DNA of 64,000 bases from Methanobacteriota archaeon (GCA_014240285.1 JAAZXI010000001.1:15593-79592); one strand, 5' to 3'. Shown: positions 1 through 64,000, counted from the stretch's first letter. Notes: generated by a model not told the origin, from the letters alone. Program-made: numbers and translations.

Positions 1-1242
1 GCCAACGATTGCAATCCCAAAGGCCCCTCCAACTTCCCTACTCGCATCGTTCGTCGCACTGCCCACTCCTGCCTTGTCATGTGGTATGGAATCCATCACC
101 ATGGTCGTCGACGGGGCCATCGTGAGGCCCATTCCCATCCCGGTCAGCAAGAATATCAGAGCCAGAACGACGTAGTCCGTGTCGACCTCTACGGTCGTGA
201 AGATTAGCATCGCCGTGCCAACCAGAGTGAGCCCGACGGCGACCACGTTGTTGCTACCGAACTTCTCACAGAGACGGTCGCTAAGAGCAGCCGCTGGCAT
301 CAGCCCCACAGGCAGTGGCAGGAAGTGCAGAGCCGCATCAAAGGCACCGAGGTCGCGGACCAGTTGGAAGTGAAGCATTTGGGTGAACATGAACGAGAAC
401 ATCACGAAGAAGGCTAGGCTGATGGCGATCAGACCCAGAGCGAAACCCCGGTCCCGGAAGAACTCAATGGGCAGCATTGGGTGCTCCACCCGTCTCTCCC
501 ATCGCACGAACAGGAAAGCGAGAATCAGACCCATTGTCCCAAGGCCCACGACCTCATTACTGGTCCACCCGGCGCTTGGCCCCTCTATGATGGCGTACAG
601 TATCGAGCCTAGCGCACCGACTGATAGCGCGGCTCCGACAGGATCCATAGGAGTCTCCTTCTCGTCGCGTGAGTTGGGCACCAGTAGCATACACAGAGCC
701 ATAGCTAGAGCGATTATCGGGGGGTTAATCCAGAAGACCATCCTCCAGTCGAAGTTCTCCACCGCCCATCCCCCTACCAGCAGGCCGATGGGCGCACCTA
801 TCCCGGCCATGCCGACCCAGATACCGACCGCCTTACCCCTCTCCTCTGGGGGGAACACCACGACGATGATCGACAGGGTGGCCGGCATCACCAGAGCCGC
901 TCCTAGCCCCATCAGAGCTCTAGCTCCGATCACATGATCAGATGTCGTGGCATACTGGGCGGTTAGTGCGGAAACCAGCCCCACCACTGCTAGACCCATC
1001 ATCAGAGCCGGCTTGCGCCCGAAACGATCCCCTACGGCTCCCATAACCAGCAACATCCCACCGAACACCACGACGTATGCATCCATAATCCACTGGAGTT
1101 CGGTATTGTCCGCCCCCAAATCCTTTGAGAGCTCGGGTAAAGCCACATTGACGGTGACGTTATTCAGCAGGGTGATTACTAGGCTCAGACTCATCACAGC
1201 GAGGATCTGCCATCGCCGCTCGTGCACCTTCTGCGTGTCCAT
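1..1242 (-). CDS. MFS-family drug/metabolite efflux transporter (C-terminus runs off window start)
   Basis: Reverse-strand translation from the ATG at 1242 reads MDTQKVHERRWQILAVMSLSLVITLLNNVTVNVALPELSKDLGADNTELQWIMDAYVVVFGGMLLVMGAVGDRFGRKPAL. This is a classic EmrB/QacA-type MFS N-terminus with multiple TM segments. The plus-strand ORFs 383..937 and 947..1270 are its shadows. Confidence 0.7.
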   Translation of the reverse strand, partial: MDTQKVHERRWQILAVMSLSLVITLLNNVTVNVALPELSKDLGADNTELQWIMDAYVVVFGGMLLVMGAVGDRFGRKPALMMGLAVVGLVSALTAQYATTSDHVIGARALMGLGAALVMPATLSIIVVVFPPEERGKAVGIWVGMAGIGAPIGLLVGGWAVENFDWRMVFWINPPIIALAMALCMLLVPNSRDEKETPMDPVGAALSVGALGSILYAIIEGPSAGWTSNEVVGLGTMGLILAFLFVRWERRVEHPMLPIEFFRDRGFALGLIAISLAFFVMFSFMFTQMLHFQLVRDLGAFDAALHFLPLPVGLMPAAALSDRLCEKFGSNNVVAVGLTLVGTAMLIFTTVEVDTDYVVLALIFLLTGMGMGLTMAPSTTMVMDSIPHDKAGVGSATNDASREVGGAFGIAIVG

Positions 1243-1320
1243 GGCCTATGCAACAACAGGCGACACATGAATGCACAGGCCGTGAGTAGGATTGATGACG
1301 GTCGAGGCGGAGCGGAGCAC

Positions 1321-1836
1321 ATGAGCCTGCCCCGGTCCTCGATGAACATGATGGGTTTCGCCGTCTGCTGCCTATGCTGCGACGAGCCTGATGTCGCCGG
1401 CTCGGAGCGCTGTCGCTCATGTATAGCGTCGCATGCCAAGACGAGGGAGAGACTCTCAACTCAGGCCACATCTAAGGCAGACAGACTGTCGAGGGAACTC
1501 GTAATCATGCTCTCCAATCCTGCCAATCACACTGAGGACTCGTTGCACGGAGAGATGATGATCCACTACACCGCACTCATCAATGCGCATCAGGGCAAGG
1601 CCCCTGCCAAGACCATAGAGGAAATTGTCGCAGTGTTCGAGAAGCAGAAGAACAAGAGACAGAAATCTCTGATTCGTGATGTCGCCAATAACAACGAGTG
1701 GCACGATGTGGAACTCAGTGCAGACCAGAGAGAGGAGATGTTGGCAAAGATTACCGGTGAGAGACCCAAGCACATGCCATCTTGGGATGAGCTTCTTTCC
1801 GAGGTTGAAAAACTCCTGGAAGAGGATGAGAGATGA
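1321..1836 (+). CDS. hypothetical zinc-ribbon protein
   Basis: The track ORF is 1222..1836. I placed the start at the internal ATG at 1321 (MSLPRSS...) because the upstream part crowds the divergent MFS start. It has a CCLCC...CRSC zinc-ribbon-like Cys cluster and an acidic C-terminus. It overlaps the next gene by 4 bp. Confidence 0.4.
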   Translation: MSLPRSSMNMMGFAVCCLCCDEPDVAGSERCRSCIASHAKTRERLSTQATSKADRLSRELVIMLSNPANHTEDSLHGEMMIHYTALINAHQGKAPAKTIEEIVAVFEKQKNKRQKSLIRDVANNNEWHDVELSADQREEMLAKITGERPKHMPSWDELLSEVEKLLEEDER

Positions 1837-2669
1837 GTGGCGAGAGGGACCCGAGGGCCCACTGGCTCGATGACGACCCATTCGAAAAGAAGACCCCTCC
1901 TGGCAGCCACAGCGCCGCTCGCGATGACGGGAACTGGCGCCAGCCGCATATTCGGGTGGTTCACGCGTCCGGCTCAGGCGCGCCTTTCATGAGGATTTTT
2001 GGTGTCGAAGAGCAGGCCAGACCCATCCCGGTTCACACCGGTTCCATCTGGCACTTTTCAAAGACCGAGATTAGCCATCTAACTCAGGCCACACTGGCCT
2101 TCTCTCTAGCACTGGCTTTCATGTCAGTTGGTGGGATAATGGGGGCCCTGAATAGTCCCCTCATTTTCATTGTAGGCGGCATTGTGTATGCCATTGCAAT
2201 AGCACCGGCATTCCTAGTTCATGAGACAGCTCACAAAGTGGTTGCACGAAAATATGGTTGCTGGGCGGAGTTCAGAGCCTCACCAGGAGGACTCAGATTT
2301 GGCATATTCATAGCAGCCCTGACAGGAATAGTATTCATGGCTCCAGGAGCAGTGATGGTGGCAGGAAATACAACTCGATCCCAGTTCGGCAAAATAGCCC
2401 TCGCAGGCCCCATTTCCAATGTTGCTCTATGGGGGCTGGGTCTAGGGGCAATACTCTTGGGGGCGGCAAATAGTACGCTTGGGGGGTTGATTCTTGTTCC
2501 CTGGCTTTGGGGGAATGCCATTTTGGGGCTGTTCAATATGTTGCCGTTCGGTCCATTGGATGGGAAGAAGATTCGAACATGGTCGGTCCCGATTTTCTGG
2601 ATCTGGCTGATTATTTGTGTGAGTATGGTATGGTTCAATTTCACACAACTCAACGCTTTCCTTGGTTAA
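1833..2669 (+). CDS. site-2 protease (M50 family intramembrane zinc metalloprotease)
   Basis: HExxH motif (LVHETAHKVV), a second motif NMLPFGPLDG, and multiple TM helices. Confidence 0.8.
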   Translation: MSGERDPRAHWLDDDPFEKKTPPGSHSAARDDGNWRQPHIRVVHASGSGAPFMRIFGVEEQARPIPVHTGSIWHFSKTEISHLTQATLAFSLALAFMSVGGIMGALNSPLIFIVGGIVYAIAIAPAFLVHETAHKVVARKYGCWAEFRASPGGLRFGIFIAALTGIVFMAPGAVMVAGNTTRSQFGKIALAGPISNVALWGLGLGAILLGAANSTLGGLILVPWLWGNAILGLFNMLPFGPLDGKKIRTWSVPIFWIWLIICVSMVWFNFTQLNAFLG

Positions 2670-2953
2670 ATGGCATCTTCAAAAGTGTCTGGGCTGAGAA
2701 CCTCTTCAGCATCATCACGGGCCGAGAAGCCCACAAATCTCGCTAGAGCAGAACCCGACAGAGAGTCAACAAACCCTCCTAGAAATACCTTGGAGAGAAC
2801 TTCGTCCTTGGAGCCCTTTTGGGACATTCGCTTGAGCTTGCGCAACTGGTAGGCCACAGAGGGTTGACTCACACCAATCTCTTCAGCAATCTCTCGCTGA
2901 CTGTAGCCCAATGCGCGCATTTTGGCGATGGTGGCGAGTTTACCTGGTTCCAT
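2666..2953 (-). CDS. small HTH-domain transcriptional regulator
   Basis: N-terminal HTH (LGYSQREIAEEIGVSQPSVAYQLRKLK). Confidence 0.5.
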   Translation of the reverse strand: MEPGKLATIAKMRALGYSQREIAEEIGVSQPSVAYQLRKLKRMSQKGSKDEVLSKVFLGGFVDSLSGSALARFVGFSARDDAEEVLSPDTFEDAI

Positions 2954-3022
2954 GAAGTGTGGAAAACCGCCATTTTATTGAATGTGCCTATCAATGATAG
3001 GAATAAGCCCGCAGTTATTCGA

Positions 3023-4750
3023 TTACTCAATAGCATTCAGCACAGGCTTCTCATCGCAGTGGAAGAAGGTCATCAGTGCCCACCAAGTAATCATATCAAG
3101 GCTGTTTACGAGATTCGAGACACCCGTGTTTTCCTCCCCGTAGTCCTTGCCGGTGGTGTCCATCCAATCCTCCATCTCATCCAGAGTGTCACAGGTCTGG
3201 TGGTAACACCAGTAGCCGTCGACCAGCCCTCCGAAACCCACAGTGACGGTGCCGAGGTTGTCCTGAAAGCTTGCATGATCACTCCTCGCAGTGGTGTCCT
3301 CGTAGACAATAATCTCAGGTCTGTCCATATCCATCCAGACATCAGTCTTCCATGTGTCTGCCGTGTAGTTCAACCCGACCAGTGTACCCATCTGCTCTTC
3401 AAGTCCGAGAGCATCTCCTCCTATCCATTGAGACAGCCCTACCATCCCTGGCTGGTCTAGACGGTCGTGGTTAGGTCCGGGGCCAATGTAAACCCGCATC
3501 GGCCAAACCTCGGAGTCCTTTGGGTAACCGTCCTCGTCGATTTGTGGGTCAGGATCTCCATGCGGTGCCCCACCCCCGCCGGGCCAGTTCACTCCAGCCA
3601 TGTCGAGATTGATGTAATTCGTGACCGTGACTTCAGGATGATCTTCCTTGACGTAATACTCTGTCCAGTAATCGGAACCACGCTTACCCCCCTCCTCTCC
3701 AGACCACAGGCAGAACACCATCGTCCGGCGCGACTCGAATCCAGCTAGGACCTTTGCAGTCTCCAAAACCATCGAGGTACCTGCTGTGTTGTCATAGGCA
3801 CCCACACGCGTGCCATAGGTTCTCGAGCCGGTTGTGTGTGGATCGAGTATGACGGCGTTGGCAGGCGGTGCAATATCGAAGTGTGCTCCGAATACCAACC
3901 ATTCATTGGGCGTCTCGGAACCCCATTTGTACGCGCAGACGTTGTACGCCTCAGGATTTTGAATGTTGAAGATGTCAGTAAACTCGAAGCGATGAGTCAT
4001 CACCTCTAATCCGAATGAATCTAATTCGGAAATGAGGTATTGAGCCGCATCCTCGTAGGCCGGGTTGCCCTGTCCGGCCCACCTGTCCCAGTAGCCGGAG
4101 CGGCCGTCTACGTCGAGAGCTAGGCTCGGGTCAGTGATTTCGTGCAGCCTGTCGTACACTATCCTACCATGCAGTAACCCACTGGAATGTGCACCACCCT
4201 GGTCAAGTCCTATGGTCTCTGGTCTGAGGGAGTCAACGGTCTTGGTTGAGACACGCCCACCCTGCTCGCTACTGTGGTTGACAGTGTCGAGTGTCGAGTT
4301 CTCATCATGGGCAACGCGCATCACACCGTTACCATCTTTCCCAGCGTCCCCTCCTCTCATCAACCAACTCATCCAGGACTCGCTGGCATCACGTGCAGGC
4401 CAATGCTCCCGCCCTCTTACTCCAACCATCAGTAGAACGCTATCTATCCTCGGCGGCGCGAGCAGTTCCAGGGTGACACTTGATCCGGAGGAGAGGTCAA
4501 TCACGGTTGAGTTCTGCACGTATCCAGTTGCTGGGTCGATGACCAAATATGGGACATAGACCGACATGGCGGCCTTGGCACTGAGTTCGACCTGCTGGAA
4601 TACTCCTGCCTCTAAGACCTCAGGATTAACGCTTAGACTAGATGCGTTCGCCGGACTCTCTTCTTCGGGGAATATGCACCCACCGAGCGGCGCTGAGACC
4701 ATCACAGCGACCAGCAGGAAGGCGATTCCACTTCGCGAGCGCACGCCCAT
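3023..4750 (-). CDS. secreted M28-family zinc aminopeptidase (lipoprotein-like signal)
   Basis: Signal peptide with LGGC lipobox-like motif. M28 hallmarks: FGAHFD, a GAYDNTAGTSMVLE-type segment, SGEEGG. Confidence 0.75.
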   Translation of the reverse strand: MGVRSRSGIAFLLVAVMVSAPLGGCIFPEEESPANASSLSVNPEVLEAGVFQQVELSAKAAMSVYVPYLVIDPATGYVQNSTVIDLSSGSSVTLELLAPPRIDSVLLMVGVRGREHWPARDASESWMSWLMRGGDAGKDGNGVMRVAHDENSTLDTVNHSSEQGGRVSTKTVDSLRPETIGLDQGGAHSSGLLHGRIVYDRLHEITDPSLALDVDGRSGYWDRWAGQGNPAYEDAAQYLISELDSFGLEVMTHRFEFTDIFNIQNPEAYNVCAYKWGSETPNEWLVFGAHFDIAPPANAVILDPHTTGSRTYGTRVGAYDNTAGTSMVLETAKVLAGFESRRTMVFCLWSGEEGGKRGSDYWTEYYVKEDHPEVTVTNYINLDMAGVNWPGGGGAPHGDPDPQIDEDGYPKDSEVWPMRVYIGPGPNHDRLDQPGMVGLSQWIGGDALGLEEQMGTLVGLNYTADTWKTDVWMDMDRPEIIVYEDTTARSDHASFQDNLGTVTVGFGGLVDGYWCYHQTCDTLDEMEDWMDTTGKDYGEENTGVSNLVNSLDMITWWALMTFFHCDEKPVLNAIE

Positions 4751-4781
4751 GCGAGCGACGGCTTCGTGTTCAATGCCTCGG

Positions 4782-5477
4782 TCAGACTGACGGAGGCATC
4801 TGTATCTGAGTCGCTTCCTTCGGATCTTTCAGCACGAGGGCCAGAATGCCTCCAAGAAGTAGGAAGCAGACACCACAGCCGGAAAGACCCACTCCACCCA
4901 GAATCCCCATAACGCCACCTAAACCCCCGGTAACGCCTTCAACTAACTTCCCGAGAAGGTAATCATCGTTCGTAACCGAAACCTCCACATTCGACTCGAA
5001 TTCCATCGGTCCCGCGTAGCAAGCAAGGCAAGCTCTTCCCACTTTGATTAGACCTTCACCTTCTCTGTCACGATTCACGTTTTCTTCATCTGCCTCGCAC
5101 CCATCATACCACTCATTGACCTCGTAGTAGAATGAGCCATTTAGTTCTCGAGCATCTTCTCCGAACCACTCATCATCACTGATTTCAGGGTGTGATAGTA
5201 TGGTGATGTTTGTCGCTGCACAGTGGTCCCACCTTCCATCTCCATCCTCATCGAGGTACTCACCCTCAATCCAGAAGGTGAAACCCAGATCTCCCTTCCC
5301 GTCTTCGTCTGTCACATTGACCGTGCCTGAGTTAGCGTTCTCGATGGCAAAGTCATCCAAATCTTCGAATGAGTCTCCTACTTCTTCTAGGGTTTTTCCA
5401 CCCGAATTCGCCATCACAAGCCCGAGTACTAGAAACAATACTCCGAGCCCAAGGAATACCTTTCCAGCTACATGCAT
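4782..5477 (-). CDS. acidic membrane-anchored hypothetical protein
   Basis: N-terminal signal/TM, a D/E-rich ectodomain, and a C-terminal Gly-rich TM segment. Confidence 0.45.
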   Translation of the reverse strand: MHVAGKVFLGLGVLFLVLGLVMANSGGKTLEEVGDSFEDLDDFAIENANSGTVNVTDEDGKGDLGFTFWIEGEYLDEDGDGRWDHCAATNITILSHPEISDDEWFGEDARELNGSFYYEVNEWYDGCEADEENVNRDREGEGLIKVGRACLACYAGPMEFESNVEVSVTNDDYLLGKLVEGVTGGLGGVMGILGGVGLSGCGVCFLLLGGILALVLKDPKEATQIQMPPSV

Positions 5478-5521
5478 TAGTTACTGCTGGGGGGCTAGTC
5501 CCCTTCAGCATTGGGCCTGCG

Positions 5522-6337
5522 TCACCGGTTGAATACGGATAGGCAGGTCAGAGAACCATCGGCTTGCCTGATAGCGTCCATGTCGACACTGGTGATTGAG
5601 AAGCCAGCATCCAGCATGACCTGCCTCGTGGAGGCGTATCCGTCAGCGATGATCACGCGGTCACCCGAGTAGCCGATGGTGTTGGCCGCGTACGAGTCTG
5701 AGTTAGGGACCCACAGTATCTCTTCTGCCAGATGACCTATTTGTTTTGGAGTCAGGTGCCCCTCAGCTGCGAGCAGTGTACCCTCACGGGGTGAGGAGCA
5801 TACAGTGGTCAGGTGCAGTGTCGAGGAGGGGATATTGATGAGCTCCACATCGAAACCTTCCTCTCTGACCTGTTCAGTCAGAAAGGCCGCTCCAGCCTGA
5901 TTTGTGCGGGTTGAAACCCCAATCAGGTAACGGTCGTCGAAGAACACAACATCACCTCCGTCGAGGGTTGCGCCCTTTGGCATCCTGAGGATGTTGGAGC
6001 CTTCAGAGAGGTACTCGGCCACGGCCTCTTCCTCCCCCCTTCGGCTGGGCGCACCTAGATTGCTGATCAGAGCGACTCCGTCAATCATTACAGCGCAGTC
6101 CTCGACGAAGCAGCAGTCAGGATGAGTATCCAAGGCGTCTAGGACCTCAACATCCGTGCCATGCGCTCGGAGTGCCATCACGTACGCATCGTGGGAGCCC
6201 TGTGCGGCCACAGGATCGGGGGTTTGTGTGCCGAAATACTTTGATAAAGCTCTGTCAAAATTTGGGGAAACACGCCTCACAACAGCCGCGCGGCGACTTC
6301 TGTCGTAGGCTCCAGGCACGGCAGGCCGTCCGACCAA
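5522..6337 (-). CDS. dimethylarginine dimethylaminohydrolase (DDAH, amidinotransferase superfamily)
   Basis: The C-terminal catalytic-Cys motif GSLTCLSV matches the DDAH LTCCSV motif. Size is about 270 aa. Confidence 0.75.
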   Translation of the reverse strand: MVGRPAVPGAYDRSRRAAVVRRVSPNFDRALSKYFGTQTPDPVAAQGSHDAYVMALRAHGTDVEVLDALDTHPDCCFVEDCAVMIDGVALISNLGAPSRRGEEEAVAEYLSEGSNILRMPKGATLDGGDVVFFDDRYLIGVSTRTNQAGAAFLTEQVREEGFDVELINIPSSTLHLTTVCSSPREGTLLAAEGHLTPKQIGHLAEEILWVPNSDSYAANTIGYSGDRVIIADGYASTRQVMLDAGFSITSVDMDAIRQADGSLTCLSVFNR

Positions 6338-6343
6338 TCTCTC

Positions 6344-6850
6344 TTGAACGATTCGGAATCCGGGAACCCCCTTCCGAAATCAGGAATTCAGGAACGAGGC
6401 ATTATGGACGGTTTCGCACCGCTTACAGGCATGGACCTGGTCGATAAGACCGACGAGTCTGGAAAGCACATCAGCCCAGGATTGCCTGAGGGGATGAAAA
6501 ATTACCTCGTCGACATTGATGGCACTGTCGGCGAGGACGTACCCAATGAGGAAGCCCACAGAATGTCCTCCGCAGAGGCCTACCCGGATGCTATCGAGAC
6601 AATCAATGGCTGGTACGACGAGGGTCACCGGATATGCTTCTTCACGGCTAGGGTCGAGGAGCATCGAGAGGTCACCGAGGCCTGGCTGGCCGAGAAGGGG
6701 TTCCACTACCACACCTTACTGATGGGCAAACCAAGGGGAGGTAACTACCATTGGATAGACAACCACGTAGTACGGGCCACCCGTTATTCTTCGAGGTTCA
6801 CTGACCTCATCAAACGCAAGGTCGAAATCGAGGTCTTCGATGACGAGTGA
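6344..6850 (+). CDS. HAD-superfamily hydrolase/phosphatase
   Basis: HAD motif I, YLVDIDGTV. The start could instead be the internal ATG at 6404. Confidence 0.55.
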   Translation: MNDSESGNPLPKSGIQERGIMDGFAPLTGMDLVDKTDESGKHISPGLPEGMKNYLVDIDGTVGEDVPNEEAHRMSSAEAYPDAIETINGWYDEGHRICFFTARVEEHREVTEAWLAEKGFHYHTLLMGKPRGGNYHWIDNHVVRATRYSSRFTDLIKRKVEIEVFDDE

Positions 6851-8114
6851 TCCCCTGACTCCGCTGGACGAGCTTCTCAAACAACGTGAAGCGCATCTCG
6901 GAAAGGCCCTCTCCATCGCTCATGGAAAGCCCCTTCACATTACTCACGGACGCATGCAGTACTTGTTCGCTGCAGACGGCACTCGATACCTAGATCTCGT
7001 GAACAATGTATGCCATGTTGGCCACTCGAACCCCAGAGTAGTCGAGGCGGGCCAGCGTCAGATGGCTTTACTGAACACTAACACCAGATACGTCTACGAC
7101 GGCCTCACCGAGTATCTCGGCAGGCTCGCAGCAACCCTCCCCGAGAGGCTCTGCGTTGGTTTCCTAGTCAATTCAGGCAGCGAGGCCAACGAGTTGGCTG
7201 TACGTATAGCACGCGCACATACGGGTGCCCACGATATGGTGGTGGTCGAAGGCGCCTATCATGGGCACACAGGGATGCTAATCGAACTCAGTCCGTACAA
7301 ATTCAGGGGGCCGGGTGGAAAGGGGGAGCCCGAGCCATGGGTACATGTGGTTCCAATTCCGGACACCTACAGGGGTGTCGAGCGAGACTACGCAGCCGAG
7401 TTGGGTGAAATTGTAGCCGACGCTGCCCCGATTGCTGGCTTCCTAGTTGAGTCGATGCTGTCGTGCGCCGGACAAATACCGCTACCGTCCGATTACCTTC
7501 CAGCAGCTTTCGAACACGTTCGTGCAGCAGGTGGGTTGTGCATAGCCGACGAAGTCCAAGTCGGATTCGGTAGAGTTGGCACACATATGTGGGCCTTCGA
7601 GGAGCATGGGGTGGTGCCCGACATCGTGGTGATGGGCAAGCCGATGGGAAACGGACATCCGATGGCTGCGGTGTTCACAACACCTGAGATAGCAGCCTCG
7701 TTCGGGGAGATGGAATTCTTCTCGACCTTCGGTGGCAATCCCGTGTCATGCGCTGTCGGGATGGCAGTGCTCGATGCCATCGAGGAGGATGGGCTAATGC
7801 AGCGTGCCACAGAGTTGGGAGGACGTTTCATGGCAGGGCTCCGTGAGTTGCAAAAACGTCATTCAATCATCGGCGATGTCAGAGGGAGAGGACTGTTCCT
7901 CGGAATCGAGTTGGTGCGCGACCGCGAAACACAGGAGCCAGCCACCGAAGAAACAGCTAGTATTGTCGATGAGATGCGAGACAGAAATGTACTACTGAGC
8001 ACTGACGGACCGCATCACAATGTCATCAAAATCAAGCCGCCTATGGTACTCTCCAAGGAAGATGTCGACACAACTCTGCACTTACTAAACGAATCCCTCA
8101 ATCAGTCTCTTTGA
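6840..8114 (+). CDS. class III PLP-dependent aminotransferase (AGXT2 / ethanolamine-phosphate phospho-lyase-like)
   Basis: Class III AT motifs: NSGSEANE, IADEVQVGFGRVG, and the YHGHT pattern. Confidence 0.8.
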   Translation: MTSDPLTPLDELLKQREAHLGKALSIAHGKPLHITHGRMQYLFAADGTRYLDLVNNVCHVGHSNPRVVEAGQRQMALLNTNTRYVYDGLTEYLGRLAATLPERLCVGFLVNSGSEANELAVRIARAHTGAHDMVVVEGAYHGHTGMLIELSPYKFRGPGGKGEPEPWVHVVPIPDTYRGVERDYAAELGEIVADAAPIAGFLVESMLSCAGQIPLPSDYLPAAFEHVRAAGGLCIADEVQVGFGRVGTHMWAFEEHGVVPDIVVMGKPMGNGHPMAAVFTTPEIAASFGEMEFFSTFGGNPVSCAVGMAVLDAIEEDGLMQRATELGGRFMAGLRELQKRHSIIGDVRGRGLFLGIELVRDRETQEPATEETASIVDEMRDRNVLLSTDGPHHNVIKIKPPMVLSKEDVDTTLHLLNESLNQSL

Positions 8115-8118
8115 AATA

Positions 8119-8140
8119 GGGCGGGCTAGGCGGCCCGCCC
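8119..8140. other. perfect 8-bp GC hairpin (GGGCGGGC-TAGGCG-GCCCGCCC)
   Basis: It sits between the aminotransferase stop at 8114 and the MarC start at 8141. There is no T-tract. Confidence 0.3.
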
Positions 8141-8767
8141 ATGGATTTCACCGCCTTCACACTAGTCTGCATCCCACTCTTGGTTGTGGTCAACCCTCCC
8201 GCTTCTCTCGCACTCTTCCTAACCTTAGGAAAGGATCTCGATAGGAGTGAATTGCGGACAATAGCTCGGCGTGCTTGCACATTTGCTGCTGTGGTCCTGA
8301 TGGTTTTCCTAGTATCTGGAGAAGACCTCCTTCATCACTTGGGAATAGAACTCTACAGTCTCCGTGTTGCTGGCGGTCTGATGCTCGGTATAGCAGGAAT
8401 CAATATGCTCAAAGAAGGGCAAAAACTCTCTAAGAAACAATTCTCACTTGATTCAGGAGACGAGATCTCAACTGATGAATTGATTGATTTCGGACTAGTA
8501 CCTATAGGAATGCCAATGCTCGCTGGCCCTGGTTCGATTAGTCTGATTATTCTCCTAGGAACTACCAACAGTGCACCGATGGTAGCGGGGGCAATCCTTC
8601 TAGTGATGCTGGTATCAATGCTGATATTCTATGTTGTTTCCAGCATGCAGCACGCCATAGGTGAGAACAGCACTAGAGTAATCACGCGTGTGATGGGCTT
8701 GCTCACGGTTACCATCGCAGTGCAGTACTTCTTCGATGGGTTAGAGGGCTGGTACCTCACACTTTGA
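8141..8767 (+). CDS. MarC-family (UPF0056) integral membrane protein
   Basis: About 200 aa with six TM segments and a MarC-like pattern (…LGTTNSAP…). Confidence 0.7.
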   Translation: MDFTAFTLVCIPLLVVVNPPASLALFLTLGKDLDRSELRTIARRACTFAAVVLMVFLVSGEDLLHHLGIELYSLRVAGGLMLGIAGINMLKEGQKLSKKQFSLDSGDEISTDELIDFGLVPIGMPMLAGPGSISLIILLGTTNSAPMVAGAILLVMLVSMLIFYVVSSMQHAIGENSTRVITRVMGLLTVTIAVQYFFDGLEGWYLTL

Positions 8768-8844
8768 TGGTGGACGTAGCGAGATTTGAACTCGCGGCCT
8801 CTTCGTTGCGAACGAAGCGATCTTCCAGGCTGATCTATACGCCC
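8768..8844 (-). tRNA. tRNA-Ala (anticodon CGC), CCA encoded
   Basis: Manual fold: 7-bp acceptor stem with G3:U70 (the Ala identity element), anticodon loop TTCGCAA, T-arm GCGAG-TTCAAAT-CTCGC, 3' ACCA. Confidence 0.85.
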
Positions 8845-8865
8845 TCGGTTCTATTCGCAGCCCGC

Positions 8866-8887
8866 CCGGCTTTAGTATTCACTAGCC
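8866..8887. repeat. 22-bp direct repeat, left copy (CCGGCTTTAGTATTCACTAGCC)
   Basis: 20 of 22 positions identical to the copy at 9829..9850. Confidence 0.6.
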
Positions 8888-8908
8888 TTATTTTCACCGT
8901 TCAGATTT

Positions 8909-9841
8909 CTAATCGGTTTTGACTCGATACGCAAATGGCACAGTCGAACCATATTTCACAAATTCATTGCTCGATGGATGCAAGAAACCGAGCGAAGTTG
9001 CATGTAAACAGATTCGGTTTAGAGGGTTCATTGTGGCCCCATGTACTATGTCGCCAACCACCGGACAGCCTAGAAATTGCATCGCCATTCGTATTTGGTG
9101 TCGGCGCCCAGTCTCTATTTTGATTTCAATCAAAGATACAAATTCATCTTGATCTTCAACTCGCCAATGCGTGATGGATTCTTTCGATCCTTTGAAGGTT
9201 GATTTGACACGTTTAACGTGCAGATGTTTGTCTTCCACAAGCCAAGATGAATCTATCCCTTCAGAATTTTTAGGTCTTCCCTCCACAAGGGCATGGTAGA
9301 CACGTTCTACATCACGTTGAGCAAATTGAGTCTGCAGAATTTCTTTAATTTCGTGATTTTTAGCAAATACCATGACCCCAGATGTATCACGGTCCAATCG
9401 ATGCACGATGTGGCACCATGCTCGCTCTGATTGGCGCTTTACATAATCCACACAGCGACTGTGTAGGGTATCATCCTCAAGCTTGTCTGTGGCGACAGAA
9501 AGTAGACCTGCTGGTTTTTCTACAACTAAAATAAAATCATCCTCGAACAGAATTTTCAATTTAGAAAATTGCCTTTTTGGCTTTGGTGGAGGTGATTTTT
9601 CCACCGCATCCGCGTGATTGATAACCTGTATTTCGTCGCCACTAACGAGCAATTCTTTGGCCCTATAAACCGGTGTTCCATTGACCAAAACTCTACCCTC
9701 TGTCAGCATTTTCCTCAATTTGGTTTTCGTCGATTGGGGGAACATCAACGCCAATGTAGGGAGTAGAAAACTCCCTTCTTTGACATTGAATTCCATATTG
9801 GGACCCCTCAGTCTGATTCTCAGGGCATCCGGCTTTAGCAT
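8909..9841 (-). CDS. RluA/RluD-family pseudouridine synthase with S4 domain
   Basis: HRLDRDTSG catalytic motif plus an N-terminal S4-like segment. The ORF is visibly AT-richer than its flanks. Confidence 0.8.
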   Translation of the reverse strand: MLKPDALRIRLRGPNMEFNVKEGSFLLPTLALMFPQSTKTKLRKMLTEGRVLVNGTPVYRAKELLVSGDEIQVINHADAVEKSPPPKPKRQFSKLKILFEDDFILVVEKPAGLLSVATDKLEDDTLHSRCVDYVKRQSERAWCHIVHRLDRDTSGVMVFAKNHEIKEILQTQFAQRDVERVYHALVEGRPKNSEGIDSSWLVEDKHLHVKRVKSTFKGSKESITHWRVEDQDEFVSLIEIKIETGRRHQIRMAMQFLGCPVVGDIVHGATMNPLNRICLHATSLGFLHPSSNEFVKYGSTVPFAYRVKTD

Positions 9842-9850
9842 TCACTAGTC
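9829..9850. repeat. 22-bp direct repeat, right copy (CCGGCTTTAGCATTCACTAGTC)
   Basis: It overlaps the stop of the esterase gene and the ATG of the RluA gene. Confidence 0.6.
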
Positions 9851-12019
9851 ATCATCGGCTCGTTGCCAGCCCAACCAACGCCGAACAGAGTCTGTGGTAG
9901 CCACCATGATGAACAGAGCTACCACTATGCCGCCTAGAAGCATCAGCGTGCGATCAACCTCCTCCTCCCACCGAGCGGCATCATTCGGGTAGAAGTCAAC
10001 ATTATCTCCAAACCCATCTCCATCAGAGTCCATCGTCTCATTAGGATCCAGGGGAAAAGCATCACTGTTGTCACCGACCCCATCTTCATCTGTGTCTAAC
10101 CATTCGTCTGCGTCGGAGGGAAACACGTCCATATTATCCCCAAACCCATCTCCATCAGAGTCTATCCATTCATTGGGGTCCTCTAGGAACGCGTCGGAGT
10201 TGTCGCCAACACCGTCTTCATCTGTGTCCAGCCATTCAGAAGCGTCTTCGGGAAAAGCGTCGGAATTGTCTCCAACACCATCCTCATCAAAATCGGACCA
10301 TTCCGAAGCATCTTGGGGAAACACATCACCGTTGTCACCGACCCCATCGAGATCACTGTCTACGGTCTCCAAATTATCATCCGGAAAAGCATCAGCATTG
10401 TCACCGACACCGTCTTCATCACTATCGTCCCACTCGCTTGCGTCCATCGGGAATTGATCGTCGACATCGGGGGCGCCGTCGCCGTCATCATCATTGTCCA
10501 CTACATCGCACTGCGAATCTCCGTCGCTGTCCACCGGAACCTCATCGGAATCCATCGGGTCAGTCAGGCAACTCGACTCGTCTGCGTCCGTCCACCCATC
10601 ATTATCGTCATCATTGTCAGCGTTGTCGCCAATCCCATCATTGTCGTTGTCTGAGTGCTCGGAAGCATCCAAACGAAAAGCATCCTCTGAATCCATCCAA
10701 CCGTCGTTGTCATCATCATCATCACTGTTGTCGCCGAAACCATCGCCGTCAGTGTCCACCCATTCATAGGGGTTCAAGGGAAAAGCATCCTCTGAATCCA
10801 TCCAACCGTCGTTGTCGTCATCTGGGTCGGAGTTGTCCCCCATTCCATCACCATCTGTGTCCTCCCACTCCATCGGATCACTTGGGAAAACATCCGAATT
10901 GTCCCCCACTCCATCACCATCTGTGTCCTCCCACTCCGTCGGATCACTTGGGAAAACATCCGAGTTATCTCCCACCAAATCGCCATCGGAATCGGCCCAC
11001 TCGTTCGGGTTGTAGATGAAGGCATCAACATCATCTCGGTAGTCGTCACCATCGGAATCGCGCACGAAGTCCTCTAGCGCCCACTCTAGTGACAGATTAG
11101 CCCACCCCGGGGCATTCATCGAGGGCGCGTGGCTGCCCCCGTTAATTCTCCAGTGCGACACCCTGTTGCCGTCGGCGCAGTTCAGATGCTCAAGCTCATC
11201 GGTCTCTGCAACATCATCAGAGCCGGTGATGTCGATGCTGCCGAGGTTTGTCCAACTCGCATCGCATCCCGATCTATCTGCCCAATACTCTGTTGATTCT
11301 GGTGCTGAAGGGTATGCCCCTCCCGTCAAGGTGCCTCCGTTGTACTGTATGACGCTGTCAGCTGTGCCGTGGACGTGCAGGATGTTTGGACTCCCTGTGT
11401 TCGGGCAGTCGTTTGAGAAATCCTCCCAAGTCGCTCCGTTTAGAGACACGATTGACTCGATGATACCACCCCTTTCACAAGCCATCCTGTGACTCATGAA
11501 AGCACCGTTGGAGTGCCCAATCAGTACCACACCCTCGGGGTCCGCCCCATAATTAAGGACAGCCTGATCAATCAGACTCTCGAGGAAACTCACATCGTCC
11601 ACCGAGGTCCCGAACAGGTTACAGCAGGCATTGGTAGCATTCCAGTACCGCATGGCTATGATATTCGAGGTACCGTCAGGGGTGATTAGAAGATGCTCAT
11701 TTTCGTGGACGCTGTCATACAAACTCATCCACGCGGCGTTGAGTGAGCCCCAACTAGAGTAACCATGCAAGGAGATGACCAGCGGCAACGGTCGGTCGTA
11801 AACGTGCCCCCCTGGCATAATCAGGGTGGCCGACCTGCCTTGCGAGGAAATCGTGGTAGTAGTGTGTTCATCGGTGTAGTTGATAGGGCCATAGCCATCG
11901 TTTGAGTCGGCCCATCGCCTATCTTCAGCCCCCCAAATCCCCTCCAGCTCGGAGCCAAATAACCCGGTCGCCACCAGCATCATGCAGACGAGAACCGGTG
12001 CGTAGAAGCGGGTGCTCAC
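9845..12019 (-). CDS. secreted alpha/beta-hydrolase (PHB-depolymerase/esterase-like) with about 18 thrombospondin type-3 Ca-binding repeats and a C-terminal TM anchor
   Basis: GHSNG nucleophile elbow, a long DxDxDGxGDNxD repeat array, and a C-terminal TM. The six-frame ORF (to 12289) runs through tRNA-Leu. The true start is therefore downstream of 12078; I placed it at about 12019 (V91 as a GTG start) or 11983 (M103). Confidence 0.7.
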   Translation of the reverse strand: MSTRFYAPVLVCMMLVATGLFGSELEGIWGAEDRRWADSNDGYGPINYTDEHTTTTISSQGRSATLIMPGGHVYDRPLPLVISLHGYSSWGSLNAAWMSLYDSVHENEHLLITPDGTSNIIAMRYWNATNACCNLFGTSVDDVSFLESLIDQAVLNYGADPEGVVLIGHSNGAFMSHRMACERGGIIESIVSLNGATWEDFSNDCPNTGSPNILHVHGTADSVIQYNGGTLTGGAYPSAPESTEYWADRSGCDASWTNLGSIDITGSDDVAETDELEHLNCADGNRVSHWRINGGSHAPSMNAPGWANLSLEWALEDFVRDSDGDDYRDDVDAFIYNPNEWADSDGDLVGDNSDVFPSDPTEWEDTDGDGVGDNSDVFPSDPMEWEDTDGDGMGDNSDPDDDNDGWMDSEDAFPLNPYEWVDTDGDGFGDNSDDDDDNDGWMDSEDAFRLDASEHSDNDNDGIGDNADNDDDNDGWTDADESSCLTDPMDSDEVPVDSDGDSQCDVVDNDDDGDGAPDVDDQFPMDASEWDDSDEDGVGDNADAFPDDNLETVDSDLDGVGDNGDVFPQDASEWSDFDEDGVGDNSDAFPEDASEWLDTDEDGVGDNSDAFLEDPNEWIDSDGDGFGDNMDVFPSDADEWLDTDEDGVGDNSDAFPLDPNETMDSDGDGFGDNVDFYPNDAARWEEEVDRTLMLLGGIVVALFIMVATTDSVRRWLGWQRADDD
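9920..11060. repeat. intragenic tandem repeats encoding the TSP3 motifs
   Basis: Periodic units of about 54-57 bp. They produce many spurious overlapping ORFs on both strands. Confidence 0.6.
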
Positions 12020-12077
12020 ACACTCTTCCTCCCGCACGCTGCTAAGAAACTGCCTCAGCAGCGCGTTTGTCAGTAGG

Positions 12078-12162
12078 TGGTGCAGAGGACAGGATTTGAA
12101 CCTGCGAAGCACTACGCACTGGGACCTCATCCCAGCCCCTTTGACCACTCGGGTACCTCTGC
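12078..12162 (-). tRNA. tRNA-Leu (anticodon GAG), long variable arm, CCA encoded
   Basis: Manual fold: acceptor GCAGAGG/CCTCTGC, anticodon loop ATGAGGT, variable arm TGCGTAGTGCTTCGCA, T-arm GGTTCAAATCC. Length 85 nt. Confidence 0.85.
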
Positions 12163-12215
12163 TTGCAGCATTAGCGAGACACCCGGCGTATATCAGAATG
12201 GCGAAGCGCCACCAC

Positions 12216-13082
12216 TCAGAAATCGAGCCCGTACTTCTGAGCCAACGGAGGCGACTCTCCAGTCTTGGCGAAGTAGTACAAAGAGACACGATTCACTGCT
12301 TCGCATGCACTGAAGAACAGAACGGAGATGGCTATTCCAGCGAACATAACCAAGATTCCCAACCCGCTTCCAATTTCCCCCAGTGCGAACAGTGGTAGAC
12401 AGATTACCACAATCAGTAGACAAACCAAGATGTTGATTATTCCAGTTCCAGTCGTCGAAACCACATCCTCCCCCCAAGTCTGCTTGAACAATTCCGGACT
12501 CTTCGACATACTCTCGCCAACGCCAATATTATCCAACACGATCATTGGAACGACGAAGAACGTCGCAATCCACCAAGCGACCTGTACGATGAAGGAGGCG
12601 ATGTGTCCGAATATACTCACTACAAGATTGTCCGATTGTTGCATACTTTGGAAGGCCGTTATAATCAAACCAACCGTACCTGAGATTAACCCCCATATGA
12701 CAATCTGGGGCAGGCACTTCATTGCCTGCTTAATACCATATGAAAAACTTGGATTTGTTCCAGCAGTCAGTCTCTCATGGGCGCTTGCGATTATAGCCGC
12801 GTTCCAGAATACAGTGATTATCGCTATTACCATGTAACTAAGGAAAGCGCCCACATAGACTCCACTCTCAGCACCTTCTTCACCTCCGACGAAGAATCCT
12901 AGGCCACCGGTTAGCGCCAAAATAGTAATTGCAGCAATAATTGAGAATATTCCTGAGAACAGCATGTAGGCCATGAGTTCGGGATCGGCTCTAACCACAT
13001 GCATCCCTAGTTTGGTTACCCTCCAGCCACGCCCTATTCTTGCTCTGAAACCCATCTTGGGCCCCTCACTTCTCATCATCAT
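12216..13082 (-). CDS. polytopic membrane protein, function unknown
   Basis: Six or more TM helices. Low GC. Confidence 0.5.
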   Translation of the reverse strand: MMMRSEGPKMGFRARIGRGWRVTKLGMHVVRADPELMAYMLFSGIFSIIAAITILALTGGLGFFVGGEEGAESGVYVGAFLSYMVIAIITVFWNAAIIASAHERLTAGTNPSFSYGIKQAMKCLPQIVIWGLISGTVGLIITAFQSMQQSDNLVVSIFGHIASFIVQVAWWIATFFVVPMIVLDNIGVGESMSKSPELFKQTWGEDVVSTTGTGIINILVCLLIVVICLPLFALGEIGSGLGILVMFAGIAISVLFFSACEAVNRVSLYYFAKTGESPPLAQKYGLDF

Positions 13083-13122
13083 ACCGTCGCCTGTATGGCC
13101 CCTACCTTCAAGATTGACCCGG

Positions 13123-13590
13123 TTATTCGAAGCTTACAGCATCACCAGGGATAACCACACCTTCGTCGACTACTGATGCGAGCCATCTGGACCAACCCAT
13201 CTCCAAATTGTGATCAATTCTGGAGAATTTCTGTTCTTTGAACGATTCACTAATCACACTACAAGGAGCACACGGCTCACTCAATTCAATAATCGCTCCT
13301 CCAACCTTGAACTTCATTCCCACTTTGAGAGTGGGCCAGTCAAGACCTTCGATTGTCAAGTTCTCGCCAGTAGATCCAATTTCGATAGGATGTCCCTCCC
13401 TCTGCAGATCATATATTCTTTCCAGAGAGAAAATACAAACTGCTCGTCCCGCATCATTATTCCTTTTCTCAGTACGGAACCTATTGTAATCCCCTTCGAC
13501 TCCATCAAGCCGTAGAGTTGCTGCCCTAACTGGTAGTTTAGGTACACCTCCATCACCTCGTACGTTCACGGAATGGACAATAGCGTTCAA
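13123..13590 (-). CDS. MOSC-domain protein
   Basis: Segment GENLTIEGLD…ELSEPCAPC is typical of MOSC. Confidence 0.65.
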   Translation of the reverse strand: MNAIVHSVNVRGDGGVPKLPVRAATLRLDGVEGDYNRFRTEKRNNDAGRAVCIFSLERIYDLQREGHPIEIGSTGENLTIEGLDWPTLKVGMKFKVGGAIIELSEPCAPCSVISESFKEQKFSRIDHNLEMGWSRWLASVVDEGVVIPGDAVSFE

Positions 13591-13654
13591 TCGAATGACC
13601 CCATGAAGTCCAACTCGATTTCAAGTCTATCAACCATTTCGAGGCTGCGAACCT

Positions 13655-14701
13655 TCAGAATGGCAACGACTTATCCAACCGATCGACCATTTCCAGATAT
13701 CGATTGGTGTGTTCTGTTCCAGGCACATTAACCACGAATTGCCAATAACGCCAGGCTGCGACTGCTAGGACCGCATAGCGATGCAGATCAGGAAGGGCTG
13801 TATGTTCTGCATCTGTCAATGGTCGAACTGACTGGTATCCGGCCAACAACGCATCCCACAATTCAGGAACTGGAAAACCACCCTTCCAGCCAAACCCAAC
13901 ATAGGTTGTCGCAAGATCCATCGCGAACGATTCTATACAGATTTCCTCAAAATCAAGTAGGGCGAGAACCTCCCCCTTCCGCCCAATCACATTGTCAGGG
14001 TACAGATCACCATGGATAATGCCACAGGGAAGGTCCTTCGAAATTCTTTGTTTGAGAAGATGTGTCTCCTCCTCCAGCATCTGTAGGAATGGCGTCATTG
14101 AATCCTCCTTCCGCGCATCTTTGACAAGCTTCTCCCAGAGGACATATCCAATCGAGAACGTGGTAGGAATGCTTTCATGAATTGGAACCCCATGCAACTG
14201 TGCCTGCGTCTTACCGAGTTCGTAGAGTGATGCAGTATCTGAGGGCAGCCAACCACCGTCGATATACGGCATCAACATCCACGCTAGATTATCCTTGACA
14301 AGCATCCATTCATTCTCTCCCAGTAGCAACGGGACAGGTGTCGGTACGCCGTGATCTGCGAGCCAACATGTATGCTTGATTAGCAGCTCCACTTCATCTG
14401 GAGACCTTTCATCCCAGATCTTCAGAACAAGCTGTGAGCCATCATTTAGGGTTAGTAGATAATTCGAATTTGCCCACCCCCCAGTAAGTGGCTGCATCTT
14501 ACTCAGTGGTGCCACTCCAGCAGCTGTCAACAGCCATGACGCATCTTCCACAGTGACATCGGTATACGCCATCAAGCCACCTTCACCGTTGGAGTTCATC
14601 ACTGATGACAATCGAGTACAGTCTCCCACCATCTCCGAGAGAGACCCCGACTGCCATGCAGAAACGTCAGCACGAGCACATATTGCTTCATCGGTCATCA
14701 T
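13655..14701 (-). CDS. APH/ChoK-family phosphotransferase (aminoglycoside/homoserine-kinase-like)
   Basis: GIIHGDLYPDNV (HGD catalytic loop) and DFEE motif. Confidence 0.65.
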   Translation of the reverse strand: MMTDEAICARADVSAWQSGSLSEMVGDCTRLSSVMNSNGEGGLMAYTDVTVEDASWLLTAAGVAPLSKMQPLTGGWANSNYLLTLNDGSQLVLKIWDERSPDEVELLIKHTCWLADHGVPTPVPLLLGENEWMLVKDNLAWMLMPYIDGGWLPSDTASLYELGKTQAQLHGVPIHESIPTTFSIGYVLWEKLVKDARKEDSMTPFLQMLEEETHLLKQRISKDLPCGIIHGDLYPDNVIGRKGEVLALLDFEEICIESFAMDLATTYVGFGWKGGFPVPELWDALLAGYQSVRPLTDAEHTALPDLHRYAVLAVAAWRYWQFVVNVPGTEHTNRYLEMVDRLDKSLPF

Positions 14702-14805
14702 TTTCTCTCAAATAACTCCAACCACTCTCGGCATACTTTTCATACAGGCACTCGGGGCCGCGGATATACAGACTGCGATATGCGACTCTGGTTGAGGAAG
14801 AGAAG

Positions 14806-15483
14806 ATGAAACCAATCTTGAGGAACCTATACCAGTTCATCAGGGACGCGGCCCATGTGCTCTTGCATGGAAATCTCGATTCTTCGGACTATATCATACT
14901 CGACGATAAAGAAGTCGTTTTCGCGAGCGTTGCCAAATCTGCGTGCACATCCATCAAGACCTCCATTGCGGAGGAGCCCCCCAATAGTCCTACGATACAC
15001 AAACACATCAGAGAGTTTTCACACAAGAGAATCCCTAAGGACAAACACTCTTACTTCGTTTTCACTTATGTCAGAAATCCATATGAGAGACTTGCTTCGT
15101 GCTACCGCAGTAAATTCAATCTTGAAGATAAATCAAAGTTTCTCTATAGCCACTATTTGTTCGGATATATGGGTAATAATGACACATTCGAGGAATTTGT
15201 CCGGAAAGTATCGAAAATCCCCGACTTCATGTGCGATCGCCACTTCAAGTCCCAGCACAGCATCATCTTCTCCAGCGGCGCAAAAGTCGATTATGTAGGC
15301 AAGGTTGAGGAATTACCTTCGGACTTCGAAGAGATTCGTCAGCGCTACGGATTCAGCGAACTCAAGGTCTTGAACAAATCTCAGGGGAAAAGCGCCGAGA
15401 TGCTCCTCACCGATGAGATTAGAGAACTAATTTACAACCGATTTAAGAAAGACTTTGAGACATTTGGATATGAAAAAGAATAA
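14806..15483 (+). CDS. carbohydrate sulfotransferase (Sulfotransfer_2 / CHST-like)
   Basis: 5'-PSB VAKSACTS, 3'-PB FTYVRNPYERLASCY, C-terminal DFETFGY. Very AT-rich codon usage. Confidence 0.75.
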   Translation: MKPILRNLYQFIRDAAHVLLHGNLDSSDYIILDDKEVVFASVAKSACTSIKTSIAEEPPNSPTIHKHIREFSHKRIPKDKHSYFVFTYVRNPYERLASCYRSKFNLEDKSKFLYSHYLFGYMGNNDTFEEFVRKVSKIPDFMCDRHFKSQHSIIFSSGAKVDYVGKVEELPSDFEEIRQRYGFSELKVLNKSQGKSAEMLLTDEIRELIYNRFKKDFETFGYEKE

Positions 15484-15572
15484 TCCTCAATTATTCAAAG
15501 AAGAAGTTTCGGACCTCATATTGCTTCTTCTCTCCGGTTAGGACTTAACATATCCTCAGCCACGCAACCCGC

Positions 15573-16514
15573 ATGCGCGCCATCCTTCCACAGCCAAACC
15601 TGCTCATTGTCGGGGCCCCGAAATCCGGAACTACGTCCCTTCTGATGTGGCTCAGAAGCCACCCAGAGGTCTACCACCCGTGGTTTGGAGCCGGACCTGA
15701 GGCCGTCGAGAGCGGATTCCTAATAGCAGGACCCACCGATATCCCCATTTCACCATCTAGGCCGAGAGGAACACTTCTGTTACCACATGATACCGACGTC
15801 GATCGCTACAAAGGGGAACCTTGGGTAATAGACAAATCCCCGCAGCACCTGTACTCAAGACGGGCGTTGGAGACCGTGCGTGATTTGATGCCTGACGCAA
15901 AGGTCATCATAGCCCTCAGAGACCCCTACGATCTTCTAATCAGTCAATATATGCAAATGTGGAAGGGCGTGAATTTTGACACCCCATTCGAGGAGCTGTA
16001 CGAAAAGATGCAGTCCCAAGGATGGGAGGCCAACACTGAGATTGCAGAGACCTGGGCCTTTCTCACATATCCCCGGTATTCCGAATTTGTTCGTGCATGG
16101 GTATCCGAACTTGGCTCCGACAGGGTGAGGGTTGTGAGGCTGGCCTCAATCGCAGGTAATGCATCAGGTGTGCTTCGGGAAATTTCTGAGTGGCTGGAAA
16201 TTAGCCCGAGTAAGATGCCTAGCAATCCCACGGCGAGGAACACTAGGGGAAAACTATCCAACTCTCCGATTAGAAAGTTCCTGAGGGAACCTCCCAAATG
16301 GGTGTTTACCTCTGCTAGGCTGCTGTTACCTAGCAGATCCGCTAGGAAGGCGCTCCTAGATCCAATTAGGAGGAGGGGGTGGAAGCACATTCCAGCGGAC
16401 AAGCCCGAGATCCCGCCAGAAATGGAGAGCGAAATCAGAGCGAGGCTGAAGGAGGATACCGAATTCTTCGAGGCACTCGATTCGCATTTACCCAGTGGCA
16501 CAATGATTGGCTAG
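15573..16514 (+). CDS. PAPS-dependent sulfotransferase
   Basis: 5'-PSB GAPKSGTTSL; 3'-PB IIALRDP. Confidence 0.7.
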   Translation: MRAILPQPNLLIVGAPKSGTTSLLMWLRSHPEVYHPWFGAGPEAVESGFLIAGPTDIPISPSRPRGTLLLPHDTDVDRYKGEPWVIDKSPQHLYSRRALETVRDLMPDAKVIIALRDPYDLLISQYMQMWKGVNFDTPFEELYEKMQSQGWEANTEIAETWAFLTYPRYSEFVRAWVSELGSDRVRVVRLASIAGNASGVLREISEWLEISPSKMPSNPTARNTRGKLSNSPIRKFLREPPKWVFTSARLLLPSRSARKALLDPIRRRGWKHIPADKPEIPPEMESEIRARLKEDTEFFEALDSHLPSGTMIG

Positions 16515-17428
16515 CGTTCGAACGATTCCAACCAATGACCGGTCGAGAATCCGGTTAGTTCCTCAAACTTCTCTAAGTCAGGCACAACCTCTCCTTCACA
16601 GATTTGATAGTGCCCCTTAGTCAGTAACGAATCCTCCCCCTTCCTACTTATGAGGGGGAGGTCATAGATGTTCAGAGATCGTTTCTGTAGGGGCTTCGCA
16701 AGCACATCCCTTACTGACTTTGGAAGTATGCGTACTGCGGATTTGAAGACCCTTCCCAAGGTAGTGGCCCCCCTCCTTCCTTGTGAGGTGTTCGCATTCT
16801 TCTGAGACAGGTAATCGTATTCGAATTTTCCTAGACCGAAATGAGAATTGATTTCCCCGAGGACAACATCGGGCGCAGTTCTCATTTTCTTACTATCGAT
16901 AATCAGAAAACTCTCTCTTTCAAATCCCTCCAACCAGCGAGCCATTGAGGCTGACCAGACTGAATCGTCCTTCAGCCTCTGGTCTCCCCACGCGGTCTCG
17001 AAGTCGGACCAATCTGCTCCATGCCTACGGTCTGCCATGTTGTCCCGGACCATCTTCCAATGACTGAAAGCCCTCTCAATTGGCTCCCTTAGGCAAATCA
17101 CAAAACGGGCTCCAGGGTTGATCTGGAGCACCCTGTTTGGGGCCAAGGGGCAGGAAAACGCATGTACCGAACCATCGACTCTGAAACCATTGCCTGAGAA
17201 AGCCCGTCCATATTCATCTAGATCCGGGTCGGATGCGTCTCTCCCAAAGGTTCCATGATGACTGGCCAAGATATTAGGCTCCTTGGGGGAAGAGAAGTCA
17301 ACACTGGGATTCTGTGAAAGGACTCCCGCTAGCCAAGTCGTACCACACTTTGGCAGACCAAGCAGGAAGCCGTCCACCAGAGGCCTTTCTTCCACACATG
17401 CATACTTCCCCGAGCGCTTATGAGTCAA
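16511..17428 (-). CDS. PAPS-dependent sulfotransferase
   Basis: 5'-PSB GLPKCGTTWL; 3'-PB ICLREPIERAFS. There is a 4-bp overlap with the upstream GT2 gene. Confidence 0.7.
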   Translation of the reverse strand: MTHKRSGKYACVEERPLVDGFLLGLPKCGTTWLAGVLSQNPSVDFSSPKEPNILASHHGTFGRDASDPDLDEYGRAFSGNGFRVDGSVHAFSCPLAPNRVLQINPGARFVICLREPIERAFSHWKMVRDNMADRRHGADWSDFETAWGDQRLKDDSVWSASMARWLEGFERESFLIIDSKKMRTAPDVVLGEINSHFGLGKFEYDYLSQKNANTSQGRRGATTLGRVFKSAVRILPKSVRDVLAKPLQKRSLNIYDLPLISRKGEDSLLTKGHYQICEGEVVPDLEKFEELTGFSTGHWLESFER

Positions 17429-18258
17429 TCGGGCCTTTCTATCGAATGTCTGGGCGCTACCGGCTCATCTTTCACAACTCTCCTCACCGCCCAGAAGATT
17501 GCGAGTAGCCAGGCCCTTGTCCACAGCGACCACGATTGGGTAGATGTTAGTGGCTTCACATCTCCCGGCTTGTGAACCGATCTCATCTCTTTTCTGAGTT
17601 TTCTAAGGTCACCATTCATCACACTTCTTCTAGAAATCATTCCGGCCCCACATTCGACAAACTTCTTGGGATTGCAATGGTAGAGAAGTTGCTCAGAACG
17701 AGGGTAGGCACCGTAGACCGCTCCGTGGATTCCTATTGGTTCGGGATGGTGGACCTTGCACTGAGGCGCCCAGGCCATCTCCTGCCCTGCATCGATTATC
17801 CTCCAAGCAAGATCGGTGTCCTCTCGGTGCAGAAAGTACCTCTCGTCAAACCCCCCAATCTGCTCTAGCACATCCCTTCTGACCGCCATGTTTGCGGTCT
17901 TGAAACGGTCCCACTTGAGCCGGTTTGGAGGATCAAAATCGATTATTTTACCATCTTGTCCAGTGGTACTAATGCTACCCTCAATTCCTCCCAAATCATG
18001 ATTCTGAAACACTTCTTGGATGTTCTCAATCCAAGACTCATCAGCGATACAATCGTCATCGATGAATGCGACGTACTTCGCAGAACCTCTCCGCCAACCG
18101 ATGTTTCGGGATATCCCAGGCCCTTGATCCAATTCCGAATCATCCACTACCTCGATAGATTTCGCCAACAGGGTTTGCCTTTCTAAAGAGGCCAAACACG
18201 ACGCCAACGCCTCGGGCCTTCTGAAGGTAGGAATCACCACATCTACTTCCGAATTCAC
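17425..18258 (-). CDS. family 2 glycosyltransferase
   Basis: VVIPTFRRPE…IDDDC (GT2 DxD region). Confidence 0.75.
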   Translation of the reverse strand: MNSEVDVVIPTFRRPEALASCLASLERQTLLAKSIEVVDDSELDQGPGISRNIGWRRGSAKYVAFIDDDCIADESWIENIQEVFQNHDLGGIEGSISTTGQDGKIIDFDPPNRLKWDRFKTANMAVRRDVLEQIGGFDERYFLHREDTDLAWRIIDAGQEMAWAPQCKVHHPEPIGIHGAVYGAYPRSEQLLYHCNPKKFVECGAGMISRRSVMNGDLRKLRKEMRSVHKPGDVKPLTSTQSWSLWTRAWLLAIFWAVRRVVKDEPVAPRHSIERPD

Positions 18259-18286
18259 AGCTCTTGCAGACGTTCTGTGGTAATTA

Positions 18287-18655
18287 GTGTCGCGTACAAT
18301 TCAAGAATCGGTAGTGTCACCCAAGGGCATGGTCAACCTAGCCGCGCCGGTTCTCGGAGGATTTCAAGATTCTTTGGATACTGCTTTCGGAGTAACAGCT
18401 GGGTGGTGGGTCGGGCACCTGCTCGTAGTCGGCATACTGGCTCTCAGCGTGGTCGCGCTACAGAACCGACATCACATCACCAACCATTCCGGATTCGGGC
18501 GCAGCACGCTGATGGACGCATCCGCGACACTTGCTCTCACAGCCGTCCAATACAGCGTTTTCACCGGCTCTTTCGGGTGGCCCGATGGAATATCTCTTTC
18601 TCTATCGATAATCTGCACTCTGGCACTCAGGTGGCACGTGCTAATCGTCGAATGA
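18287..18655 (+). CDS. small membrane protein (hypothetical)
   Basis: TM-like stretches. An alternative frame (18277..18693) is Arg-rich junk. Confidence 0.3.
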   Translation: MSRTIQESVVSPKGMVNLAAPVLGGFQDSLDTAFGVTAGWWVGHLLVVGILALSVVALQNRHHITNHSGFGRSTLMDASATLALTAVQYSVFTGSFGWPDGISLSLSIICTLALRWHVLIVE

Positions 18656-19594
18656 AGTCCTTCTACGCCTCACCAGGACAACAGCAACGGTGAGCACCAG
18701 CACCACGATCACCCCACCGATGATGATTGGTGCCTCGTCTGAGTACTCTCCGAAGACTGAGTTGTTGCCAGTAAGGTCGATGGTACCGATTCCGATACTC
18801 TTCGGCTCGACTTTAACATCAATCGCATTGGTGCTGGGACATGATTTTGGCTCTGACCCATCATCCTCGAGCACTATAATGCAACCCTCCCATGTGGTTC
18901 CGAGGTTTGATGGGGTGGCTATTTGGAACTGACAGTTCTTTGAGGAATCACTAGATTGAATCGCAATGTTGCAGGGTGCACTTTGATCAACGAAACCAGA
19001 CGGCCAAGAAGAAACTCCGTCATCATTAATCATCACAGCACGGTATTTGATCGAGGAACCCTCATTACTTGTGCAAGAAATAGAAGTTGAGAACACAATC
19101 ACTTCTCCAGCCTCTACTGTACCTCCTCCTTGTCCAAGATTATGGGTACAACTCGTGAACTCAGCAACGATAATCGTGACTTCCACGGATTCGGGCGAAG
19201 TGATGAAACTCACATCCACTCCACTGGCTTGAGTTACTTGGGCGGTAACATTGGCTACATAGGATCCCGAACTATGGCCTAGATCACCTCGAAAAATTAC
19301 CTCAAACCCCATTTCTGAATTTGCAGGAACAGTCATGCTACCAGGTGCGGCGTAAGCGAAACCACCACTTTGTACAGTAATATCAACTTCCTCAGGATGC
19401 ACTGAGGGATTCTCCAACATGCAGTTTGAAATGGCAGTTCTAGTCGAACCAGGAGACACGTCCATCTCAGGCGGATCATCGCAGGAAATGCTAATCTCGG
19501 GGAAAATTCCGGTTTGAGCTGAAATCGTTGGCATGCACCCTACCAATAACCCCATGAGGAGTACTAATACGAGCACAATAACCCTTCTTGACAC
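18641..19594 (-). CDS. secreted cell-surface protein with C-terminal TM anchor and many N-glycosylation sequons
   Basis: Signal peptide, several N-x-S/T sequons, and a C-terminal TM followed by RRRR. Confidence 0.5.
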   Translation of the reverse strand: MSRRVIVLVLVLLMGLLVGCMPTISAQTGIFPEISISCDDPPEMDVSPGSTRTAISNCMLENPSVHPEEVDITVQSGGFAYAAPGSMTVPANSEMGFEVIFRGDLGHSSGSYVANVTAQVTQASGVDVSFITSPESVEVTIIVAEFTSCTHNLGQGGGTVEAGEVIVFSTSISCTSNEGSSIKYRAVMINDDGVSSWPSGFVDQSAPCNIAIQSSDSSKNCQFQIATPSNLGTTWEGCIIVLEDDGSEPKSCPSTNAIDVKVEPKSIGIGTIDLTGNNSVFGEYSDEAPIIIGGVIVVLVLTVAVVLVRRRRTSFDD

Positions 19595-19675
19595 GACCCT
19601 GGCTTATGCCTCAACCGGATAGATATTCTCCATTCTACCTTCACTTTGGTACGGTTTCTGACTCAAAGCATTCAT

Positions 19676-19694
19676 GGCGACCCCTAGGGTCGCC
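19676..19694. promoter_or_regulatory. perfect 19-bp palindrome GGCGACCCCTAGGGTCGCC in the chaperonin leader
   Basis: An 8-bp inverted repeat around CTA, ending 8 nt before the ATG at 19702. Confidence 0.3.
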
Positions 19695-19701
19695 CGAATC
19701 C

Positions 19702-21273
19702 ATGAGCGAGGGTGCGGCCAAGCCTCCTGTCGAAATTGTCAAGCCGGAGACAAATGTCACCAGCGGCACCGATGTCCAAGACAAGCTAATCAGCGCGGCC
19801 CGTGTCTTCTCGGACCTCCTGAAACCGACTTTCGGGCCACGCGGACTCGACAAGATGCTGTACAAGACGGACGGCACCACTGCAGTCACCAACGACGGCG
19901 CCAAGATAGTCGCCGAGTTGATGGTGAAGCACCCTGCTGCCAAAATGATGGTCTCGATGGGAAACTCTCAGGAGGAGGCGTGTGGTGACGGCGTCACCAC
20001 CACCATGCTGCTGTGTGGTTCTCTGCTCCAGGAGGCCAGCAATCTACTGCGCAAAGGTCTGCACCCACTAACTCTAGTCGACGGCTACCGCTCGGCACTC
20101 ATCGCAGCCGTCGGGCAGATGAACCAAGACACCCATAGTGTGAGTGATGCACGCCTTGCTGCAGTTGCCGAGACGGCACTGCGTGGCAAGGGCGCGGAAG
20201 CAGCGCTAGACCACTTCTCCCCAATCATAACTGACGCTCTGAGCATACTCGCCGCCAACCGCAACGATGCCGGTGCCGAGCATGTGGCGATGTTCAAGAC
20301 CGGCACTGGTGGGTTGCGCGATTCCCGACTCATCCGAGGTGTCGTGGTCAACCGCCGTGTCTTGATGGACAGCCTGCCGAACCGACTGAACGATGCCAAG
20401 GTGGCGGTGCTCGGAGGCGATCTGAAAATTCGATCAATGACTCGCGACGTCGAGATTCAAATCACCAACGCTGATCAACTCGACTCCTTTGTTGACGCCG
20501 AACAAGCCCGCAAGCAGGCACTTGCAGACGCGGTAATCGCCAGCGGAGCTGGCGTGGTACTATGCACGGGCGAGGTTGACCGAGACATCCTGCATCATCT
20601 GGCAGAAGCCGAGGTGCTCGCGGTGGGAGAACTAGATGAGTCGGAAATTCGCAACGCGGCAGACTCGGTAGGGGCCAACATCGTCGAGTCAATACTCGAC
20701 ATCGAAACCGCGGACCTCGGAGTTTGTGGTTCGTTGGTTTGGGAACGTCGCGAAGCTTCGGACCAAGTCGAGGACATCATCAGAATCGACGATTGCCCCA
20801 ATCCGAGAGTAGTCACTATCGAAGTCGGCGGAGGTGGCGATACCGGCACTGAGGAGATCATCCGTGGACTGCATGATGCTCTGAGAGCGACCTCACTGGC
20901 TCTCGCTGTCGGCGAGCTGCTGCCTGGCGCTGGTTCAATCCATGCCCGTATGGCCCACGCTGTTCGACGTGCCTCTGAGGCCGAACCAGGCCGGGCGAGA
21001 CTGGCTATGGATGCCTACGCCCGCGCCCTCGAAACAATTCCAGCGGCCTTGGTCGAGAACTCCGGTGGCGATGCGCTGGATCAGATTCTCGAGCTGAGAG
21101 CCGCTGCGAGGGAGGACGGCGACTTCGTCGGAATCACCCCCGAGGGAGTAGTGGGGTCGGCAGAGGGAGTATGGCATCCAAGGGCTGTCATCGAGGACGG
21201 TCTGGAGTCAGCGACCGAGACCGCTATGAGCATGCTCAGGATAGACCAAGTCATCTCCGCGAGAGGCGACTAG
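19702..21273 (+). CDS. ths: thermosome / group II chaperonin (Cpn60/TCP-1 family), divergent
   Basis: GPRGLDKML (compare GPKGMDKML), GDGVTTT, and a C-terminal equatorial domain. Start taken at the internal ATG at 19702 (MSEGAAK...). Confidence 0.8.
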   Translation: MSEGAAKPPVEIVKPETNVTSGTDVQDKLISAARVFSDLLKPTFGPRGLDKMLYKTDGTTAVTNDGAKIVAELMVKHPAAKMMVSMGNSQEEACGDGVTTTMLLCGSLLQEASNLLRKGLHPLTLVDGYRSALIAAVGQMNQDTHSVSDARLAAVAETALRGKGAEAALDHFSPIITDALSILAANRNDAGAEHVAMFKTGTGGLRDSRLIRGVVVNRRVLMDSLPNRLNDAKVAVLGGDLKIRSMTRDVEIQITNADQLDSFVDAEQARKQALADAVIASGAGVVLCTGEVDRDILHHLAEAEVLAVGELDESEIRNAADSVGANIVESILDIETADLGVCGSLVWERREASDQVEDIIRIDDCPNPRVVTIEVGGGGDTGTEEIIRGLHDALRATSLALAVGELLPGAGSIHARMAHAVRRASEAEPGRARLAMDAYARALETIPAALVENSGGDALDQILELRAAAREDGDFVGITPEGVVGSAEGVWHPRAVIEDGLESATETAMSMLRIDQVISARGD

Positions 21274-21317
21274 GGCGCCACGCGAACCCTTCAAGGCCGC
21301 CGCACTAACGCATTGCC

Positions 21318-22901
21318 ATGGCTCAACCCCGCGCCCTGCTCAGCGTTTGGGAGAAGTCCGGCATCGAGGTCCTCGGCAAAGCCCTCACAGAGATGGGCTG
21401 GGAGTTGCTTTCCACTGGTGGAACAGCCCGCGCGCTAAGGGGTGCGGGGCTCGAAGTTACTGACGTTTCCGAGGCCACCGGACACCCAGAGGTGTTCGAT
21501 GGACGCGTCAAGACACTTCACCCGGCTGTTCACGGAGGAATACTTGCCCGTCGCGACAGGGAAGACGACATGGCGACACTCGCAGAGCTCGGCTACGGGG
21601 CAATCAACCTAGTCTGCGTCAACCTGTACCCATTCGAGGAGACTGCCGCACGCAACCCACCGGCTAGTGATGCAGAACTCATCGAAATGATTGACATCGG
21701 TGGGCCAACCATGGTCCGCTCCGCCGCCAAGAACCACGCGGACGTCATCATTATGACCCATCCCGACCAGTATCTCGGTGTTCTGGATTCTCTCTCGGAA
21801 TCAAACGGCGATCCCTGCGGGGTCGACAATACCACTAGACAGTCTCTAGCCCTCACCGCCTACCAGAGCACCGCCGCCTACGACGCCGCAGTCTCCAACG
21901 AGCTCGAGAGCAGATTCATCCCGAGCGACGTTCCCTCTCGCATTCAGGTCTCCTCCGGTTCCGGCTCGGAGTTGCGCTATGGGGAGAACCCACACCAACC
22001 TGCAGCGTTCTATGCGGCGGCCGGGGCTGTGTCCGGACTCGCGGCGGCTGTCCAGCATGGTGGCAAGCCACTATCATACAACAACTACCTCGATCTAGAC
22101 GGGGCCCTAAGACTTGCTCGAACCATGGTATCAACATGCTCGGATTTCGAGCATGGATGCGTAGTAATCAAGCACACCAATCCATGCGGGGCCTCAGTCG
22201 ACGAAACTCAGATCAGAGCATGGGAGAGTGCTCTTGCAAGCGATCCAGAGAGCGCCTTCGGCTGCGTTATAGCCTTCACCAAGCCCGTCGAGATAGAGAC
22301 CGCCGAAGCCATTGGCGGCCACTTCTTCGAGTGTATGATAGCGCCTAGTTACGCGCCCGAGGCCCTAGAAATCCTATCGGCCAAGAAGAACCGCAGGTTG
22401 CTGACTCTCGATCCTATCGAGCCACGGGTTGACGAGATTAGAATCCGTCAACTCGACGGTGGCTGGTTGGCTCAGGTGCAGGGGCCGCCAAGTATCGACT
22501 GGGATGAGGTGGATTGCATCACCGACAAGCAGGTCGACGCCTCAGAAATAGCCCTCGCCCGCTTCGGTGCCACAGTGCTCGCTGAAGTCAAGTCGAACGC
22601 GATCATTCTTGTCTCTAGGACAGCTACAGGTTGCGCTACCGTCGGTGTCGGACCTGGACAGACGAGCAGGGTCGAGGCGGTCAAGATCGCCTCCCGCAGG
22701 GCGGGCGAGCGGGCCACTGGCTCGATGATGGTCTCGGACGCCTTCTTCCCGTTCCGCGACGGCATTGATGCGGCCAACGAAATCGGGGTCGCAACTGTGG
22801 TCCAGCCAGGCGGCTCGGTCAGAGATCAGGAGTCGATTGACGCGGCCAACGAGCACGGGATGGCGATGCTGTTCACTGGGACTAGACTCTTCCTCCACTG
22901 A
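21318..22901 (+). CDS. purH: bifunctional AICAR transformylase / IMP cyclohydrolase
   Basis: MGS-like N-terminal domain (VKTLHPAVHGGILARRD) plus a C-terminal AICARFT domain. Confidence 0.9.
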   Translation: MAQPRALLSVWEKSGIEVLGKALTEMGWELLSTGGTARALRGAGLEVTDVSEATGHPEVFDGRVKTLHPAVHGGILARRDREDDMATLAELGYGAINLVCVNLYPFEETAARNPPASDAELIEMIDIGGPTMVRSAAKNHADVIIMTHPDQYLGVLDSLSESNGDPCGVDNTTRQSLALTAYQSTAAYDAAVSNELESRFIPSDVPSRIQVSSGSGSELRYGENPHQPAAFYAAAGAVSGLAAAVQHGGKPLSYNNYLDLDGALRLARTMVSTCSDFEHGCVVIKHTNPCGASVDETQIRAWESALASDPESAFGCVIAFTKPVEIETAEAIGGHFFECMIAPSYAPEALEILSAKKNRRLLTLDPIEPRVDEIRIRQLDGGWLAQVQGPPSIDWDEVDCITDKQVDASEIALARFGATVLAEVKSNAIILVSRTATGCATVGVGPGQTSRVEAVKIASRRAGERATGSMMVSDAFFPFRDGIDAANEIGVATVVQPGGSVRDQESIDAANEHGMAMLFTGTRLFLH

Positions 22902-22971
22902 AAATACAGTAGCAAAGCTTCCCTCTGGGTTGAGGGACAACATAATCCCGTTATCGCGCCGCCGCCAGAAC

Positions 22972-24456
22972 ATGCAGGCCAAGGTCTTGCTAGTCGGGAT
23001 TCTGATGCTGTCGGCATCTCTCGCTGGTTGCTTCAAGGATAATACCCCTCCACCACCACCTCCAGAACCGACTCTGCCGGACGGGGTCTTCATCACCGGG
23101 CCGGACGGCGAGAGCCTCTCACTGGATGACTACCAACCGCTAAAACTCAATTTCGTGTTCAGCAACGTCGGCGAGGATGGGGCCGAGCCCAGCATCGGCG
23201 TCACGTCGAGTGGTTGCATTTTCTTCATCGCCTTTGAGAAGGTCATGCGTTCTTGTGACCACGGTGAATCCTGGGAGGACGTCGCAGGTCCCATGTGTGC
23301 GTTCCAAACCAATGACCCGTGGGGCTGGGTGGATCCGATAACGGATCGGATATTCAACGTGCAGATGCAGGGCTTGGAGACGTCTTGGATATGTTATAGC
23401 GATGATGATGGGGCAACGTGGGTGGGTAATCCACACGATTCTGGTACGACTCCGATTAATGATCACATCAAACTGGCAACCGGCCCTTGGACGGGCAGTG
23501 GGTATGGAATCGGCGGCCAGTTTACTCAGGCTTACTACGAGACGGCTGTGTACTATTGTTACAACAAACTCGCCGGAATATTCTGCTTCACCAGTTTTGA
23601 TGGCGGTGCTACGTTTAACACGGGTGGACTGATTTTTGGATTGGCCACCACCAATGGGGGACTGCATGGGGCCATCACTTCTGCACCGGATGGCACAGTC
23701 TATGTCACGCCTCGAGTTGGGACACCAACCGTCATCGTTTCCGATGACAATGGTTTGACTTGGTTTGATCGATCCATGGGTGAAGATGTAGGGACACCCA
23801 ATCCCCGCAAGAATTCGGAGGTTGCGACCGACACTGAATCCAATGCATATCACATCTGGACAGGGGCAGACGAAGGCGTCTACATGTCTAGAAGTACTAA
23901 TTCAGGAGAGACATGGGAACAGACCAGTATCCGAATCAGTCCGAGCGCGGTTATCTCGACAGTATTCCCTCAGATTGATGCAGGCGACCCAGGAAGGATT
24001 GCGATTACTTACCTTGGAAGTGAGAACGCGAGTGAATTGAACCAATCCGACATCGACGGGGAACCGTGGGATGGTAATGCGCACTACGCATCTGCCAATG
24101 TCAGCTACTACCTATACATCACTTACAGCCTCAACGCACTGGATCCTGTGCCGGTGTTCCACACCGTCAGGGTCTCTCCCGACCCCGTACAGATAGGGAG
24201 TATCTGCCTGAACAGCGGCGACTGCCGGGACATTGGGGGCTCGAACCGCAACCTGCTGGACTTCAACGACCTGCATATCGATCTCGAGGGACGGGTGTAT
24301 GTGGCCTTCGCAGACGGCTGCACCGACTCGTGCGCCACCGGCAACAACTCCACGCCAGAGGATTCGCGCAGCAGACTGGGTTCGGTCTACTTCCTCGGTA
24401 GTGGCCCTAGTCTGTTCGAGTCAGTGGGTGATCTCGCAGAATTTGAGAGCCAATAA
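22972..24456 (+). CDS. lipoprotein with BNR/Asp-box repeats (sialidase-like beta-propeller)
   Basis: LAGC lipobox at the internal start at 22972. SxDxGxTW motifs (YSDDDGATW, SDDNGLTW, STNSGETW). Confidence 0.65.
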   Translation: MQAKVLLVGILMLSASLAGCFKDNTPPPPPPEPTLPDGVFITGPDGESLSLDDYQPLKLNFVFSNVGEDGAEPSIGVTSSGCIFFIAFEKVMRSCDHGESWEDVAGPMCAFQTNDPWGWVDPITDRIFNVQMQGLETSWICYSDDDGATWVGNPHDSGTTPINDHIKLATGPWTGSGYGIGGQFTQAYYETAVYYCYNKLAGIFCFTSFDGGATFNTGGLIFGLATTNGGLHGAITSAPDGTVYVTPRVGTPTVIVSDDNGLTWFDRSMGEDVGTPNPRKNSEVATDTESNAYHIWTGADEGVYMSRSTNSGETWEQTSIRISPSAVISTVFPQIDAGDPGRIAITYLGSENASELNQSDIDGEPWDGNAHYASANVSYYLYITYSLNALDPVPVFHTVRVSPDPVQIGSICLNSGDCRDIGGSNRNLLDFNDLHIDLEGRVYVAFADGCTDSCATGNNSTPEDSRSRLGSVYFLGSGPSLFESVGDLAEFESQ

Positions 24457-24460
24457 TCAA

Positions 24461-25000
24461 CTATCGAGAAGGCACCTTGAATCCGACATACCACATTCCG
24501 ATGAGCCCTACCAGAATCACGGTCCCTGCACCGAACCCCGGGTCAGCTCCATTCCATGACGATGGGTCGGTCAGTACACCGTTACCTTTGGTGGAGACGT
24601 GCCAGACGAAATAAGACGAGATTGAGGCCATGAGTGCGATGAGCCCGACGGTGACGTACTTAGCGTGCTTAGGAATGGTCTTTCCTGTAGCATAGTAGTC
24701 GAACATCGCTGAACCGAAGTAGCGGTTGGTCAACGTCAGGCGAAACATCCTCTCACTGGAGAGGGAGAATAGGAAGGCCGCGGGGACCGCCCAGGAGACG
24801 GTAGGCCAGCCTGGTATCCAGACGCCGATAACAGCAAACACGAGGAACAGTGAGCCGAGGCCGACATACAGACGACTCTTAGCTGGACTGCTTGCTACAC
24901 AATACCTCTCGACGACCTCGTCGATAGTCTCCAAGCGTTCCATGGCCCATGGCGGCTGTATTCTAGCCATAATATCAGTGTTCGTGCCGCTGGGGCTCAC
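24461..25000 (-). CDS. YbaN/DUF454-like small membrane protein
   Basis: Two TM hairpins. Start uncertain. Confidence 0.45.
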   Translation of the reverse strand: MSPSGTNTDIMARIQPPWAMERLETIDEVVERYCVASSPAKSRLYVGLGSLFLVFAVIGVWIPGWPTVSWAVPAAFLFSLSSERMFRLTLTNRYFGSAMFDYYATGKTIPKHAKYVTVGLIALMASISSYFVWHVSTKGNGVLTDPSSWNGADPGFGAGTVILVGLIGMWYVGFKVPSR

Positions 25001-25038
25001 GCCCCAATTCTCAAGCCCCGGCGACCCGCCTAGACGCC

Positions 25039-25671
25039 ATGAGCGAAGGCTTCGTTCTCCCCAGATCCGGGTCGGAAGCCAATCCAGTTAGACTGGCAGT
25101 GCTGGTCTCCGGTGGTGGATCAGGACTCGCAGCGCTGCTCAGGTACCAGCGGGCCCAGCGTTGCCACCGCACCGTGCTCGTACTCGCGGACAAGGTCGAC
25201 GCCGGTGGCCTACAACACGGCCGCGACGCTGGCGTCAGAAGCATCGGAGTACCTCTGCCGATGAATCTGGATAAGTCCGAGCGGCGAGAGGCCCATGAAC
25301 GGCTCGTGAATGCGGAACTGGAGGCCGCGGAGGTTGAACTCGTGGTGCTCAGTGGTTACATGCGTATTCTCACACCATGGTTCGTCAGGCGCTGGAAGGG
25401 TCGACTGGTCAATATCCATCCCTCATTGCTGCCCAACTTCCCAGGAGCCCACGCCCACCGCGATGCCTTGGCGGCCGGGGCGAGCGTCACGGGGTGCACG
25501 GTGCACTTGGTGGATGAGGGGGTGGACTCGGGGCCGATACTCGCGCAGCGCGAGATTGAGGTGTTGCCCGGAGATGACGAGGAGGCCCTGCAGGAACGAA
25601 TCAAGCTGGAGGAGCATGTGCTCTACCCCGAAGTGCTCGACCGACTCTGCTCGGGGCGAATATCACTCTAG
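25039..25671 (+). CDS. purN: phosphoribosylglycinamide formyltransferase
   Basis: LAVLVSGGGSG, NIHPSLLP, HLVDEGVDSGPIL. Confidence 0.85.
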   Translation: MSEGFVLPRSGSEANPVRLAVLVSGGGSGLAALLRYQRAQRCHRTVLVLADKVDAGGLQHGRDAGVRSIGVPLPMNLDKSERREAHERLVNAELEAAEVELVVLSGYMRILTPWFVRRWKGRLVNIHPSLLPNFPGAHAHRDALAAGASVTGCTVHLVDEGVDSGPILAQREIEVLPGDDEEALQERIKLEEHVLYPEVLDRLCSGRISL

Positions 25672-26226
25672 GTCGGCAGGCGTGTTGACGTTGCGCAGGA
25701 GAGAAGAGTCCTCAAGCATCAGTGAGTGCTCCATCTCCGAGAACTGGACGTGCAGTGGTCTACGGTCACCTTTCTTCAGCCGTCCTACCACCATCTCCGG
25801 GCGGACCAGTGCCAGTAGTGGGTGCGCCCACAACCCGTCGCTTGGCATTGCGAGACAATCCGAGGGCCCTAGTGCACCCTCTAGCCCGGCGAACAGCGCA
25901 GAGTTCACCCAAGGAACATCGACTGGGGCAAGTTGCAAGGTCTCCCCGACTACCAATGGGTCCTCAAAGGCCTCGATTAGTGCCTCGATTGGACCCGAAT
26001 GGGGCTCGGCATCCAGCACCCACTCGACTTGGATTGTGGTGTCGATGACCGCACCGTATCGTTCAATGTCCTCGGGTCCGGCGACGGCGATTCTGATTGG
26101 CTCACGACCCGCCTCCGCCAGAGCCATCGCAACCCGGGAGATGCAGGCCTCGCCATCGACTTCCAGTAGTGCCTTGTCGCGACCCATGCGCGACGAGCGG
26201 CCCCCAGCTAGAAGCAGCGCCCGCAT
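25663..26226 (-). CDS. mobA: molybdenum cofactor guanylyltransferase
   Basis: LLAGGRSSRMGRDKALL. Confidence 0.7.
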   Translation of the reverse strand: MRALLLAGGRSSRMGRDKALLEVDGEACISRVAMALAEAGREPIRIAVAGPEDIERYGAVIDTTIQVEWVLDAEPHSGPIEALIEAFEDPLVVGETLQLAPVDVPWVNSALFAGLEGALGPSDCLAMPSDGLWAHPLLALVRPEMVVGRLKKGDRRPLHVQFSEMEHSLMLEDSSLLRNVNTPADLE

Positions 26227-26230
26227 GCCA

Positions 26231-26440
26231 TCACCGCAGCTCGTCTAGCCGCCGCATCGCGTGCTGGATCTCGTCCATCAGGTCGAGAGCGCGGTTGAGC
26301 AGGATTGCCCTGTCTTTCCTCGACTTCTTGGTTTCCATCCACCTCATCAGCTGCCTGATGTCGTGTGCATCGCGCTGTATCGTCCACTCCAGCACTTGCT
26401 CGGCGACCGGGTCGTCAGACGGCAACAGCCGGTTGATCAT
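26231..26440 (-). CDS. small hypothetical protein
   Basis: Translationally coupled to mobA. Confidence 0.3.
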   Translation of the reverse strand: MINRLLPSDDPVAEQVLEWTIQRDAHDIRQLMRWMETKKSRKDRAILLNRALDLMDEIQHAMRRLDELR

Positions 26441-26465
26441 ATTGGGCGGCAGGTGGCCCCGCCCA

Positions 26466-27155
26466 TCAGTCCTGCGCCTGTTCCTCTTGCAGCCGCTGCT
26501 TTACTCGACCCAACAGAGAATCGCCGTCGGGTATCTTGACGGAGGACAACCGCCTCAACACCTCCTCACTGGCCGCATGCCCCCGCACCGTGCCTGCGTA
26601 ACTGACGAGGAGGGCCATGTGACCATCCACCGTACGACCGTCGCACCATGCAACTAAGGCCTCTTTGCTTGGCATCTCTCGACCTGCTCGCAGAAGCTCC
26701 TCGATACTCAGCAGCAGCGCCTCGGCCGGCTCACTGCTTCTAGTCGAGCTGGCGAGCACCGCCCACGGGTCGACACCCAGCGCTACATGATCGAGATTAG
26801 CCAAAAGGAGAGCCGCGAGAGCCACGTCCTCGCGGCCGTGGCGGACCCACAGGCGCCCCACTAGGCGCAGCAGTACTCTCTGGTCATCACCAGCGTTTGT
26901 CAGCAGCCACGAGGCGATGCGACGCAGCAACTCATCCGGCGTCCCGAGATGGAAGGCGTAGCCCGCTGACTCACCAAGCCTGTCGGTACTTGACTTCATG
27001 ATCAGTGCCGGCACCCCGATGGGGTAGGCCTCGCGCACCGCTCTTGCTAGGCGCCTATCGGAGCGATGTAACTTTGGCGGCTGCTCGGCAAGGAAACCAT
27101 CGAGTGCCTCGTCGTGAGCCATGCCAACCTCAAATCTGGAAGCCGAGCCTGTCAA
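26466..27155 (-). CDS. hypothetical helical-repeat protein (possibly AlkD-like)
   Basis: All-alpha, HEAT-like. Weak resemblance only. Confidence 0.35.
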   Translation of the reverse strand: MTGSASRFEVGMAHDEALDGFLAEQPPKLHRSDRRLARAVREAYPIGVPALIMKSSTDRLGESAGYAFHLGTPDELLRRIASWLLTNAGDDQRVLLRLVGRLWVRHGREDVALAALLLANLDHVALGVDPWAVLASSTRSSEPAEALLLSIEELLRAGREMPSKEALVAWCDGRTVDGHMALLVSYAGTVRGHAASEEVLRRLSSVKIPDGDSLLGRVKQRLQEEQAQD

Positions 27156-27597
27156 AGATGCCGCCGATACGCTCCATAGTATCGTCCAGTCTCATTCGGA
27201 AGTCCTGTAGGACGTTCCTGTGAATCGTCTCCTCGAGTTGGCGGTCAAGGCTGCGGGTTATCGCCCGGTGTTCGGCATCGCTGATTGAGAAGGCACGGCG
27301 CAGATAGGCCACTAGAGTGAGCTCGTCGTCAGAGCGGTCAGTGTGAATCAGAACAGCCTCGAGTACCTGCCCGTAGACCATCCCCTTCTCCAACTCACTA
27401 ATCTTCCTGCCCTCACCTGGGCTCCTGCCCTCGACTACCGCGTCGTACACTTGCTTTGGCTCCTCCTCGTCCAACCTCAGTGCGTGGGCCAGCTTGACCA
27501 GCAGACGCTTCTCTCCATTCGAGAGCTGACCGTCGCGGAGCGCTATCCTCGTCGCTCCGTGAAAAATCCCCCTACAGTCGCTCAGCCCCGCTTCCAT
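27130..27597 (-). CDS. TerB-domain-like protein
   Basis: LRDGQLSNGEKRLLVKLAHAL resembles the TerB motif. Confidence 0.4.
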   Translation of the reverse strand: MEAGLSDCRGIFHGATRIALRDGQLSNGEKRLLVKLAHALRLDEEEPKQVYDAVVEGRSPGEGRKISELEKGMVYGQVLEAVLIHTDRSDDELTLVAYLRRAFSISDAEHRAITRSLDRQLEETIHRNVLQDFRMRLDDTMERIGGIFDRLGFQI

Positions 27598-27816
27598 GCG
27601 TCACGATTGGAGACATGTCCCTTAATGGCTCGCGCAGACCATTCCACCGATAATCACTCATTCCACCAATAGGAGCGTTCATGAAGGGTCCGTTGGTCGC
27701 ACGGACTGCAGGTACTCTGCCACACTCGCGGGCGCTTTGTGCCCATCCACCGAACCGCCAACTGGCGAAAACCGGGAGCGAGGCCCCGAAAGTGGGGCCG
27801 AGAGCCTAAGGAAGAA

Positions 27817-28989
27817 ATGAAAATGACAAATGAAGGAAAATACGTGATACACGCGACCATCCGCACTGACGGAACGGTTGCGCGCAAGGACGTTGTGGGG
27901 GCAATCTTCGGCCAGACCGAAGGCCTCCTCGGCGAGGAGCTACAGCTCAGGAAGCTGCAGCGGACCGGGCGCATAGGCCATGTCGACGTCATCCTTCACC
28001 AGAACAAGGGCAAGGTAAACGGGGAGATACAACTCTCCTCGTCTATTGACCAAGTAAGCACCGCTGTGATTGGCGCCGCACTCGAGACGATCGATAGGAT
28101 CGGTCCGTGCAAGGCGATAATCAAGGTCAAGAAGATCGAGAACATAACCTCGGTCAAGAAGGACACGGTAATCGACAGAGCCAAGGAGCTCCTACTCGAT
28201 ATCGTGAACTCCGGTGCCGACGAGTCGAAGAACATCCTCGACGAGGTCCGTTCAGTCCTAAATCTGGGGAAGGAAGCCGACTACAAAGGAATGACAGCTG
28301 GTCCGAACGTGACCAAGTCCGAGGCGATAATTATCGTCGAGGGCCGCAACGACGTTCGCAACCTGCTGAAGTACGACATCAAGAACGCCATAGCTACGAT
28401 GGGTTCAGGCATCATGCCAGAACTAGTCACGCTCGCCAAATCGAAAAAGACGGTGACTGCGTTCCTCGATGGCGACCGCGGCGGCAAGCTGCTACTCATG
28501 GAGCTGGAAGGCGAAATGGGCAAGTCTCTGACCCATGTCGCGTTCGCGCCGACAAGCCGAGAGGTCGAGCACCTCGAGATGAAGGTCGTAACGAAGGCGC
28601 TGTCTCAGAAGGAGACGGCCGGAAAGGTCGTCGCCCGCATCAAGACCGAGATTAACAGAGATGATGACCGCGCGGTCGGACGAGGCCGAGAGGCTCTCAC
28701 CGCACCCGATGAGGTCAAGGCCTGGGCAGGGATGCTCGATGGTCTGTCCCGCAATCAAGCAGTGATCGTCCAAGAGGACGGCTCCGGATCTGAGCCCATA
28801 GGTGCTCGCAGTCTAGAGACCGCTCTGACCGATTCTACCGGTGCCCAGGGTCTGGTGTTTGCCGGTAAAGTGACCGCCCGCATCTTCGACCTCGCCTCTG
28901 GCGCAGGGATTGAAAACGTGCTGGGCTCGTCCGTCGGAAAGGTCACCCGAAAGTCCGGTGTGCAAGCCTACTCGTCTGAAGACCTCTGA
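27817..28989 (+). CDS. dnaG: archaeal DnaG-type primase (TOPRIM)
   Basis: KYVIHATIRTDGTVARKDVVGAIFGQTEGLLG N-terminus and a TOPRIM segment IVEGRNDVRNL. Confidence 0.85.
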   Translation: MKMTNEGKYVIHATIRTDGTVARKDVVGAIFGQTEGLLGEELQLRKLQRTGRIGHVDVILHQNKGKVNGEIQLSSSIDQVSTAVIGAALETIDRIGPCKAIIKVKKIENITSVKKDTVIDRAKELLLDIVNSGADESKNILDEVRSVLNLGKEADYKGMTAGPNVTKSEAIIIVEGRNDVRNLLKYDIKNAIATMGSGIMPELVTLAKSKKTVTAFLDGDRGGKLLLMELEGEMGKSLTHVAFAPTSREVEHLEMKVVTKALSQKETAGKVVARIKTEINRDDDRAVGRGREALTAPDEVKAWAGMLDGLSRNQAVIVQEDGSGSEPIGARSLETALTDSTGAQGLVFAGKVTARIFDLASGAGIENVLGSSVGKVTRKSGVQAYSSEDL

Positions 28990-29098
28990 TTCGCTCAACA
29001 GCGAATCCTCCGGCGGGACATAGTCCCGCCTACAATGACGGCGAGAGCCTTGTCATCCGCAGAAGCCATCAAAAGTCGTACAGGTCCGCTGGGACTGG

Positions 29099-31399
29099 AT
29101 GGAAGACTCGACGTTGGGCGTTATGGCATTGTATGCCCTGCTGGGGCTGGCGCTCCTGACCCTCTGGCTCAGGCATCAGGCGGTGCTTCGTCAAAGAGAG
29201 AGGATGAGGGAGAAGATGGGGGCCCTACAGGGCGACCTCTCAGACACCTCACAACGGCTCGACCTCCTTTCTAGGGGCGTCGACACCGTGCTCAGCGAGA
29301 CTCCGGGGATGCAGGGCCTGCTGGATGCCCACAAATCCCTCGAGTCAGCCGAGACCCTGTTGTTCGAGCAAGACGTCAATGTAAGTTCCAGCGAATCGGT
29401 CGCGATAGCGAGCCACGCAGCCAAGACCATCCTCGTGCACTACCCCGGGCTCGCCGATGAGGACGGTCACAAGGATGTCGTTCCCGGCTTGCTCCCCCTA
29501 GTCGAGCGACTGGATGCGATACTCAACGAGGCCGAGATGCAGTCCGAGGACCTCGAGCTGACAGGTAATCAGCACCGCAGACTCGGAGAGCTGTTCCACG
29601 GCATTGACCGGACGATTCGAGCATCAGATTTCTACAGACGCGCACACAGCCTCAGCGCTGAGGATGCCGACGCTCTACGCTCCCTTGCATCTATTCACCG
29701 AGAGGAAGGCGACATGGAAGCCCTCGATCGCAGCCTAGAGAGGCTACTCGCAGTCGACCCGGATGACATCGCCGTGCTCAAGGAACAAGCTCTGTTGCTC
29801 TCAGGCGCCGACGAGGAGAGGGTCACTCGCAACTACCGTAGGCTGGAGGGACTCGGAGTCGAGTTCGACATCTCTCTGGCGACAACCGAGCTCTCTGACA
29901 TCGTCGAAAGGGCAAGGGAGGTCAATAGGGAGGTCGACCCGAGGACGATAGAGCCCGAGACATCCACAGGATGGCTCGAACGCGCAGCTAGGCTGCTGAT
30001 GATAGGAGAGATTACCGTCGCCCTAGAATCAGTTGAGAAAGCAATCGAAACTAATCCTGACAACGGTGAGGCGTGGATGCTGCACGCCAAGTTACTGTCG
30101 GTTGATGAGGAGAGGACGAAGGAGTCTCTACAGAGCATACGTCGGGCCACCACTTTGGGTCAGTACGGAGTCATTCTCGAGTCGGAGATATTCGAGAACG
30201 ACGGCAGGCTCGACGCGGCTAGGGCCGTGCTTGAGGAAAGGCTCGAGACCAATCCCGAGGACGCCGAGGCCAGAGCCCGCCTGAGTCTTGTGCTTCTCCG
30301 GGCCGGGGCGAACGAGTGGTCACGCAAAGTGCTCGACGAGGCTCCGCCTGGATCATGGGAGAGCGCCCCATTGCATGTCATGGATGGAAGACTCCACCTA
30401 CTTACCAGTGAGAGCCACCGTGATAATACCGGTCACCATGACCAGTTGACCCTGCTCGACGCGCTGGTTGCCTTCGACGGAGCAATTGATCGAGATAGGG
30501 AATCCGGCCTAGCCTGGCTGGGCCGATCTAGGGCCCTGCGCTACCAGGGCGCCCCCAACGAAGCCGAAGTCGCACTCACACGAGCCCGGCGACTAATCCC
30601 CGAGCACCCCTCCATTCCCCTCGAGGAGGCACAACTGTGCCTCGACCTAGGCCGTCTTGAGCAGGCCGACACACTGGTGTCCGAGGCTGCCACTCAGTTG
30701 AATGACCACTCGGCCATACCCTTCGTCAGGGGTATGATTGCTGCCCGTCAGAACAGGCTCACTGAGGCAATATCCCTGTTCAGTAAGGTGCTCGCGAATG
30801 AGCCCGACCACGTCCGCGCCCGTCTCAACAAATGCTCGGCCTCGTTACTGAAGGGCGACCTAGCTACCGCCCTCGATGACGCCGATTATCTGGTGTCCAA
30901 CCGGCCCAGACTCGACATGGCGCGGCTGCGCCGCTCAGAGATTCTGATGAGTCACGGAGACTGGGATGAAGCCGAGGCCGAGTTACGCAGGCTGCTTGGG
31001 AACAGGCCCGACCACACAATGGCACTGGTCCACCTCGGGACCTGTCTAATCGCAAGGGGCCGGGCTGAACAGGCTGAGAAACCCCTCAACACAGCGTTAC
31101 AGATTGATTCCACACATTCCGATGCGTGGTATCAACGCGGACTCCTGTACCTCGACTTCGGTCGCCTCGAAGACGCCATGCACGACTTCGAGAATGCAGC
31201 CGAGAATGACGAGTTCCACATCGACGCTCGACTCAGGATAGCCACCTTGTTGCACGAGGCCGAGGACATGAAGGGGGCCACAGCAGCCTGGAGAAATGTC
31301 CTCGATGTGGACCCAGAGCATCGGCTGGCAAGGCGTCGACTGGAGGAGTGCAGGGGGAGTTCGAACCCTCCCAAACCCAATCCTCGGTCAGAGGGTTGA
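29099..31399 (+). CDS. membrane-anchored TPR-repeat protein
   Basis: N-terminal TM, then more than 10 TPR-like repeats. Confidence 0.7.
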   Translation: MEDSTLGVMALYALLGLALLTLWLRHQAVLRQRERMREKMGALQGDLSDTSQRLDLLSRGVDTVLSETPGMQGLLDAHKSLESAETLLFEQDVNVSSSESVAIASHAAKTILVHYPGLADEDGHKDVVPGLLPLVERLDAILNEAEMQSEDLELTGNQHRRLGELFHGIDRTIRASDFYRRAHSLSAEDADALRSLASIHREEGDMEALDRSLERLLAVDPDDIAVLKEQALLLSGADEERVTRNYRRLEGLGVEFDISLATTELSDIVERAREVNREVDPRTIEPETSTGWLERAARLLMIGEITVALESVEKAIETNPDNGEAWMLHAKLLSVDEERTKESLQSIRRATTLGQYGVILESEIFENDGRLDAARAVLEERLETNPEDAEARARLSLVLLRAGANEWSRKVLDEAPPGSWESAPLHVMDGRLHLLTSESHRDNTGHHDQLTLLDALVAFDGAIDRDRESGLAWLGRSRALRYQGAPNEAEVALTRARRLIPEHPSIPLEEAQLCLDLGRLEQADTLVSEAATQLNDHSAIPFVRGMIAARQNRLTEAISLFSKVLANEPDHVRARLNKCSASLLKGDLATALDDADYLVSNRPRLDMARLRRSEILMSHGDWDEAEAELRRLLGNRPDHTMALVHLGTCLIARGRAEQAEKPLNTALQIDSTHSDAWYQRGLLYLDFGRLEDAMHDFENAAENDEFHIDARLRIATLLHEAEDMKGATAAWRNVLDVDPEHRLARRRLEECRGSSNPPKPNPRSEG

Positions 31400-31425
31400 A
31401 CTGCTTCCCATCACTCCCTAGTAAC

Positions 31426-31980
31426 ATGCAGGAACTACGAGGAATCGAACCAGGTGACGCCGCCCCCAATTTTCATCTCCCGAATGCCAATCCCCCCATA
31501 GGCGGCGAAGCGATGTCGTTGAGCGATGTCATCGGGCCGAACGGAGCCGTCATCATGTTCACTTGCAACCACTGTCCGTACGTTGTCGGCTCCGAGCCGC
31601 GGATCGAAGCGATGGCCGCAAGGGCACGTTCTGAAGGCCTCGGTTTTGCCGGAATCAACTCCAATGACCCGGTGAACTACGAGTCGGACTCTTGGGGGAA
31701 CATGCTCAAACGGGCAGGCCGAGGAATGAGTTACTCCTACCTGCATGACGACAATCAAGACATCGCGCGTGCGTATGGGGCCGAGAGGACGCCCGAGTTC
31801 TACCTCCTCGACTCCTTGGGTGCGGTCACATACCGTGGTCGACTCGACGACTCACCTCGGGATCCATCCCACTCCTCGACCTCAGAACTGGCAGATGCCA
31901 TGGACGACATGGCCGCCGGACGCAGCGTAGTCAAACCCCGAACGGTCAGTATCGGCTGCTCAGTCAAGTGGAAGATGTAG
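31426..31980 (+). CDS. thioredoxin-fold redoxin (AhpC/TSA-like)
   Basis: FTCNHCPYV motif. Start taken at the internal ATG at 31426. Confidence 0.6.
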   Translation: MQELRGIEPGDAAPNFHLPNANPPIGGEAMSLSDVIGPNGAVIMFTCNHCPYVVGSEPRIEAMAARARSEGLGFAGINSNDPVNYESDSWGNMLKRAGRGMSYSYLHDDNQDIARAYGAERTPEFYLLDSLGAVTYRGRLDDSPRDPSHSSTSELADAMDDMAAGRSVVKPRTVSIGCSVKWKM

Positions 31981-31989
31981 GCCTAGCAT

Positions 31990-32412
31990 TCAGTACTGTT
32001 CCAGTACTAACTCTGTCTGCGTCGAGCCTATCTCTCCGGGTGCGGCGAGCCACATCTCGTCGAGCAGGTCGCGCAGCGCCACGGTGTCATCGACGTGCAC
32101 AACAGCGATTAGGTCAGCATCCCCGCTAATCTCGTAGACGCACTCGATACCGGACCATGTGGAGAACTCCCCGGCAAGCGACCCAATCTCAGTACCCGGG
32201 CCGACCTTGAGACGGACCAGAGCAGTCAGCCCAATGCCCGCCTCGCGGATAGTGTAGCCGCGGATTACCCCATCGTCCTCCAGCCTGCGCATGCGGGTGC
32301 GAACAGTCCGCTCAGTCACCCCGACTTGCTTCGCGATATCTACGAAGGGGGCTCTGCCAGAGTCTCTCAGGACTGAGAGGATGGCTCTGTCAAGACTGTC
32401 TACTTCAATCAC
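31990..32412 (-). CDS. lrp: Lrp/AsnC-family transcriptional regulator
   Basis: HTH plus a RAM domain, about 140 aa. Confidence 0.8.
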   Translation of the reverse strand: MIEVDSLDRAILSVLRDSGRAPFVDIAKQVGVTERTVRTRMRRLEDDGVIRGYTIREAGIGLTALVRLKVGPGTEIGSLAGEFSTWSGIECVYEISGDADLIAVVHVDDTVALRDLLDEMWLAAPGEIGSTQTELVLEQY

Positions 32413-32555
32413 GGGTTGCGCCGAAAATAGACCTCTATTTGTATGTTCTCTACCTGATGTGTGAAATATGAATACTGATTATTTCCTGATTATGTATCAA
32501 AATCCAACAACGAAGAAAAGTCGGATTCAAATGGGATGGCGTAAATTCGCGTCCG
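32413..32555. promoter_or_regulatory. AT-rich divergent promoter region (lrp and a hypothetical gene)
   Basis: TATA-like tracts (TATTTGTATG, ATGAATACTGATTATTT). Confidence 0.3.
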
Positions 32556-32990
32556 ATGTCGGCGGAGGAGACGATGGCCCACCTCCGTGTCCAAGAGTAT
32601 CTCGACGACGTCTCCGAGCTGGACATACCCTCCTCCCAGACAGAGTGGTACAACGTCGATGTCGCTTCGCTCCTCACAGGCAGCAAGGTGCTCGGACACG
32701 AGGTCGATCGGTGCACAGGCGACTCGCTGCTGTTCCTTGAGAAGAGCGTCATGCTGTGCAGCCCGTCAGCGGGCAAGATGCAGCACTTTCCCAAACACCT
32801 CCTCCATTGCTTCGTCGATGACAACCGCTGTGAGTGCAGCGAGCACGACGGTGTGCTGTTCCGCGCTGAGTTATTCTCAATATCCCCAACTGAGGAGCAA
32901 CTATGCTGGGAACGCTGCTGCCGCTCCGAGATGGAAATCCCAGATGTTCAAAGCAGGGTCTCTCACTGGCTGAGTTGGCTCAACACGTGA
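32556..32990 (+). CDS. Cys-rich hypothetical protein
   Basis: ORF only. Confidence 0.3.
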   Translation: MSAEETMAHLRVQEYLDDVSELDIPSSQTEWYNVDVASLLTGSKVLGHEVDRCTGDSLLFLEKSVMLCSPSAGKMQHFPKHLLHCFVDDNRCECSEHDGVLFRAELFSISPTEEQLCWERCCRSEMEIPDVQSRVSHWLSWLNT

Positions 32991-33039
32991 ATCACCTCCC
33001 AGCGCAACCTTGAGAGGGGGGCTGTAGGTCGCCGCACCA

Positions 33040-34281
33040 ATGAGTGGCGCTGTCAGCGACCTCTCGGCCCGCATGATACTAGATTCTCGTGGCAACCCCA
33101 CAGTTGAGGTCGACTGCTACGTGAACGGCGTACTGCGAGGCCGTGCAGCGGTCCCTTCGGGGGCCAGCACAGGTAGCTATGAGGCTGTTGAACTGCGTGA
33201 TGGAGGCTCCGATTGGGCCGGTAGAGGTGTAGCCTCGGCAATAGCCCACGTCAACGGTGAGATCCGCGACGTCCTCATCGGGATGGAGGTATCCGACCAG
33301 GAAGAAATCGACATCGCTCTAGTCGCGCTTGATGGTACTGCCAACAAGAGCAGACTCGGGGCCAACGCCATACTAGGCGCCTCGATGGCCTGTTTGAGAG
33401 CGGCAACGAACGGCCCTCTATGGGTCCACATCGCATCAGATGGTCCGAGCAGCTTACCGGTACCGCAGATGAATATCCTCAACGGAGGGGCTCACGCTGC
33501 TTCGAACGTCGACGTCCAGGAATTCATGGTCGTCCCGCACGGATTCGACAGCCTGCCGGAGGCTCTGCGCGCGGGCGTCGAGACCTACCACGCACTGAAG
33601 TCGGTGCTCAAAGAAGAAGGATTACTCGGGGGTGTGGGCGACGAAGGCGGATTTGCCCCCAACCTGCCTCGCAATGAGGACGGACTGCGTCACGTACTCG
33701 GAGCCATCGAGCGAGCTGGATACACACCTGGGGAGCAGATATCAATCGCACTCGACTGCGCAGCGCAGGAGTTCTTTCATGAGGACGGTTACCACATCGA
33801 CGGTAAGGTACTGTCCGGCTCAGAGTTGGGTACCCTGTACTCTTCTTGGCTCGACAACTACCCAATCGTCTCGCTTGAGGACGCCTTTGGAGAGGATGAT
33901 TGGGACTCGTGGACAGAGTTCACCGCTCGCGAGGGACACCGCGTGCAGATTGTCGGTGATGACCTGTACGTCACCAATCCAACCAGACTCGCCAGAGGTA
34001 TAGCCGAGGGAGCAAGCAATGCCATTCTCATCAAGCTCAACCAGATAGGCACGGTTAGTGAGACGTTGAGAGTCATCGAGTTGGCGCGCACCGCAGACTT
34101 TGCCACAGTCATCAGCCACCGTTCCGGCGAGACCAGCGACGACATCATCGCCGATTTCGCGGTCGGTACCAACGCCGGTCAGATCAAGACCGGCGCCCCG
34201 GCTAGGAGTGACCGCACCTCAAAGTACAATCAATTGCTCAGGATAGCCGAGCAATGCAACATATTCACTGACCTATTCTAA
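33040..34281 (+). CDS. eno: enolase
   Basis: ILDSRGNPTVEVD…SHRSGETSD. Confidence 0.9.
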   Translation: MSGAVSDLSARMILDSRGNPTVEVDCYVNGVLRGRAAVPSGASTGSYEAVELRDGGSDWAGRGVASAIAHVNGEIRDVLIGMEVSDQEEIDIALVALDGTANKSRLGANAILGASMACLRAATNGPLWVHIASDGPSSLPVPQMNILNGGAHAASNVDVQEFMVVPHGFDSLPEALRAGVETYHALKSVLKEEGLLGGVGDEGGFAPNLPRNEDGLRHVLGAIERAGYTPGEQISIALDCAAQEFFHEDGYHIDGKVLSGSELGTLYSSWLDNYPIVSLEDAFGEDDWDSWTEFTAREGHRVQIVGDDLYVTNPTRLARGIAEGASNAILIKLNQIGTVSETLRVIELARTADFATVISHRSGETSDDIIADFAVGTNAGQIKTGAPARSDRTSKYNQLLRIAEQCNIFTDLF

Positions 34282-35223
34282 TGCTGCTAGCAGCAGCGGA
34301 AGCACAATAGTCGCATCCGACTCTATGACGAACCTAGGTGTGTCGGGACCCAGTTTCTCCCAACTTATTTTCTCGTTGGGCGGCGCGCCCGAGTAACCGC
34401 CGTAGGACGGGCGTGACTCGGATATCTGCGCGAACCACGCCCACAGCGAAACATCGACCTTCGCATCTTGTCGTAGCATCGGCACCACAGAGATTGCGAA
34501 GTCACCCGCAATCCCCCCGCCGACCTGCAGCAGCCCGGTCGGGGAGTCGTCCTCGCGATACCAATCGGCTAGGGCCTGCATTGCATGCAAGCCTCCCCTG
34601 ACTATGTCCGCTCCCTTCAATGAACAGTCGAGGATTCGTGCGGCGAGTATGTTGCCAAGCGTCGAATCCTCCCACCCCGGGGTGAAGATTGGTAAGTTTG
34701 CATCTGCCGCAGCCATCAGCCACGACTCGTTTGGATCAGCATCGAACTCCAGTTCGCTGTGCAGCAGCAGGTCGTACAGATACTCGTGCGGAAACCGCCG
34801 GTCGCCAGCCGCTTCAGCGTCCTCCCACAGTGACATCAGCGGCCCTTCGATGCGGCGTATCGCCTCCTCTTCGGGTATCGCGACGTCGGTGACCCGGTTC
34901 ATCCCACGCTTGTGAAGTGCTACCTCGTCACTGGCTGTCAGCTCACGCCAATCCACAATACTCTCGTAGTGTGAGCGAGCGACTAGACTGAACAGGTCCT
35001 CCTCGAGGTTCGCTCCGGTACAGCAGATAGCGTGCACTCTCTGAGACCTGATGGCTGGTGCCAGCGTTCGCCCTATCTCAGCTGTCGACATGGCTCCGGC
35101 GAGAGTGACAATCAGGCGCCCTCCATTATCTAGAAAATCTCGTAGTGAATCGGCGCATTGCGCCAACGCGCCAGCGTTGAAATGCCGGTAGTTTGAATCG
35201 ATAAAATCGCGTACGGACACCAC
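34273..35223 (-). CDS. dhs: deoxyhypusine synthase
   Basis: DHS-like pattern (NLPIFTPGWEDSTLGN), about 316 aa. Confidence 0.65.
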   Translation of the reverse strand: MVSVRDFIDSNYRHFNAGALAQCADSLRDFLDNGGRLIVTLAGAMSTAEIGRTLAPAIRSQRVHAICCTGANLEEDLFSLVARSHYESIVDWRELTASDEVALHKRGMNRVTDVAIPEEEAIRRIEGPLMSLWEDAEAAGDRRFPHEYLYDLLLHSELEFDADPNESWLMAAADANLPIFTPGWEDSTLGNILAARILDCSLKGADIVRGGLHAMQALADWYREDDSPTGLLQVGGGIAGDFAISVVPMLRQDAKVDVSLWAWFAQISESRPSYGGYSGAPPNEKISWEKLGPDTPRFVIESDATIVLPLLLAALE

Positions 35224-35229
35224 CTCACC

Positions 35230-35604
35230 TCAGAATCTATCCAAACGCCCTCGACCTGACAGCACAAGACTAGGAACAGCGTCGACGACGACGCTGTGAA
35301 TCTTGTCGGCCAGCGACCCTGGGTCACTATCACCACAGGTGAAGATATCGATTGCCAGAAGCCCGCTCTCGGAATAGCAGTGCGCGCTGACATGACTCTC
35401 GTCGATGAGGACGACGGCTGCGAAGCCGGGCGGACTCTCACTGCCGTCAAACTGTGCTACATGTGAATGGACCTCGCGGATGCCAGCTTTGCGAACACAG
35501 TCTCGCAGAACCTGAAGCATCCACTCGCCGTCGTCATCAACCGGTGGCGAGTAGTCCGTGTAGTCCAGCACGACGTGCCCGCCACGCGAAGTGGAGCCGC
35601 TCAT
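35230..35604 (-). CDS. speH: S-adenosylmethionine decarboxylase proenzyme
   Basis: VVLIDESHVSAHCYSE processing-site motif. Start taken at the internal ATG at 35604. Confidence 0.7.
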   Translation of the reverse strand: MSGSTSRGGHVVLDYTDYSPPVDDDGEWMLQVLRDCVRKAGIREVHSHVAQFDGSESPPGFAAVVLIDESHVSAHCYSESGLLAIDIFTCGDSDPGSLADKIHSVVVDAVPSLVLSGRGRLDRF

Positions 35605-35639
35605 GTGCAGGCTGCATCGATTTTCCGATTTCAAGGTGA

Positions 35640-36773
35640 CTAATCGACAAGCCACACCCGCAACCGCCGCAGACCCTCGTAAATGGCCTCCTCGTCGGTG
35701 GCGTACGAAATCCTGACGAAGCCCTCGCCACCGGTGATTAGTGAGGTCGGAATGAGTTGAACACCCGCTTCCAGCGCACCATCAGCGAACTCGATATCAG
35801 TCATGCCCGTACCAGTGACATCGACGAACACGTAGAACGCACCCTCGGGCTCAACAATCCTCAGTCCGGGCAACTCTGAGAGCCCGGCAGTCATTATCCC
35901 ACGCCGCTTCAGGTACTGTCGGTTGAATTCCTCGACCGAGTCGTCGCACCCTAGAGCAACTGCGGCTGCGTGCATCATGAATGTGGGGACGTGAGAGGCG
36001 GAGTTGGCCTGACTCTTGATAGCGGCGCGCATAGCATTCGGAGGACCGGTCAGGAAGCCCAATCTCATCCCCGTCATCGCCCAGGACTTCGACCAGCCGT
36101 TGACAATCAGAGTGCGCTCCGCGCCACCTGGGAGAGCATAGGGGGAGACGTGAGGGTAGTCCATCCAGACCAGTCTAGCATAGATCTCGTCGGAGACAAT
36201 CCAGAGGTCGTGCTCGACAGCGATGTCGACGATGGCCTGCAATTCGTCCGGGGTGAACACTGCTCCGGTGGGGTTGCAGGGGGAATTGACCAGTATCATT
36301 CGAGTCCTGTCGGTGACCGCGGCTCTGATGGCATCGATGTCGGGATGGAAGTTGTCCTTGCGAACCGGCACGTTCACCGGAACCGCCCCGATAAGCTCCA
36401 GCATCGGCTCGTACGAGGCCCAAGAGGGGGCTAGCAGAATTGCCTCGTCTCCCGGCATCGTGGTGATGAGGAACGAATACAGCAGCGCCTGCTTGGCGCC
36501 AGGCGTGATGACCACATCGTCTGCACCGACCTCGACAGAATGATGCCTTGCTAGGTAGTTGGACACCGCTTGGCACAGTTCCATCGAACCCGCACCCCTA
36601 GTGTACTTCGTGTTACCATCTTCCAGCCCCTTGATCGCCGCTTCGATGACCGCGCGCGGGGTGTCGAAACCAGGCTCTCCCACCGTCCAACGGATGACCC
36701 CGGGTTCTGGAGGTTGCAGATACGGCGCGAAGCCGACGCCAAGACCCTCGTAGCGAGAGGAAATCTCAGGCAT
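35640..36773 (-). CDS. class I PLP aminotransferase (aspartate aminotransferase-like)
   Basis: NGWSKSWAMTGMRLGF (SK…R motif). Confidence 0.8.
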   Translation of the reverse strand: MPEISSRYEGLGVGFAPYLQPPEPGVIRWTVGEPGFDTPRAVIEAAIKGLEDGNTKYTRGAGSMELCQAVSNYLARHHSVEVGADDVVITPGAKQALLYSFLITTMPGDEAILLAPSWASYEPMLELIGAVPVNVPVRKDNFHPDIDAIRAAVTDRTRMILVNSPCNPTGAVFTPDELQAIVDIAVEHDLWIVSDEIYARLVWMDYPHVSPYALPGGAERTLIVNGWSKSWAMTGMRLGFLTGPPNAMRAAIKSQANSASHVPTFMMHAAAVALGCDDSVEEFNRQYLKRRGIMTAGLSELPGLRIVEPEGAFYVFVDVTGTGMTDIEFADGALEAGVQLIPTSLITGGEGFVRISYATDEEAIYEGLRRLRVWLVD

Positions 36774-36883
36774 GCCTCACGCGGGAGGCTGAATGAAGAT
36801 GAACATACCCTCTAAGGTTCCTGAAAGTACTACCCTCACCCTGCAAAGAGTCTTCAAGGGAGCCTCGGGGGTCGGGAGTCGCT

Positions 36884-36957
36884 GCACGGGTGGCAGAGCA
36901 GCTATGCAATGGACTGCAGATCCATGGACCCGGGTGCAAATCCCGGCCCGTGCTCCA
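36884..36957 (+). tRNA. tRNA-Cys (anticodon GCA), CCA encoded
   Basis: Perfect 7-bp acceptor stem, U73 discriminator (the Cys identity element), anticodon loop CTGCAGA. The T-loop is TGCAAAT, with an unusual G at position 55. Confidence 0.7.
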
Positions 36958-36977
36958 ATTCTCGACCAGTGGTCGCT

Positions 36978-37928
36978 CTAGAACTCGACGAGCCCCGGAT
37001 CGACGTTGCCGCCGGAGAGAATGACTCCGACCCTGTCTATATTCTCGAGAGCTCTGAACTCGGGTCCGAGAACTGCTGCCAGCGAGGCAGCACCGCTGGG
37101 CTCAACCACCATACCCAAGTGCTTGAGAAGCAATCGCATTGCCTCGATGACCTCTTCGTCGCTGACAGTGAAAATCGCCTCTAGATGATCCCTGATAATC
37201 GGCCAAGTATGCTCTCCCATGCTTGTCAGCAGACCGTCGCAAATGGTGTCCGGTCCGGTCTGCGGCAACAGTTCGCCGGCTTCTAGAGAACGTGCTGCGT
37301 CATCAGCCCCCTCTGGCTCAGCCCCAAATATTCTAGTGTCTGGGAACAGTGCTCTAGTGGCGATGCAGGTTCCAGAAATTAGTCCACCACCCCCTATGGG
37401 GGTGATGACGGCATCCAACGCCCCACCTTGTTCGAACAGTTCTATCGAAGCAGTACCCTGCCCTGCGATGACGTCCGGGTTGTCATAGGGGTGGATTAGA
37501 GTAGCCCCGGTCTGCTCAATAATCCCTGCAGCTGTGGATTCCCTAGCAGCGAGATTGGGCTCGCAGAAGGTTATCTCGGCATCGTGACTCTTCACCCCCA
37601 TCACCTTGACTCGAGGCGCGGTTTTTGGCATCACGATGTAGGCTGGCACACCGCGCTGTTTGGCTGCCAGAGCCAGCGCTTGAGCGTGGTTGCCGCTGCT
37701 GTGCGTGCAGACCCCCCTCTCAGCAACATCATCGAGTAGCATCACGGCGTTGCTGGCACCCCGGAACTTGAACGCACCAACGTGCTGCAGGTTCTCACAC
37801 TTCAGCAGCACTTCCCTGCCTGCGATACGATTGATATCTTCGGAGGATACCACAGCCGTACGCTTGATCACCCCATCCAGCCTCTGTGCCGCTGCATGCA
37901 CGTCATCGATGCTCACCGAGTATCCCAT
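36978..37928 (-). CDS. threonine/serine dehydratase (PLP fold type II)
   Basis: LQHVGAFKFRGASNAV PLP-lysine motif. Start taken at MGYSVS (37928); a longer start at 38039 is possible. Confidence 0.7.
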   Translation of the reverse strand: MGYSVSIDDVHAAAQRLDGVIKRTAVVSSEDINRIAGREVLLKCENLQHVGAFKFRGASNAVMLLDDVAERGVCTHSSGNHAQALALAAKQRGVPAYIVMPKTAPRVKVMGVKSHDAEITFCEPNLAARESTAAGIIEQTGATLIHPYDNPDVIAGQGTASIELFEQGGALDAVITPIGGGGLISGTCIATRALFPDTRIFGAEPEGADDAARSLEAGELLPQTGPDTICDGLLTSMGEHTWPIIRDHLEAIFTVSDEEVIEAMRLLLKHLGMVVEPSGAASLAAVLGPEFRALENIDRVGVILSGGNVDPGLVEF

Positions 37929-38003
37929 GACAGCCCGCCTGAGAGAGGGCATAGATGACATCATCGGCGTGGATTTCAAGCCTGAGCCCCGCTTCGTTGC
38001 GGC

Positions 38004-38420
38004 ATGGCGGAGCAGAACGCGCCGGAATGGAGGGCCCACGCAGCGGCGGGAGCGTTGCTACTGCTCGACACTTTGACTCTAGGCTACGCCCCTGCTGGTC
38101 CATGGGACACTCCGTCGTTCTCTCTCGGGGTGATAGGACTGACTGGCATAGTGTTGCTCTACGTGGCTTGGTACCGATTCACGTTCAAGCGGCGGGGGTT
38201 GATTCCATGGCTCGACCTGTGGCAGGATCCAGCAGGTTCCTCTCAGAAAGCCATCATCGCCGGAGTGGCGACCATAGCCCTCGCCTGGGTTCTCGGCAAC
38301 CCGTTGCAGGAGCAGATGCCTGATCCTTCGGGGTTGATTCTGACCCTAATCGGTCTGTTGATGCTGCTCAATGGAATCTACGTGAAACTCAGCATCGGCC
38401 CTCTGGCTGATTCCGAGTAG
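38004..38420 (+). CDS. small membrane protein (hypothetical)
   Basis: Three TM-like segments. Confidence 0.35.
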   Translation: MAEQNAPEWRAHAAAGALLLLDTLTLGYAPAGPWDTPSFSLGVIGLTGIVLLYVAWYRFTFKRRGLIPWLDLWQDPAGSSQKAIIAGVATIALAWVLGNPLQEQMPDPSGLILTLIGLLMLLNGIYVKLSIGPLADSE

Positions 38421-38963
38421 TCAGCGAGCTCCCGGTTTCCAGAACTGCAGGGGCAACGCGTCCTCTCCCTGCATGGCCCTGAACGCGAGGTGATCCGCCC
38501 GCTCGTTCCAGCGGTGCCCCCGGTGCGCGCGGACATGCTCCGCACAGAGCGAGTGTAGAGACGCGACCTCGGACCACAACGCCTGCACCGAACCAGCGAG
38601 CTCCTTGTTCGCCTTAGCCCGCCACTCTCCTGAGGCTATGTTCAGAGCGTATTGTGAGTCACCTCGTAGCACCACGTCGTGGCTATCGCCCTCGGACAGA
38701 AGCCAGCGCATCGCATGAGCTATTGCGGAGAGTTCGGCAGTGTTGTTGGATCCCACTTCGGCACCAAGAAAGCCATCTACAGACTCCTCTGTGACTACCG
38801 GTCCACTCCTCTCGAAGATGACATCACCACCGCCTTTGCCGATTCCACTGTCACCCGAGATGACGCAGAATCCCCAACCCGCCGGTGTCTTGCCGGTGAC
38901 GTTTCTGTTCTCTTCGCATGATCCATCCACATAGATGTACAGCGCTCTGCCAGCCATCGTCAT
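38421..38963 (-). CDS. rnhA: ribonuclease HI
   Basis: YVDGSC…NNTAELSAI…RAHRGHRWNERAD. Confidence 0.8.
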   Translation of the reverse strand: MTMAGRALYIYVDGSCEENRNVTGKTPAGWGFCVISGDSGIGKGGGDVIFERSGPVVTEESVDGFLGAEVGSNNTAELSAIAHAMRWLLSEGDSHDVVLRGDSQYALNIASGEWRAKANKELAGSVQALWSEVASLHSLCAEHVRAHRGHRWNERADHLAFRAMQGEDALPLQFWKPGAR

Positions 38964-39343
38964 TCTCCGATTAGGGCTGTGTACGCAGCAGCGTCCAACA
39001 ACCCCTCGATATCCGAGATATCAGTCGGTTGGAGCCTGAAGATCCAGCCATCTCCGTACGGATCATCGTTGATTATCTCCGGATTGTCCTCGAGAGCGGT
39101 GTTCGATTCGAGAACCTCACCCCCTATCGGGGAATTGACCTCGCTCACCGACTTAACCGACTCGACGCTGGCACAGGCTCCCATCGTCTGCACTGTGGTG
39201 CCGACTTCAGCTAAATCGACCCAGACGACTTCGGTAAGCGCGTTCTGTGCGAAGTCGGTGATTCCGACGACCAGCACGTCTCCTTCGATTCTCAACCACT
39301 CGTGGGACTCGGTGTAATGCAGATTAGAGGGTACTTCACTCAT
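38960..39343 (-). CDS. gcvH: glycine cleavage system H protein
   Basis: Lipoyl-Lys motif ESVKSVSEV. Confidence 0.85.
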   Translation of the reverse strand: MSEVPSNLHYTESHEWLRIEGDVLVVGITDFAQNALTEVVWVDLAEVGTTVQTMGACASVESVKSVSEVNSPIGGEVLESNTALEDNPEIINDDPYGDGWIFRLQPTDISDIEGLLDAAAYTALIGE

Positions 39344-39390
39344 GGCTCTCGACTATCCGTGATGTATTCGGAGAGTGAAGGTTTCGATTC

Positions 39391-39789
39391 TCACTCCTCT
39401 TCTCCCAGAGTGCGTTCGAGATGATCCTTCTCCATCTCGGCCCAAGCCGAACTCATGCTTGAGACGTCCGCTTCCTGCTGCTCCACCCTAAGTCGACTGA
39501 GCATTTCCTCTTCAGACTCGCGGCTGAACACCTGATCGAGCGGCGAGGAGCCATGTGGTTTTGAGCCAAGATAGCGAATGTAGGCGTAGAGCAGAGTCGA
39601 AAGGATTGCGAGCGAACCGAACAGCATAGCCCACGAATCCTCATTTGGGCCTGGGTCCGAAAGCAGCGCTATCCTGCCTTCGGCGAATGCTAGGGCAGTC
39701 AGCAGATAGAGGGGAACGGCGAAGCCGATTAGCACCCTCTCAACGCGACCCGCAGCCGAATCCATCGAGCACCGAGCCCGGCTCCCCAT
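39391..39789 (-). CDS. small membrane protein (hypothetical)
   Basis: Two TM segments with an acidic tail. Confidence 0.35.
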   Translation of the reverse strand: MGSRARCSMDSAAGRVERVLIGFAVPLYLLTALAFAEGRIALLSDPGPNEDSWAMLFGSLAILSTLLYAYIRYLGSKPHGSSPLDQVFSRESEEEMLSRLRVEQQEADVSSMSSAWAEMEKDHLERTLGEEE

Positions 39790-39815
39790 GCATCAACTTG
39801 ACTTCATCGTCCAAT

Positions 39816-40394
39816 TCACGGTGACTGTCGGATAAGCTTGAGAATCTTGTACGGAAGCAGCGCCCGATTAACAGGAGTCACCTCGAGAATCCTACCGTCG
39901 TCACGCCTTCTGATGTCCTGCAGTAGTGGGTGACGGCTCTTCTTGTGCAGCGTCAATAGCGTCGGCATATCGTATTCGAGAGCCGCTCTGACCACGCCTA
40001 CGAAACCCTCGCTCTCGACCGAGAACTTCCCGACCTCGTCGACGACGAGTATCTCGCAGTTACCCACGGCGTTCTGGATAGCCGGCACACCGACCCTGTC
40101 AATCTCGCTAGGGTCTATGCCGTATCCTAGGATTCGATTCCGCGAATCTATCTCTCGATGTGCCATGACCCCGCGCTCCCCTGTTTCGATATCTATGCAT
40201 GCGAATCCGACCCTCTCACCATCCTCGATGATTGCCTCGGTTCTCATTCCTCCTATCACTCTCGGGGCAGAGGAGACAGAACCACGGGCCTCCGCTTTGT
40301 ACTCGTCAATGACCATACTGACGACCTTGTCTAGGACTGCGGACTTCCCAGATCGGGGCAGACCCGTGATTCCTATTTTCGGATATATACCCAT
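39816..40394 (-). CDS. THEP1-type nucleoside triphosphatase
   Basis: P-loop GITGLPRSGKS, and the DEVGKFS…LTLH pattern of the THEP1/MJ1559 family. Confidence 0.7.
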   Translation of the reverse strand: MGIYPKIGITGLPRSGKSAVLDKVVSMVIDEYKAEARGSVSSAPRVIGGMRTEAIIEDGERVGFACIDIETGERGVMAHREIDSRNRILGYGIDPSEIDRVGVPAIQNAVGNCEILVVDEVGKFSVESEGFVGVVRAALEYDMPTLLTLHKKSRHPLLQDIRRRDDGRILEVTPVNRALLPYKILKLIRQSP

Positions 40395-40537
40395 TTCTTG
40401 TTCCTCGTATACCACCGCATAAGCGATGGAACGCTCCTCGTACGGCACCCTCGGATAATAGTCTGTTTGGTGCTAAGGCATGATTGATGTCGGAATACGG
40501 AAAATTAATTCCGACAATTTGACTTCTGACTTCCGCT

Positions 40538-42535
40538 TTACTGCCTCAAAGCGTAATTTAGGGCACCTTCGGTGGATGGCGGAGGCAACGGCAAACTCTC
40601 AATCTCGTAGTTGTTCACATTGTTGTTAGCTGCCCACGCCCTTGACCACAGATTGAGGGCCTCAGAGTTAAGTTGGGCGGCCACAAAGAGAAGACCCTCA
40701 TCGACACTGCCGTGTTCCTCGGCGAGACTGTCGAGGACAGCCTCGGGAAGTTGCAGGAAGTTCACCGAGTTGCCCAGCACGCAGTCCGGTGCGACGACCG
40801 CCCAACGAAGACGACGCTCTTTCTGGGCATTGACGATGGCCTGACAGGCCACTCTGGAGATGCCGCGTGGCTCGATCGGACCCTTCCACAGAGCCTGAGA
40901 GCGCTCGATGGACTCCTCGTCGATTTCGACGTCGTAGGCCGGGTGACTGATTCTGACTTCTCGGTCTTCAAGGCAAAAATGAGCTCCTCTGATGAATGGG
41001 ACGCCTTGCGAATCAGTACACCAGTCACTGATACCAGCCGACCAGTTGGTCTGATCGATCTCACCGACCCTGACGCGAATCGGCTCATCGGTCGGGTTGA
41101 GCCAGTTACCTTCCTCGCCCAAACGAGGCTGGTCGGCGAGATCACCTATCGCCTTGAGCACGGCGTTCCTAGTGTAGCGGTCGCGGGGCATCCTAGGGAC
41201 GGCCCAAGTCATATCGGTCCAAACAGACCACGGGCCGCGCTCCATCTCAAGGAAAGGGGTCTTGCTGTCCAAGCCTGTGCTAGCCGAGAGATCATGGATT
41301 TCGAGTGGGCCGAAACTGGTCATCACCTCGGTGCTGCCACCAATGGTCAGCCCGACGACTAAGACTCCTTGGGAGGCGCCTGGGAATACTCTCTGAGGCT
41401 CGGGGAACGACCACGATGACACCCATTGGTTACCCTCCACCATCAACTTGCGTAGAGCCACGCTGCTCTTCTCGCGAAGCAGGGCGTCAGGAATAATCAT
41501 GCGAATCCTGCCACCCGCTCGAACCAATTTCATGGAACGCTCTAGGAACAGCCTGTATAGATTCACGTTGCCACGCAGAGCTGCGAACCTAGGGCTACCG
41601 TCGGACTCGGTCGTACTACGCAGCGACTGTGATAGTTGCTTACGTAACTCGCTGCCGTCAGGATAACCTCGAAAACGGTCCTTGATGCGCAGCCACGGCG
41701 GCCGGCTGACTAGCAGCCTTGGAGACTCAGTCCACGGCCAGTCGCCGCGCAGGGAGTCAGCGCAACAGATGCTCTCCTCCAGAATCAACTCAGCCTCGCT
41801 CCGGCCGATTCTGGCCTCGTCTCCTTCACCGAGAAGATTGACTAGACCAACTTTTGCTAGAGTCAGAAGCACCCTCCTCCTAGTACAGGCCACGGCGATT
41901 TCGGAGGAGTCAACCATCTGCATGCCACGCAGCAGCCGCAGGGTGTCTGCCCGAATTTCGTTCGGCGAGAAACCCTCGCTCCGGAGAATATGGATTTTGA
42001 TGGCCCGACAGGGCACCACGCCACCACCCACAGCAGGATCCGCGAAAGGCAGGGGGATCCCCGAACGGGTTCGCTCCCCTGCTTCGACCGCCTCGTCACC
42101 GGGCTCCTCGCAGCCGCCCCTCGCAGCCTCGTTAAGGCGCTCTGCGTATTCCCTGAAGCCAGGTGGCATCGCTGCCAGTGAAAGGGTGGCCGGGGGCCTC
42201 TTGTTGGCCTTGTTACGTGTACTCTTCAACTCATCCGCCAAGACAGCTTGAACTAGCTTGCTGGGAGTGGAGTAGGCACCTCTGGGAGACCTTCCGTCGT
42301 TGTCCGCCTCATAGCGTGAGAGCAGGTGCTCGACAACTGCTCCGGGCTCTGAGAGTAGTCCGGCAGGCAGTGTGGGCCAGTGGTTTGGCATGGTGGCTGC
42401 GACTGGAGTTCCATGGGTGACTGCCTCCTCCCACGAATCCAGCCAACCTGAGATCTGCTCGACCCGGTCCGGGCACACGTGGTCGAGGCGTGCGTACCAT
42501 CCCGATGCATCGCTCGCCATGGTACTACAAGCCAC
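40538..42535 (-). CDS. TaqI/Eco57I-like gamma-class N6-adenine DNA methyltransferase with TaqI_C-like C-terminal domain
   Basis: Motif X GAYSTPSKLV, motif I DPAVGGGVV, an atypical motif IV LLVSRPPW, and a C-terminal LNSEALNLW…ESLPLPPP (TaqI_C-like). Confidence 0.55.
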   Translation of the reverse strand: MACSTMASDASGWYARLDHVCPDRVEQISGWLDSWEEAVTHGTPVAATMPNHWPTLPAGLLSEPGAVVEHLLSRYEADNDGRSPRGAYSTPSKLVQAVLADELKSTRNKANKRPPATLSLAAMPPGFREYAERLNEAARGGCEEPGDEAVEAGERTRSGIPLPFADPAVGGGVVPCRAIKIHILRSEGFSPNEIRADTLRLLRGMQMVDSSEIAVACTRRRVLLTLAKVGLVNLLGEGDEARIGRSEAELILEESICCADSLRGDWPWTESPRLLVSRPPWLRIKDRFRGYPDGSELRKQLSQSLRSTTESDGSPRFAALRGNVNLYRLFLERSMKLVRAGGRIRMIIPDALLREKSSVALRKLMVEGNQWVSSWSFPEPQRVFPGASQGVLVVGLTIGGSTEVMTSFGPLEIHDLSASTGLDSKTPFLEMERGPWSVWTDMTWAVPRMPRDRYTRNAVLKAIGDLADQPRLGEEGNWLNPTDEPIRVRVGEIDQTNWSAGISDWCTDSQGVPFIRGAHFCLEDREVRISHPAYDVEIDEESIERSQALWKGPIEPRGISRVACQAIVNAQKERRLRWAVVAPDCVLGNSVNFLQLPEAVLDSLAEEHGSVDEGLLFVAAQLNSEALNLWSRAWAANNNVNNYEIESLPLPPPSTEGALNYALRQ

Positions 42536-42593
42536 GCGACCGGACGCCCTTCTTTGAAGGGCACGGTCGCTTGTTAAACGGTCTCAACAGTAA

Positions 42594-43202
42594 TCACAAG
42601 CCAAGTCCGAAACAGTCCTGCTCCAACTCGGTTATGACTCTCTTCTGCAGCAACCAGGCGACTGCTTCGTCTACCTCATCAGTGCGGATACCAACCACAT
42701 CCAGTTTGTCCACAAAGAGGTCGAAGTGAACCTGGTCGTCACCGCTTTCCAAAGCCTCCTCGATGATGCTCAGTACGTGCTCGGCCACGATGGCTAGTAG
42801 GGGGTCGTCCCCAGCGTCCAGCGAGCCGTAATCGACCGCGGCCACGCCCTCATCGACCTCATCATCCGAGATCTTCTCGGAGACGTTCTTCTCGTACACG
42901 TCGAAGAGATTCCTCTGGTGTGGATCGGTCCAAGTGGTCCTCTCGACGACCTCCCTCTGGCGGCGCAGACGCTTCACCAGAGTCTCGATGCGATGCAGCC
43001 GCTGCTCTAGGCGCAGGCGTTCGCGGCCCAGATGACCCTCGACGAGCTCGAGTTCGTCGGTGGCGCACTCGTCCAGCCATTCAGACAGATTCCAAGACGG
43101 GTCCAGCCTAAGCATGGTCTCCCACAACCTCGCAACCGAGTCAGGCAGTGACCTGACATCTATTCGTGAGCTTCCACTTCCATCGTCTGCCGAACGGTCC
43201 AT
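42594..43202 (-). CDS. acidic hypothetical protein, co-oriented upstream of the methyltransferase
   Basis: ORF only. I recognised no domain. Confidence 0.4.
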   Translation of the reverse strand: MDRSADDGSGSSRIDVRSLPDSVARLWETMLRLDPSWNLSEWLDECATDELELVEGHLGRERLRLEQRLHRIETLVKRLRRQREVVERTTWTDPHQRNLFDVYEKNVSEKISDDEVDEGVAAVDYGSLDAGDDPLLAIVAEHVLSIIEEALESGDDQVHFDLFVDKLDVVGIRTDEVDEAVAWLLQKRVITELEQDCFGLGL

Positions 43203-43300
43203 GCTTCGTCTGTTCGCATTGACCGTCTATCAAGTATCGCTTCAGCCAGAGGTGGCTGTGAGGGGGTTGGGTTGATGAATGAAAAGCAAGTGCCCCAGCC

Positions 43301-44491
43301 ATGAGCGGGTATCGTTTGACAGTCCTTCCCGGCGACGGCACGGGGCGCGAGGTCACAGCGGCCGCCAGACGCATTATCGAGGTGTTCGAGAAGCACAGCC
43401 CGCTGTCTTTCGATATCACTGAGATTCCTTGTGGCGGACAGCACTTCCTAGAGACTGGGGAGGAGTGGCCCGAAGGGTCGTTTGAGCACTGCCGCGACAA
43501 CACCGACGCGATCCTCCTCGGAGCCATTGGATGGCCCGGGGCAACGATGCCTAACGGCGACATAGCCGGAGGACAGGTCATACTCGGGCTGCGCTCAGGC
43601 CTAGGTCTCTACGCTAACATTAGACCGGTCAAACTCTACCATGGAGTCCAGCACAAGGTGCACGGAGAACACACTGACATCTGGGACCCAGATCTGGTCG
43701 ACATGGTACTGATCAGGGAGAACACCGAGGGGCTGTACCACAGTCTCTTGCGGCGTTCAGCCCAAGCCGCCGTCGGAGCCAAGGACGAACCTATCGTCAT
43801 CGATGAGTTCCCCGGTCTTGAGGGCGAGGTGTCATGGGACCCGCGCCCGATATCTCGCAATGGCAGCGAGCGCGTCATCAGGTTCGCCTTCGAACTGGCC
43901 AAGCGCAGAGAGAGTCAGTTGCAGGCGCCTCAGCGAGTCACCTGCGTGGACAAGAGCAACGTCCTGCGCGGCTGCAGGCTATTCAGGAAGGTATTCGACG
44001 AAATCGCTGAGGAGTACGAGAGCGTCGAGACGACGAAGGCCTTCATCGACGCATTCACGATGTGGTTGGTCCGGGATCCGGAGGACTTGGACGTAGTCGT
44101 CTTACCGAATATGTTCGGGGATATCGCCACTGATATGACCTCCGTGCTGCAAGGCGGCATGGGTATGGCGGCAAGCGCCAACATAGGTGATGAGCACATG
44201 CTGTTCGAACCGGTCCACGGCTCCTCGCCAAAGTACGCCGGGCAGGACAAAGTCAACCCGATAGCAGCGATATCATCAGTACAACTGATGTTCGACAACC
44301 TCGGCGCGCGCCACGACGACCCTGACGCTCTGATGTGCGCCGACATTCTAGACACTGCAATCTCCTCCCATCTCTCCAACGGCGGTACAGTTACCTACGA
44401 CCTCGGAGGGACAGCCAGTACCAGTGAGGTCGGCCAAGCCATCGCCGAGCGCTGCAGAAAACTGCTGCAGGAGCAATACTCATCCGCCTGA
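43301..44491 (+). CDS. isocitrate/isopropylmalate dehydrogenase family (tartrate dehydrogenase-like)
   Basis: NMFGDIATDMTSVLQGGMGMAASAN. Confidence 0.75.
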   Translation: MSGYRLTVLPGDGTGREVTAAARRIIEVFEKHSPLSFDITEIPCGGQHFLETGEEWPEGSFEHCRDNTDAILLGAIGWPGATMPNGDIAGGQVILGLRSGLGLYANIRPVKLYHGVQHKVHGEHTDIWDPDLVDMVLIRENTEGLYHSLLRRSAQAAVGAKDEPIVIDEFPGLEGEVSWDPRPISRNGSERVIRFAFELAKRRESQLQAPQRVTCVDKSNVLRGCRLFRKVFDEIAEEYESVETTKAFIDAFTMWLVRDPEDLDVVVLPNMFGDIATDMTSVLQGGMGMAASANIGDEHMLFEPVHGSSPKYAGQDKVNPIAAISSVQLMFDNLGARHDDPDALMCADILDTAISSHLSNGGTVTYDLGGTASTSEVGQAIAERCRKLLQEQYSSA

Positions 44492-45277
44492 TTATGCATC
44501 AACAGATGCATCCGAGATGACACTGAGAGCGGCATTCAGAGCTGCCGTGTTGTTCCATTGACTCGACTCGCAGCCTCCCGAGACGACTTCACCGAGAAGT
44601 TCTGAGGAGGCCCTAGAGACCTCGTCCACGATGGTCACCGTTGCCGTCATTGAGGTGCGAGAGAGTGGATTGAGGTCGACTACGAGCACTTGTTTGCCAG
44701 CGGCAACCAGAGCCTCGCACCTGTCCCCGTCCTCGAGTGGGACTAGGACGACGTCGGCCTGTCCGATACCTTCCCAGCAGCATTTGGCTCGAGGTCCCCC
44801 GAGACCGGATATACTGTGATCGGCCGCGTCTCCCAGTAGGACGACCGAGCCGACTGTTTCCTGCCAATCCCCCTCCCAGCCACCAGGAGCTGCTTCGGCA
44901 GCTACCGCGTCGCGTTGCTCCGACAGCCTGGCGAGCAGACCCGATACCCTCTCGGGCGTCCGATAGTACAGATTTACCTCAATCGGGCACCCCACAACTG
45001 CAGCGACTCGAATCAGCTCCTCTCCTGCCAGTACAACGGTATTCCCATTCACTGATATGACCGGACGCTCAGCAGCCAACAGTCTGGCTGCGACCTCTCG
45101 AATGGCTTCCATAGCCGAATCCGAGGTCGTCTCTCCGAGCAGGTAGTCGAAGGCCTCGCCCCTACCATGCGCTATCATCGCAGAGTCTGCTAGCAGGCCC
45201 TCGGCAGCAGCTTCAACAAGGCTCTGCCGAGCCAACAGAGAAGCCCTCCTCGGGTGGCTGTCAGGAACCTCACCCAT
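44492..45277 (-). CDS. archaeal 4-phosphopantoate--beta-alanine ligase-like (COG1701)
   Basis: HGRGEAFDYL-type N-terminal motif. Assignment is tentative. Confidence 0.45.
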   Translation of the reverse strand: MGEVPDSHPRRASLLARQSLVEAAAEGLLADSAMIAHGRGEAFDYLLGETTSDSAMEAIREVAARLLAAERPVISVNGNTVVLAGEELIRVAAVVGCPIEVNLYYRTPERVSGLLARLSEQRDAVAAEAAPGGWEGDWQETVGSVVLLGDAADHSISGLGGPRAKCCWEGIGQADVVLVPLEDGDRCEALVAAGKQVLVVDLNPLSRTSMTATVTIVDEVSRASSELLGEVVSGGCESSQWNNTAALNAALSVISDASVDA

Positions 45278-46281
45278 TACTCGCCACCCCCTATCAGCAT
45301 CGACATGTCGAGTGGGACAACGCCTCTGTTGAGGGCGCTTGATGAGACCAAATCAACCCCGCTTTCGGACCAGTCTCCCAAGGACTCGAACTCTACCCCT
45401 CCAGAACCCTCCAGAATGCATCGCCGGCGCAGACCTACCTCGGAAAGGGCGCGCTGAGTCCCGCCGGCTCCTGCCGCACCCATGTTGTCAAGCAGAAGCA
45501 CAAGCTTCTCGTCACCACCGCGAGCATTCTGCATGGAGTCCCAGGCAGCTGCTGCTGCGACTGATTGCTCTACACTCTGCACCTCGATGACGGTGAAACC
45601 TGCATGCTCATTCATGTCAATCGACAAGACCACGCGCAGGATGGCATCGAGACCATCCTCACCATCCTTGGCCATCGCAGAGAAGTCATTCTCCTTGAGC
45701 ATCAATGCATCGCTACGATCGAGTCTGTGAGTCAGCCCACCGCCGCTGTGAATCGCCCACTTGTCCAGAAGACCCCACTCGGTTTTACGGGTCGCTGCGA
45801 CCCTGATTGGTCGCGCAGCAGAAGCCCAATTGGCGGTGTTCGTGGCTATTCCAGACAACCTGCCTAGCAGATTTAGAAGAATTCTCTCTAGTCTCAGTAC
45901 ATCATCCGCCGGCCCGTGCAGCGTTGCCACTGAATCGCCCTCCGAAATCGCACCTCCCTCGTTGCAATCCCACTGGGCCGAGCACTCCGGAAAGTGCCTT
46001 TCCAGCAGTCTTTCGGCGATCGGCCTTCCACACAGGAGCCCCGGAACCTTCGCAGTGATGCTCGCCTCGACGAGCCCGCTGGGACCAACTCCCCCGCCGT
46101 GCTCGTCGGCCACCATTGCATCGACCCACCTGTCTATGGAATCGAGGAAAAGAGCGGTGGGCTCATCGCCCGACCAAAGCAGTTCGGAGCGGTCGTGAGG
46201 CAGTCTGGCCACGCCATGACGTGTGGTAGCCCTGCCTTGAATGGTCCGAAACGACATTTGACCATCCTCGCTGTGATTCAA
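45277..46281 (-). CDS. nadC: nicotinate-nucleotide pyrophosphorylase (quinolinate PRTase)
   Basis: LLGRLSGIAT…ATRKT…LLLDNM. Confidence 0.8.
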   Translation of the reverse strand: MNHSEDGQMSFRTIQGRATTRHGVARLPHDRSELLWSGDEPTALFLDSIDRWVDAMVADEHGGGVGPSGLVEASITAKVPGLLCGRPIAERLLERHFPECSAQWDCNEGGAISEGDSVATLHGPADDVLRLERILLNLLGRLSGIATNTANWASAARPIRVAATRKTEWGLLDKWAIHSGGGLTHRLDRSDALMLKENDFSAMAKDGEDGLDAILRVVLSIDMNEHAGFTVIEVQSVEQSVAAAAAWDSMQNARGGDEKLVLLLDNMGAAGAGGTQRALSEVGLRRRCILEGSGGVEFESLGDWSESGVDLVSSSALNRGVVPLDMSMLIGGGE

Positions 46282-46283
46282 GG

Positions 46284-47312
46284 ATGCGCAGCATCGTCAT
46301 CGGCGGAGGAGTCGCTGGTCTTGCGGCCGCCGTGCAACTCGCTGTCGACGGTTCCACCGTCCTTTTGGTCGAGTCGAAGGACATCCTTGGCGGTCGCGTC
46401 AGGATGCGCGACTCTAGTAGTTGGCTGCTCGATCCAGGACTGCATCTGCTGCGGCGCAAGGGGCCGCTGAACCAGTTGCTCAGGAAGCTGCGAGCTCCGA
46501 GGGTGCTGGGGCCGAGGTGGAATAACGGGGAGATGCTGGCGATTGACACCGATGCGAGTCAAGAACTGACCGCCCTAGCGACGATGTCGATAGGTGCTGA
46601 GGGAGTGAAGAGACCCGAATTCGTTGTACCAAGAGGTGGCTGGTCAAGTCTGGTGGGCCGTCTGATTGTGGCTGCCAACCAGTTGGATGTGATGTTCGAT
46701 GTCGGCAGTCATGTTGAGGCACTCGCTCTCGGGCCTGACGGCAGGCTAGCATCGGTACGAGTCGCGGGTAACGACATCGAGTGCGATGAGCTGGTCCTTG
46801 CAGCACCACCTTCCGAGAGCGCCCGTCTGCTGGAGAGCGCTGGCCTTGATGCGTCTGAGTTGAGGCGGTGCACCGCGCAAAGGGCCGCGGCACTGGACAT
46901 CGCATTGGAAGGTAGGCCGATGAGACCCTACACAGGTCTTTTCGATGCGAACAGAGGCATCATCGCAATCGATGCCACTGCTGAAGACAGGATTCCTGAA
47001 GGGGCTGATCCTAGCGATTGCACCATCCTGCACGCAGTCAATCTAGCAGGTGACGGCCCGGAGGCTCTACAGGGCATCAAAGAGTTCCTCGACTCACGCT
47101 GCTCCGGTTGGAGGGACATGGCCGCAGCACGTCGTTCTACGAACTCAATCATGCTCCACCCATGCTCACGCAGCGAGCGGGTTGACGGCTCGACATTCAT
47201 CGACTCCGGAATCACCATGGCTGGCTGCCACGTCATCTCCGAGTATCACCTGAGTGACGCTGCAGTGGACACCGGTAGGAGCGCGGCGAAGTCACTCAAG
47301 CTCCATCGTTGA
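46284..47312 (+). CDS. FAD/NAD(P)-binding oxidoreductase
   Basis: IVIGGGVAGLAAA Rossmann motif. Confidence 0.55.
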   Translation: MRSIVIGGGVAGLAAAVQLAVDGSTVLLVESKDILGGRVRMRDSSSWLLDPGLHLLRRKGPLNQLLRKLRAPRVLGPRWNNGEMLAIDTDASQELTALATMSIGAEGVKRPEFVVPRGGWSSLVGRLIVAANQLDVMFDVGSHVEALALGPDGRLASVRVAGNDIECDELVLAAPPSESARLLESAGLDASELRRCTAQRAAALDIALEGRPMRPYTGLFDANRGIIAIDATAEDRIPEGADPSDCTILHAVNLAGDGPEALQGIKEFLDSRCSGWRDMAAARRSTNSIMLHPCSRSERVDGSTFIDSGITMAGCHVISEYHLSDAAVDTGRSAAKSLKLHR

Positions 47313-47541
47313 TATCGAGGCTGGACTCGGCGGCCGCTAGACACGCCAGCAAATCGTCTACCGTGGATCGCACTGTCTTGAGATGCTCTCCGACCACGCG
47401 AATGCGCAACTCCGCAGCCCCATCGACCTCGACAATCTCCGCTTCGAAGGAATCCGGGTCGTCAGGGGAGACGGCAGCCAGCAGGGCCCGGGCCTTCTCA
47501 GGAGATCCACTCCATACGATCTCGGTCTCTGCTCTGCCCAT
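47296..47541 (-). CDS. KEOPS subunit Pcc1-like
   Basis: About 81 aa from the internal ATG at 47541. The pattern KARALLAAVSPDD…LRIRVVGEHLKTVRSTVDDLL is Pcc1-like. Confidence 0.4.
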   Translation of the reverse strand: MGRAETEIVWSGSPEKARALLAAVSPDDPDSFEAEIVEVDGAAELRIRVVGEHLKTVRSTVDDLLACLAAAESSLDINDGA

Positions 47542-47615
47542 GATGCCGCGAGCAGCATCCCGGTTTTCGCTACTGCGGTCGCCGCCTTCATGAAGGAACG
47601 CCTTCTCGCCGCCCC

Positions 47616-48884
47616 ATGTCCGACTGGCTTGCTCCAATCACCACTGCGGAATCGGTCACAGCAGGCCATCCGGACAAGCTCTGCGATTCCATCTCTGACG
47701 CAATCCTTGACGCCTGCCTGACTATCGATTCAGAGGCTAGAGTCGCAGTGGAGACACTGGTCAAGGGCATGGAGGGCAAGGCGGCAATAGTGCTCGCAGG
47801 CGAGGTCAGCTTGAACGGCACAGCCCCTGACTACGAGGCAATAGCCCGCAATACTGCAGCCTCGATAGGTTACACGGACCACTCCATTGGCATGGACGCC
47901 ACTTCCCCCGAACTCTGTAAGGTCCACACCTACATCACCACCCAATCAGAGTACATCAGCCAGGGCATTGATGGCGACCTAGACTCTCAAGGAGCAGGCG
48001 ACCAGGGGATAATGTTCGGATATGCCTGCAACGAAACCGAGGACACGGCCGAACTGCGCGGGAGACACTTCCCGATTGCTGCTGCACTCTCTCAGAGATT
48101 GACCCGCCGCCTAGACATCATCCAGCGCGCCAAAAAGATTCCATGGATGCGCCCGGATGGCAAGAGTCAGGTCTCGATTCACCTCGATGGCAACAGGATC
48201 CACGAGGGCGATGGGATGCGTTACCCCCAGCACGTCAACAATGTCGTGATAGCAGTGCAGCACGCAAGGGATGCTGGCGGTTTGGCAGAGGATGCCCAGA
48301 GGGAGTTCATCCGAGATACCGTCTGGGAGCAGGTGGTCAAGCATGCTATCCCGGAGCGCTGGTTGGATGGATTCGACACTAGCAACCTCATCGTCAACGG
48401 CACCGGCTCATTCCCTGACCCGGGCGGCCCGTACTCGGATGCCGGACTCACCGGTCGCAAGATCATCGTCGACACGTACGGCGGTGGGAAACACGGTGGA
48501 GGGGCATTCAGCGGCAAGGACCCATCCAAGGTAGATCGCTCGGCTGCATACAATGCTAGATGGGCAGCCAAGCATGTAGTAGCAGCGGGTCTGGCGGACC
48601 GATGCGAGATCCAAGTTTCCTACGCTATCGGGAGGGCGCAGCCGATTGGGTTACTCGCAAACACCTTTGGAACTGGCAGCATCTCTGACCTGGAACTGTC
48701 CAACAGAATCCTGAATGTGTTCGACTGGAGGCCGGCTGGGATGATTAGGGATCTCGATTTGAAGCGACCAATCTACCTAGCCACAGCCTCAGGCGGACAC
48801 TTCGGTCGCAGCCCGACCGAGGACGGGCACTTCCCGTGGGAGCGAATCCACGAGGATAGACTAGAAGCCCTCAGAAGCGAATGA
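47616..48884 (+). CDS. metK: S-adenosylmethionine synthetase, bacterial/eukaryotic type
   Basis: N-terminal GHPDKLCDSISDAILDA. Confidence 0.9.
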   Translation: MSDWLAPITTAESVTAGHPDKLCDSISDAILDACLTIDSEARVAVETLVKGMEGKAAIVLAGEVSLNGTAPDYEAIARNTAASIGYTDHSIGMDATSPELCKVHTYITTQSEYISQGIDGDLDSQGAGDQGIMFGYACNETEDTAELRGRHFPIAAALSQRLTRRLDIIQRAKKIPWMRPDGKSQVSIHLDGNRIHEGDGMRYPQHVNNVVIAVQHARDAGGLAEDAQREFIRDTVWEQVVKHAIPERWLDGFDTSNLIVNGTGSFPDPGGPYSDAGLTGRKIIVDTYGGGKHGGGAFSGKDPSKVDRSAAYNARWAAKHVVAAGLADRCEIQVSYAIGRAQPIGLLANTFGTGSISDLELSNRILNVFDWRPAGMIRDLDLKRPIYLATASGGHFGRSPTEDGHFPWERIHEDRLEALRSE

Positions 48885-50105
48885 GTCCAATCGCGTCTGA
48901 CGACCTCTCTTGACGAACCAGCTGTTACGCAGGTCGTCAGGGGCTGATACTCGCGGAGAGACGTAGTTGATGGCTTGCTTGAGCGAGTCGAACTGCCTCG
49001 CAGTCCCTTTCATCGCCTCACGAACAGTCTCTCGAATCAGCCAGACTCCGACTGGCGCCCAGTATTCCGGACCGATATCTCGCCAGATCAGGCAGGCTCC
49101 CGAGCGCCGCATCGAATCCATATGCTCGAGCACACCCAGTCTAGCCGAATAGTAGGCTCCAGTTATCTGGTGCGCGTACTCGGTGCGCGGTTTGAGATCC
49201 TCCCAATCTCCCAACACCTTCCCCGTACCGGTCCAAACGCTGCCCCGAGTCCAGGCTTCTAGCATGTGGAAGGCCCACAGGCCAGGTGTCAGGATGATAT
49301 GGAATATATTGTCAAGATAAGTGGCTTCGTAGACCAGCACTTTATCGAGTGAAGGATGGTCCCTTACCCTGTCCCAAAGCCGCTTGCCAAGCATGTCGTC
49401 AGTAGCCGTGATGCCCCAACGTGTGGGAACCAGTTTCCTACTACCTTCTCTGCCAAGAAGCCCGGAAGAGAGCAGGCGCGAGATCTGCGCTTCTCCAATA
49501 GAGGCCTCAGTCAACTCCTCCATCGCATCGACAGCCAACAGATCTTCCTCGTTGGCTATCGAGTCCACCTTCCTTGGGATACTGGCATGTCCGACCACTT
49601 CGGCACGCAGCACCTCGCCTGAAGGTCCTAAGGGAGTGCTCATGCTATCGAAAGTGGGATTCCTCCCGACCATAATTGGCTTGGCGAAATCGAGTTCAAC
49701 GTCAACACTTTTCTCAGCCATCGCTATCTCTTGGGTGGTCTCTAGCATCGCACCGGGAGAAGAGGTGCTGTTGACAGGCATTACACTGCCACCTGTGATG
49801 AGATTAGCGTGACGGGCCGCAACCTCCTCCAGCGGCCTGCCGAATAGATCGGCTGGGTCGCCGCTGGCTAGAGGCGCGGCATTGGAGTCGTCAGGGACCC
49901 AAGCTGCGCTTGGACCTGCCCTGACATCGGGGTAGCCGTACCTGCCTACGAATAGCGCCGGCGGGCTAGGTCCTACCAGCTCGCTTACAGAGCCGGATTG
50001 CACCACTGGGAGCCTGCCCCGGATGTCAGCGAGCAGAGGGCACGGGGAGATGCCGCACATACCCCGAGTGCCACGGCACTCGATGCATTCGGGAAACATC
50101 ACCAT
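48861..50105 (-). CDS. Nre-family DNA repair protein-like
   Basis: N-terminal CIECRGTRGMCGISPCPLL zinc motif. Start taken at the internal ATG at 50105. Confidence 0.5.
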   Translation of the reverse strand: MVMFPECIECRGTRGMCGISPCPLLADIRGRLPVVQSGSVSELVGPSPPALFVGRYGYPDVRAGPSAAWVPDDSNAAPLASGDPADLFGRPLEEVAARHANLITGGSVMPVNSTSSPGAMLETTQEIAMAEKSVDVELDFAKPIMVGRNPTFDSMSTPLGPSGEVLRAEVVGHASIPRKVDSIANEEDLLAVDAMEELTEASIGEAQISRLLSSGLLGREGSRKLVPTRWGITATDDMLGKRLWDRVRDHPSLDKVLVYEATYLDNIFHIILTPGLWAFHMLEAWTRGSVWTGTGKVLGDWEDLKPRTEYAHQITGAYYSARLGVLEHMDSMRRSGACLIWRDIGPEYWAPVGVWLIRETVREAMKGTARQFDSLKQAINYVSPRVSAPDDLRNSWFVKRGRQTRLDSFASEGF

Positions 50106-50200
50106 GCAATCGCAATCGGATGCTCTTAGGCATACTGCTCTACGAACGCAGGAAGGCGGCATTCAAAGGGACGACTTCGCTCCGGCAGCTGGGGAGATAG

Positions 50201-50632
50201 ATGGCTAGGATTCCAGCGACCATCTTGCAGCATTTCATCGGTCTCTCGGACTACGAGCGCAGGCTAGCCATAGACAAGGCATCTAGAGAACTCGGCATGA
50301 CCGTCGAGCAGATAGAGGCCGAGATTGAGAATTTCCAGAAAGGTGACTTCAATCAGGATCAGCCTATCGCTGAATCCCCAGCTGAAGTGCCTCGCAGAAA
50401 GTCGATTTTCAATAGATCGAAGAAGCAGAAGGAGGGCGGTCCAGAGTTCGTCGACGACTCCCACAAATACCGATTCCGATACGACCCCAGCGTAGCCGGC
50501 AAGGCCCGTCAGGACAAGGCGACCCAAGCCATCTCATGCCCTCACTGCAAGGCTGCTCTCGGAATCCCAGATAAACGACCAATCAGGGTCACTTGCCCTG
50601 CTTGTATGATGGACTCGACCTTTGAGGACTGA
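50201..50632 (+). CDS. hypothetical protein with C-terminal zinc ribbon
   Basis: CPHC…CPAC. Confidence 0.4.
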   Translation: MARIPATILQHFIGLSDYERRLAIDKASRELGMTVEQIEAEIENFQKGDFNQDQPIAESPAEVPRRKSIFNRSKKQKEGGPEFVDDSHKYRFRYDPSVAGKARQDKATQAISCPHCKAALGIPDKRPIRVTCPACMMDSTFED

Positions 50633-51802
50633 TCAGACGCCCCAGAACCGATTTTCTCCAGTGACGCCTTCGTCCTCAGTCACTGATTGCACAGCTGTCC
50701 TCAGCAAGTAGTAGGCGATAATTGCGAACACCGGCATACCCCAAGTGTCTGAGACGTTCTGGTAGTCGAGGCTGAAGTCCGATCCTCCCATCTCTACGAG
50801 GATGACCACCAGTGAGGCCCTAGCGAAGAAGTACACCACACCCCCCAGGCCCAACAGCAGCACGCTGCGTCCGGTGAAGCTGCCCTCCTTCCATCTAAGC
50901 ACGCCCAGAGAAAGGGCGAACGAGAAGGCCGAGACAACGATCCACGTGAGGGCCTCGTTGATGGCTATGGCCCAGACGGTTACGTCCCTGTTCACGGCGT
51001 CGACGTTGAATTCGCCGCCTAGTCCGGCTACGTAACTGTCAATCTCGATGTTCGTGGCTGAGAAAACTTGGTAGGCGGTGAGGATGGATAGGAGTACCGA
51101 GACGATTGAGAGGCCCCAGAGTAGGGATGACCAGATTCCACCGGTGGCACTTTCCCGCATGTCAATCATCAGACGTTCCAGCTGCTGTTCCCAGCCAAGC
51201 CCCTTGGCTAGCACCCAGATACCGATGAACAGCGGCATTGCGCCGATGAGAGCACCACCACCTGGGATGATGAGTCCGAGACCAAGGATCATCAGGAAGA
51301 TGGCGACAGGAACCAGTAGTTTGGCTCGCCAACGCGGGTCGTCGATGGCCTTGGCGATGTAGTAGTAAGTACTCTCGATACCCTTGGACTGTCTAACAAT
51401 CACCTTCTCGACGTGATCGACCCGCACCCTTGAGGTGATTATGGGAAGCGAAGCCTCGTCATCCGCGCCATCGGTAATCAGGACAGCGGAGTCAGGCTGG
51501 AACTCCTGGATGACCTCGTCCAGTTGCATCGCGATGGCCCGGTCACTGCGTGGACCGACCCGTACATCGCCTGTCAGCAGGGCGATTTCTATCTCGTCAT
51601 TACCCTGAGCGTTCTCAACCAGCCTGTCATGATGGTGCAAGGCTCCCAAGATGGCGTTGGTGTCGGATTCTTCAGGATCGGCAATACCCAGTCGCAGTGC
51701 GGCCGTAAGGGTGGGCTTGCGACCGATGACGGGGCCTCTGATGCCGGCCTTCACTCCGAGGTCGTTGTCTCGGTCGACAGTCAGTACGAGAGTCCTCACC
51801 AT
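50633..51802 (-). CDS. DUF373-family archaeal membrane protein
   Basis: N-terminal LVLTVDRDNDLG plus a polytopic C-terminal half. Confidence 0.5.
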   Translation of the reverse strand: MVRTLVLTVDRDNDLGVKAGIRGPVIGRKPTLTAALRLGIADPEESDTNAILGALHHHDRLVENAQGNDEIEIALLTGDVRVGPRSDRAIAMQLDEVIQEFQPDSAVLITDGADDEASLPIITSRVRVDHVEKVIVRQSKGIESTYYYIAKAIDDPRWRAKLLVPVAIFLMILGLGLIIPGGGALIGAMPLFIGIWVLAKGLGWEQQLERLMIDMRESATGGIWSSLLWGLSIVSVLLSILTAYQVFSATNIEIDSYVAGLGGEFNVDAVNRDVTVWAIAINEALTWIVVSAFSFALSLGVLRWKEGSFTGRSVLLLGLGGVVYFFARASLVVILVEMGGSDFSLDYQNVSDTWGMPVFAIIAYYLLRTAVQSVTEDEGVTGENRFWGV

Positions 51803-51845
51803 GTCTATTCATCCGGTATGGGCCGCGATGTAGTGCTGGCCCATA

Positions 51846-53036
51846 TCAAGAATTGGCCGACTCGACCTCGTCCTCGGCGACTTCAGGCTCTTCCTTTGCC
51901 TGCGAACTCTCATGATAGCGGCTACGCTGCTTGGCTCTGATATACTTCAGCGGGTGGGTCAACCACTCCTGGTCGCACAGTCTGTCGTCGCCCGGCTGCA
52001 CCGGGCACCTAGCGGAGGTTTTCAGGGCGGCGCAGCCATGTGGTGTGTAGTCGCGCTCGTAGATTTGATTCACCTGGTAAGAGGTTGTGTCCGCGCTGTA
52101 GTCGGGGGCGTTGGCGAAGAACGAGCAGGTCTGCTCCTGCGACATCCCGATGGACTTCGAGAAGGCAGCTAGAAACACCCTCCCGGTATGGTTTACGTTA
52201 ACTCCCTGATTCAACTCGGAAACCGCCGACTCAAAGCATGGTGGCCAGTCATCCCTGACCGCAGCCGACATCGGCATCTCGGCCTCAACTTGCTCGGAGA
52301 GCAACCCAGTGATACGCTCGACCGGATCGGCGAACAGAGCCGCGAACTCCTCACTCATCTTGTCCATTCTGTCTGTGCAGGTCCGGTTCAGGTTCTCTCG
52401 GATTCTCTCCTTCAGCAACCTCGCAGTACGTTGCCTACTGCTCTCACCCACAGCAGCGTCCATGCAGACCCATCCTCTGATGACCGGTCGGTTGGCCAGA
52501 TGCCAGTAGGCGCCAGAGATTCTTGGACACAATTCGATGAAGTCAGCCATGGGAATCCAGTAAACCATCTCGTCAGAACCCGAGGCCATCTCGCTTCGAA
52601 TTCCCGACAGGTAAGAAGTTGCCAGCAGTTCGAAATTCTCCGAGTCCATGCCGAACAGCTGATCGGCCCTAGTCGCCTCACCCTCTATCCACCGAGCCAG
52701 CAATCTCTCGTTGAAGGAGGCGCAGACGACCAGCATAGCGTGCAGGAACGAAAGCACCTCGGTCATCCTACCCACTTCGGTCGATAGGTCGACAGTGGTC
52801 GCGATGTCAGCACCGTCCTTGTGCATCACACTGTCGAGCAGGCGCAGTCTACCGCGAGTTCTGATGTCCTCTAACCAAGGGGCCTCTATCAGATTCTCGA
52901 CTGAGATACCATTGTTCTCTAGTACGCTGCGCATGTGCTCCCTGCCTTGAGGCAGGAAAGGATAGCGAGCTAGCAGGACCTCGTCCTCCACCGATGGTAG
53001 TGCAAGCGGCATCGGCATTGGCAAGCAGTGGGCCAC
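51846..53036 (-). CDS. priL: DNA primase large subunit
   Basis: C-terminal Fe-S Cys residues (WPPCF, HGCAALKTSARC…LC). Confidence 0.6.
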   Translation of the reverse strand: MAHCLPMPMPLALPSVEDEVLLARYPFLPQGREHMRSVLENNGISVENLIEAPWLEDIRTRGRLRLLDSVMHKDGADIATTVDLSTEVGRMTEVLSFLHAMLVVCASFNERLLARWIEGEATRADQLFGMDSENFELLATSYLSGIRSEMASGSDEMVYWIPMADFIELCPRISGAYWHLANRPVIRGWVCMDAAVGESSRQRTARLLKERIRENLNRTCTDRMDKMSEEFAALFADPVERITGLLSEQVEAEMPMSAAVRDDWPPCFESAVSELNQGVNVNHTGRVFLAAFSKSIGMSQEQTCSFFANAPDYSADTTSYQVNQIYERDYTPHGCAALKTSARCPVQPGDDRLCDQEWLTHPLKYIRAKQRSRYHESSQAKEEPEVAEDEVESANS

Positions 53037-53083
53037 GAGGGTTATTCAACACTCACCGTGCCCTTCTACTGGAGCGAGGCCAG

Positions 53084-53839
53084 ATGAATAGACCGACCGA
53101 CCTGCTTCCCGTCGACGACGAACTGCTCGCTATCCAGACGGAGGTACGAGAGCACTTCGGATGGAAACTCGACACCGACACCAGCAGCGCTAGATCCATG
53201 CTCGAAGCAGTTGAGGCGTCGCAGATCGACAACTGGACCCGCCCACGCAGGGCCGCCAACGTTGCGGGCCTGATTAGAAGGATGGTGCTCAGACCCACTG
53301 AAGTCGCAGTCCTCGGTGCGGCCGTGGAAGCCGACGAGGTCTTGCAAGTGCTTGAGCGCCCGACTCTCCTAGTCGCTGCCGACGGCTCCGCGGGTGTTCT
53401 CTCGACACTGCCCGATTCGACGGCGGAGAGAGCTTGGTCGCGCCTAGCATGCATCGTCAGCGACGGCGACGGCGGCCAAGGAACCCTCGAGGCAGTCAAG
53501 CGGGGCATACCAGTCTTCCTGCACGCCCACGGCGACAACTTCGCCGAGTGGGAGTCACTACTGGAGATAGCAGCAGGGACAGCAACGCCCTCGCCTCTGG
53601 TGCTGACTCATCAAACTCCTACAACAATTCCGGGTATGCACAACCCTGGTGGATTCACCGACGGCGACAGGGCCGCTTGCGTGGTCCGCTCTATGGGCGT
53701 GCCTAACGAGGCGATTACGATGCTGGGTACTAGGATCGATGTCGTAGGCAGGTGGTCGGGAGTGACTGATCCTGATACCAAGATGCAGAAGCTTCAGTGG
53801 ATGGACAGGGTCCTGCGGACCCTACAAATCGATTACTAG
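53084..53839 (+). CDS. MptE-like (DUF115) putative 6-hydroxymethylpterin diphosphokinase
   Basis: VAADGSAG…IVSDGDGG…HAHGDN. Start taken at the internal ATG at 53084. Assignment is tentative. Confidence 0.4.
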   Translation: MNRPTDLLPVDDELLAIQTEVREHFGWKLDTDTSSARSMLEAVEASQIDNWTRPRRAANVAGLIRRMVLRPTEVAVLGAAVEADEVLQVLERPTLLVAADGSAGVLSTLPDSTAERAWSRLACIVSDGDGGQGTLEAVKRGIPVFLHAHGDNFAEWESLLEIAAGTATPSPLVLTHQTPTTIPGMHNPGGFTDGDRAACVVRSMGVPNEAITMLGTRIDVVGRWSGVTDPDTKMQKLQWMDRVLRTLQIDY

Positions 53840-56800
53840 ACGAAGTCGTTGAGTGTCATCACGGTGACCGTGTCGTCGTTGAACAGCGAGTCAACGCTGT
53901 CAGTCATCCAATCAACGCGCTGTTTGGTGTAATCGTCGACGCCGTACCTCTCGATGACGTTCCGGGTAATCTCGATGTACTTGCGAACCGCTCCCTCGGA
54001 GACTGTCAGAACAACATTGCCCCCGCACAGGGTGCTGTCACCGTCTCTCGAACCGGCTAGACCACCACCTGTCGAAACAGTCTGTATGCATCTGCCGGCT
54101 AGCGGCATCCTGCGGTACGAAGCGGCACACTTGACGCAGCGAACCTTCTGACGTGTGAAGGCCATGAGATTTCCACGCAGGTCAGGAAGGAAGTGGGATT
54201 CGATGACCTGCGAGGCTACGCGCTGCGCACTGACAGGTCTCAGATTAGTTCCGAGAGCCAACTGAGCGAGCATTTTGTCCTCCATCGTCTTGAGGGTCTT
54301 GTACGACGAGTTCTTCGGGCCGGCGTCGAGTCGACCCGAGTCATGAGTCCAACCGTACCCGCGAATCTCCCCTACAGCACCAACCCTGTTACTGACCAAG
54401 TCGACGAGACCCTCTATCTCGCTAGGGTGCGGCTGCGACTTCGTCGCTTCGTAGAAGGCTCGGCTGTAGGACCACGAGCAGTCGACGTTGAGAGCCTCCT
54501 TGTCTATCTCGCTCGGATTGATGCGTGTGCTCAGTACCAGCGGAGCGTCCATTCGGCCGCCCCTGCCCGCTGGCAAAATCAATTTTGAGAAGTTTAGCAG
54601 ACCGTCTAGCAGCATCATCAAACTGTCCTCATCACCGTCACAGTTTCGCCGCTTCGCGGCATGGAACAGTGGATGGGCATATCCGGCAGAGGCACTGGTC
54701 CATCCGATGATTCGACACAGCACACCACCCGACGTGTGCGGCGCGAGACCAATAGCCAGATGACCCACCAAATCGGACTCGTCAGCGGCCTCATAGAAGG
54801 GAGCCATCTCGTAGAACCGTACCAACAGGTCGTCGACGAAACGGCATATGTTCAGGAGGTGTTCTTTGGCTAGAATCGAAGGCACGAAGTCCTGCGGTAG
54901 AAGTTCAAGCATCTGCTCGTCCGAATCGAGAGGTGCACCGAAGATATCGTGAGAATATCCCAGATCGTGCAGCTTGTTCCAAGGGGTGCCAATTTCACTA
55001 GGTTTGAAATGAGTAATCGGAACATCGCTCATGTCGTAGCGCGAGGTTCCATCGCGGAACACCGAGACCCCGTGCTTTGCTCGCAGTAACCCCTTTTCTA
55101 TCGGCTCGGGCGTCTGTCCTATCGAAATCAGGCCCTTGACTGCTTTGATTCTGTTCGGCAACCTGTCTAGGCCGAGCGCACGCCTCTTGACTTCTAGAAT
55201 GCCGCCGAGTGGAACACTGGTTCTTTGCCCCATCCTACGCCTGAACTGCCCGCTTCGACGCTTGCTCGCCTGGGTGCGTCCCCCACACTCAATCGCCTCG
55301 CCTGAGACTAGTCGGTTGTGACATCTCAGATGGGGGGACTCCTGCCCGCACTTTTCGCACACACGCGGCCCCATTTCGACCCGGATGACACCTTGGCCGG
55401 CGGCCTGCCCCAGCAGTCGCTGCGGACCCCCATTCTCGCCTATCGGGTATAGAGCGTGGACCATTGGCTTCATCTCGCGCGCGCCGGCTTTCTCCGGCCG
55501 ACCCATGCGTGAGCCCACCCTGCAGGGCGCAGAGTCCTCCCAGCGCAGTTTGGACAGACGCCTGACTAGCCAAAGCGAACGATCGACTTCGTGTTCGTCC
55601 AGCAGAACCCGGGCAGCCCGGAGGGCTGCGAGGTCATCAGGCCCGGAGTCGTCGATCTCCTCCGCAGCGGCCCGACCAGCGGTATCGGTATCTTGTATGC
55701 CGAGTCCTTCCTGCCTCGCTGCTGTTTCGGCCTTCATCCTGACGACCGCTCTCCGGCCTTCCAGATCCGCCCGACGAGCGTTCTCCTGTGTGATGACCGC
55801 CGTCGCTTTGCGAATCCTGCCTACTCTGTCTTCGATATGTGGTCCCGCCTCGACTGCGACACGCACGGATCCGTTGTGGACCTCGAGCCCGAGACCCTCG
55901 ACCAGTCCCTCCCAGTGCGATGCTATCACGATGTCATCGCCCTCGTGGTAATGCTCGACCCCAAGGGTCATCAGAGCAGATTTCAGGATGCCGTGATTGT
56001 GCACCATGGTCCATCGGGGCCAGACTCCGGTGGAGGGGGTCGGTAGCCCAATGTCCTCGACGAAGGTGTCTGGAGACCAAGCAGCGGCGCCATCGTGTAA
56101 GCGCAGCCCTCCGTCTTCAAAGGACGAACTCACAAGCGCCTCAATGACCGCGGGAGCGAACGACATCGGCAGGTCTGACCACCACAGGTTCCACGGTGGT
56201 GGAACCGCCGCGCCGTATTCCAGATTCATGGCTCGCGCAGATTCCCACTCCACCTCCAAATCGCGCAGGAACAGGAACCAGTCTCGCCGGCGCCAACTGC
56301 GATCAAGAGTGCTCTCGCCACCTCGTTTGATAGCACCGTTGAAGGGTATTCCAGATGGAAGTTCGGACCTATCGACTCCAAGAATCTTAGCGAAACCGTC
56401 GACCTTGTCGGGATGATCTAGGGAATCCGAGAGGTCGGCTGACCACCAATCTCGGTTGTAGGCCGAGGGGACAAGTTCCTTGTTGTTCTCAAGGAACTCG
56501 CCGAAGCCAGACAGTATCTCTCCAGAGTCCCAGATGCTGAGGACTTCCTGAGAGCATCCCTCCCATTCTTCGATAGTAGAGATTCTGCGGAAGGAACCGT
56601 CTCTGAGTAGGACTGTAGGCCCGTCGATATCGATACATGGGGTCACTGCGCAGGCCTTTCCGGGCCTTTCCGTCTTCATCTGGGTCCCAACGGATAGAAA
56701 TCCCCCTAGAGCCTGCATCGAGACCGGGTTCACTCCGGCGGCGGCGAGCCCGGAGGCACGACTCCTACCGTATCTGAGTCTGAACCCACCAGGCTCACAG

Positions 56801-57801
56801 GGCTCGCCGAAGACCGGCCGCCCGGCGATGACGTCCTCCATGTACCGGCCCACTTTGCCTATCTCGCGCTTCTTAATGCCGCTAGCAGCATCGCTCTTGC
56901 CCTTGCCGGCGAACTGGGCTATGAAGTCCCATCCAGGTATCTCCAACCTTGTGGTATGCTTGAGAATCTTCGGAGCCTTGAGGCACAGCCCCTCTCCGAT
57001 GACCAGCATCACGCCTCCTCGAATTCTTGTACGGGGAGAGTCGTTCGAATTCACGATGTTACGGACCTCTTTGTAGCCTGCACACTCCTGTTTCTCAGTC
57101 TCCTCTCCGTTGACCATCACCGGGCAGGCCCGCACGATGACCTCTATCTCCTCAGGGGGTGGCTTGTACTGCAGGCCGACGCGGTATAGGCCGAACTCCT
57201 CCTTGACTCGCTCCACCTCAGGTGTAGTCGGGACGTACCTGCCGATGCCGAGCTCACGACGGATCATGTCACCAATCAAGACTCCCAACGCCTGGGCTGT
57301 ACCTCCAGCTGCTCGAATCGGGCCAGCGTAGTCTATCGATAGGAATTCTGAACCATCGGCGTTGTTCATGATGCGGACGCCGCCGATGCCCTCGAGCGGT
57401 GCCACCAGAACCGCTTCGGTCAGCACCGCGAGACCGACTCTAAGTCCTGAATCTATGGCCTTGGTGATGTCACTGGTCCTAGCGTGCATCCTCCGTGCTA
57501 CATCGAGCGCTATCTCGATGGCTGCAGTCTCTCTGTCGGAGGTCCTCAGGAGGTTCCGCAGGTCGTCTTCTATGCTCATCCCATCGAGATACTCCTCAAG
57601 CAGCTTCTCGGTTCTGCTAGCGAGGTCGGCGGTACGCGGGATTTCAACCTCATCTGAGAAATCAAGGCCCTTGGCCTTGGCCTCGCCGGCGATGAGAAAG
57701 ACTTCGTCTGCGCGTCGGTCCAACCAACTCTGATACGACGTGCGCTCGCCGTTCAGGCGAGCCTCGTCGTACTCCGCAACACGCCTCTTATCCGAACTCA
57801 T
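53836..57801 (-). CDS. polC: DNA polymerase II (PolD) large subunit DP2
   Basis: 1321 aa. It has DP2-specific conserved blocks and C-terminal Zn-finger Cys clusters (CEKCG…C; CVKCAA…C). Confidence 0.85.
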   Translation of the reverse strand: MSSDKRRVAEYDEARLNGERTSYQSWLDRRADEVFLIAGEAKAKGLDFSDEVEIPRTADLASRTEKLLEEYLDGMSIEDDLRNLLRTSDRETAAIEIALDVARRMHARTSDITKAIDSGLRVGLAVLTEAVLVAPLEGIGGVRIMNNADGSEFLSIDYAGPIRAAGGTAQALGVLIGDMIRRELGIGRYVPTTPEVERVKEEFGLYRVGLQYKPPPEEIEVIVRACPVMVNGEETEKQECAGYKEVRNIVNSNDSPRTRIRGGVMLVIGEGLCLKAPKILKHTTRLEIPGWDFIAQFAGKGKSDAASGIKKREIGKVGRYMEDVIAGRPVFGEPCEPGGFRLRYGRSRASGLAAAGVNPVSMQALGGFLSVGTQMKTERPGKACAVTPCIDIDGPTVLLRDGSFRRISTIEEWEGCSQEVLSIWDSGEILSGFGEFLENNKELVPSAYNRDWWSADLSDSLDHPDKVDGFAKILGVDRSELPSGIPFNGAIKRGGESTLDRSWRRRDWFLFLRDLEVEWESARAMNLEYGAAVPPPWNLWWSDLPMSFAPAVIEALVSSSFEDGGLRLHDGAAAWSPDTFVEDIGLPTPSTGVWPRWTMVHNHGILKSALMTLGVEHYHEGDDIVIASHWEGLVEGLGLEVHNGSVRVAVEAGPHIEDRVGRIRKATAVITQENARRADLEGRRAVVRMKAETAARQEGLGIQDTDTAGRAAAEEIDDSGPDDLAALRAARVLLDEHEVDRSLWLVRRLSKLRWEDSAPCRVGSRMGRPEKAGAREMKPMVHALYPIGENGGPQRLLGQAAGQGVIRVEMGPRVCEKCGQESPHLRCHNRLVSGEAIECGGRTQASKRRSGQFRRRMGQRTSVPLGGILEVKRRALGLDRLPNRIKAVKGLISIGQTPEPIEKGLLRAKHGVSVFRDGTSRYDMSDVPITHFKPSEIGTPWNKLHDLGYSHDIFGAPLDSDEQMLELLPQDFVPSILAKEHLLNICRFVDDLLVRFYEMAPFYEAADESDLVGHLAIGLAPHTSGGVLCRIIGWTSASAGYAHPLFHAAKRRNCDGDEDSLMMLLDGLLNFSKLILPAGRGGRMDAPLVLSTRINPSEIDKEALNVDCSWSYSRAFYEATKSQPHPSEIEGLVDLVSNRVGAVGEIRGYGWTHDSGRLDAGPKNSSYKTLKTMEDKMLAQLALGTNLRPVSAQRVASQVIESHFLPDLRGNLMAFTRQKVRCVKCAASYRRMPLAGRCIQTVSTGGGLAGSRDGDSTLCGGNVVLTVSEGAVRKYIEITRNVIERYGVDDYTKQRVDWMTDSVDSLFNDDTVTVMTLNDFV

Positions 57802-57936
57802 GTATACACGCTCCGCTGCTGAACATCCTCATACTGTTGGAGGCCGTCCAAGAACATTCACCGAAATGCCCGCCAATCTGCCTGTCCGGAGTGCGAACCT
57901 TCATCCGACCCCTGCCGAGCCGAAGCGAAGGAGAAG

Positions 57937-58524
57937 ATGGCGTCAACCAGCGTGGACGAAGCGAGATCGAGACTGGTCGACAGGGTCCGTGACTTGGCTT
58001 ATCTTCACTCTCCTGACGAACCATTCACACTCGCTAGCGGCCGTCAAAGCACTCACTTCTTCGACATGAAGCCGGTGATGATGGACCCTGACTGTGCCCA
58101 CCTGCTTGGCGTGCTCATCCACGCTGAGATTGAAGACATTGGCGCCGTGGACGCGGTCGGTGGCCTCGAGCTCGGCGCAATCCCCCTCACTGGGATCGCT
58201 ATTGCCAAGGCAGGCAGAGGATCTAGCCTGCGCGGCTTCCTCGTGCGTAAGGAGCCCAAGGGCCGCGGTGGCCGTAAGACCGGAAATCCCCCTGGTATCG
58301 AAGGATCGAGCCTTGCTGCTGGTGACAGAGTAGTGCTTCTTGAGGACGTTACTACAACAGGAGGCTCTGCTTTACAGGCCGCAGCCCGACTCAGCGAGAT
58401 GGGCTGCGAAGTCGCCGCATGTATCACTATCCTAGATCGCGAAGAGGGTGGGGCGCAAGCGTTCGCCGAGGCTGGAATAAATCTCCGACCCTTGATTCTG
58501 AAATCAGATGTCGCAGGTGGGTGA
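57937..58524 (+). CDS. pyrE: orotate phosphoribosyltransferase
   Basis: PRPP-binding VVLLEDVTTTGGS. Confidence 0.75.
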   Translation: MASTSVDEARSRLVDRVRDLAYLHSPDEPFTLASGRQSTHFFDMKPVMMDPDCAHLLGVLIHAEIEDIGAVDAVGGLELGAIPLTGIAIAKAGRGSSLRGFLVRKEPKGRGGRKTGNPPGIEGSSLAAGDRVVLLEDVTTTGGSALQAAARLSEMGCEVAACITILDREEGGAQAFAEAGINLRPLILKSDVAGG

Positions 58525-58920
58525 ATGAGCCAGCATATCATCGACTCGAGCGAGCCCTACCATCCTGAGAAGCTCGACAAGAAGGAGTATGTGGGCGCAG
58601 CGGCCTACTTCGAGCTCGACATGCGTGCAGGCGTGGTTCTCGAGGTCGAGGAGTTCCCTGAGATGCGTAAGCCCTCATACAAGATACACGTCAACTTCGG
58701 TCCTGTCATTGGCAGACTGTGGAGTTCTGCACAAATCACCAACTACTCGCGCGCCCAGTTGATTGGCCGCACTGTGGTAGGCGCAGTCAACCTCGGTGAC
58801 AAGACCCTGCCCACGGGATTCATCTCTCAGTTCCTCGTCCTCGGAGCACTCGACCCCGATGGCACGGTTCGCCTGCTTGAGTTGCCCGACGGAGTTCTCC
58901 CCGGCTCCATGGTCGCCTGA
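58525..58920 (+). CDS. tRNA-binding domain protein (CsaA/Trbp111-like)
   Basis: GVVLEVEEFPEMRKPSYKIHVNFG OB-fold pattern. Confidence 0.65.
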   Translation: MSQHIIDSSEPYHPEKLDKKEYVGAAAYFELDMRAGVVLEVEEFPEMRKPSYKIHVNFGPVIGRLWSSAQITNYSRAQLIGRTVVGAVNLGDKTLPTGFISQFLVLGALDPDGTVRLLELPDGVLPGSMVA

Positions 58921-60117
58921 TTACTCCCTCTTGTGCATGTAGCAGTAACCGGACTTACGGTATACCATCCTGCGGCACCTTTTGACATCGCCAATGTGCA
59001 GGCAGTGGGTCTGTGATTTCAGGAAATCTTCCATCTGGGAACTCTTTGAATCGGTATCCTCGACCTTCTCGGTGAAAGCATCGACAACATCCAAAGGCTC
59101 CTCCAATTTCACTCCCTTTTTTTCGGCATGGGTTGTAGATGGAGTGGCGAACTGAAGGGCCCCCATCTCTTTCTTACATTCCTTGCAGACTAGCAAATCC
59201 TCCTTCTCATCTTCGTCGCCGAAAATCAATTCCGCCCCCAGAGCCGCTGGGACGAACCCCGCCTCTCCTGCAGCCCCCTCTGTGACGATAAGGAGGCCAA
59301 TGCCAAGCACTCCTCCTGCCACCACCAATGCCCCACCGCCTAGAGTTTTCACGTATGTCTCGACCGGATCGTCTCCCACGGACCTGCAGGTGGTGCAGAT
59401 GGGGGCCTCACAACCAGCTCTCTGGCAAGTCCAACCAATCGTTTTGTTGAGGCCGCATCGGCTGCAGGCACCTCCCTCAAGACCAGTCTCCGGGGCGGTG
59501 GTAAGGGCGAGAATGCCCCCTCCTATTGCCAATAGTAAGCCTAGGGCCAAGCTACAGAAATTCCCACTCACAGCCCAACCAAGACCGATGAGAAGGATTA
59601 GTGCTCCCGCCCCCCTCCTCATCGTCACCGGCGTGCTTTCGGGGTTTACATGGGCCTCCATCTTCATGGCATTTTCCTTCATCTGCACCCGTCGGAGTTT
59701 CGGCTTGATGCCGTTCAAGGTGTCTAGCTCACCTGCGTCAAACCAGATTGTGGCGCAGTCCCCACAGATGTCTATCTTCACGTCGGGCTCGCTCGCCCGG
59801 TCTTCTGATCCGAATGGTTTGGGTACCGCTATTTCCAACATCATAGAGGGACAAACCGGGCAACTGTGCCCTTCTGGGTGCTTTACTCCCGTGTCCTCTA
59901 TTTTCTCCCGTACTTCGTCTGGGACGACCCCGTGCATCGTCTTGGCCTGTACTGCGAGACCCCAGCATTTGGTGCATACTAACAGATCTACACCATCTAC
60001 TCCCTCGGCTGACTCCACTCTCAGTTTCTTCGAGCACTGGGGGCAGTCGTAGTCACTAGTTGCACTCACATTGGACCAGTTGCGAACCCCCATCATTAGG
60101 CTTAGGGCGGCACACAT
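58921..60117 (-). CDS. membrane protein with multiple zinc-ribbon (CxxC) modules
   Basis: At least eight CxxC pairs flanking a central block of 4-5 TM helices. Confidence 0.45.
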   Translation of the reverse strand: MCAALSLMMGVRNWSNVSATSDYDCPQCSKKLRVESAEGVDGVDLLVCTKCWGLAVQAKTMHGVVPDEVREKIEDTGVKHPEGHSCPVCPSMMLEIAVPKPFGSEDRASEPDVKIDICGDCATIWFDAGELDTLNGIKPKLRRVQMKENAMKMEAHVNPESTPVTMRRGAGALILLIGLGWAVSGNFCSLALGLLLAIGGGILALTTAPETGLEGGACSRCGLNKTIGWTCQRAGCEAPICTTCRSVGDDPVETYVKTLGGGALVVAGGVLGIGLLIVTEGAAGEAGFVPAALGAELIFGDEDEKEDLLVCKECKKEMGALQFATPSTTHAEKKGVKLEEPLDVVDAFTEKVEDTDSKSSQMEDFLKSQTHCLHIGDVKRCRRMVYRKSGYCYMHKRE

Positions 60118-60167
60118 ATGCTCTTGTGCCTGTGAGCGCTCCCAACTGCATGCCTACTGTAGTCAAG

Positions 60168-60635
60168 ATGACAACCAGCGCTGGAGAGATAATGATTGGA
60201 CTGTACACCGAGGACTGCCCTGAGACCACGGGGAACTTCCTCAAGCTCGTCGATGATGGGTTCTACAACGGCCTGCACTTCCACCGCGTAATCAAGGATT
60301 TCATGATTCAAGGAGGGTGCCCTCACTCAAGGGATGCTAACAACGGCCGAGCCGGTACGGGTAGCCCTGGGTGGAAGATTGACTGTGAGCCATCAGCATT
60401 AGCCAAGAGTCATGACAGACCCGGGCTGTTCTCTATGGCGAACGCGGGCCCGAACACGGGTGGATCCCAGTTCTTCCTCACCACCGTGCCCACACCTTGG
60501 CTCGACGGCAACCATGCGGTGTTCGGAGAGGTCATCGAGGGCATGGAGAACGTGTACAGGATAGAGAATTGCGACACCAAACCCGGTGACAGGCCCCACG
60601 ACCCCCAGAAGATAATCAATGTAGAGCGGATATGA
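60168..60635 (+). CDS. ppiB: cyclophilin-type peptidyl-prolyl cis-trans isomerase
   Basis: FHRVIKDFMIQGG…SMANAGPNTGGSQFF. Start taken at the internal ATG at 60168. Confidence 0.85.
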   Translation: MTTSAGEIMIGLYTEDCPETTGNFLKLVDDGFYNGLHFHRVIKDFMIQGGCPHSRDANNGRAGTGSPGWKIDCEPSALAKSHDRPGLFSMANAGPNTGGSQFFLTTVPTPWLDGNHAVFGEVIEGMENVYRIENCDTKPGDRPHDPQKIINVERI

Positions 60636-60717
60636 GATCGCTAATTGATTTCTGCTACCAAACAATACGTTGCATTGCGGCTATATAGTCTGAGTTTATT
60701 AATAACCAATTAACGCG
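60636..60717. promoter_or_regulatory. AT-rich putative promoter (TTTATTAATAA) upstream of the RHH-fumarase gene
   Basis: A TATA-like element lies about 35 nt upstream of the ATG at 60718. Confidence 0.3.
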
Positions 60718-62328
60718 ATGCGAAATATGGCCAAACATCGCGCTGGGGATCGCAGAATAGTCAGTATAAGCATACCAGAAGACCTCGCTAAGAGGCTCGA
60801 TCGCAGAGTAGGCAAGGGCCGAGAGAAGGGCCGTTCCGCAACCATCTCCAGAATGATACAGGACTCGATTGATTCGGAGTCTGAGGAGCGCACGGGACAG
60901 CCAGCAGCAGCAGCTCGTAGCGCTAGGGCGAAACCCGATGCCATCAGGATAGAGAAGGACACGATGGGAGAGGTCGAGGTCCCAGCAGACAGGTATTACG
61001 GGGCTCAGACTGCACGATCCCTAGTCAACTTCGACATCGGGAATGACATCATGCCCCGTTCGGTCGTCCGCGCTTTCGGTGTTCTCAAGCAGGCCGCGGC
61101 CCAGACCAACGTCGATCTTGGCCAGATGGACCCCAACATCGGCTCGTTGATCTCAGCGGCCTGTGACGAGGTCGTCTCTGGCTCTCTTGACGAGCACTTC
61201 CCTCTGAGAATCTGGCAGACAGGCTCGGGCACTCAGACCAACATGAACGCGAATGAGGTGATAGCTAACCGAGCGATAGAAATCTCTGGAGGTGCCGTGG
61301 GCAGCAAGACCCCAGTGCACCCGAATGACCATGTCAACCGGGCCCAGTCGAGCAATGACACCTTCCCAACGGCTATGCACATCGCTGCAGCCGAGGAAAC
61401 ACAACATCGATTGTTGCCCGCAGTACGTCATTTACGAGGTAATCTGGCAAACAAGGCACGGGACTTCAAGAGTACGGTGAAGATTGGTAGGACCCACCTG
61501 ATGGATGCAGTCCCCCTGACCCTAGGGCAGGAGTTCAGCGGGTATGTCTCGATGCTCGACGCCGACATCACACGCATTGAGAGTGCCATGGGAGATTTGC
61601 TTGAACTGGCATTAGGAGGGACCGCCGTCGGGACCGGTCTAAACACACATCCCGAGTTCGCTGACACAGTAGCGGCACACATTGCGGACAACACTGGGAT
61701 GTCTTTTGTCAGTGCTGACAACAAGTTTGCACAGTTGGCAGGTCACGATGCGCTGGTAGCCGCCTCGGGAGCGCTGAACACACTTGCAGCTTCTCTGATG
61801 AAGATAGCCAATGACATCAGATGGCTCGGTTCAGGTCCGAGATGCGGCTTTGGGGAACTCTCACTTCCTGCTAACGAGCCTGGATCAAGCATAATGCCAG
61901 GCAAGGTCAATCCCACTCAGGCAGAGGCGATGACGATGGTCTGCTGCCAGGTTATGGGCAACCACACCGCTATCTCAGTCGGAGGCAGTCAGGGCAATTT
62001 TGAACTCAATGTGTACAAACCGATGATAATTCACAACTTCCTGCACAGTGTGCGCCTGCTTTCGGACACCTGTCGCTCGTTCACGGACAAATGCGTGGTA
62101 GGGCTAGAGGCTAACGAGGACAGAATTGCAACTCATCTAGAGAATTCACTCATGCTGGTAACTGCACTCAATCCTCACATCGGCTATGACAACGCCGCGA
62201 AGATAGCCAAGAATGCACACTCAAAAGGAACCACACTCAGGGAGAGCGCGCTCGAACTCAATCTACTGACAGATGAGCAATTCACCAAGTGGGTCAAGGC
62301 CGAGGACATGATTGGACCACGAGACTGA
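60718..62328 (+). CDS. fumC: class II fumarate hydratase/aspartase-family lyase with N-terminal ribbon-helix-helix extension
   Basis: [16 protein letters not shown] signature and an [22 protein letters not shown] core. It is preceded in frame by about 75 aa ([19 protein letters not shown]…ISRMIQDSI) that looks like a CopG/RHH domain. Confidence 0.75.
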
Positions 62329-62556
62329 AGGAACTGGAAACCCCTAATCGATTATTCAGGAGCGAAACGCTCCGCAAACATTGCAATAAAATCTTGAGGG
62401 CCGATTACAGGTGGGAGCAGGCAGGAGAGGTTCCGCACATGGGGGAGCTTCCCCCCTCCTGTTCTACTCCGCAGGGTCCGGATGTCCCCCGGGCCTCTCG
62501 GCCCGAGTTTCTCCGGGTAGACTCCTCCGGGACCTCTAGTGCCCCTTTGTCGCGTT

Positions 62557-63009
62557 CCGTTTCCTTCCCCTTCCTTGCGTCCAGTTCTCTCCACTTCACT
62601 CATCTTCTCTCTCTAGGGGCGTTTCCCCCCCCTTCGCGTTCTCCGTTTCCTTCCCTTTCCTTCCCCTTCCTTGCGTCCAGTTCTCTCCAGTTCTCTCCAC
62701 GTTCCGATACAGCTTCCTCCACGGATCTCTCCGCCCTTGTCCACTCGTGTTTCCCTCTGCTTCCTTCCCGTTCCTTCCCCTTCCTTGCGTCCGGTTCCCG
62801 TCGGTCTTTCCACTTCGTTCCTCACACCGCTTCCAGGTTCGTTCTCCTCCCCTTTCCACGCATATCTCCTCGGGATAGTACTCTGCCTCGGTTGCGTTTT
62901 CCCCGTTGCCGGTTCGGTTGCGTTTTCCTCAGCTTCCTCCTCCGTTTCCTCCAGTTTCCTTCCCCTTCCTTCCCCTTCCTTTCGTCCAGTTCTCTCCAGT
63001 TCTCTCCAC
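62557..63009. repeat. four irregularly spaced copies of a pyrimidine-rich repeat of about 38 bp (CCGTTTCCTTCCCCTTCCTTGCGTCCAGTTCTCTCCAC)
   Basis: Copies at 62557-62594, 62643-62700, 62768-62797 and 62942-63009, with internal CCTTCC and GTTCTCTCCA micro-duplications. Confidence 0.6.
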
Positions 63010-63270
63010 TCTCGTCCTCTTCGGTTCTCCCGTCGTCTTCCCGCCCATATGGCGTTCCGACTCTTCCCCGATCTCCTTCCGAATCTCGGGTTCCGCCGCC
63101 GCTCTCTCGCGGCTCGGTTTCTGTGGCCCGCGGGTCGCGCCGAGGCGCCCCCACACCACTCCAGAGAAGCGGCAAAGTTGACAGGGACGGGGACGCTACA
63201 TAAACCTTTCTTGAATACAGCCGCAGTCTACTGGAAATAAGGGTCTGGAACAGTTATTTTCCACTGCACC

Positions 63271-64000
63271 TCATGCCTCTCTGAGTTTCCTAAGACGACC
63301 CATCAATCGGCTTCTGCGCTCATCATCCCTGCCCCCATCATCATCTTCCAAGCGCCTAGATAGAACTCTTCCTTCGACTAGGTGGATTCGCCCGCCGGAG
63401 TCTCCCAGAGCGATGTTGCTGCCCGCTGAATCAATGTGCCTGATTCGATGAGCATGCTCAAGCTCTAGAATAGTGCTACCATCCTTAGCGTCTAGGACGA
63501 CGATGCTGGAATCCCCATCGTTCCACCTGGAGGTCCAAATCCCGATGCCTTCGGAATCGGTGGGCCCCAGTGCTAACGATTCCACGGCGCCTAACGCTGA
63601 GACGCCCCAGCCGTGACTTGAGAAGACTTCACCTGAGGCGTGTCCCGAGAACCAGTCGTGTTTGGAGTTGCATATCGCTCGCACTTGAGAAGACCTCTCT
63701 TCACCCGCTGATGCATCAGATCCACTCAATATGCTGACACTGCCATCGGAGTGCCCGATTAGGAACCGTCCATCAGACCCACACACTCCAACAGTCACAG
63801 GACTACTCCCCTCTAGGGTGTGGTGTACTGACTTCTCTCCACTGCGAATCCGGAGGAAACCGCATCGCGGCCTGCCCAGCCCAAGTAACACCCCTCCATC
63901 ATCGTGCAGACCGAAGTGCCATGCGCGCTCGGGGAAGGACCATCGTTGCTGAAGTGAACCTTCGGAGTCGAACATCCATACGGTCGACTCAACATAGTCG
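63271..64000 (-). CDS. WD40-like beta-propeller protein (N-terminus runs off window end)
   Basis: Repeated GHSDGSVSIL-type blades. The reading frame stays open to position 64000. Confidence 0.5.
   Translation of the reverse strand, partial: DYVESTVWMFDSEGSLQQRWSFPERAWHFGLHDDGGVLLGLGRPRCGFLRIRSGEKSVHHTLEGSSPVTVGVCGSDGRFLIGHSDGSVSILSGSDASAGEERSSQVRAICNSKHDWFSGHASGEVFSSHGWGVSALGAVESLALGPTDSEGIGIWTSRWNDGDSSIVVLDAKDGSTILELEHAHRIRHIDSAGSNIALGDSGGRIHLVEGRVLSRRLEDDDGGRDDERRSRLMGRLRKLREA

Follow-up and report, generated by a model that had tools for sequence, protein, structure and literature searches.

A ribbon-helix-helix domain fused to the class II fumarase of Marine Group II archaea: a candidate self-regulating enzyme

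Why would the gene for a core TCA-cycle enzyme open with a segment that resembles a DNA-binding domain, and is the union of the two real? The question is raised by an open reading frame (ORF) of 536 aa on the + strand (60718..62328) of a 64,000-nucleotide stretch of archaeal DNA, the whole of which was analyzed and is referred to here as the window. The original prediction described this ORF as a ribbon-helix-helix (RHH) domain joined in frame to a class II fumarate hydratase/aspartase, and offered two readings: (a) a genuine RHH-enzyme fusion, possibly an autoregulatory lyase, and (b) a small RHH gene that had run into its neighbor through a lost stop codon or a sequencing error. The ORF is present in the window as described, and its matches to the Pfam families RHH_1 and Lyase_1 bear out the in-frame RHH-lyase arrangement. 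The single ORF encodes an RHH domain of ~48 residues, a variable linker of ~24 residues, and a complete FumC (Table 1). Judged by its sequence, the gene product is one polypeptide with a basic N-terminal RHH domain, a flexible linker, and a class II fumarase whose catalytic residues are intact.

Table 1. Positions in the window of the RHH-fumarase gene, its parts, and its upstream element. Residues are numbered from MAKH.
Feature	Position	Strand	Basis
AT-rich promoter/candidate operator element TTTATTAATAACCAATTAA	60695..60713	+	conserved, fumC-specific
TATA-like TTTATTAA	60695-60702	+	within 60695-60713 element
Perfect 10-bp palindrome TTATTAATAA	60696-60705	+	within 60695-60713 element
Upstream in-frame ATG and two codons (MRN), probably untranslated	60718..60726	+	homologues begin at MAKH
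RHH domain, aa 1-48	60727..60870	+	Pfam, AF2, dN/dS, pI
Flexible variable linker, aa 49-72	60871..60942	+	identity, dN/dS, AF2
Complete FumC core, aa 73-533, and stop codon	60943..62328	+	TIGR00979, Lyase_1, FumaraseC_C
Catalytic signature 1 (10 residues)	61219-61248	+	fumarase signature
Catalytic signature HPNDHVN	61318-61338	+	fumarase signature
SS loop (GSSxMPxKxNP type), aa 386-396	61882-61914	+	fumarate-lyase signature

The identity of the enzyme part is clear from model scores. TIGR00979 (fumC_II) matched aa 76-533 over model positions 1-458 of 458 with 779.9 bits (cutoff 664.75), and the Pfam families Lyase_1 (aa 84-414, E = 3.6e-112) and FumaraseC_C (aa 480-532, E = 1e-24) were both recovered. 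The fumarate-lyase core begins with RIEKDTMG at nt 60946 and aligns over its whole length with fumarases of known structure, such as the E. coli enzyme (1fuo, residues 3-462); matches to PDB sequences begin at query residue 54 or later, mostly at 61-74. In an alignment of 121 sequences, the catalytic signature residues are invariant or nearly so. Of the double assignment originally proposed, the class II fumarate hydratase stands and the aspartase falls: the aspA equivalog model reached 489 bits, under its cutoff of 681, and PDB fumarases matched with 597-669 bits versus at most 419 bits for aspartases, which rules out an aspartase identity. The aspartase “subfamily” model NF008909 was passed (546 bits versus a cutoff of 510), at a score far under that of fumC_II. 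As a FumC protein the enzyme part is ordinary, and we infer its tetrameric state and fumarase activity from orthology.

Translation almost certainly starts at the second ATG, 60727 (MAKHR...), and not at 60718, where the ORF had originally been taken to begin. The MAKHR start is found in nearly all homologues, most loci carry an in-frame stop at most 7 codons upstream of it, and in a locus nearly identical to the window (L003) the ATG equivalent to 60718 is directly followed by TGA; together with the promoter geometry described below, these observations speak strongly against a start at 60718. The original prediction had also allowed that homologues might begin at an internal Met, whereas they begin at MAKH. 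Met43 has its ATG at nt 60853, and from there to the conserved DTMG methionine at nt 60964 the frame contains no further ATG, GTG, or TTG. The enzyme is therefore unable to begin near its canonical N-terminus, and the remark that the lyase N-terminus has no start codon just upstream is upheld by this codon check.

Homologues show that the arrangement is an old and stable one within its lineage. A search of 5.8 billion proteins gave 120 best homologues, each 529-545 aa long and aligned over 99-100% of the query at identities down to 74%; all 120 carry the RHH-lyase fusion, and the names among them are Candidatus Thalassarchaeaceae, Thalassarchaeum, and Thermoplasmatota “class II fumarate hydratase.” Scanning genomes with the first 51 residues located the domain in 232 GTDB species genomes, from which 80 loci were kept, all of them Poseidoniales and comprising both MGIIb (Thalassarchaeaceae) and MGIIa (Poseidonia). 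The window itself differs very little from Ca. Thalassarchaeum MAGs (L002, L003). The RHH domain is in frame with fumC in 80 of the 80 loci, five of which are not full length: four are cut by a contig end (L021, L026, L028, and L078) and one, L077, ends early. The L077 protein stops at 283 aa, and its contig has N in its promoter.

Alignments of these proteins display a very conserved N-terminal block, then a hypervariable linker of ~24 residues, then the fumarase, and the linker changes in length by whole codons only. Nei-Gojobori estimates from 83 locus pairs gave a dN/dS of 0.034 for the RHH domain (mean pairwise identity 81%) and 0.036 for the core (80%), compared to 0.263 for the linker (26%). 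Strong purifying selection acts equally on the RHH domain and on the enzyme, and the linker is relaxed. Reading (a) is supported by this value together with the 120 of 120 homologues and the 80 of 80 loci. The same fusion is found in a more divergent Thermoplasmatota lineage (MGKHNVG.SRIVSVSIPEDVAQELDRW...), in which two loci (L201 and L202) have apparently “split” genes that result from frameshifts of long-read assembly, which break up the neighboring asparaginase too. Throughout the order Poseidoniales (Marine Group II) the architecture is fixed, and this related Thermoplasmatota lineage shares it.

An exhaustive profile search with the RHH domain against 1.84 billion representatives returned 44 matches. 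Those read among the 44 were fragments or frameshifted pieces of RHH-fumarase, barring a weak 85-aa stand-alone protein (P0162) and a long unrelated repeat protein (P0163). The RHH subfamily appears confined to fumarase in this library, which has one representative per 50% identity cluster and hides fused proteins behind unfused fumarase representatives, so that other lineages with an RHH-fumarase fusion could be missed.

The N-terminal part belongs to the RHH superfamily (PF01402 RHH_1, CopG/MetJ/Arc type). Pfam RHH_1 scored the isolated domain at 23.9-24.9 bits, above the 20.5 cutoff, and the domain inside the full-length protein (aa 15-49) at 20.0 bits, marginally under it; the cutoff was passed by 16 of 17 diverse homologues (best E = 5.2e-6). 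RHH proteins are typically recognized by an N-terminal strand in which polar and hydrophobic residues alternate and by a G-x-S/T/N cap that opens helix 2. Here the parts follow one another as a basic arm, the β-strand RIVSISIP, helix 1, the loop GKGREKG, the N-cap RS, and helix 2. The AF2 model has a strand-helix-helix topology (E4-6, E9-11, H18-28, and H36-52, with residues 4-11 extended or in strand) at moderate confidence for the RHH domain (pLDDT ~54-78; 64 when it is modeled by itself and 54-73 as part of the full-length protein, for which the mean pLDDT is 76.8). Residues 1-50 are predicted to be structured rather than disordered, in agreement with the strand-helix-helix pattern that the original prediction had read from the sequence. 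The linker is modeled without secondary structure at residues 53-72, and its pLDDT falls below 50 at 52-59. A Foldseek comparison of the 51-residue RHH model with the PDB returned no match, and the closest solved sequence is the RHH domain of Pyrococcus horikoshii NikR (2bj1), a weak match (E = 0.78). The 2bj1 alignment itself looks sensible (SISIP... / ...NRSEAI).

The pattern of conservation within the domain bears on its function. The R-I-x-S-I-S-I-P strand and the G35-R36-S37 cap are invariant or at least 90% conserved, and no part of the domain is better conserved than the basic arm KHR.GDRR, the β-strand, and the G-R-S helix cap; the domain has a pI of 11.5 versus 5.6 for the core. In characterized RHH proteins, DNA contacts are made by the basic arm, the alternating strand, and the helix-2 cap; the RHH is an obligate dimer, and its two-stranded antiparallel sheet reads the DNA major groove. 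By analogy, the residues that are invariant here correspond to those that contact DNA in the characterized proteins. These observations support the assignment of the RHH fold and its hallmarks to the N-terminal domain.

If the RHH domain binds DNA, the region immediately upstream of the gene contains a candidate site. The fumC element, of the form TTTATTAATAAC(C/T)AATTAA, is located 25-32 nt before the start codon; within it, the palindrome is followed by a second AT box, CAATTAA, at a distance of 9 bp (Table 1). Short palindromes are likely by chance in pure A/T sequence. The 19-mer is unique in the window, even when 3 mismatches are allowed. In other loci its consensus is TTTATTAATAA(C/G)TAATTAA; it is kept with at most 4 mismatches in 58 of the 80 loci and with at most 1 in 47, and the flanking intergenic DNA is unalignable. 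Its second half is replaced in several clades, and 22 of the 80 loci have at least 5 mismatches. In the divergent lineage, an inverted repeat, TTAATAAC-N10-GTTATTAA, is found between the TATA position and the ATG, and in the layout ATTTAATAAC-N10-GGTTATTAAT-c-ATG the half-site recurs as inverted 8-bp copies that flank the region from the TATA box to the start. No RNA family was recognized by Rfam between 60000 and 64000.

The more constant part of the element is a heptamer, TTATTAA/TTAATAA. There are 162 copies in 635 kb of MGII DNA, 152 of them in fumC promoters: 146 at -45..-1 of fumC, with all 81 loci represented, and a further 6 around -58 to -65. Among 137 other AT-rich windows of 45 nt, six contain one copy and none contains two. 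A PWM built from the 19-mer detected nothing convincing outside fumC sites when 635 kb of related DNA was scanned. A metagenome scan with the exact 19-mer recovered at least 18 MGII contigs, all with the motif at fumC, under a blastx filter by which MGII contigs from other genome regions were not recognizable; the other matches listed were chance hits in low-GC contigs, which predominated, and one unrelated repeated element from human-gut metagenomes.

The same element also behaves as part of a core promoter. When 78 distinct promoters were anchored on the ATG, the TATA-like TTTATTAA fell at -29..-22 and position -1 was a pyrimidine in all 78. This TATA-to-ATG spacing is the geometry of archaeal leaderless mRNAs. 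The promoter geometry suggests a leaderless transcript whose predicted start in the window is ~60724-60727, because the TATA-like box of the window lies 3 nt further from the ATG than in the anchored promoters; transcription would then begin downstream of the ATG at 60718. In the window, a canonical TATA-like octamer at the right distance precedes no other ORF of at least 100 aa. The invariant heptamer sits exactly at the expected TATA position and may be a plain TATA box conserved by descent. The neighboring PPIase (cyclophilin) promoter has a conserved non-TATA element of its own (~15 bp at -37..-20), so promoter conservation alone is no proof of an operator, and our confidence in the operator is lowered accordingly. 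Across loci, we saw no covariation between RHH residues and operator variants, the β-strand being invariant.

RHH-fumarase probably regulates transcription as well, with its own promoter as the most likely target, and the evidence can be joined in a model of how this regulation would work. Class II fumarases are homotetramers, so each tetramer would carry four RHH chains, which would pair, much as in NikR, as two RHH dimers on flexible linkers. The proposed target of the dimers is the palindromic AT-rich element TTTATTAATAA-C-(C/T)AATTAA, which overlaps the TATA box 25-32 nt upstream, and binding at this position would compete with TBP/TFB and thereby repress transcription of the gene itself. 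Repression would occur when the enzyme is abundant, and the enzyme would set its own level, following a PutA-like logic; occupancy by fumarate or malate might modulate the repression. RHH-fumarase would then be a bifunctional “trigger enzyme” that represses its own leaderless promoter, a proposal in which DNA binding and autoregulation are inferred from sequence features and which we judge to have about an even chance of being correct. The autoregulatory lyase imagined in the original prediction fits this evidence.

DNA binding might serve a purpose that is not mainly autoregulatory, namely control of a wider TCA/respiratory regulon with the enzyme as sensor, or tethering of the enzyme to the chromosome for local supply of fumarate or malate. 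The evidence for a functional, basic, conserved RHH domain is the same under this explanation as under autoregulation, and the site scan covered a very small part of any MGII genome. Class II fumarases are moreover known to act in the DNA-damage response in yeast, human, and B. subtilis, and the B. subtilis enzyme co-localizes with the nucleoid (PMC5711358, PMC6068284); this DNA-damage role lends the explanation some appeal. We nevertheless consider a wider regulon or tethering unlikely, since the sole recognizable conserved candidate site in the 635 kb is the gene's own promoter and the metagenome contigs again place the motif at fumC, with the reservation, already given, about other MGII regions. 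Two specific versions, in which fumarate or malate occupancy of active or allosteric sites alters the presentation of the tetramer's two RHH dimers and so couples TCA flux to a regulon, or in which fumarase is tethered to chromatin and delivers fumarate or malate locally, are speculative and we regard them as doubtful. If tethering were true, the fusion would be an archaeal, hard-wired version of the DNA-damage function of fumarase in eukaryotes and Bacillus. Class II fumarases have been linked to DNA transactions recurrently and for puzzling reasons, and the RHH fusion might provide a connection.

Alternatively, the domain might have an RHH-like fold that does not bind DNA and serve as an oligomerization, stabilization, or protein-interaction module, with the AT-rich element being simply a strong TATA box. 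This would account for the canonical TATA position of the heptamer, for the presence of conserved elements in other promoters too, and for the lack of covariation between the RHH domain and the variable half of the motif. It accounts poorly for a domain of such high pI whose DNA-contact features are its most conserved parts, and for a box that is unusual rather than generic, given that canonical TATA-like boxes are otherwise almost absent before ORFs of the window; we hold it to be distinctly unlikely. It is quite improbable that the gene yields two products, with internal initiation or proteolysis in the linker releasing the fumarase and a small RHH regulator. The variable linker is predicted to be disordered and hence accessible to proteases, but no in-frame start is available between aa 43 and the conserved Met80 in the first strand of the core, the promoter geometry is that of a leaderless mRNA starting at the RHH ATG, and the frame is kept in every locus even though a split gene pair would serve equally. 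Reading (b), in which a frameshift or lost stop joined a separate RHH gene to fumC, is refuted and retains a negligible probability: frameshifted versions do exist in the two long-read assemblies mentioned above, but they split the gene and so go in the opposite direction, while the identical architecture, with its frame conserved in the 80 loci and its domain in the 232 genomes, has been assembled independently hundreds of times, in many studies and with many technologies, the RHH dN/dS is as low as that of the enzyme, and the profile search of the representative library found no stand-alone copy of the RHH subfamily bar the weak P0162.

Autoregulation by RHH-fumarase would add to a short list. 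Few enzymes also work as transcription factors (“trigger enzymes”), and PutA, BirA, NadR, and RbkR are the textbook covalent cases. In full-text literature searches, neither fumarase nor Marine Group II was connected to RHH proteins by any paper, and the literature searched describes no core enzyme of the TCA cycle that carries such a domain. The only fumarases named in a dedicated survey of archaeal fusion proteins are class I subunits. Public records name the protein plain “class II fumarate hydratase,” and the fusion has so far gone unnoticed because precomputed Pfam annotation, as inspected for the best 120 homologues, shows lyase domains only. RHH-fumarase is a genuine, previously unremarked architecture within the known theme of an enzyme with an attached DNA-binding domain. 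Its ecological reach is wide: Marine Group II are uncultured archaea among the most abundant in the surface ocean, and the fusion is fixed in this whole order of abundant marine archaea. It also offers a testable entry to Marine Group II gene regulation, since it consists of one protein and one promoter of ~35 bp, both of which can be cloned.

The protein can be compared with several known systems. Canonical FumC/FH enzymes (E. coli 1fuo; human 5upp and 6n1m) are full-length orthologues of the enzyme part, with the signature motifs intact, and to our knowledge no fumarase with a DNA-binding domain has been solved or described. PutA (proline utilization A) of E. coli and Salmonella is the classic enzyme whose N-terminal RHH domain represses its own regulon. 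RHH-fumarase resembles PutA in combining an N-terminal RHH domain and a central-metabolism enzyme in one chain and in the expected repression of its own promoter. The catalytic domains differ, however, being PRODH/P5CDH in PutA and a fumarate-lyase fold here; by Pfam, RHH-fumarase has no PRODH/P5CDH domain, and only Lyase_1 and FumaraseC_C for catalysis. The host here is an archaeon with a TBP/TFB promoter, and we saw no sign of a substrate- or membrane-driven switch. No sequence relationship to PutA is detectable beyond the RHH superfamily. RHH-fumarase is an analogue and not a member of the PutA family.

NikR, by comparison, provides the closest solved RHH sequence, weakly as noted, and a matching layout, with an N-terminal RHH and a C-terminal tetramerizing domain, and thus two RHH dimers and a two-part palindromic operator. 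Its small ACT-like metal sensor contrasts with the 460-residue C-terminal fumarase found here. RHH-fumarase lacks nickel ligands and is not a NikR family member, the NCBIfam NikR models giving 13-15 bits (E 0.02-0.09) versus cutoffs of 83-175. The third comparison is with RbkR, an archaeal bifunctional riboflavin kinase/transcription regulator that has been validated experimentally (PMC5397151). RbkR too is an archaeal enzyme with a DNA-binding domain, recognized by comparative genomics, with candidate operators in the promoters of its own pathway; it differs in using a winged-helix domain and another enzyme, and in its experimental validation, whereas RHH-fumarase is known from sequence. RHH-fumarase is thus neither a PutA nor a NikR by homology, but it is like both in logic and architecture, and like RbkR as a fusion of enzyme and regulator.

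Precomputed Pfam annotation assigns only PF00206 and PF10415 to each of the 120 homologues that best match the RHH-fumarase in the database. Within the full-length protein the RHH domain scores 20.0 bits, just short of the Pfam gathering threshold of 20.5, and because it falls below threshold in this context, domain-architecture databases are blind to the fusion. Frameshifts break the gene into two to three called genes in two long-read contigs (L201 and L202), where the nearby asparaginase is likewise split, and these breaks give rise to spurious "stand-alone RHH" proteins of 75–154 aa in protein databases, one of which is named "ribbon-helix-helix domain-containing protein, partial."

Coordinates of fumC-associated features and comparison loci
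Feature	Location	Remarks
PPIase promoter element	Window, about 60115-60130; -37 to -20	Upstream of cyclophilin ATG at 60150
398-aa protein	Window 58921-60117	Minus strand; several CxxC zinc-ribbon-like motifs
CT-rich repeat copies	About 62549, 62645, 62759, 62954	In window 62330-63270
CT-rich repeat-bearing loci	L001-L016, L027, L041, L054, L057, L072, L076, others	200-1000 nt past fumC stop
Frameshifted RHH-fumC	L201 3001-4594; L202 3001-4598	Pilon-polished long-read contigs, ~500 kb
Non-MGII 19-mer loci	L087, L088, L091, L097, L100 and at least about 20 more	Human-gut and other metagenomes

fumC and the gene that follows it run convergently, and the spacer of ~940 bp between their 3′ ends contains four scattered copies of a ~50-nt CT-rich unit with the core CCTTCCTT(G/T)CGTCC(A/G)GTTC. 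The 19-nt core of this unit recurs downstream of fumC in 25 fetched MGIIb loci, in one to six copies on the same strand, with number and spacing differing even among close relatives. These fumC-downstream repeats show no consistent reading frame and have no match in Rfam or Pfam; their appearance is that of a conserved array of non-coding repeats, or else of an RNA.

A metagenome scan for the 19-mer upstream of fumC, the candidate promoter/operator element, listed exact matches (TTTATTAATAACTAATTAA) also on contigs of ~45% GC unrelated to MGII. There the 19-mer is embedded in an element that is both repeated and highly conserved, with the form ...caaaacaaagaaacaacc[19-mer]attaatatttatgaaacag..., and its occurrence inside this unrelated element is probably a coincidence.

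The 398-aa protein encoded on the minus strand at 58921-60117 also carries glycine-rich hydrophobic segments; its sole domain match is a sub-threshold hit to Zn_ribbon_TFIIB, and it is assigned to no family.

The PPIase (cyclophilin) promoter lacks a TATA-like box in the window, as it does at the equivalent site of 38 related loci. It has instead its own element, with consensus ~CATCGTCATGCTATTGGACT, conserved at the same position in those loci, and position -1 is a C in 36 of the 38. These sequence features suggest that MGII combines leaderless transcription with non-canonical, gene-specific promoter elements.
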